From: Acaryochloris marina S15
GTDB lineage: Bacteria > Cyanobacteriota > Cyanobacteriia > Thermosynechococcales > Thermosynechococcaceae
Length of the DNA stretch: 32,000 bases
Assembly: GCF_018336915.1 (NCBI RefSeq)
Contig: NZ_CP064923.1
Span: forward strand, 1,110,001-1,142,000
Direction of reading: 5' to 3'
Shown one piece after another: positions 1-32,000 of this stretch. The first letter of the stretch is position 1, and each line of letters starts with the position of its first letter. Both the position numbers and the translations under genes were made by a program. A model generated the notes under the pieces. That model saw only the letters and a list, made by a program, of their open reading frames with translations, was not told the DNA's origin and made no database searches.

Positions 1-1
1 T

Positions 2-1162
2 AACCTCGTGGATACCATTCGGGGCAACCTCACCAATAGCCTCACTCGCCTCAAAGTCGAGATTATTCAGGGCTGGGGCAAAGTCATGGGCAACCAAAAA
101 GTGGTCGTCAAGTCGGATGCAGGCGAACAGACCATTACCGCTCGTGACATTATCGTTGCCAGTGGTTCCGTGCCTTGGGTTCCCCCAGGAATTGAAATTG
201 ATGGCCGAACTGTCTTTACCAGTGACGATGCCATTCGCTTGTCCTGGCTCCCGGATTGGGTGGCTATTATTGGCAGTGGCTATATCGGCTTAGAATTTTC
301 CGATGTCTATACCGCCCTGGGCAGTGAAGTAACGATTATCGAAGCCCTCGATACGTTAATGCCCACCTTTGACCCCGACATTGCCAAGATTGCTAAACGC
401 GTTTTAATTGATCCGCGCGATATTGAAACCCATGCCGGTCGACTGGCCAAGAAAGTGACGCCCGGCTCCCCTGTGGTGATTGAGCTGGCGGACGTCAAGA
501 CCAAAGAAGTGGTAGAGGTCTTGGAAGTGGATGCTTGCTTGGTTGCAACTGGGCGGATCCCAGCCACCAAGAATCTGGGTTTAGAGGCCATCAGTGTGGA
601 TACGGATCGACGGGGCTTTATCCCGGTGAACGATCAGATGCAGGTATTGAGCCAAGGGGAAGTGGTGCCCCATGTCTATGCCATTGGTGATGCAACGGGC
701 AAAATGATGCTCGCCCATGCCGCATCTGCCCAAGGAATTGTGGTCGTCGAGAATATCTGCGATCGCCCTCGGGATGTCGATTATCGCAGTATTCCGGCCG
801 CTGCTTTCACTCACCCAGAAATCAGTTTTGTGGGTTTAACAGAACCCCAAGCCAAAGAGTTGGCCAAAACCGAAGGCTTCAAAATTAAAACGGTGCGATC
901 CTATTTCAAAGCTAATTCCAAAGCTCTCGCCGAAAGTGAGGCGGATGGCCTCGCAAAACTAATCTACCGAGAAGATTCAGGGGAGATTTTGGGGGGGCAT
1001 ATCATTGGCCTCCATGCCGCTGATCTGATTCATGAAGTCTCTAATGCGGTTGCCCAAGGACAGCCGGTCCAGAGCTTAGCCCATTTGGTGCATACGCATC
1101 CCACCATTTCGGAAGTGATAGATGAGGCGTTCAAGCGAGCAGCTTCAGGCTTCGCTCCTTGA
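2..1162 (+). CDS. lpdA: Dihydrolipoyl dehydrogenase (E3), N-terminus cut off by window edge
   Basis: Reading frame is open to base 2. NAD Rossmann motif [14 protein letters not shown]-contact motif [16 protein letters not shown] and C-terminal interface motif HTHPTISE are present. About 90 N-terminal residues, including the redox disulfide, lie outside the window. Confidence 0.9.
759..766. repeat. HIP1 octamer GCGATCGC
   Basis: Exact palindromic octamer. Confidence 0.95.
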
Positions 1163-1248
1163 TCACAATCTGTTCTACTGGAAGCTCTTGAACAATAAGG
1201 GGGCGCTTAAATCGTTATAATTGTTGGACCCTAGCTGTTTTGGTCTCC

Positions 1249-2160
1249 ATGCAAATTCGCCGTCGTCCCCCCAGTGTGGCCATTAGTATTCAAGAGCTGC
1301 AATACAAAGTTAAAACCCCCGAAAATGAACCTCGCAATATCTTAGAGAAGATTGTTTGGTTCAAAGAAACGGAGGTGGAGCAGATGCGAGAATCTGTCTC
1401 TCTCCTAGATTTGCGCAAGCAAGTTGCCACCTGTGAACCACCTCTATCTTTCATTGAAGCGCTAAAAGACGGCAAGACTCAACCCGCTCTGATTGCTGAA
1501 GTCAAAAAAGCATCGCCTAGCAAAGGCGTCCTGCGAGAAAACTTCGATCCAGTCGCCATTGCTCAGGCCTATGAAGCGTCAGGAGCCTCTTGTCTATCCG
1601 TCTTAACAGATTCCGAATTTTTTCAAGGCAGCTTTGATTATTTGCAGCAAATTCGCGAAGCAGTCGGCATTCCCTTGCTTTGCAAAGAATTTGTGATCTA
1701 TCCCTATCAAATTTATTTAGCTCGGTCTCGGGGAGCCGATGCAGTCTTACTGATTGCCGCAATTTTGAGCGATCAAGACCTCACTTATTTTCTGAAAATC
1801 ATTAAATCGCTGGGGATGACGGCCTTAGTTGAGGTACATACCCTCCCAGAGCTAGAGCGAGTTATGAAGGTTCCTGGAGTTGAGCTGATCGGTATTAATA
1901 ACCGGGATTTAGAAACGTTTACGGTGGATTTACAGGTCACCTGCCAATTATTAGCCCAGCAGAGAGCTGCACTTCAAAACCAAAATATTCTAGTGGTGAG
2001 TGAATCAGGGTTACATACCTCAGCAGATCTGGCCCAAGTCAAGCAGGCAGGGGCAGGTGCGGTCTTAATTGGGGAATCCTTAGTAAAAGAAACGGGCGAT
2101 GTCCTTACCCATAGTGAAACAGAACAAATGCAAGCTAAAATTTCTGCTCTTTTTTCCTAA
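1249..2160 (+). CDS. trpC: Indole-3-glycerol-phosphate synthase
   Basis: IGPS blocks [39 protein letters not shown] and VSESGL. The ORF track starts at TTG 1240; ATG 1249 (MQIRRR) is preferred. Confidence 0.9.
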
Positions 2161-2271
2161 ATCTATTCAGACAATTTGGTCCGCTGAAGATGATTTGATC
2201 ATCGTGAGCTGCTGGCTAGCATCACTATTTAACAGTTACCCGTTTTACCTAATCAATAATACAGGTCGGTT

Positions 2272-2505
2272 ATGGGGATAGTTCCACTGCCTTCACATAT
2301 TCATTATGAGCTTTTGCTCCAGATTCTAGAGCGGCAGACCTTGCCGTCTTTAAACCCGGCATCTGGAGAATATAATCAGGCGAAACAAGTGGTTGTCTCC
2401 CTGCGCAAAGCCTTGGCTTATCAAAAAACCTTAGAGGATCGATGTAACCAGTCTGACCGGACCGTAGAACATCGCTGGTCCCTCAATGAACAGAAAGCTC
2501 TCTAA
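2272..2505 (+). CDS. Hypothetical small protein (77 aa), weakly supported
   Basis: ATG-initiated ORF in a 430-bp gap between trpC and the coiled-coil gene. No recognisable motif. Length and position are the only support. Confidence 0.3.
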   Translation: MGIVPLPSHIHYELLLQILERQTLPSLNPASGEYNQAKQVVVSLRKALAYQKTLEDRCNQSDRTVEHRWSLNEQKAL

Positions 2506-2590
2506 CCTTCAAAGGGATGACGCCTCAGTATTTTTAAAAAAGGCTGAGCTTATCGAAAGCTTTACAGGTCGCCTGTTAAACTGAACCACA

Positions 2591-3889
2591 TTGAATTGCA
2601 CCAAGCAATGGTCAACTTGTGGGAGCCTAACGTTGGCAGAGCAACTGGAAATCAATTGGGGGAATCAGGGTGCAGCTGAAGGTGACTCACAGTCCCAAAC
2701 TGCTGTGGGAGTAGAAGAGTCCATCGTTATGCCGCAGGAGTTGTCAGAGATGTCCCTTGAGATTTCCCCGGCTGAATTGGAGGATAATGCCACTACATCC
2801 TCTACTGATCACGAACAAGACGCCACTAGTCCTCAGCAAAGAATTCAGCTTTTAGAACAAGCCCTAGAACAGTGCCAGCTATATATTGACGAACTGAAGT
2901 CCAAATTAATGGATCAAGCGTTTTTGGAAGAGCAATTGGCCACGACGGAAGAGTTCTCTCATATTCAGCAACAGGCGGTCATCACCCTGCAAGATCAGCT
3001 CACAAACCGTGAGCAAATCCAGCAAGAGCTGGAAAACTTACGGCAAGCCAAGATCGACTTAACCAATCGTTTGTCGGATAAAGATACTAGCCTTCGCTTC
3101 CAAGAAGCAGAACGGGCTAAACTCCAAGACCAGTTTGCGGAAGAACGGACTGCATTAGAACGGTTACAAGATCAAGCCGAACGGCTGTCATTGCAAATCC
3201 AGTCTTCCCAAAAAACAGCGGTGCATGAAACCCAACAGCGGATCATTGCCCAAACCACGGCGGAGCGGCTGCGGACGCAGCTGCGGGAATGTGAAGCGGA
3301 TATCCAAACCTTAGAAGTGCAGCTGCAGCAAGCCCGGGAAAGCCATACCACTCAGCAAGATATTATTAAGTCTTTGCAAAATGCGGGTAAGTCTGATTCC
3401 CATAAAAATCAAGCGATTCAAAGCTTAAGTTCTAGCCTCTTAAAAGCCCAAAATACAATCGCTGACTTGGAGACCCAGCTGTCTAATCAATCGATTGTGC
3501 AAGCCCAGTTCCAACATTCCACCCAGGAATTTGCAGAACAGGCCCAATCTTTCCAAAAGCGCTCTGAGGAATTAGAGCAGCAAGTGGCGGAAATGCAGGA
3601 ACAAATTTTGCACCAGGCCCAGCAGGCCAGTGAGTATGAAACGGCCGTCCAGCACTGGAAAGATCGCTCCTTTACCGCAGAGCAAACCGTTGCCCAGATG
3701 AAGCAACTTCTTGAACATTTGTTGGCGGATCGCAAAGGTCCTGACCTACCCCTGCCTGCAAAATTAGATGATGCGATCGCAGCTCTGTCTCAAAGTTATT
3801 TATCTGAGGATACAGCCACTCATTCTCGCAAAAACCTCAAGCTTGATTTGCCTGCCTTGTTACACCGATGGCGTCACACCAAAACTTGA
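2591..3889 (+). CDS. Q/E/L-rich coiled-coil protein, function unknown
   Basis: 432-aa ORF with long heptad-like stretches (QQRIQLLEQALEQCQLYIDELKSKL, LQDQFAEERTALERLQDQAERLSLQIQ). No TM segment or catalytic motif. Start is ambiguous: TTG 2591 or ATG 2729 (MPQELSEM). Confidence 0.6.
   Translation: MNCTKQWSTCGSLTLAEQLEINWGNQGAAEGDSQSQTAVGVEESIVMPQELSEMSLEISPAELEDNATTSSTDHEQDATSPQQRIQLLEQALEQCQLYIDELKSKLMDQAFLEEQLATTEEFSHIQQQAVITLQDQLTNREQIQQELENLRQAKIDLTNRLSDKDTSLRFQEAERAKLQDQFAEERTALERLQDQAERLSLQIQSSQKTAVHETQQRIIAQTTAERLRTQLRECEADIQTLEVQLQQARESHTTQQDIIKSLQNAGKSDSHKNQAIQSLSSSLLKAQNTIADLETQLSNQSIVQAQFQHSTQEFAEQAQSFQKRSEELEQQVAEMQEQILHQAQQASEYETAVQHWKDRSFTAEQTVAQMKQLLEHLLADRKGPDLPLPAKLDDAIAALSQSYLSEDTATHSRKNLKLDLPALLHRWRHTKT
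3773..3780. repeat. HIP1 octamer GCGATCGC
   Basis: Exact palindromic octamer. Confidence 0.95.
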
Positions 3890-3970
3890 TTCTGAACCGA
3901 TTTTGCCTACAATGTTCAGGGCATTCCCGCAGTATTCCAGACAGGCACTGACCCTGGCTTCTCCAACCCT

Positions 3971-4654
3971 ATGAGTTTTTCTGCTTCAGAATCTGTGTCT
4001 CCGGCTCTGGTCTCTCCTGATGAGGTATCGCTAAAGAACATATCTTCGCCCCCACCCCTAAAACTAGGGATTATGGCCTCGGGAACCGGGAGTAACTTTG
4101 TTGCGATCGCAGATGCCATTGCTCAACATCATCTTGCAGCCCAAATCCAGGTCGTCATTTATAACAATCCCGAGGCCCCAGTTGCCCAGCGGGCCCAAGA
4201 ACACCAGATATCGACCCATCTTATCAATCATCGCCATTTCCCCGAGCGGGAAGTCTTTGACCAACAGATCGTTGACCATCTGCGAGAAGCAGAGGTGGAA
4301 TGGGTAGTGATGGTAGGGTGGATGCGCCGAGTCACCTCAGTACTGATTGATGCCTTCCCTGATCGCATCATCAATATTCACCCCAGCCTCTTACCGAGTT
4401 TTCCAGGGATACGGGCCATTGAGCAGGCCATTGAGCATCAGGTCAAAATTTCAGGTTGTACCGTTCATATCGTCCGATTAGAAGTGGATAGTGGTCCCAT
4501 TCTGATCCAAGCCGCCGTTCCGGTCTATGCAGAGGACACCCCTGCTTGTTTGCATCGTCGCATTCAGATTCAAGAGCACCGCATTATTGTCCAAGCCATT
4601 GCTCAGCTCATTCAGAATCGCCATCCTCATAACTTATTGCTAGAGAAAAAATGA
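3971..4654 (+). CDS. purN: Phosphoribosylglycinamide formyltransferase
   Basis: GIMASGTGSNF nucleotide-binding start, INIHPSLLPSFPG catalytic block and GCTVHIV...DSGPIL. Carries a ~30-aa N-terminal extension relative to the usual PurN start. Confidence 0.88.
   Translation: MSFSASESVSPALVSPDEVSLKNISSPPPLKLGIMASGTGSNFVAIADAIAQHHLAAQIQVVIYNNPEAPVAQRAQEHQISTHLINHRHFPEREVFDQQIVDHLREAEVEWVVMVGWMRRVTSVLIDAFPDRIINIHPSLLPSFPGIRAIEQAIEHQVKISGCTVHIVRLEVDSGPILIQAAVPVYAEDTPACLHRRIQIQEHRIIVQAIAQLIQNRHPHNLLLEKK
4103..4110. repeat. HIP1 octamer GCGATCGC
   Basis: Exact palindromic octamer. Confidence 0.95.
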
Positions 4655-4797
4655 GCAGATCCACGCTCAATAGTAAGGATGAAGCTAATTATATTTTCTA
4701 AAATAATAAATAAAGATATGATTCTGTCTTTATGTCTCACAATATGGCTACCTCCATTTCTAGTCGTTAGAATTGGGGTGTCAATCCTCAACAATTT

Positions 4798-5607
4798 ATG
4801 GAAGTCCGGCTACAAAAATTGTTATCTCAATGGGGCGTTGCCTCACGCCGTCAGGCAGAACAATTAATCTCAGCGGGGCAGGTTCAGCTCAACGGACACA
4901 CAGCAGAATTAGGTCAAAAAGCCGATCCTGACCAAGACCAAATTGCCCTCAACGGCAAGATCCTCAATCCCACCAATCGCCCTCAACAGCTCTATTTACT
5001 GGTGAATAAACCCAAAGGAGTTGTGTCCACCTGTAAAGATCCTCAAAATCGGCCCACGGTGTTGGACCTGCTGCCTAAAACCTATCAACAGGGTCAAGGT
5101 CTGCATCCCGTCGGACGATTGGATGTTGCATCTACAGGGGCGTTGCTTTTAACCAATGACGGACAACTCACCTTTGCCCTCACTCACCCGCGATTCCACA
5201 TTGCCAAAACATATCAAGTTTGGTTAGAGGGATGTCCACCCCCTGAAATCCTTGCTCGATGGCGTCAAGGGATTCAGCTGGAGGACAGAAAAACCTTACC
5301 TGCACAAGTTGAAATCCTAAAACCTTACCAAAGCCATACCAATTCCATTTGTTTAGAGGTTATTCTACAGGAAGGGAGGAATCGCCAAATTCGACGAATT
5401 GCTGAACTACTGGGCTATCCGGTGCGTGCATTGCATCGAAGCCAGATTGGTTCAATATCCTTGCGCTCACCATCAGGTAAACTATTACCCCAGGGACGCC
5501 ATCGGTCGCTAACAGCTTCAGAAATGAAGAATTTGCGGCGTTTGATCAAAGTTAGGAGCAGTATAAGCCCAAGAAGGAGTTCTCCCTATGAATCCGCTCG
5601 AAGTTGA
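4798..5607 (+). CDS. Pseudouridine synthase, RsuA/RluB family (S4 domain plus catalytic domain)
   Basis: N-terminal S4 motif RLQKLLSQWGVASRRQAEQLI. Catalytic Asp motif HPVGRLDVASTGALLLTNDG. Also GRNRQIRR. Confidence 0.88.
   Translation: MEVRLQKLLSQWGVASRRQAEQLISAGQVQLNGHTAELGQKADPDQDQIALNGKILNPTNRPQQLYLLVNKPKGVVSTCKDPQNRPTVLDLLPKTYQQGQGLHPVGRLDVASTGALLLTNDGQLTFALTHPRFHIAKTYQVWLEGCPPPEILARWRQGIQLEDRKTLPAQVEILKPYQSHTNSICLEVILQEGRNRQIRRIAELLGYPVRALHRSQIGSISLRSPSGKLLPQGRHRSLTASEMKNLRRLIKVRSSISPRRSSPYESARS
5574..5579 (+). promoter_or_regulatory. Shine-Dalgarno-like AAGGAG, 8 nt upstream of the RodZ-like ATG (5588)
   Basis: Exact AAGGAG lying inside the 3' end of the pseudouridine synthase gene. 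It supports the 20-nt overlapping start. Confidence 0.5.
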
Positions 5608-6412
5608 GCCAGATTTGACGCAAAAGCTGTCAGAGATAGGCAATCGATTGCGTGAAGCCCGCCAGGCCCAGGACACCTCCTTAGAAGAGATTTCTGGAAA
5701 AACAATGATTCCGACACGTCTGCTATCCGCCATTGAAGAAGGCCGGGTGGATAGTCTACCGGAAGCCATTTATACCCGTGGGTTTATTCGTCGTTTCGGG
5801 GATAGCGTGGGCTTAAATGGGTCCAATTTAGCTGACGTCTATACTGGCAACTTAAGTCACGATCAGCTAGAAACAGAAACAAAGACTAAGAAGCGAAAAA
5901 GACGAATTGGTGGACTGAGAGGTGGCTTACGCCCTGTTCACTTATACGTCCTTTATATCGCCCTGATTATGTCCGCAGGGGTCGGGTTGTCCTACCTCAC
6001 CAATCCTTCAGCGATCACCTCGGCTGGCGATTCACCGGATACTGCAGGTGCCATCAACGCCGAATCGGAATCGGCACAGTCCAAGGAAGAATCACAAGCA
6101 CCTAAGGATACCTCGGCAAAACCCGTTGCTGATCCCACCGCCACCAATCCTGAGACCGTTCGAGTTGACCTCACTATCAAAGAGGCTTCCTGGATGGAGA
6201 TTATTGTCGATGGCGAAGTCAGTTACGAGGGCATCCTATCTCCAGGGACCAATAAAACCGTTGTCGCCAAAAAACAGCTGGTGATTAAGGCCGGTAATGC
6301 AGGCGGCGTTATGATGGCAGTCAATAAAAAGCCAGCCCAATTCATGGGAGAGCCCGGAGCCATTGAAGAAGTCAAATTGGAGCCGGAAGCCTTAACGAGT
6401 CAATCGACTTAA
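5588..6412 (+). CDS. RodZ-like protein (N-terminal HTH, one TM helix, C-terminal DUF4115-like domain)
   Basis: HTH block LREARQAQDTSLEEISGKTMIPTRLLSAIEEG. Basic stretch KKRKRR followed by TM helix LYVLYIALIMSAGVGLSYL. C-terminal VDLTIKEASWMEIIVDGE...VIKAGNAGGV is typical of DUF4115. Confidence 0.75.
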   Translation: MNPLEVEPDLTQKLSEIGNRLREARQAQDTSLEEISGKTMIPTRLLSAIEEGRVDSLPEAIYTRGFIRRFGDSVGLNGSNLADVYTGNLSHDQLETETKTKKRKRRIGGLRGGLRPVHLYVLYIALIMSAGVGLSYLTNPSAITSAGDSPDTAGAINAESESAQSKEESQAPKDTSAKPVADPTATNPETVRVDLTIKEASWMEIIVDGEVSYEGILSPGTNKTVVAKKQLVIKAGNAGGVMMAVNKKPAQFMGEPGAIEEVKLEPEALTSQST

Positions 6413-7809
6413 CCTCTAACTCTCAAGATCCGCCATATCATTGGTGATATGGGTAGTCCTAAGAAAATAGGTAAACAGATTATAAAGCTGACTAGGCTAA
6501 GCAATAGTAAAGCCATTGCCAGCTGTTGCATCCACCTATCTGATGCCCGTAGCCAACCATCTATATACCATGCCAGAGCGAGACTGGTAAACATTGATGC
6601 GGGCATATAGTGGTACAAAAACGTACAGCGACTGACCCCTACCCAGGGCAAAAAATTAGCCAAATAATTCACGCCAACGTAGCAAGGTAGCCAGACCTGT
6701 TCCCCGGAAAGGTTAGCCACATCATGATCTTCTGGATGGCGTTGAGCTATGCTATTCCAAATTTGCCATCCGCCCCAAACCAAGAGGGCCAAGATAGCGA
6801 TAGTGCTTGCCCACCAGAGCAGGGGATTGCCAATCGCATACACACTATAAATCCATTTGACTGCGTTCTGAGGCAAGGGAGGCCCCGTCACCGGCAAGGG
6901 TTCCAGAGTACTCTGGGTGACTTGATAAAAATAACTAATCGGCTTGAGCAGTAAAGGCCAGGTGTACCAAGCTGAACAATAGGGATGAACCTCGTCCCCC
7001 CCAACCTGCCGATGGTAGCCAAAGATTTCTTTGTGAACCTGCCAAAGGTTAAAGTCAGGGTTTTGAGCTAAATGGGGAATCCAGAAAATACTGTAGACGA
7101 ATAGTGCGATCCCAGGTAGATATACAAACAACTGCAGCCAGGATAACTCTGACAATCTTTGAATCGGTAACCGTCGCTTTTGTTTTTGGTTATCCGAAGA
7201 TCCAAACCATGCCTGACCGGCTTTCGCGACTAACCACAGTAGATAAAGACCGAGTAGAAATCCTAATCCATTCCATTTAACGGCGATCGTTGCCCCAAAA
7301 CTAGCACCCGCCGCTGCCAACCACCCATTACGCTGATGCCCCTGATGGTTGAGAGAGATTAAGACCAACCAGTGGGCCAACAAGCCAAAGAATAGGATGT
7401 GGACATTGAGTAAGGCATACCGGGATTCCACCAACAGCAGGCCATCTAAGCTGGCTAATACTGCTGTGATCAAGGCATAGCTCGGCCGTTTGCAGAGTTG
7501 ATAGGCAATCCCCGACAAGATCAACGGGATCGTAGCCCCAATCAGGGCATTCATCCATCGAAATCCCCAGGTGTTAAATCCCTTGAGGGCGATGCCCAGG
7601 GCAATTATATATTTACCTAAGGGAGGATGAGCATCAAAAAATTCCGTTTGGGTGAGATAGTTATGGCCAAACTTGGCAAAGTAGACCTCATCAAACACAA
7701 GGGTATTAAACCGTTCTAATCCCCAAAACCGAAAGGCTAAGGCAAAGACCCAAACGCAGCTAATTCCTATCCAAAACCAAAGGGGAGGGCGAGATGAAGA
7801 GACTCTCAT
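6409..7809 (-). CDS. GT39 / PMT-family phospholipid-carrier-dependent glycosyltransferase (polytopic membrane protein)
   Basis: N-terminal loop motif VFDEVYFAKFGHNYL...FDAHPPLGKY is characteristic of protein O-mannosyltransferase-like enzymes. Many hydrophobic helices. ATG 7809 directly follows the htrA-like stop codon. Confidence 0.8.
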   Translation of the reverse strand: MRVSSSRPPLWFWIGISCVWVFALAFRFWGLERFNTLVFDEVYFAKFGHNYLTQTEFFDAHPPLGKYIIALGIALKGFNTWGFRWMNALIGATIPLILSGIAYQLCKRPSYALITAVLASLDGLLLVESRYALLNVHILFFGLLAHWLVLISLNHQGHQRNGWLAAAGASFGATIAVKWNGLGFLLGLYLLWLVAKAGQAWFGSSDNQKQKRRLPIQRLSELSWLQLFVYLPGIALFVYSIFWIPHLAQNPDFNLWQVHKEIFGYHRQVGGDEVHPYCSAWYTWPLLLKPISYFYQVTQSTLEPLPVTGPPLPQNAVKWIYSVYAIGNPLLWWASTIAILALLVWGGWQIWNSIAQRHPEDHDVANLSGEQVWLPCYVGVNYLANFLPWVGVSRCTFLYHYMPASMFTSLALAWYIDGWLRASDRWMQQLAMALLLLSLVSFIICLPIFLGLPISPMIWRILRVRG

Positions 7810-9036
7810 CTAAGCCGCATTTTCCAGGGCTGCCGTCTGCACAGCAATCTGCTGAGTCCGTTCACCGCGCTTGAGGATGAGCTGCAGATTTTGTCCCACC
7901 TTCGTATTTTCGACAAATGACTGCATATCATTGGCACTTTTAATGGACTGACCATCTACAGACACAATCACATCACCCCAGCGAATTCCAGCTTTCGCAG
8001 CCGGTGTATCAGGGAAGACTTTCATCACCAGGGCACCATCAATTTCAGGCAAGATAAAGGGAGAGTTGGGATCTTTATTGTTTTCTTGGGCCTGCTCAGG
8101 GGTAAGGGTCGTCATTTGGACACCGACGTAGGGATAAGCAATTTTCTCACCCCGAACGAGCTGGTCTTTGAGGCTTTTGGCTTTATTGATGGGAATGGCA
8201 AACCCAATACCCATGGCATCGGCACGAATGGCGGTATTGATACCAATCACTTCACCGGCATCGCTCAGCAAAGGACCACCGGAGTTGCCTGGATTAATGG
8301 CGGCATCAGTTTGGATAAAGTCTAGTCGCTTACCAGGAATACCTACCTCTGCACTAGTGCGGTGTAAGGTGCTGATAATGCCCAGGGTAACGGTGTTGTC
8401 CAAGCCAACAGGGTTTCCTACAGCAATGGCCCAATCTCCAACTTGGGATTGATCCGAATTCCCTAAAGGCGCTACAGGCAAAGGATCTTTGACTCCTTTT
8501 AGCTTGACGACCGCTAAGTCAGAGACCTCATCAACGCCACGGACATCGCCTTCGAAAATTCGGCCATCCTTGAGAGTAACGGAAACGGTATCAGCTTTGC
8601 TGACCACATGAGCATTGGTGAGGATAATGCCGGAACTCTCAATAATAAATCCTGATCCTTGCCCCCGGAGCCGATCTTCTCGGGGACTGCGGGGATAACC
8701 TTCGGGGCCAAAGAAATCTCGTAAAAAGGGATCATCGAAAAAGGGATCGGAGGCAGGACGAACTACGGTGCGTTCCGTATCAATTCTGACGACTGTATCC
8801 CCCACCTTCTGCACTACATCTGAAATGAAGTTATGGGGGACTCCGGTAGTTGCACTGGTTAGGATTTTGGCAGCAGGGCTAGCAGGAGCCACTTCCGCCT
8901 GGGCGGGCAGTATGGACCCTAGTGTTAAGCCCACAACCAACACAGTCGATAGGATTCTTTTAAGCCAATCAGGCCGCTGTATTGGCCTAGGAAAGGCGCA
9001 TAATACTTGAAAGAACTTTGAGAAAAGCATATTCAT
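7810..9036 (-). CDS. HtrA/DegP-family periplasmic serine protease with C-terminal PDZ domain
   Basis: Signal/anchor LVVGLTLGSILPAQA. Trypsin-fold triad context TNAHVV, DLAVVKL and GNSGGPLL. PDZ block ALVMKVFPDTPAAKAGIRWGDVIVSVDG. Confidence 0.9.
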   Translation of the reverse strand: MNMLFSKFFQVLCAFPRPIQRPDWLKRILSTVLVVGLTLGSILPAQAEVAPASPAAKILTSATTGVPHNFISDVVQKVGDTVVRIDTERTVVRPASDPFFDDPFLRDFFGPEGYPRSPREDRLRGQGSGFIIESSGIILTNAHVVSKADTVSVTLKDGRIFEGDVRGVDEVSDLAVVKLKGVKDPLPVAPLGNSDQSQVGDWAIAVGNPVGLDNTVTLGIISTLHRTSAEVGIPGKRLDFIQTDAAINPGNSGGPLLSDAGEVIGINTAIRADAMGIGFAIPINKAKSLKDQLVRGEKIAYPYVGVQMTTLTPEQAQENNKDPNSPFILPEIDGALVMKVFPDTPAAKAGIRWGDVIVSVDGQSIKSANDMQSFVENTKVGQNLQLILKRGERTQQIAVQTAALENAA

Positions 9037-9146
9037 GGGTTTCTTGCTGCTTTGCTGCCACCGTCTACGCTATAACAAGTTTAGTCGTTTCTAACTGTAA
9101 CCTTCTTAAATAGCATTGGGGTGACCCACACTTGCTACCGAATCTC

Positions 9147-9581
9147 ATGAGCCAATCTCCCTCCCAAAATCCTACTTCTGACCCCAGCCCACAGTCTGTA
9201 CAAGAGACTTCAGAATCCAAATATGGGGAACGCCAAATTGCAGAAGGAGCCCTAATTACGTTTCCTAACCCTCGTATAGGGCGTCGTTATGACATTCACA
9301 TTACGCTGCCAGAATTTACCTGCAAATGTCCTTTTTCTGGATATCCTGACTTCGCCACGATTCATCTCACCTATGTTCCAGATCAACGCGTCGTAGAACT
9401 AAAAGCGTTGAAGCTCTATATCAATAGCTATCGCGATCGCTATATTTCCCATGAGGAATCAGTGAACCAAATCTTGGATGATATTGTGACTGCCTGCGAT
9501 CCCCTAGAAATCAGGGTGAAGGGTGACTTTCTACCCCGAGGGAACGTCCACACTGTAATTGAAGTAAAACATCAAAAATAG
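9147..9581 (+). CDS. queF: NADPH-dependent 7-cyano-7-deazaguanine (preQ0) reductase, type I
   Basis: Catalytic Cys context EFTCKCPFSGYPDF and QueF motif ELKALKLYI. The ORF track begins at TTG 9132; in-frame ATG 9147 is preferred. Confidence 0.88.
   Translation: MSQSPSQNPTSDPSPQSVQETSESKYGERQIAEGALITFPNPRIGRRYDIHITLPEFTCKCPFSGYPDFATIHLTYVPDQRVVELKALKLYINSYRDRYISHEESVNQILDDIVTACDPLEIRVKGDFLPRGNVHTVIEVKHQK
9433..9440. repeat. HIP1 octamer GCGATCGC
   Basis: Exact palindromic octamer. Confidence 0.95.
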
Positions 9582-9624
9582 TGGATTAGAGTCACGGACC
9601 GATAGCCTCAGCCAATCAGTCAGG

Positions 9625-10425
9625 TCACTTGGCATCAGTCTGTTCAGACTCTGATACCTGCATTTTGACAGCTGTCCTCAGAATCTGGCCTGCTAACATT
9701 GCAGCACCAAATCCATTATCAATATTGACCACACCAATTCCAGGGGCACAGGAATTCAGCATGGTCAGTAGGGGGGCAAGGCCATTAAAACTAGCCCCAT
9801 AACCAATGCTAGTGGGAACCGCAATAACAGGACAATCTACTAAACCCGCCACCACACTGGCTAAAGCCCCTTCCATACCTGCCACCACGATCAGGACATC
9901 CATAGATGCGATCGCATCTCGGCAACTCAGCAACCGATGAATCCCAGCCACCCCCACATCCCAAAATCGGGTAACCGCAAATCCCCAAAGAGAGGCGACT
10001 ACAGCCGCTTCTTCGGCAACGGATTGATCAGAGGTTCCTGCGGATACAATCCCAATCCGACCCGGATGTTTCGAGGTTTCTGGTAGTAGGGTTGTGGAAC
10101 AAATTCTGGCTTTATCAAAATACTGCAGCTGGGGCAATGCTGGCTGCAACTGGGCAAAGACCTCAGATTCAATCCGTGTGGCGATTACACAGTCGGCCTG
10201 GGCCTGCATCGTTTTGAAAATTTCGATAATTTGCTCAGGGGTTTTGCCTGGCCCCCAAATCACTTCAGGGAAACCCGTTCGTAGCGTTCGGTGATGATCA
10301 ATTTTGGCAAAATCACCCACGGGTTCGTAGGCCAGGTATTTCAGCTTTTGCAAGGCCAGCTCTGGGCTGACCTCACCTGTTGAAACAGCTGTTAGCAGTT
10401 GAGCAAGGGTATCAGGTTGCGTCAC
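9625..10425 (-). CDS. larB: LarB-type nickel-pincer cofactor biosynthesis protein (PurE-like NaAD carboxylase/hydrolase)
   Basis: N-terminal FAKIDHHRTLRTGFPEVIWGPGKTPEQI. PurE-like core GIVSAGTSDQSVAEEA and VVAGMEGALASVVAG. Confidence 0.8.
   Translation of the reverse strand: MTQPDTLAQLLTAVSTGEVSPELALQKLKYLAYEPVGDFAKIDHHRTLRTGFPEVIWGPGKTPEQIIEIFKTMQAQADCVIATRIESEVFAQLQPALPQLQYFDKARICSTTLLPETSKHPGRIGIVSAGTSDQSVAEEAAVVASLWGFAVTRFWDVGVAGIHRLLSCRDAIASMDVLIVVAGMEGALASVVAGLVDCPVIAVPTSIGYGASFNGLAPLLTMLNSCAPGIGVVNIDNGFGAAMLAGQILRTAVKMQVSESEQTDAK
9908..9915. repeat. HIP1 octamer GCGATCGC
   Basis: Exact palindromic octamer. Confidence 0.95.
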
Positions 10426-10465
10426 AAGAGCAGGAAGTAGGTAAGGAATGGAGGAAAAGAATAGA

Positions 10466-11149
10466 CTAACGTCTAAACTTCACCACGGTATATCTTAAGC
10501 AACTCCTGAACCCGTTTCTATACCCTGTGCGAAAAGCTTGAGCCCGCTGAGCCCGAGTCCCATGGGTATTGGGATTAAATTGGGTATGGCCACTGGAGTA
10601 GGACTGATAATATCCTTCCTCGGCATCGTTGGCATCGAGCAAGCCTTTGCGACTGGCATATTGAGCATAGACCCCTGCAAAGCAGTCTGCCTGAAGCTCC
10701 TCTTGATATAGGTAGCGATTGAGCCGACTCAGGCCTAGTTGACGCTGAACCGCATGACCATATTCATGGGCCATGATCGTAATGGCAGCAAAATCTCCCC
10801 AGCGCTTGTCAGCACGTACGAGAAACGGAATGTTGAGATAAATGCCATGATCTCGGGGACAGTAGAGGGCATTAAAGGGGCCAGAGACCCCACAGGCCGT
10901 TCGTACCGCTCGGTAGTAGGTGTAAGATTTGGGACGATACCATTTGCGACCCATTTGCCGAAACGCTTCTTTCCAGAAAGCATTAATATCTGAATTCGCA
11001 AAATTGACTTTCTGACGTAGGGTTTGGCTAGTAGCGGGCTTAGACGCCATCAACCCTAGTCCCATTGCTAAACTGAGTGAAAGTAGGAATGAAGGAACAA
11101 ACCTACGTCGATTGAAGAACCAACGGTCCTTGAGGAGGCTGGGAAGCAT
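10466..11149 (-). CDS. Secreted neutral zinc metallopeptidase (YpfJ-like family)
   Basis: HExxH site MAHEYGHAVQ. Twin-arginine-like leader NRRRFVPSFLLSLSLAMGLGLMA suggests export. Confidence 0.7.
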   Translation of the reverse strand: MLPSLLKDRWFFNRRRFVPSFLLSLSLAMGLGLMASKPATSQTLRQKVNFANSDINAFWKEAFRQMGRKWYRPKSYTYYRAVRTACGVSGPFNALYCPRDHGIYLNIPFLVRADKRWGDFAAITIMAHEYGHAVQRQLGLSRLNRYLYQEELQADCFAGVYAQYASRKGLLDANDAEEGYYQSYSSGHTQFNPNTHGTRAQRAQAFRTGYRNGFRSCLRYTVVKFRR

Positions 11150-11260
11150 AGGACTAGTGAGAGATTCAGAGGATATTAGTTAACAGTGTAGACGGTATTT
11201 TTATTCAGAAAGTTCACCTGCTTTGCTTTGAGTTTTTGGATCAAAAGTAGGAATTTATCC

Positions 11261-11307
11261 ACAAAAAAAGTAGAGAACACCCAATAAGAACAGGCATTCT
11301 CTACTTT
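11261..11307 (-). terminator. Rho-independent terminator candidate downstream of pntB
   Basis: On the minus strand, 24 nt after the TAA: AAAGTAGAGAA, a 19-nt loop, TTCTCTACTTT (11-bp perfect complement), then TTTTGTGG. The stem is AT-rich and the loop is large. Confidence 0.5.
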
Positions 11308-11331
11308 ACGCAGAATAATGAGTCAGAGCAA

Positions 11332-12759
11332 TTATGCGGCGACAGCTGTCTTAGTCTTTGCAGCTGCGAGCTGCCCTAAGATGGCATCGACGTTTTGACG
11401 AGCATCTCCAAACAACATTTCGGTGTTGTCATTGTAGAACAAGGGATTATCGACCCCTGCATAACCACTGGACATGCCCCGCTTCATCACCACGACGTTC
11501 TCGGCATTCCAGACTTCTAGCACTGGCATGCCTGCAATGGGACTCTCAGGATCACTGAGAGCGCTGGGATTCACCGTATCGTTAGCACCAATCACCAGCA
11601 CGAGATCCGTTTCGGCAAAGTCATCATTGATTTCGTCCATTTCCAGAACGATATCGTAGGGAACGTTGGCTTCTGCCAATAGGACATTCATATGTCCAGG
11701 TAACCGACCTGCAACAGGATGAATACCAAATCGGACATTCGTACCCCGATCTCGCAGGATCTTAGTGATTTGGGCAACGGGATGTTGAGCCTGAGCCACG
11801 GCCATGCCATAGCCTGGAGCAATAATCACGTTCTTGGCATTTTTGAGCAATTCTACGGTGTCATCAACAGTGGTTGAGGTCGCTTCACCCACGGGACCAT
11901 CCGCTGACTTGGAGCCGCCGCTTTTAGGAGCTGCACCAAAACCACCCAGAATAACGCTGAAGAATCCTCGGTTCATGGCTTTACACATGATGTAGCTGAG
12001 GATGGCACCACTACTGCCCACTAGAGCACCGGTGATAATCAACAGGTCGTTGCCGAGCATAAAGCCAGCGGCAGCAGCAGCCCAGCCAGAATAGCTATTG
12101 AGCATAGAGATAACCACAGGCATGTCGGCACCACCAATGGCAGCAACCAAATGAATACCCAGTAAACTGGCGATCCCAGTCATGATCAGCAATGGCTGTA
12201 AACCAGCCGTGCCAGGTGCACCCATAAATTGAGCACCCAAAATTACCGATCCCACTAGCATGCCAATGTTGAGAAAATGGCGGGCAGGCAACATCAAAGG
12301 CTTGCTGCCAATAATGGCTCGAAGTTTAGCAAAGGCAACAATCGACCCGGTAAAGGTAATCGCACCAATGAATACTCCTAAATAAATTTCGATGCTGTGG
12401 ATGGCTTCTTCGGATCCGGTTAAACCAGACTCCGGTTGGAGGTAGTTGGCAATACCGACCAGAACAGCAGCCAATCCCACAAAACTATGCAAAATCGCGA
12501 CCAATTCTGGCATGGAGGTCATAGCCACCCGAGAAGCCACAATAGCTCCAATAATGGCACCGGGAACAATCACTGCCGCTAAAGTGGCGTAGTTAGTGAC
12601 TTCGGCTCCAAGGGCCGTAGCTCCGAGGGCAATTACCATGCCCAAAATGCCGTAAATGTTTCCTTTGCGTGCGGTTTCCTGATTCGACAGGCCTGCCAAG
12701 CTAAGGATGAATAATGCACTTGCCGCGATGTAAGCCACGGTGACAAGGCTATTGGTCAT
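11332..12759 (-). CDS. pntB: NAD(P) transhydrogenase subunit beta
   Basis: Polytopic N-terminal half plus C-terminal NADP(H)-binding domain dIII ([44 protein letters not shown]). Confidence 0.93.
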
Positions 12760-12765
12760 AGTTGA

Positions 12766-12770
12766 CTCCT
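12766..12770 (-). promoter_or_regulatory. Shine-Dalgarno-like AGGAG, 6 nt upstream of the pntB ATG
   Basis: Plus-strand CTCCT at 12766-12770, which reads AGGAG on the coding strand. Confidence 0.5.
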
Positions 12771-12841
12771 AAAAAGATGGATCCCTGCAGCCCTATCCAG
12801 TTGAGGACGGCAGGGTATTGATTGACTTAAAAGACAAGAGA

Positions 12842-14455
12842 TTATTTACGGAACATTTGCAGCATGCGCTGGGAAACAAGGAAGCCCCCGGCGATGTTGA
12901 TGGTGCCAACTAGGATTGCGATCGCACCCAGTATCGTCGTCGGTGATCCCAAAGGACCTGAGATTTGCAACATACCGCCCAGAATGATGATGCCGCTAAT
13001 AGCATTGGTGACACTCATCAAAGGGGTATGCAAGGCGGGAGCCACATTCCAAATCACCTGCCAACCCACAAAGCAAGCCAATACAAAGACCGTAAAGTGA
13101 GTCAAAAAGGAAGGAGGAGCCGTGAAACCAATTCCGAACAAAGCCGCACCTACCGCAATTAACGGTAACCACTGACCAATAACGGATTTCTCCTTTACTT
13201 CAGGCTCAGTAGGCATTGCAGGCTGCTTAGTCTCAGCTGCAGGCTTGGGAGAAGGCTGGCTGACTTGGGGAGGAGGCCAAGTAATTTTGCCCTCTTGCAA
13301 GACTGTAGCGCCCCGCACCACTTCATCTTCAAAGTCAATTTTGTAGTCTTCTGCACCGCCCATATCCTTGAGCAGATGGCAAAGGTTGTTGCCATAGAGC
13401 TGACTGGATTGGTTAGCCATGCGGCTGGGTAAGTCCGTCAAGCCAACAATCGTAACGCCATGATGTTGATAAACTTCATTCGGTCGGGTCACTTCGCAGT
13501 TACCGCCCTGCTCTGCTGCCATATCGACAACCACAGAGCCTTCCTTCATGCTCTCCACCATATCCTTGGTGATTAGCAAGGGGGCTTTTTTGCCTGGGAT
13601 CAACGCGGTGGTGATAATAATATCGACCTCTTGGGCCTGCTCAGAAAACAGAGCCATTTCAGCTGCAATAAACTCAGGACTCATGGTTTTGGCATAGCCA
13701 CCAGCTCCGGCCCCATCTTCTTCGAATTCCAGCTCTAGGAATTCAGCACCCATGCTTTGCACCTGCTCTTTCACGACAGGGCGAGTATCAAAAGCTCGAA
13801 CAATAGCACCTAAACCGCGAGCTGCACCAATGGCAGCAAGGCCAGCAACACCAGCTCCAATCACCATGACTTTCGCTGGAGGAACTTTACCGGCAGCAGT
13901 GATTTGTCCGGTAAAGAAGCGACCAAAGTTGTTAGCCGATTCCACCACGGCTCGATAGCCCGCAATATTGGCCATGGAGCTGAGGGCATCCATTTTCTGG
14001 GCGCGGCTAATCCGAGGGATCGCATCCATCGCTAAGACATTTGCCTTTCGCTCAGCCAACTGCTTCAACAAGTCTTCGTTTTGAGCAGGCCAAATAAAAC
14101 TGATTAAGGTTTTGCCTTCATGGAGTAGTTCTGATTCATGGCAGTTGAGAGTGGGGTGCATCTGCGGTGCCCGCACCTTGAGAATGATATCGGCTGTTTC
14201 CCACAGTTGAGCTGCATCTGCTATGACTTGGCAGCCAGCCTTTTCATAAACCTGATCGGAAAATGTGGCATCAGCGCCTGCTTTAGATTCAATTAAGACC
14301 TCAAACCCCATTTTTTGTAGAGTTTTGGCAGTATCAGGGGTCGCTGCTACTCGGCGCTCGCCTGAAAAGACTTCTTTCGGGATGCCGATTTTTAGGCCTG
14401 TTTTTGGTTCTTGGGTATTATCAGCGTTCGCTAATTTCTTGTCGGCAACAGTCAT
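12842..14455 (-). CDS. pntA: NAD(P) transhydrogenase subunit alpha (dI domain fused to its membrane segment)
   Basis: Alanine-dehydrogenase-like dI domain ([29 protein letters not shown]). A P/E-rich linker is followed by 4 C-terminal TM helices. pntB lies 82 bp downstream on the same strand. Confidence 0.93.
12918..12925. repeat. HIP1 octamer GCGATCGC
   Basis: Exact palindromic octamer. Confidence 0.95.
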
Positions 14456-14460
14456 GAATG

Positions 14461-14466
14461 CTCCTT
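14461..14466 (-). promoter_or_regulatory. Shine-Dalgarno AAGGAG, 5 nt upstream of the pntA ATG
   Basis: Plus-strand CTCCTT at 14461-14466, which reads AAGGAG on the coding strand. Confidence 0.55.
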
Positions 14467-15251
14467 GCGGTGGTAAGTCTTCAACGGAAACTAGAAATTA
14501 AGGTGTTCCTGACCTCCTTAAAAAACAGAGGCGAGGGATATGAAGTTTTCAAAGCTTGAGGAGAAATTCAACGGCTCACGGAGATGATCAATGCCCTCCA
14601 ATAATTATCCTGAGAGCGGTTTAGCTACATCGCCACAGCAAAAAACTGCAGCTACGAGAGTGATCGAAATATGAAACGAGAGTGAGGCGTGAACAATGAA
14701 TTTTGGAAATTGTGCCAAGGAATTGAAGCGTAATCAGCGCAAAGCTCTACTAAATGGACCTAACACTAACAATTGGATGGGTTCACCTATAAGAGGACAT
14801 ACTAATCTGATCGGATCCTAAGCTTGATCCCCAAAATTGGGCGACATTCTTTAACTTGTCTTATAAATTCTTTGTTCTGCTTTGTAGATTGTTGTGTAAA
14901 TGGTAGTTGACACTTTTATGCCAATTTCCTCAACTGGCCCATGCTGCCAGTTCAAGCTAAATGCCCATCATTTAACAGTTCTAGCGCTAGGAATGGGTTC
15001 AAGTAATGAATCAGTTACTGTCTGGGATCAAATTCAGTCCGAACAAAAATTGCGGAATAGGCTTGTTGAGACAAATATTGTAGCGAGTTATTTCTTGAGG
15101 CGATGGTGAACGACCTTCATGGTTGATCCGTTAACCCTACGTTATGACCTGGACAAAAAATTTCCAGAATAACCTCTTGCCATGATGAGGAAACCTTTAC
15201 ATCCAAAAATATCTGCAGCCATTTTGAAGAAGAAAGAGGCTACAGACATAA

Positions 15252-15303
15252 TTCCTTGCTGACTCAGGTTTTAATCTTTATCAAGACCTGAGTCAGCAAG
15301 GAA
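15252..15303 (-). terminator. 18-bp perfect inverted repeat: likely terminator of the pentapeptide-repeat gene, possibly bidirectional
   Basis: TTCCTTGCTGACTCAGGT (15252-15269), a 16-nt loop, then ACCTGAGTCAGCAAGGAA (15286-15303). It begins 19 nt after the minus-strand stop at 15323. Flanks on both sides are only moderately T-rich. Confidence 0.6.
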
Positions 15304-15322
15304 TAGACATTCTCTACTTCCG

Positions 15323-15817
15323 TTAGGGACAACCCAAAGAATCGCGAGTATCAATACCTGTAACAGGATTAACGCCACTAGCAGTCTCGCAGAGGATCTT
15401 GACTTGGTCCTTATCAACGATGGCAAAACTAAAGTCAGCACCGGTGACGGTGGCATCGCGAAGACTAGACTGCAATAGCATGGCTTCCGTCAAGATAGCT
15501 CCGCTAAGATCAGCTTCTGCAAAACTGCTCAGATAGGCCATACCACCCGTCATATCAGCGTTCTTTAGATTGGCACCCGTCAAGTCAACCCCATTGAAAA
15601 CGACAGCTGTGAGGTCGGTCTCGCTAAAATTAGCACCCGCCAATTGATTATTACTGAATTCAGCCTCTCGTAAGTCTTGCCCCGAAAAATCTTGCGTGAC
15701 AATGTCTGCATCATCAATCGCACGAGTGGCTGCAGAACTGGCGGCATGAGCAGGTAAAGGCAGTAATAAAAACAATGCTAAAAGCGTACATAAAATGGCG
15801 GTGCGAATCCGGAACAT
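15323..15817 (-). CDS. Pentapeptide-repeat protein with cleavable signal peptide (lumenal/periplasmic)
   Basis: Leader [19 protein letters not shown]. Tandem A(D/N)LxG-type pentapeptides follow ([33 protein letters not shown]...). Confidence 0.85.
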
Positions 15818-16008
15818 ATCTTCTCAGTTTCTAAATAAAATTTCTAGAGTAAAGCGAGAGCCAAGAGCCCCTTTGACAAAACTTAATACAAATTGGTCCC
15901 TTTGGCACGCACTCATGAGAAATCTGGGTCTTAATACCATGCAGTACGAAGGGAACTTTAAATTTGGATTAGGATTTCAACGCGTGATCATCGTTAAGTA
16001 GCCGTCTC

Positions 16009-16569
16009 TCAACTCGCTGGTTCGTAAAGGATGGTGTAGAACAACAACACTAGACCATTGCTATAGATATTGTGATCCGAGAGTTGCAGACGAGTGGTAG
16101 GGACAGGGTTTTGTCCCCCTGCAAATAAAGGAATTCCGGTGCCAAACAGTACCGGATTAACTTTGAGAATAATTTCATCGATTTGCTTGGCTGCTAAAAG
16201 CGTTGTTGCCAACTCTCCACCCCCACAGAGATAGATGTCTTGACCGGATTCGGCTTTAAGATTACGAACTAAGTCATTCAGTTCATCAGCGACAACGGTC
16301 ACGGCTTCGTCGGGACTCGTTTGTAACGTTCGAGAAATCACAAACTGCTGCATGTGCGGGTAGGGATTGGTTACTCCCTCTTTGACCCCCACGTCATAAG
16401 TTTTTCGTCCCATCAACACGGCATCAAACTGCTGTAAGGCCGTTAAATAATCTGAGACATGGTCTCCTTCCATCAAAAAGCCATCAAAGGAGCCATCTTC
16501 ATGGGCAATAAAGCCGTCAATCGTGGATGCAATATAGTACTTCAGTTTCCGCATAAGTGACCTCGTCAT
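16009..16569 (-). CDS. Dihydrofolate-reductase-family protein (RibD C-terminal-domain type)
   Basis: KLKYYIASTIDGFIA, LMGRKTYD and IYLCGGGELATTLL are typical of the RibD_C/DHFR-like family. An alternative ATG is at 16554. Confidence 0.75.
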   Translation of the reverse strand: MTRSLMRKLKYYIASTIDGFIAHEDGSFDGFLMEGDHVSDYLTALQQFDAVLMGRKTYDVGVKEGVTNPYPHMQQFVISRTLQTSPDEAVTVVADELNDLVRNLKAESGQDIYLCGGGELATTLLAAKQIDEIILKVNPVLFGTGIPLFAGGQNPVPTTRLQLSDHNIYSNGLVLLFYTILYEPAS

Positions 16570-16700
16570 ACCCTAGTGCTCTGAATCTAGACACTGATAA
16601 GGCTAAACGGCAAGTCCATGCAGCAAAACATGATAATCAGCACCAAAACAATAGAGATCCCTTTCTGAAAACTGGCATTGCTATTGAGGAACCACTAGGT

Positions 16701-18314
16701 TTATGAAGATTTCAGTGCTGTTGGCTTAACAACAGATGTCTGGTATTTCAGCTTCAGTAAGCATCCCACCCCAAATCCAATCACTAAACCAGAAGCATGG
16801 CCGATAAAACTCACTTGAGGGGTTATTGCATCAAAGATCATTTGTATCACTACAAATAGACCAATCAACCTTAAGCGAGTCGCTGCCACTTTAGAAGATT
16901 GTTGTCGGATGATGCGCATCTGAATCGCAGCTTCAGTCCCAATTAATCCCATAATTGCTCCAGATGCCCCCACTGCTGCCGGGGTGACAAAAATACCAGT
17001 AACCGTCAATAGAGTTAATGCCAGCATTGAGCCAATGGCTGTAATCAAATATGAGACTAAAAAGCGCCACGTTCCCAACATTTTCTCCACAAACGGACCC
17101 AACAGCGCTAACCCAAACATATTGAGGCTCAGATGTTCAATGCCAAAGTGCAGAAAAGCTGCCGCCAAAAGTCGCCACCAGTCCCCTGCGACCACTTCTG
17201 TCGGGATAAGTGCCCCTAAGGTATACAAAGCAACGGTATCTGTACCAAAATTGAGACCATTTGCACTACTTCCTACAACGATCTCGGCCATAAAAAAGGC
17301 GAGATTAATGGTAATCAAACCTTGAGTGATCGGCGATCGCCAGAACTGGATTTTTTGTCGTTCCCGATCTGGTAATTCTACGAATAAGGCATCTCCCCAC
17401 GCCTTTAACTGATGGCGTGAATGATCATCTAAGTCATGATCAACGTTGGCCTGGGGACTACGCTTGAGTAACGTGTTGGCATATAGACAATTGCCACTGG
17501 CAATGAGTTGATCGAACTCTGGTTTAGCAACCTCTGGTTCACCGGCTGCCATTACTGCGGTTGCCGACCAAAATTGTTGTGCAGAGTTCGCGATGTTAGC
17601 CAGGGGACCCTTGAACAAACGCGCCACCAGCTCTGGCTGCCCACAAAAGGCAAACACAATCAGGCGACTGAAATCCCAGTAATATTTGCTGGCAGCATTA
17701 GCAAGTTGAGGCTGAAACCGCTCTAGCTCTAGGATCATCTCATTGAGGCGCTTCGTTTCTCCTAGGGCCATCAGGTAGGTCGCCATCAGGGAAGTGCTGC
17801 TCATGACCGTAGCTTTGGGAGTCTCCTGGGTCATCCAGTCCAGGATTTCTTGCCAATCTCCATGAAAGCGAGAAATTTGGCAGCGAGCAACCATACTCAT
17901 CAGTGACTTGGATTGGCTGAACGGGAGCAGTTTGGCTTCAGCCTCAGGGAGTTGACCTGCTTGAGCGAGCTCCATGGCATAGAGATAGCGGGGCCATTGC
18001 CAAAAACTATCCATAGGATGCAACAGTCGGAGGACTTGAGCCCATCGACGTGCGGATCGAAATCGATGCTGCCAGGTGAGTTGATTGATCCGGACTGATC
18101 CTCGTTGAGGGATCAATATCATGAGGAACCAGATGGCACCACTGATGAACCCAACATAATTCGGTAAGACTTGCTGTAGTAAGACCGTTAATCCCAGGAG
18201 AAATATAGCGACCAGGAGCCAACCTCTAGCAGCCTTACCTCGTTTAAAGCCAACAATTAATAAGCTAATGCAGGATACATAAACCATCCACAGCAACAGT
18301 TGATTGAAGTCCAT
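16701..18314 (-). CDS. Rhomboid-family intramembrane serine protease with a long N-terminal extension
   Basis: Rhomboid core motifs WWRLLAAAFLHFGIEHLSLNM, catalytic GASGAIMG and GHASGLVIG in the C-terminal ~200 aa. These are preceded by 3 hydrophobic helices and a ~230-aa helical soluble region. Confidence 0.85.
   Translation of the reverse strand: MDFNQLLLWMVYVSCISLLIVGFKRGKAARGWLLVAIFLLGLTVLLQQVLPNYVGFISGAIWFLMILIPQRGSVRINQLTWQHRFRSARRWAQVLRLLHPMDSFWQWPRYLYAMELAQAGQLPEAEAKLLPFSQSKSLMSMVARCQISRFHGDWQEILDWMTQETPKATVMSSTSLMATYLMALGETKRLNEMILELERFQPQLANAASKYYWDFSRLIVFAFCGQPELVARLFKGPLANIANSAQQFWSATAVMAAGEPEVAKPEFDQLIASGNCLYANTLLKRSPQANVDHDLDDHSRHQLKAWGDALFVELPDRERQKIQFWRSPITQGLITINLAFFMAEIVVGSSANGLNFGTDTVALYTLGALIPTEVVAGDWWRLLAAAFLHFGIEHLSLNMFGLALLGPFVEKMLGTWRFLVSYLITAIGSMLALTLLTVTGIFVTPAAVGASGAIMGLIGTEAAIQMRIIRQQSSKVAATRLRLIGLFVVIQMIFDAITPQVSFIGHASGLVIGFGVGCLLKLKYQTSVVKPTALKSS
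17333..17340. repeat. HIP1 octamer GCGATCGC
   Basis: Exact palindromic octamer. Confidence 0.95.
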
Positions 18315-18546
18315 TACTGCTCCTCAGGCCCTGGGTTAATGGTCATGTATGGCTCTTAGCGAAACAACCTGATGTTCTTGTCATGATAATTCCCTTTGGG
18401 ATGAGGTGGTCTGACGAGTCTGGCGAAAGTGTGATGGCCATTATGTGCTGTCAGGGCATAGACCAAGACCTCAGATTTTTCCCTTCAACCACAGGGGTAG
18501 GAGGTGAGCGATACTAAGATCTGAGGAATATGCGGCTTATCCTCTG

Positions 18547-21237
18547 TTGACCCATTTGATATCTACCAACGTGACTATTTCTAGTACCCCCGATTTACGA
18601 AATGTGTTGACTAAAGACGTCAACAAAATAATCTTCGAAAATGGCTTAACAATCTTACTGAAGGAAGTGCATACTGCACCGGTTGTCAGTGTGCAAGTGT
18701 GGTATCGGGTCGGTTCACGCAACGAAGCCTCAGGACTCAATGGCATTACCCACCAGTTAGAACATCTGATGTTTAAGGGGACTCAATCCCGCCCAGTCCA
18801 ATTTGGCAAGCTCTTTAGTGCCCTGGGGAGTGCCTCCAATGCTTTTACCAGCTATGATATGACCGCCTATTACGGCACCGTGGGTAGCGACAAACTAGAA
18901 ACGTTGCTGATTCTAGAAGCCGATCGAATGCAGAATGTGGCCCTGACGGCTGAACATCTGGCCAGTGAAAAGCGAGTCGTCATTTCAGAGTTGCAAGGCT
19001 ACGAGAACAGTCCCGACTATCGCCTTAGTAAGGCCGTGATGCAGCAGGCTTTTCCAGATTCTAATTATGGATTATCGGTCGGGGGCAACAAGTCCGATGT
19101 GGAGAAGTTTACCCTGGCCCAAGTGCAGGAGTATTACCAGACCTATTATCAGCCGAGTAATGCCACGTTGGTGATCACGGGGGATTTTGACGAAGGCACT
19201 GTTCTAGAGCAAATTCAGACCTACTTTGGTCAGATTCCAAGCAGTCCTGTCGCAACGGCACCTGCACCGATGCCAGTGGTCACTCAAGCTGCCCCCTCAG
19301 CGCCGATTGTGCTGAAAGAACCCGGCAGTGCCCCTCTGCTGGATGCGGTCTATCCTATTCCTGATGCCCAGCATCCTGATATTCCGGCCTTAGAGATTTT
19401 GGATTCGATCCTGTCGGCTGGGCGCAATTCACGGTTTTATCCAGCTTTAATTGAATCTGGCTTAGCCACCAATGCCCATGCCTATGTTGCCTCCCTAATG
19501 GATGGGGGGTGGTACAACATTTCGGTGACTGCAGCGGTAGGTGAGCTATCAGAAATTGATCAGGTGGTAGAGGCAACCCTGGAGCAGCTGCGTAGCCAGC
19601 CCATTACGACTGAGGAGCTGGAACGGGCCAAAACTCAAGTCAAGGCCGGCTTTATTCTTAGTAATCGCGAAATCGAGAATCAGGCTAGCCAGTTGGCCTA
19701 TAACCAAGTTGTCACCAACGATCACTGCTTTAGCGATCGCTACCTGAGTGGGATTGAAGCGGTGACGCCTGCAGATGTGCAGCGAGTCGCTCAAACCTAT
19801 CTCACCCCCATCCAAAGAACCGTCGGCTTATTTGAGCCCACGCAATTGGAAGAGCAGCCCATGACGGCAGGCATCCCTGCAACCCAAACGGCCGAAAACT
19901 TTACCCCTAGCGAACCGGTCGATCCGGCTCAGGTGGCAAAATATCTGCCTGACTTGGCGACCTCCGCTGGCTCAGATACCCAATCTTTACCCGAGCGGTG
20001 GGTTTTAGACAATGGTTTGACGGTGCTGTTGCTGGAGGACCACAGTACGCCCACAGTTACACTCAGTGGGCATATTCGGGCGGGTAATGAGTGGGATTAT
20101 CTGACATTAGGTGGAGTTGCCACCATGACGGCAGATAATTTGATGAGCGGCACCACTAGCAAAGATGATCTAGCCATTGCCAAAGTCTTGGAAGATCGTG
20201 GGGCAAGTTTAGATTTTCTCTCCCTGCGAGAAGGCGTCGATGTGTCTGGATATGCCTTGTCTCCTGATCTTCTCGTGGTGTTAGAGACTTTAGGGGATGT
20301 CTTGCAGAACGCGACCTTCCCCCAGCAGCAGTTGGAATTATCTCGTCAGCGGATGCTCACCCACTTGCAGCTCGAACTAGATGATCCGGGAGCGTTAGCT
20401 CGACGGACCTTTCAACAAAAAATCTATACCCAAGACCACCCCTTTCATGGGTTCCCCACGGCCAATAGTCTGAAGAACATCAGTCGAGAGGGAATTTTGC
20501 GGTTCTATGAACAGCATTATCACCCCGACAATATGATTTTGACTTTGGTGGGAGATTTTGAGGTAGCGGAGTTGCGATCGCAACTCAACCACACCCTAGG
20601 CCAATGGCAACAGTCCCAGGACTCCATCCAGCTAGACTTCCCCGAACCCCAGCTGCCTCAAACGATTCAGCGGGTCAACGCTCCTTTGCCGGGCAAGACT
20701 CAAGTGGTGACCTATATGGGCTATCCCGGCATTGAACGCCACCATTCCCTCTACTATGCGGCCATGCTGCTGAACCAGATTATTGGGGGCGATACCCTAT
20801 CGAGTCGTTTAGGGACTGAAATTCGTGATCGCCAAGGACTCACCTATGGCATCTATAGCTACTTTGCCGCTGGACTCCATGCAGGCCCCTTTGCTGTACA
20901 GATGCAAACATCACCCGAAGATACCCAAACGGCTATTTCCAGTACCCTAGCCTTACTCAAACAAGTGAAATCAGGAGGAATTACTCAGTCCGAGTTAGAA
21001 ACGGCCCAGCGATCTATCCTCAACAGTTACCCTGTTGATCTGTCTGATCCCGATATTTTGGCCCAACGGTTTTTGATGAATGAAGTCCTGGGCTTACCCA
21101 TCGAAGACATCCGTCACCTGCCCCAAAGGATAGGTGCTGTAACCATGGCCGAGATCAATCAAGCCATTGAAGCGTTTATCCATCCTGACCGAGTGGTCAT
21201 CGTTTCCGCTGGCCCCGTGGATGCTGTCCGAAGTTAG
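18547..21237 (+). CDS. M16 (pitrilysin/insulinase) family zinc peptidase, with active and inactive modules fused in one chain
   Basis: Inverted zinc motif HQLEHLMFKG in the first half. The second half has the M16 fold pattern (LDNGLTVLLLEDHSTPTV) but no HxxEH. There is no ATG before the conserved core; starts at TTG 18547 (alternatives TTG 18556, GTG 18571). Confidence 0.85.
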   Translation: MTHLISTNVTISSTPDLRNVLTKDVNKIIFENGLTILLKEVHTAPVVSVQVWYRVGSRNEASGLNGITHQLEHLMFKGTQSRPVQFGKLFSALGSASNAFTSYDMTAYYGTVGSDKLETLLILEADRMQNVALTAEHLASEKRVVISELQGYENSPDYRLSKAVMQQAFPDSNYGLSVGGNKSDVEKFTLAQVQEYYQTYYQPSNATLVITGDFDEGTVLEQIQTYFGQIPSSPVATAPAPMPVVTQAAPSAPIVLKEPGSAPLLDAVYPIPDAQHPDIPALEILDSILSAGRNSRFYPALIESGLATNAHAYVASLMDGGWYNISVTAAVGELSEIDQVVEATLEQLRSQPITTEELERAKTQVKAGFILSNREIENQASQLAYNQVVTNDHCFSDRYLSGIEAVTPADVQRVAQTYLTPIQRTVGLFEPTQLEEQPMTAGIPATQTAENFTPSEPVDPAQVAKYLPDLATSAGSDTQSLPERWVLDNGLTVLLLEDHSTPTVTLSGHIRAGNEWDYLTLGGVATMTADNLMSGTTSKDDLAIAKVLEDRGASLDFLSLREGVDVSGYALSPDLLVVLETLGDVLQNATFPQQQLELSRQRMLTHLQLELDDPGALARRTFQQKIYTQDHPFHGFPTANSLKNISREGILRFYEQHYHPDNMILTLVGDFEVAELRSQLNHTLGQWQQSQDSIQLDFPEPQLPQTIQRVNAPLPGKTQVVTYMGYPGIERHHSLYYAAMLLNQIIGGDTLSSRLGTEIRDRQGLTYGIYSYFAAGLHAGPFAVQMQTSPEDTQTAISSTLALLKQVKSGGITQSELETAQRSILNSYPVDLSDPDILAQRFLMNEVLGLPIEDIRHLPQRIGAVTMAEINQAIEAFIHPDRVVIVSAGPVDAVRS
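19733..19740. repeat. HIP1 octamer GCGATCGC
   Basis: Exact palindromic octamer. Confidence 0.95.
20574..20581. repeat. HIP1 octamer GCGATCGC
   Basis: Exact palindromic octamer. Confidence 0.95.
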
Positions 21238-23747
21238 CAATTGGGAGCAGAGGGTTGGAACGCATAATGTGATGGGCCTTGGCGCTGCGTTGTTAACACG
21301 GTGCGTCCCTGGTCATCCTGCTGCCAACCTTGAGCTTCCGTAATCTCCTGTACTGGAGTATCGGTGGGTAAAGTCGCGGTTAGTTCGGAGGGGGGAATGA
21401 CTTGAGATAAAGGCTCTGGATCTGTCCGCAGGTCTTGCCATACCGCTAAGGAAGAGAGAGAGCTATGGGGGCTAATGGGTAAACCACCCCGCCCTAAGCG
21501 TTTAAAGCGACTTTGATTCGCAAATTGCCGAGTTTGACATCCTCGAGCAATGGGTTGAGGAGACTCGACATCATCGGGTTGTTCCGCCAGATTTTCACTG
21601 GGGTCAGCATCTGGGGTGTTGAGGTCAACCATGCCATTGAGCTGAGGATTGTTTTGAGAAATCGCCGTAATCTCATTGAGATCAGTATTGCTTTCACTCA
21701 CCGCAATCCCAAAAAGACCCTGAGTCGTAATGGTGATTTGCCCTCCCGGTCCATTGAATGCATTTGCAGTAATATTGCTGTCGCCGTCTAAAGGGAGCGC
21801 CACAATAACATCAGCATTGAGGCTGATATTGCCACCGGCATCCAGCCCAAAAGCATTGGTAGTAATGTTGCTGCCATTGTTTAGGAACAATAGATTGGTA
21901 TCGATATTGAGATTGCCTGCGGGACTCGCCACCGCATTACTACTAATCTGACTTTGATTCTCTAGAAAAACTGAGTTAGCTGTTACTTTCAAGGAGCCGG
22001 TCTGGCCCTGAGCCACACTACTTAGCTGAATGATTCCCCCATCCTTAATCCTTAACTTACCTGTATCAATTGTGATATCACCAGAATCACCAGCGCCGAA
22101 GGTACCCGCATTAATTTGACTAGCAATCAGACCCGATCGACTTATCCCCAGAACTTCAACGGAGTGAGTCGTGCTGATTTGGATATCTCCCGCTTGCCCT
22201 AAGCCAAAAGTACTGGCCGTAATCACACCGCCATCACGGATAATCAGTTTATTAGCTCGAATAATGGTATCTAAAGCATTGTTCGAGCTAATAGATGCTG
22301 TAGACACATTACTCGTTGAAAATCCGCTTTTACTAGACCCTACAATTTCAACGGTGCTGGTTGCATTGAGGGTAATCATACCGCCGGGTCCAAAGTTTGA
22401 TCCCGCCGTCAGATTTGCGCCATCCCGTAAGGTTAGATCGCCCGTATTAATGGTGATATTGCCACTGGGGCCACTGTTGGGAATAAATGCACTACGAGCA
22501 TTAATTTGACTGGTACTGGTCTGGTCAATGAGGAAATTTCGAGTCACAGGTTCAGTAAAGGGAACCGCTTCCGGAAGGAATCCCAAGAGGATCGTTTCCC
22601 CTCCGACATCAATAGAACGAGCTGCAGTAATGGTAAGGTTCCCACCGGGGCCTAATCCATCGGTGGCGGCGGTGATCTTAGCGCCATCAGTAACCCGTAA
22701 CGTGCCAGTATTAATTTCAATCGCACTGGCCTGACCCGTCCCTATTGTGGTTGAGAGAATAGTCGTTGTTTGGGGTAGAAAAAAGCCTCTTTGGGCAATA
22801 AGGGGATCGATCGGACTATTCAGTGAAAGATTTCCCAAGACCTCTAAAGAAGTTGCAGCATTAACTGTAATACCACCACCATCAATCTCCCCCAAGGTAA
22901 CGGATTGCAATCGTCCTCCCTCAGCCAGGGTGATGCGATCGCCTTGAACATTAATCACGCCACCCCCAGGACCACTCGTGTCGACCGTGGCTAAATTGTC
23001 AACGCGAATATCTTGAAAGCGTTGGACACCGCTGTAGTTTAATCCCCTAGATGAAGGGTTCAACTGCACCTGTTGATTCGCATCAACGGCACCCAAGTCA
23101 ATCCGCCCCCCTGGAGCAGTTAGATTGCCCCTGACATTGACATCGCCCCCTAACAGGCTCAAGGTCTGCCCCGGCTGAACGTTGAGGTCAGACTGAACCG
23201 TAATCGTCCCCGGCTGTTGATTGAATGCCAACCCAAGGGGCCGGTTAATGGATAGCAACGGTGCAGACTGGGCTGTGGGGGTTGCGCTAAAAATATTGCC
23301 ATTCGAGAACAGGACACTATTGGCCGTCGTGGCTAAAAAAGAGCCCCCCACATTCAGTTGAGCATTGGGGCCAAACAAGATCCCCCTAGGGTTAATCAAG
23401 AATAAATTAGTGGCTCCATTGGCTCGAAGCACACCATCTAACGTCGATGCCTGCCCTCCCGTAATCCGGGCAAAAATATTGGTCAGAGCAGGATTCTGGT
23501 CAAAGTAGGCTGTTGTACCAGTGGGGAGATCAAACTGCCGAAAACTATGAAATAAGTTTTGTCCTGCCTGAGTCCCGCCCAGAATTCGTTGTAATGCGCC
23601 TTCTGAGCGGACTTCTGAATTGATCGGCAAAGTGGCATCAGGGCGAATTTGAGCTGATGCTGAAGACAGCAGCCCCATCCACCCTAGAGCACTGATAGTT
23701 GCCCACAGCAAAGCTTTATTGTGATTGGTTTGAGCTAGGTTTAACAA
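21234..23747 (-). CDS. Two-partner-secretion (TpsA) exoprotein: filamentous-hemagglutinin N-terminal (TPS) domain plus beta-helix repeats
   Basis: Signal peptide ALLWATISALGWMGLLSSASA. TPS-domain blocks QNLFHSFRQFDL, NIFARITGG and NLFLINPRGILFG. Repeated G-rich beta-helix units follow (GGNLTITAARSIDV, GNITINTGDLTLRDGANLTA, GDITIDTGKLRIKDGG, GQITITTQG). TTG start. Confidence 0.85.
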   Translation of the reverse strand: MLNLAQTNHNKALLWATISALGWMGLLSSASAQIRPDATLPINSEVRSEGALQRILGGTQAGQNLFHSFRQFDLPTGTTAYFDQNPALTNIFARITGGQASTLDGVLRANGATNLFLINPRGILFGPNAQLNVGGSFLATTANSVLFSNGNIFSATPTAQSAPLLSINRPLGLAFNQQPGTITVQSDLNVQPGQTLSLLGGDVNVRGNLTAPGGRIDLGAVDANQQVQLNPSSRGLNYSGVQRFQDIRVDNLATVDTSGPGGGVINVQGDRITLAEGGRLQSVTLGEIDGGGITVNAATSLEVLGNLSLNSPIDPLIAQRGFFLPQTTTILSTTIGTGQASAIEINTGTLRVTDGAKITAATDGLGPGGNLTITAARSIDVGGETILLGFLPEAVPFTEPVTRNFLIDQTSTSQINARSAFIPNSGPSGNITINTGDLTLRDGANLTAGSNFGPGGMITLNATSTVEIVGSSKSGFSTSNVSTASISSNNALDTIIRANKLIIRDGGVITASTFGLGQAGDIQISTTHSVEVLGISRSGLIASQINAGTFGAGDSGDITIDTGKLRIKDGGIIQLSSVAQGQTGSLKVTANSVFLENQSQISSNAVASPAGNLNIDTNLLFLNNGSNITTNAFGLDAGGNISLNADVIVALPLDGDSNITANAFNGPGGQITITTQGLFGIAVSESNTDLNEITAISQNNPQLNGMVDLNTPDADPSENLAEQPDDVESPQPIARGCQTRQFANQSRFKRLGRGGLPISPHSSLSSLAVWQDLRTDPEPLSQVIPPSELTATLPTDTPVQEITEAQGWQQDDQGRTVLTTQRQGPSHYAFQPSAPNC
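22935..22942. repeat. HIP1 octamer GCGATCGC
   Basis: Exact palindromic octamer. Confidence 0.95.
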
Positions 23748-23865
23748 GAAAAACTGTTTATTAAATGGAGCAGGTAAGAAATTAAGTCACCCACTAACTT
23801 ATCAAGAGATCGAAGGTTGTCACCAGTGTGATCCCCCTACACGTGGCCCACTAATTTGACCCAGT

Positions 23866-26800
23866 CTAAGCAATTGCATCGGGTAATTCTGCTCGATTAT
23901 AGAGAAAGTTGACCATCGCCTGAGAGCTATCCAAAAGCTCGGGGGTCTCTGCCAGGGTCTGTTTTAACTCTTCCGACACCACTTTCACATAGGTCTGGGG
24001 GATACTCTCTGGATTGCTAGATTTGATAATAATCAGTTGGCCCAGCAGAAGAACTCCATTTTCTACAGCTGCAATAATTTTTAACAGTGCCGCAAGGGCC
24101 TTTGCACTTTGGTGGAGTAATGGGGGTATTTCATCACCCTGCTGATGGGGCCAGTGACCACGATACAAGTCAACACCTGCTTGCATAATTTCAGCAAACT
24201 GCTGGGAGGAAAGTTGATCTGTGTCTTGATATTGAACATCCTGAACCAAGGTATTTTCCTCAGCTCGGATCACAATCGGATCATGATATCCACAGGCCGT
24301 CGCGTATTGTTCAATGCCGTGATGGACAGCTGTGGATACGCCAGTAGCATCAAAAATTCTCATCTTGAAGGTTTGCTTCGCACTCGCATCTGCACTGTCA
24401 TGAATCACGTGAGGGAACACCTCCTGTTCAAATAGATCCTGTATGCGAGTTTTTAGATTTTCAGGTTCCATTTGATCGAGTACTCCTTTGTAATCTTCCC
24501 GAACGTCATAGTCCGTCCGGGATGGGGGGGATTCAAGCTTACTCAGCCAGGCCGTATGCAGAGTTGGCCCAATATTTAACTCCGGGTGATTCAGACGATA
24601 CAGTGGCCCTTGACTCAGATGGGTGGCATCAAAGATCCATAGCTCGCTCACTTTAGGATATTCTGCATCATCTGTTTGAGAATAATCCGTTGCCACCACC
24701 ACACAGACAATATAGCCGTGGGTTGCACTGGGTGTACCATCCTCTCTGGGTACAAACTGAGGAGAGCTGGCATAGTAGCCCGGCGGAAAGGCGTAATAAT
24801 CTTCAATCTTGAGCTGAGGAGGAGTAGATGCCTGTCCATCTAGAGGGGACGTTTGACTGACTCGCAGTAGATTGGCCGGTCTGCCTTCCTTGGCAATTCG
24901 GTTGATTTGTTGATCGAGAACCTGAGGGTCTATTTGGTCTTTGTATAGATCGAGATGGTTAAGGGTGTGGTGGTTGGGCCAGGCACCGCCGCAATTCCAA
25001 TACACATCTGTCAAGTGGTTGGCTGTCTTTTCATTGAAGGCAAAGAAGGCCAGCAGCTGAAACTTATCGTCGTCTTCAATAATGGCTTTTTCGGATTGTC
25101 CCGTTGCCATATCTAAGGTCCAAGTTCCTAACTGATTCGGAGCCATACTGTTGGCTAAAACACCGGATCGCTGCTGCAGGGTTTTATTGATATCTTCCGG
25201 GCAAGGTTGCCCTGAGTTGGCTGTTTGAGAATAGTGACACACCGCCTCGTCAATTTTGTTGACAAATTCGGCTGGATCGAGACCTTTAATATGGCCTACA
25301 TGGAGAACCACTTGGTTAGCTGGATTTTCATAACTCGCCAGAAAATGGGCGGTTTCTGGTTGAAGACGAAAATGCTTGGCCTTCACTTTGTTGCCCCCTG
25401 GGCTGGAATCAGTAGACTCTAGGTCAGTCCGGGCAATAACGTACACATCGGTATAAGGAGTTTGGGCATAGTTGAGGAATGAAAATAAATCTTGAAAATC
25501 CTGGCGTAAGTCCCTTTTAATTCCTTTTTTGATCTGATCTGGACTTTGATCGGGTGAGTCAGTCGAGGTAGAAGTGGACTCAGGGTTTTCGGTCACTGTT
25601 TGTCTGGGACGGGCAACGAAGCTCACAACCCTGCGTAGGTTTTTCGCAAAATTTTGGGGATTGAATAAGCTGGGCAGTACATCGGCCACCACAAATTTAA
25701 AGCTGGAATCGGAAATAACGATGTAGTCTTTCGTCAAAGACATTTGATGAACGGACTGATAGATGGGAATTGAATGCCCCTTTTCCGTCACCACTTCCCA
25801 TTGATCTGATTTATCAATCTCTGTTTGCTCCCCCTGCCATCGATAGAGGAAGAGCCGATCGGTCCCTCCAACCTCCCAGAAACTCAAAATAGCCAGCAGA
25901 ATCCCTAGGAGCCAAAGCACGACATTGACTAACGCCAGCACAACATAGTCAAAGAAAGACGTTCGCGGGGTATTGGGATCTTCTCCCTCTAGCTTATTTA
26001 AGAATTTCAAAAGCCCTTTGAGGAAATAGGGCTGCAGTCTCGTGACTTGCATCATGCTGCCCATGGATTTAGTGCCATTGACCATATAAACGGCATCTTC
26101 ATGGTCGTCATATACGGGATGAGCCGATGACAGAATCATGGGAAACACCTGGGACAAAATCGGGAACCCAAAAAGCTTTTGCAGGGGCCTTGAAACCGCC
26201 GGCATATCAAAAATCGGTTTCCAATCTTTATTGAGACCGACGGGGGCAACCAATCCTAAGGAACAGGGGTCGACTTCGTAGGGCCGTCCGGCATCCCAAG
26301 TCACCAGCAATCGCTCGCTATCATTCTGTTTTGGCTTTAAGGGTAACCAGGCAGTATTGAGATAATTGCGGCCTCCCAATCCCATCGATAGACGCGTTAG
26401 GGCTGCATCCCGGAACGTAAGCTGCTGATAGTCTGACCACTGCTCTAGATATTTGGGGTTGGACTCCAAAGCCCAGTCTGCGTAGTAATCAGGGGTTTTG
26501 ATCAGGCGAGTCGCTAAATGGGCCCATCCCGGTTGCTGAGTGGTGGCACAAGGCTGCTCGGGGTGGGGGTTCTCTGATGTGATGGTTGAATGAACTGAGC
26601 TATGAAAATCTAAGCGATAGATCATGCCATCGCCAGAATAGATATGTTGCCAACCACCTTGGGTGGGTAAATAAATTTCAGTATCTTTAATTTTGTGGGA
26701 ATCAAAGGAGGCAGCCGTGCCAATCACAAACACATGGCCCTTCAAGGTTGTGGGGAGAGGCCCAGGAACGTCAGACTGGGGGGAATGGCTTTGCCAATAT

Positions 26801-27018
26801 TGAGGTTCCAGAAAGGCTGTACTACTGGGGTCTACTGGCAACTCCCCATCCTTCCGAGACAAAATCGTTAAACCCAGGGGCTGGTGATAATGCTCTTTGC
26901 GACTGACCGACAAGATCGCTTTGGGAAAAGATGGCCAGGTTTGAGATTCTGTTGAAGGTCCGCTCACTGTGATATTCCCTTGCACCGATAGGTTGTTGAC
27001 GCTGGCAATTCGAGTCAA
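23866..27018 (-). CDS. Carotenoid-cleavage-oxygenase (RPE65/CCO) family protein, greatly expanded (1050 aa)
   Basis: Blocks are collinear with cyanobacterial ACO: GDGMIYRLDF, NTAWL...ERLLVTWDAGRPYEVDP, SSAHPVYD (H300), SVHQMSLTKDYIV (H424), ETAHFLASYEN (H558), SELWIFDATHLSQGP...GPTLHTAWL (H821). There are large insertions and a C-terminal extension. No ATG in the first ~130 codons; TTG 27018. Confidence 0.8.
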   Translation of the reverse strand: MTRIASVNNLSVQGNITVSGPSTESQTWPSFPKAILSVSRKEHYHQPLGLTILSRKDGELPVDPSSTAFLEPQYWQSHSPQSDVPGPLPTTLKGHVFVIGTAASFDSHKIKDTEIYLPTQGGWQHIYSGDGMIYRLDFHSSVHSTITSENPHPEQPCATTQQPGWAHLATRLIKTPDYYADWALESNPKYLEQWSDYQQLTFRDAALTRLSMGLGGRNYLNTAWLPLKPKQNDSERLLVTWDAGRPYEVDPCSLGLVAPVGLNKDWKPIFDMPAVSRPLQKLFGFPILSQVFPMILSSAHPVYDDHEDAVYMVNGTKSMGSMMQVTRLQPYFLKGLLKFLNKLEGEDPNTPRTSFFDYVVLALVNVVLWLLGILLAILSFWEVGGTDRLFLYRWQGEQTEIDKSDQWEVVTEKGHSIPIYQSVHQMSLTKDYIVISDSSFKFVVADVLPSLFNPQNFAKNLRRVVSFVARPRQTVTENPESTSTSTDSPDQSPDQIKKGIKRDLRQDFQDLFSFLNYAQTPYTDVYVIARTDLESTDSSPGGNKVKAKHFRLQPETAHFLASYENPANQVVLHVGHIKGLDPAEFVNKIDEAVCHYSQTANSGQPCPEDINKTLQQRSGVLANSMAPNQLGTWTLDMATGQSEKAIIEDDDKFQLLAFFAFNEKTANHLTDVYWNCGGAWPNHHTLNHLDLYKDQIDPQVLDQQINRIAKEGRPANLLRVSQTSPLDGQASTPPQLKIEDYYAFPPGYYASSPQFVPREDGTPSATHGYIVCVVVATDYSQTDDAEYPKVSELWIFDATHLSQGPLYRLNHPELNIGPTLHTAWLSKLESPPSRTDYDVREDYKGVLDQMEPENLKTRIQDLFEQEVFPHVIHDSADASAKQTFKMRIFDATGVSTAVHHGIEQYATACGYHDPIVIRAEENTLVQDVQYQDTDQLSSQQFAEIMQAGVDLYRGHWPHQQGDEIPPLLHQSAKALAALLKIIAAVENGVLLLGQLIIIKSSNPESIPQTYVKVVSEELKQTLAETPELLDSSQAMVNFLYNRAELPDAIA

Positions 27019-27251
27019 TCATTCAACCCTATTGCCTTATTTATGACCAAAGCTTGAGATGTTATTTATGCTAAATTTTGCTGAATTCAGTTGTTGTGAA
27101 TACCCTGTTTTTTTTAACTTGCTGAAGAAAATATTGGCTAAAAGTTGCACAAACTGCAAACAACAAGTATTCGTTGTTTGAACAATAAAAGTATTCCTAA
27201 TTTTGGCCAGGTTACTGACTAAAACCTCCAGCGAGATCAAAGGGCATGAGG

Positions 27252-28451
27252 TTATTCCAGGCTAATTTGTGACCCCCAAGCATCCTGGGGAACGAAGGTG
27301 CGATCGCAAGCAATAGACGCCACCGGTTCCGTCAAAGTAAACGTCCCCAACTCTATCCACTGCTTTAGTTCTAGGGCTACCTGACGTGCCAGAGCCATAC
27401 TGGCTAACGGAGCCGAACGAACTTTAGTGCTCTCTACTTTAATGGTTCCAGATTTCAGCTGAGCATAGCTGACTAAACCAAAGGTCGGCCGCACGCGACG
27501 AGGAATCGAAAAATCGATAATGGGGGCGACTAAGTCCTCATCCGTGACCGCACAACGGCGGACCACTTCTTCATCAATCACGGGTAAGGGAATGCCGACC
27601 CCCAACATCAAAGACGGACCATACTGCTTGAAATAACAGCCCCGCACCCATCGCGACTCCATCTGTTTGGCGTCTCCAATCAGTGCCAGGGTCGCCGCTG
27701 GCCCAATGGGCGTATCATTTGGCAATCGCTTTTGTAATGGAAAATGCTGGGTTCCTTCCCAAGTGACATAGCCCACTCCCCCACCTAAGAAAATTCGAGT
27801 CCCGACGCCGATGAGCCGCAAGTTCGGATCATTCAGTAAAGGAGATAAGGCCCCTGGATTGGAGTAGATGGCATTCCCCAGGCGCGGTTGTAGAGGCCCC
27901 AGATAGGTATAAAGCAGATGATCGCCACCATTCACCCCCACAATAAAATTTTGGTAGAGATTGCGGGGATTGAACAGATAAAACTGATTAATGGTCTCCT
28001 TAGTAATCATCGTGTCTAGAGTGGCCCGAGGATAGCAATCGGTCATTTGCCCTAGTGCCCGGAGATGAATCGCTTTGCCCGCGATCAAGTCTTCGATGAC
28101 ATGACCGCCCCCTTGCATTTGAATATCTTCCCCTTCCATTAATTCTGAAGGCTGCTTGCGATCTGGGGCTTGGGAAGCGCCTAAGTACAGGTCCACCGCC
28201 CCAAATCCAGAATAGGCCGCCACCCCATCCAGCCAACATTGGCGAATTTTGATCGGTGGATCCGTATGTCCCAGGTTGAGAATGGCCCCCGAGGATTCCA
28301 TGGGTTCAAAGGTGCCCGTGGTAATCACATCCACGGCTTTCGCCGCTTGGGTAATCCCCAGGTCAGCCACTTTGGCTTTCAGTTCTTCTACCGTCCAGAC
28401 AACGGCTTTGCCCTCTTCGATTTTGTCGTTGATATCGGCAATGGTGCGCAT
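27252..28451 (-). CDS. DUF39/COG1900-family protein (annotated elsewhere as homocysteine biosynthesis protein), without CBS domains
   Basis: My recognition of the family rests on the N-terminus MRTIADINDKIEEGKAVVWTVEELK, VDVITTGTF, GGGHVIEDL and overall length (~390 aa). This call is from memory of the family, not from a search. Confidence 0.65.
   Translation of the reverse strand: MRTIADINDKIEEGKAVVWTVEELKAKVADLGITQAAKAVDVITTGTFEPMESSGAILNLGHTDPPIKIRQCWLDGVAAYSGFGAVDLYLGASQAPDRKQPSELMEGEDIQMQGGGHVIEDLIAGKAIHLRALGQMTDCYPRATLDTMITKETINQFYLFNPRNLYQNFIVGVNGGDHLLYTYLGPLQPRLGNAIYSNPGALSPLLNDPNLRLIGVGTRIFLGGGVGYVTWEGTQHFPLQKRLPNDTPIGPAATLALIGDAKQMESRWVRGCYFKQYGPSLMLGVGIPLPVIDEEVVRRCAVTDEDLVAPIIDFSIPRRVRPTFGLVSYAQLKSGTIKVESTKVRSAPLASMALARQVALELKQWIELGTFTLTEPVASIACDRTFVPQDAWGSQISLE
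27300..27307. repeat. HIP1 octamer GCGATCGC
   Basis: Exact palindromic octamer. Confidence 0.95.
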
Positions 28452-28543
28452 AGGAGGAGAGGGGAAGTCACGGACGGTTACAGCCTATCACTGCAGCTGA
28501 AGACCTGAGGCTCACGCTAGGCTAGAGGCAGGCGGCGTTTCCA

Positions 28544-28547
28544 GAGG
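28544..28547 (+). promoter_or_regulatory. GAGG Shine-Dalgarno-like element, 8 nt upstream of ATG 28556
   Basis: GAGGTGTTAATCATG. Supports ATG 28556 rather than GTG 28547 as the start. Confidence 0.4.
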
Positions 28548-28555
28548 TGTTAATC

Positions 28556-29428
28556 ATGGCTCAGATACAGAAGATGCGATCGCAAAATGTTACGGGAGAT
28601 GTATACGTCGATAGTACCTGTATTGACTGTGATACTTGCCGATGGATGGCTCCCGAAATTTTTCATCGGGACGGCAGTCAGTCAGCCGTGTTTGCCCAGC
28701 CCACTCAAGAAAAAGAACGGCTCCATGCCTTGCAGGCTTTATTATCTTGTCCGACAGCCTCAATTGGAACCGTGGAGAAACCCACTGAGATTCGCCAGGT
28801 GCAGCAAAGCCTACCTATTTTAGTAGCTGAAAATGTCTACCACTGTGGCTACCATTCTGAGAAATCTTTTGGGGCAACCAGCTATTTTATTCAGCGGGAT
28901 GATGGCAATGTCTTGGTTGACTCGCCCCAATTTACACCGCCCCTGGTGAAACAACTAGAAGCGATGGGGGGCATCAAGTATATGTACCTCACCCATCAGG
29001 ATGATGTAGCGGACCATGCTCAGTTTCAATCGCATTTTGGCTGCACTAGAATCTTGCACCAGGATGATATTTCCACAGAAACCCAAGATGTAGAATTAAC
29101 ACTTGAGGGAACCGACCCTTATACCTTGGCCCCAGACCTACTGATTATTCCGGTGCCAGGCCATAGTCAAGGCCATACCGTGTTGCTGCACAAGAATTTT
29201 TTGTTTACAGGGGACCATTTAGCTTGGTCGGCAGGGGCCAATCGTTTGGTGGGGTTCCGACGCTACTGTTGGTATTCCTGGGATGAGCAAATTCAATCCA
29301 TGAAAAAACTTTTAAATTACAATTTTGAGTGGATTTTACCGGGCCATGGGCGTCGATATCATGCCAGTTTGAAAGACATGCATCCGCAAATTCAAGATTG
29401 CATTATGGAGATGGAAGCGACTGGGTAA
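28556..29428 (+). CDS. Ferredoxin-domain::metallo-beta-lactamase-fold fusion protein
   Basis: N-terminal single-cluster ferredoxin pattern VYVDSTCIDCDTCRWMAPEIF...LLSCPTASI (CxxCxxC...CP). MBL motifs follow: LTHQDDVADH (non-canonical motif 2), PVPGHSQGHTV, FTGDHL and ILPGHG. Confidence 0.8.
   Translation: MAQIQKMRSQNVTGDVYVDSTCIDCDTCRWMAPEIFHRDGSQSAVFAQPTQEKERLHALQALLSCPTASIGTVEKPTEIRQVQQSLPILVAENVYHCGYHSEKSFGATSYFIQRDDGNVLVDSPQFTPPLVKQLEAMGGIKYMYLTHQDDVADHAQFQSHFGCTRILHQDDISTETQDVELTLEGTDPYTLAPDLLIIPVPGHSQGHTVLLHKNFLFTGDHLAWSAGANRLVGFRRYCWYSWDEQIQSMKKLLNYNFEWILPGHGRRYHASLKDMHPQIQDCIMEMEATG
28576..28583. repeat. HIP1 octamer GCGATCGC
   Basis: Exact palindromic octamer. Confidence 0.95.
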
Positions 29429-29554
29429 ACCAGAAACTCAGCATTCCTCCATGGTTCAAAATAGGTCCAGTGCTCAGACCTCTCCAAATATCCGTATTCA
29501 GTCCTGGAGATTTAGCTGACGCGAATTGAGTCTCATTTTCAATATGCCCCACCA

Positions 29555-30310
29555 TCATGACTGTTCAGTTTTTTTCAATTCTGAAATCAGCCAGCGGAAA
29601 GGAGCACCCGTCCCTTGGGGATGCAAGGTCACACTGGCTCCGAAAGAGATCAGCGGAATCGCAGAGGTGAACCCATGAGAGTTAATCTGATGACTGCGTA
29701 AATCCTGGACGAACGGTTGAAGCTGCTGCTTTAGCTGCCCCCGACTCAGCTCCGTTTGCAACAAATCAAACTTAGTCAGAATGACTGCCAACGGATAATT
29801 GGGACGATTCGCTTGGGATTGGGGCAGGAATTGCGCCAATTGGTGAAGCACCGATTTCACTTTCTGTTGGTAGGGACGATCATTGACGAAAGCTGGGGCA
29901 TCAATCAGCAAGCAGCAGGCATGGGAACTAAAGAGCAACAATTGGAAATCGGTATTATTGGGCTGGCAAAATTCTCCTGGTATATCCCACCAGTGCAAAT
30001 GGCAGCGCGTTTTGACACCGCATAGGGTTCGAGTCTTAACGCTGAAGTTAAAATCAGTCGCTTTTAACGTTGGCGGTGGATATTGGCGTGACTGGGTGAT
30101 GAAGTTCAACAGCTGATTCATCTTCTCGTGAGACTCAGCGTCTTGGCAGTCCAGCCATTCTTGATGTAATCGGGCTTTTTTACGATTGAAGTGGAGAGAG
30201 GTATAGCTCCCTGCTAGAAAAACGGTTTTCCCAGCTCCTCGAAACCCGATACTCAAGATGTTATGGGTGAGAGGAGGTTGCCTCGAAAAGAATTGAGCGA
30301 CACGCTGCAT
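29555..30310 (-). CDS. Small stand-alone Ras/Arf-like P-loop GTPase (divergent)
   Basis: G1 GFRGAGKT (30224-30247), G3 WWDIPGE, Walker-B-like LLIDAP, G4 variant TKFD and G5-like TSAI. ATG 30310 lies 8 nt after the upstream SDR stop. The ORF track's TTG 30349 would overlap that gene by 31 nt. Confidence 0.65.
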   Translation of the reverse strand: MQRVAQFFSRQPPLTHNILSIGFRGAGKTVFLAGSYTSLHFNRKKARLHQEWLDCQDAESHEKMNQLLNFITQSRQYPPPTLKATDFNFSVKTRTLCGVKTRCHLHWWDIPGEFCQPNNTDFQLLLFSSHACCLLIDAPAFVNDRPYQQKVKSVLHQLAQFLPQSQANRPNYPLAVILTKFDLLQTELSRGQLKQQLQPFVQDLRSHQINSHGFTSAIPLISFGASVTLHPQGTGAPFRWLISELKKTEQS

Positions 30311-30318
30311 TGTTGGGG

Positions 30319-31146
30319 CTAGATTAGTTCTGAAAATAAAGTGTTCCAATCAATGGTGCTAGGTCGAGCCCCCTCACTCATTATTTCAAAAACCTTGCCA
30401 ACTGTGTGGGAATTCTGTAAACAGGCGACACAGGCAGTCGCCAAATCAATCCGACTGGTTTCTCCTGAGAGCTGATCTCCCGTGCCAACGACAATACCTA
30501 ACTGACTTTCCGTTTTGGCTTTCAGCAGCGTATTCAAATCGTAGGAGGTATAGGGACCATCGATTAGTCGACCCGGACGCACAATCGTATAGGGCAAGCC
30601 TGATTGACGGAGTGCTGTTTCGCCCACCAGCTTGGCATCCAACACGCCAAAGGTATTGAGAATACTGAAGGGCAGTTTATCTTTGCGCTCAATGCCACAA
30701 GCAGAGACGAGCAGAAACCGCTTTAAATCCTGGGGAGCAGCATCCACCAGATTTTGCCCCCCCACGGCATCCACCTTTTCAGGGCTGTTATCCGCTTGCG
30801 CTCGACAATAGCTCGGCTTGGCATATCGCTTAAACCATTCCCACCGAGTTGAAACTTCTCGAAATTCCCACCGGGCTGAGGGAAAGGCAGTGCTGCCAGT
30901 GCAGGAAATAATATGGGTCACACCGGGCATCGCTGCTGGTAATGTGTCGGCCTTTCGGGTATCGCCCACCACAATCTCAACTTGATCGGCAAACATCTGT
31001 CGGGCTTTGTCGGCATTGCGGGCAAGAATGCGCACCTTGATGTTTTGGGCGAGGAGCTCTCCCACCGTCAATTGCCCCACCCCCCCTGTGGCTCCTACCA
31101 CTAAGACCAGATCAGACTCAGGATTTAATTCACCAGAATGGGACAT
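30319..31146 (-). CDS. Atypical SDR / NAD(P)H-binding (NmrA-like) family protein
   Basis: N-terminal Rossmann motif VVGATGGVGQLTVGELL. Other family-typical blocks: ISCTGS, RFLLVSACG, YTIVRPGRL. ATG 31146 is preferred over GTG 31164. Confidence 0.75.
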   Translation of the reverse strand: MSHSGELNPESDLVLVVGATGGVGQLTVGELLAQNIKVRILARNADKARQMFADQVEIVVGDTRKADTLPAAMPGVTHIISCTGSTAFPSARWEFREVSTRWEWFKRYAKPSYCRAQADNSPEKVDAVGGQNLVDAAPQDLKRFLLVSACGIERKDKLPFSILNTFGVLDAKLVGETALRQSGLPYTIVRPGRLIDGPYTSYDLNTLLKAKTESQLGIVVGTGDQLSGETSRIDLATACVACLQNSHTVGKVFEIMSEGARPSTIDWNTLFSELI

Positions 31147-31213
31147 AGGTTCGCGCCCAACCACTCAAGACGTCCCCTTCAGCATACCCTTGAGCTGCTC
31201 TCCCAGAGCTGAT

Positions 31214-32000
31214 TTAGGCGACCAAGTCCGGGAACACTTGCTGGACTGCAGGGTGAACCAAACGGTGTTGGTATACATTCAATCCCTTCTGCAAGGCTAC
31301 GTCTTGTTCTAGGGCCTTTAAGCCCTGGTTGGCAAGTTTGGCCACAAATGGGAACGTACTATGATTCAAGGCTTGGGTCGCCGTCCATGGCACTGCCCCC
31401 GGCATATTGGGAACCCCATAATGGAGGACACCCTCGGCTTCATAGACTGGATCAGTATGGGAGGTGGTGTGTAGGGTTTCGATGCAGCCCCCCTGATCCA
31501 CGGCGACATCCACAATCACCGAACCTGCAACCATTTTCTGAACTAATCCACGAGACACCAGGATGGGTGCCCGCTTGCCGGGTACAAGGACTGCACCAAC
31601 CAATAGATCCGCCGTGGGTAATACCTGTTCTAGATGCCGAGAATTGCTGTACAGCAGCTCTATCCGAGAGCCAAACAGGGTCTCAAGATAAGAAAGCCGC
31701 TCCACATTAATATCCAAAATGGTCACATGAGCCCCCATGCCCACAGCGATGCGAGCCGCTTCTGTGCCCACCACGCCTCCACCAAGAATGACAACTTTGC
31801 CGGGTTTAACTCCTGGAATTCCCCCTAGCAAAACACCTCGTCCGCCTTGCTGTCGCTCAAGAAAGTGAGCCCCAAACTGGATGGAGAGACGACCCGCGAT
31901 CACACTCATGGGCGTCAGTAAAGGCAAAGAAATGCGATCTGGCAAGGTCACTTCTACAGTTTCATAGGCGATGGCACTCACGTTGGCCTTCATTAACTGC
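31214..32000 (-). CDS. ald: Alanine dehydrogenase, N-terminus outside the window
   Basis: NAD-binding motif [41 protein letters not shown] and [12 protein letters not shown]. The frame stays open to the window end. Confidence 0.88.

What the first reader, a model, noticed from the sequence alone, without database searches (positions are those of the whole stretch)
23866..27018. Giant (1050-aa) carotenoid-cleavage-oxygenase homolog with an intact 4-His iron site
Six sequence blocks line up in order with canonical CCO/RPE65 enzymes, which are typically ~480-550 aa. They include the four iron-ligand histidine contexts: SSAHP (H300), VHQMSLTKDY (H424), TAHFLASYEN (H558) and TLHTAWL (H821). This suggests the catalytic machinery is preserved. 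The extra ~500 aa come from five places. (1) A ~110-aa insertion between H300 and H424 that contains a hydrophobic helix. (2) An acidic S/T/P-rich linker (TENPESTSTSTDSPDQSPDQ, aa 476-496). (3) An insertion around aa 140-165. (4) Expansions between H558 and H821. (5) A ~220-aa C-terminal extension. I do not know of a characterised CCO with this architecture. The substrate (carotenoid, apocarotenoid, stilbenoid or other alkene) cannot be read from the sequence.
Basis: partly seen in the sequence, partly recalled or inferred. Interest (0 to 1): 0.7.

Follow-up and report, generated by a model that had tools for sequence, protein, structure and literature searches.

The report
Oversized cyanobacterial carotenoid-oxygenase homolog with partner gene
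This Acaryochloris gene encodes a double-length relative of the iron enzymes that cut carotenoids; it belongs to a large, unstudied cyanobacterial branch that keeps the four iron-binding histidines, has changed the residues behind them, and nearly always sits beside either a secreted fibre-like protein or a giant sensor kinase.

Summary
The ORF is real: minus strand, 23866-27018, 1050 aa from TTG. The probable start is the GTG at 26967, giving 1033 aa. PF03055 matches aa 84-825 (91 bits, cut-off 27). The AlphaFold model (pLDDT 82.5) matches a solved CCD1.

H300, H424, H558 and H821 are invariant in 121 family sequences. Three align exactly with canonical iron ligands; H558 is one column off. 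The second shell is non-canonical: Glu1 is Asp242, Glu3 is Ser752 (both 121/121), Glu2 is variable.

The size is mostly a family trait. 384 relatives, almost all cyanobacterial and mostly 670-800 aa, share the helical insertions. Only Acaryochloris adds a ~175-aa C-terminal module with no Pfam or fold match, otherwise found on pentapeptide-repeat proteins.

New context: in 78 species loci the gene lies near a full-length TPS-domain exoprotein (29, including this window) or directly beside a giant kinase/AAA_16/GAF signalling protein (32), never both. ABA4-like membrane proteins are adjacent in 8 loci and fused in one.

Best reading: a membrane-associated, iron-dependent carotenoid or apocarotenoid cleaving oxygenase coupled to an envelope or signalling partner. 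The ortholog AM1_4340 has been public since 2008 but is uncharacterised. This is a new variant of a known kind.

The parts
23866..27018 (-). Maximal ORF of the long CCO homolog (1050 aa from TTG, stop codon included). The probable CDS is 23866-26967 (1033 aa).
26965..26967 (-). Probable true start codon, GTG (V18 of the maximal ORF). It matches the N-termini of the 1033-aa homologs.
26976..26981 (-). AAGGGA Shine-Dalgarno-like motif, 8 nt upstream of the GTG.
   Evidence: read directly from the sequence
24544..26769 (-). PF03055 (RPE65/CCO) propeller region, aa 84-825.
   Evidence: 91.1 bits. hhalign to canonical CCOs. AF2 model and Foldseek match to CCD1 9m3e (E = 4.7e-14).
26119..26121 (-). 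H300 codon, iron ligand 1. Aligns with canonical H169.
   Evidence: 121/121 conserved
25747..25749 (-). H424 codon, iron ligand 2. Aligns with canonical H220.
25345..25347 (-). H558 codon, presumed iron ligand 3. It is one alignment column away from canonical H284 but is the only His in the strand.
   Evidence: 121/121 conserved
24556..24558 (-). H821 codon, iron ligand 4. Aligns with canonical H476.
26530..26598 (-). Clade-specific extension of a beta-hairpin, aa 141-163. Absent from the shorter family members.
25861..26067 (-). Family-wide helical insertion between H1 and H2, aa 318-386. It comprises an amphipathic helix (325-343) and a hydrophobic helix (355-380), and is the probable membrane anchor.
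25459..25698 (-). Second helical insertion between H2 and H3, aa 441-520. It contains the disordered acidic S/T/P linker (aa 476-496 = 25531-25593).
24397..24543 (-). Family-wide C-terminal helical tail, aa 826-874, lying beyond the canonical CCO end.
23869..24396 (-). Acaryochloris-specific C-terminal alpha/beta module, aa 875-1050. It has no Pfam, NCBIfam or fold match and is shared with the C-termini of pentapeptide-repeat proteins.
23748..23865 (-). 118-bp spacer between the CCO and the TPS gene. It contains no terminator-like or promoter-like site.
21234..23747 (-). [quoted passage not shown]

Best explanation
The ORF encodes a membrane-associated, mononuclear-iron alkene-cleaving oxygenase of the carotenoid cleavage oxygenase (CCO/RPE65, PF03055) superfamily. 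It belongs to a cyanobacteria-restricted 'long' clade.

**Shown.** It has the CCO propeller fold. The four iron-ligand histidines and the occluding Thr are strictly conserved. The family has its own second shell (Asp242, a variable Asp/Glu at position 663, Ser752). Two helical insertions are shared by the whole family. The C-terminal module is an addition made within Acaryochloris. The gene forms a pair with a TPS-domain exoprotein, and the two genes have diverged together.

**Inferred.**
- Fe(II) held by the four His activates O2 to cleave a C=C bond of a carotenoid, xanthophyll or apocarotenoid taken from the membrane.
- The H1-H2 insertion, whose helix is strongly hydrophobic in this clade, acts as an enlarged membrane anchor at the mouth of the substrate tunnel.
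- The C-terminal module is a non-catalytic interaction or targeting domain.
- The product, or the enzyme itself, serves a cell-envelope or signalling function together with the co-inherited TPS protein. In other lineages a giant Ser/Thr-kinase/AAA_16/GAF-PAS protein takes the TPS protein's place.
For: **Superfamily and fold.** PF03055 scores 91 bits over aa 84-825. hhalign to canonical CCOs gives probability 98.9-99.7% over 450-476 columns. The AF2 model has pLDDT 82.5 and pTM 0.78. Foldseek finds CCD1 9m3e at E = 4.7e-14, TM 0.60 relative to the target.

**Active site.** H300, H424 and H821 align to canonical H1, H2 and H4, and T222 aligns to the occluding Thr. In 121 sequences the four His, D242 and S752 are each 121/121, and T222 is Thr 115 / Val 4 / Ile 2. 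That is the same Thr/Val/Ile set reported for the occluding residue in PMC12051055. Conservation this strict argues for a working metal site.

**Carotenoid link.** An ABA4-like domain (PF14108) is fused to a family member (P0044). Separate ABA4-like ORFs lie upstream of the CCO in 8 of 78 loci, directly upstream in 6. ABA4 is a four-TM membrane protein needed for neoxanthin formation, in the steps that supply substrate to the CCO NCED (PMC4199509). CrtI/amine-oxidase-type FAD enzymes are adjacent in 5 loci.

**Not a stilbene-type enzyme.** The residue before the first second-shell carboxylate is Trp or Tyr, as in ACO's 'LALWE', and not the Lys of lignostilbene dioxygenases.

**Membrane.** The Kyte-Doolittle 19-residue average peaks at 2.92 in the helix at aa 355-380.

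**Partner.** A full-length TPS ortholog is present in 29 of 78 loci, in two different arrangements. CCO and TPS identities correlate (Spearman rho = 0.70). The two A. marina paralog pairs have diverged equally (CCO 43%, TPS 41%). No terminator-like site lies in the 118-bp gap.
Against: - No enzymatic, expression or localisation data exist for any member.
- Ser752 replaces a second-sphere Glu that is invariant in my canonical set, and position 663 is non-acidic in 26% of the family. Catalysis may therefore be altered or lost.
- H558 is one column off the canonical H3 in every alignment.
- I could not inspect the model coordinates, so the convergence of the four His and the position of the insertions relative to the tunnel are not verified.
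- The window itself has no ABA4-like or carotenoid-pathway gene.
- A cytoplasmic or membrane enzyme paired with a secreted beta-helix protein has no known mechanistic precedent, and no TpsB transporter is nearby.
Confidence: 0.6

Rival explanations
1. It is an iron-containing CCO-fold protein that performs non-oxygenase chemistry, such as isomerisation or hydrolysis as in RPE65. Alternatively it acts as a carotenoid-binding or sensing scaffold, with the altered second shell reflecting a change of reaction.
For: An invariant Ser752 replaces the third second-sphere Glu, and position 663 is variable. The family is extremely divergent from all solved oxygenases: phmmer E-values are about 0.003-0.1 and only fragments align. 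Its neighbours are signalling or secreted proteins rather than aldehyde dehydrogenases, whereas the canonical plasmid-borne CCOs I fetched sit next to aldehyde dehydrogenases.
Against: The four His, the occluding Thr/Val/Ile and Asp242 are conserved exactly as expected for an O2-activating five-coordinate CCO site. RPE65 itself keeps all three Glu (my own knowledge, not tested here), so loss of a Glu is not a signature of the isomerase.
Confidence: 0.15
2. It is a lignostilbene or other phenylpropanoid alkene dioxygenase, as some database names for relatives suggest.
For: UniRef names for relatives such as P0026, P0075 and P0104 read 'lignostilbene-alpha,beta-dioxygenase'. The best sequence matches of the C-terminal blade are LSD and NOV entries. 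T222 is Thr, as in the stilbenoid-cleaving clade.
Against: The NCBIfam LSD equivalogs score 23-24 bits against cut-offs of 650-800. The Lys in 'LALKE' of LSD-type enzymes is Trp or Tyr here. ACO also has Thr at the occluding site (my own knowledge). The ABA4-like fusion and adjacency points to carotenoids. A strongly hydrophobic anchor suits a membrane-embedded lipid substrate.
Confidence: 0.08
3. The CCO-TPS pair, and the CCO plus STAND-kinase pairs elsewhere, are components of a conflict, defence or contact-dependent system. The CCO-fold protein would be an effector or an immunity-like factor rather than a metabolic enzyme.
For: TPS exoproteins, CHAT proteases and AAA_16 STAND kinases with a CHASE2 sensor recur around family members. 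Proteins that share the C-terminal module lie in variable islands with STAND NTPases and toxin-antitoxin genes. Tandem duplications and fused double CCOs are common.
Against: PADLOC returns no hit for the CCO or the TPS protein. The window locus is syntenic with A. marina within housekeeping genes. The active site is under strict purifying selection rather than diversifying.
Confidence: 0.1
4. The 1050-aa ORF is an artefact: a frameshift or mis-assembly fusing a CCO gene to an unrelated downstream gene.
For: The C-terminal module occurs independently on other proteins. An Acaryochloris relative (L014, 880 aa) lacks it.
Against: The same full-length architecture occurs in the finished A. marina MBIC11017 genome, in CCMEE 5410, in two further Acaryochloris MAGs and in several Logan assemblies, at 59-89% identity. 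AF2 models the junction with ordered helices.
Confidence: 0.02

Closest known systems
Synechocystis apocarotenoid-15,15'-oxygenase (ACO/Diox1; PDB 2biw) and other canonical bacterial CCOs
   Same: PF03055 propeller. Four-His iron site. Occluding Thr. A 'LL..W[E/D]' motif before the first second-shell carboxylate. The 'FVPR' and 'LH..W' motifs of the last blade.
   Different: Sequence similarity is only fragmentary (E about 0.003-0.3). The protein is about 545 aa longer. Two helical insertions flank H2. The Glu150 equivalent is Asp and the Glu426 equivalent is Ser. It carries a C-terminal tail and an extra module, and its gene neighbourhood is different.
Plant CCD1 (Osmanthus fragrans; PDB 9m3e and 9m6z)
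   Same: Best structural match of the AlphaFold model: E = 4.7e-14, probability 1.0, TM 0.60 relative to the target.
   Different: 12-13% identity. TM relative to the query is only 0.33, because half of the query lies outside the shared fold.
Plant ABA4 plus NCED step of abscisic-acid biosynthesis
   Same: Pairing of an ABA4-like four-TM membrane protein with a CCO-family enzyme. In this family the two are fused (P0044) or adjacent in 8 loci (PMC4199509).
   Different: This window has no ABA4-like gene. Neoxanthin is not, to my knowledge, a typical cyanobacterial carotenoid. The long CCOs are not NCED orthologs.
Two-partner secretion TpsA exoproteins (FHA/ShlA type)
   Same: The partner protein has a signal peptide and a TPS domain matching PF05860 and TIGR01901.
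   Different: No TpsB transporter is encoded nearby. I found no report of a TpsA paired with a CCO-family gene.

Membership tests
Carotenoid cleavage oxygenase superfamily (PF03055, RPE65/CCO) | Match to the family HMM above the curated threshold, across the whole domain | tested here: met
   91.1 bits against a cut-off of 27; aa 84-825 cover profile positions 16-468 of 469.
Carotenoid cleavage oxygenase superfamily (PF03055, RPE65/CCO) | Four conserved iron-ligand histidines | tested here: met
   H300, H424 and H821 align exactly with canonical H1, H2 and H4. H558 is one column from H3. All four are 121/121 conserved. The metal-site geometry in the model could not be inspected.
Carotenoid cleavage oxygenase superfamily (PF03055, RPE65/CCO) | Three second-sphere carboxylates (Glu/Asp) hydrogen-bonded to the His ligands | tested here: not met
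   Position 1 is Asp242 (121/121), which is acceptable. Position 2 is Glu663 in this protein but Asp or Glu in only 90 of 121. Position 3 is Ser752 (121/121).
Carotenoid cleavage oxygenase superfamily (PF03055, RPE65/CCO) | Occluding Thr/Val/Ile that keeps the iron five-coordinate | tested here: met
   T222 aligns to the canonical 'ANT' Thr. The family shows Thr 115 / Val 4 / Ile 2.
Carotenoid cleavage oxygenase superfamily (PF03055, RPE65/CCO) | Beta-propeller fold of solved CCOs | tested here: met
   AF2 pLDDT 82.5. Foldseek finds CCD1 9m3e at E = 4.7e-14, TM 0.60 relative to the target. The blade count was not checked directly.
Carotenoid cleavage oxygenase superfamily (PF03055, RPE65/CCO) | O2-dependent cleavage of a conjugated C=C bond | not testable with these tools
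   Requires a biochemical assay.
Lignostilbene-alpha,beta-dioxygenase (NCBIfam NF053778 / NF053780) | Score above the equivalog cut-off | tested here: not met
   23.2 and 23.8 bits against cut-offs of 800 and 650; only aa 741-827 match.
Lignostilbene-alpha,beta-dioxygenase (NCBIfam NF053778 / NF053780) | Lys preceding the first second-shell Glu ('LALKE'), used to deprotonate the 4-hydroxyl of the stilbene (the role is from my own knowledge) | tested here: not met
   Position 241 is Trp 92 / Tyr 21 / other 8 of 121, never Lys.
Two-partner secretion system (for the CCO-TPS gene pair) | TpsA cargo with an N-terminal TPS domain | tested here: met
   PF05860 E = 4e-55 over aa 32-266; TIGR01901 87 bits; a signal-peptide-like N-terminus.
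Two-partner secretion system (for the CCO-TPS gene pair) | Cognate TpsB (POTRA/ShlB) transporter encoded alongside | tested here: not met
   None among the window ORFs scanned. No such family appears among the recurrent neighbours in 78 loci.

The most novel reading that the evidence does not exclude
The long CCOs are signal-generating enzymes of a cyanobacterial apocarotenoid signalling or envelope system that has not been described. They would cut a membrane carotenoid, delivered by ABA4-like proteins in some lineages, into a product that is then used in one of two ways. It is either sensed by the adjacent giant kinase/AAA_16/GAF-PAS protein, or handed to, or used to modify, the co-inherited secreted TPS beta-helix protein. 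In Acaryochloris the C-terminal module would dock the enzyme to a further partner.
Probability: 0.2. Interest if true: 0.8.

Novelty: new variant of a known kind. Interest (0 to 1): 0.55.

Why it matters
CCOs make retinal, abscisic-acid and strigolactone precursors and volatile apocarotenoids, yet bacterial members outside a few ~480-aa enzymes are barely explored.

- **An overlooked branch.** This finding exposes a branch with hundreds of species that the 2012 cyanobacterial survey largely missed. That survey lists only four ~480-aa CCDs for A. marina (PMC3299332).
- **A test of the enzymology.** The branch keeps the 4-His/occluding-Thr core but breaks the 'three second-sphere carboxylates' rule. 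That makes it a natural test of what those residues do.
- **A hint of biology.** Its mutually exclusive pairing with either secreted TPS proteins or giant GAF/PAS kinases, together with the ABA4-like fusions, points to apocarotenoid-based signalling or envelope biology in cyanobacteria. This can be tested directly in genetically tractable hosts.
- **An undescribed domain.** The C-terminal module is a domain with no existing family assignment.

Tried and rejected
- **Direct sequence searches against the PDB.** phmmer and family-profile searches aligned only fragments. Splicing out the insertions did not help.
- **Seeding a canonical CCO set with ACO fragments.** The search for homologous proteins returned only short partial proteins, so that search was wasted. 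I fetched plasmid-borne canonical CCOs instead.
- **C-terminal module.** No Pfam or NCBIfam match. The stand-alone AF2 model is mediocre (pLDDT 65.8), and Foldseek found nothing significant, only weak ferredoxin-like ACT, ABM and PII resemblances at E above 0.3. An enzymatic role was rejected as unsupported, because the conserved residues look structural.
- **Contexts of pentapeptide proteins carrying the module.** These were uninformative.
- **Defence-system reading.** No PADLOC hits.
- **Mis-assembly or gene fusion.** Rejected, because the architecture recurs in independent genomes.
- **Literature.** Searches for the long clade, for AM1_4340, AM1_2511 or Ava_2047, and for a CCO-TPS or CCO-STAND association found nothing relevant.
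- **One failed look-up.** P0098 was not on record for a context look-up.
Full report
**Observation.** The window carries an uninterrupted ORF at 23866-27018 on the minus strand, 1050 aa counted from a TTG. The closest homologs are 87-89% identical, 1033 aa long, and start 'MSGPSTESQ'. That start corresponds to a GTG at 26967-26965, preceded at 8 nt by AAGGGA, so the real product is probably 1033 aa. Database annotations disagree on this point: the A. marina MBIC11017 ortholog is given as 1048 aa and the CCMEE 5410 one as 1033 aa.

**Superfamily membership.** PF03055 matches as a single stretch, aa 84-825, covering profile positions 16-468 of 469 (E = 1.1e-25, 91 bits, cut-off 27). Direct sequence comparison with solved CCOs is marginal and fragmentary, so the protein is very divergent. 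I therefore built a canonical set from five plasmid-borne 479-520-aa CCO/LSD genes. That set shows the expected invariant four His and three Glu. I compared it with a 38-sequence alignment of the long family by profile-profile alignment, which gave probability 98.9-99.7% over 441-476 aligned columns. An AlphaFold2 model built on the family alignment is confident (mean pLDDT 82.5, pTM 0.78). The only low-confidence parts are the N-terminal 25 residues, the acidic linker at 476-488 and a short hinge at 877-880. Its only significant PDB matches are two CCD1 structures (E = 4.7e-14, TM 0.60 relative to the target).

**Active site.** Under three alignment settings the mapping to canonical positions was the same:
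- H300 aligns with H1, H424 with H2 and H821 with H4.
- T222 aligns with the 'ANT' threonine.
- D242 aligns with second-shell Glu1, E663 with Glu2 and S752 with Glu3.
- H558 is consistently one column away from H3. It is the only histidine in that strand.

Across 121 family sequences:
- The four His are each 121/121, as are D242 and S752.
- T222 is Thr 115 / Val 4 / Ile 2.
- Position 663 is Asp or Glu in 90 of 121.

PMC12051055 describes CCDs as 4-His enzymes in which three His hydrogen-bond to second-sphere Glu/Asp, and a Thr/Val/Ile occludes the sixth coordination site. The first shell and the occluding residue are therefore canonical and under strict purifying selection. The second shell, however, is family-specific, with an invariant Ser where canonical enzymes have Glu.

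**Where the extra length comes from.** Against the canonical spacing, and with the corrected start, the excess is about +114 aa before H1, +73 between H1 and H2, +70 between H2 and H3, +71 between H3 and H4, and +217 after H4.
- The H1-H2 insertion (aa 318-386) is modelled as an amphipathic helix followed by a long helix.
- The H2-H3 insertion (aa 441-510) is two helices joined by the disordered acidic S/T/P linker.
- Both insertions, and a ~45-aa C-terminal helical tail, are present throughout the family.
- In the Acaryochloris-type subclade the 355-380 helix is strongly hydrophobic, with a Kyte-Doolittle 19-residue average up to 2.9. In Nostocales and Oscillatoriales members it is merely amphipathic.
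- The insertion begins about 15-19 residues after H1. From my recollection of the RPE65 structure, that corresponds to one of the membrane-binding loops at the tunnel mouth. This placement is inference and was not tested.

**The family.** The protein is not a singleton.
- A search of 5.8 billion proteins returned 159 hits. The 120 listed all carry PF03055, the named ones are cyanobacterial, and most are 670-800 aa long.
- A scan of one genome per species found 384 relatives, almost all in cyanobacteria.
- Forms of 1033-1089 aa are confined to Acaryochloris. They include the type strain MBIC11017: AM1_4340, UniProt B0CDW7, 88% identical.
- That genome also has a 912-aa paralog, AM1_2511 (41% identical).
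- The 2012 survey of cyanobacterial CCDs lists four A. marina enzymes of 479-488 aa and neither long one. Its only long entry is a 765-aa A. variabilis protein (PMC3299332).
- I found no functional study of any member.

**C-terminal module (aa 875-1050).**
- It has no Pfam or NCBIfam match.
- An exhaustive profile search found 52 proteins (22 at E ≤ 1e-10). Apart from the CCO representative, the stronger full-length matches are proteins of about 300-550 aa that carry the module at their C-terminus.
- Eight of the ten scanned have pentapeptide repeats at the N-terminus; one has a GAF domain and one has no Pfam match.
- The module aligns over about 175 residues. Its conserved positions look structural (G, Y, L, A, K, P) and show no catalytic-looking pattern.
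- A stand-alone model has modest confidence (pLDDT 65.8) and an alpha/beta topology. Foldseek gives no significant match.
- Among the family loci it occurs only in the Acaryochloris giant forms. An 880-aa Acaryochloris relative lacks it.
- I read it as a mobile, non-catalytic interaction or targeting domain acquired within the genus.

**Conserved partners.** The gene immediately downstream on the same strand (21234-23747, after a 118-bp gap) encodes an 837-aa protein with a signal peptide and a TPS secretion domain (PF05860, TIGR01901). The gap contains no terminator-like or promoter-like site.
- The same CCO-then-TPS arrangement recurs around the A. marina paralog and in distant metagenome contigs whose other neighbours differ.
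- The TPS proteins align over their full length at 42-50% identity.
- In 78 species-representative loci, a full-length TPS ortholog lies within the fetched flanks in 29. It is co-directional downstream in 17 and divergent upstream in 12.
- CCO and TPS pairwise identities correlate (Spearman rho = 0.70, 276 pairs). The two pairs within A. marina have diverged equally (CCO 43%, TPS 41%), so the pair was duplicated or transferred as a unit.
- In 32 other loci the directly adjacent gene is a giant signalling protein. It is either Pkinase-AAA_16-GAF-PAS with a cyclase, SpoIIE or AAA_35 output, or cyclase-AAA_16-TPR.
- No locus has both partner types.
- CHAT-domain proteins and a CHASE2 histidine kinase also appear.
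- Tandem CCO pairs and fused double CCOs of about 1460-1540 aa are common.

**Substrate clue.** One member (P0044) carries an N-terminal ABA4-like domain, PF14108. Separate ABA4-like ORFs lie upstream of the CCO in eight further loci, directly upstream in six; six of the eight also have a divergent TPS gene. ABA4 is a four-TM membrane protein required for neoxanthin formation by an unknown mechanism. It is conserved from cyanobacteria to plants and acts in the steps that supply substrate to the CCO NCED (PMC4199509). CrtI/amine-oxidase-type FAD enzymes flank the CCO in five loci.

The LSD reading implied by some database names is not supported. The NCBIfam LSD equivalogs score 23-24 bits against cut-offs of 650-800. 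The Lys of the LSD 'LALKE' motif is Trp or Tyr here.

**Interpretation.** The best-supported reading is a membrane-associated Fe(II) oxygenase that cleaves a carotenoid, xanthophyll or apocarotenoid and is functionally coupled to a secreted TPS protein. In other lineages the partner is a giant sensor kinase.
- Shown: the fold, ligand conservation, the altered second shell, the insertions, the modular C-terminus, and partner linkage with co-divergence.
- Inferred: catalytic competence, substrate class, the membrane-anchor role of the insertion, the adaptor role of the C-terminal module, and any link between product and partner.

The rivals are a non-oxygenase or binding role, an LSD-type substrate, a conflict-system component (no PADLOC hit), and an assembly artefact (excluded by recurrence in independent genomes). 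They are weighed in the Rival explanations section.

**Rest of the window.** The remaining genes are housekeeping, with no TpsB transporter and no carotenoid-pathway gene. They include transhydrogenase, an M16 peptidase, a rhomboid protease, HcyBio, IGPS and RodZ. The locus is syntenic with Acaryochloris sp. CCMEE 5410.

**Novelty and score.** The gene itself is already annotated generically in public genomes, so it is not a new discovery as such. The following appear to be undescribed in the literature I could search:
- the long clade as a whole
- its Ser-for-Glu second shell
- the C-terminal module
- the mutually exclusive TPS or kinase partnership
- the ABA4-like linkage

I rate it a new variant of a known kind, with interest 0.55.

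Noticed in passing
L069, L079, L085, L087 (single ORFs of about 1410-1480 aa); P0019 (1540 aa): Some Nostocales and other filamentous cyanobacteria encode two complete long-CCO modules fused in one polypeptide. Many other loci carry tandem pairs (for example L004, L009, L054, L057, L058, L076).
   Followed up: partly
window 21234-21237: The TPS gene (minus strand) and the convergent M16 peptidase gene (18547-21237, plus strand) overlap by 4 bp at their 3' ends.
   Followed up: no
window 26965-27018; AM1_4340 in L011: Start-codon annotation is inconsistent between Acaryochloris genomes: 1048 aa in MBIC11017 against 1033 aa in CCMEE 5410. The 1033-aa GTG start has the better Shine-Dalgarno-like motif.
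   Followed up: partly
window 15323-15817 (minus strand); L027 9382-9909; L039 5257-5787: A small pentapeptide-repeat protein lies 8 kb from the CCO in the window, and similar ones lie directly downstream of CCOs in two other loci. They lack the C-terminal module that the giant CCO shares with other pentapeptide-repeat proteins, so the coincidence is unexplained.
   Followed up: partly
window 29555-30349 (minus strand): A 264-aa ORF matches Double-GTPase 2 (PF19993), a poorly characterised family. The same gene is present at the syntenic position in Acaryochloris sp. CCMEE 5410 (L001).
   Followed up: no
window 2591-3889 (plus strand): A 432-aa ORF with no Pfam match at E ≤ 1e-4.
   Followed up: no
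L061 (JBLNEP010000240.1): A contig binned as an Actinomycetota MAG carries a typical cyanobacterial long CCO followed by a large signalling gene. It is probably mis-binned.
   Followed up: no
L033, L052, L055, L071, L081: An FAD-dependent oxidoreductase of about 600 aa (Amino_oxidase/CrtI-type, with a partial MCRA match) sits directly beside the long CCO in five mostly Pleurocapsales-type loci.
   Followed up: partly
L090 2316-3789; L092 2047-3444: The canonical plasmid-borne CCO/LSD genes fetched as references are followed by aldehyde dehydrogenase genes, a catabolic pairing. None of the long-family loci I examined shows it.
   Followed up: no
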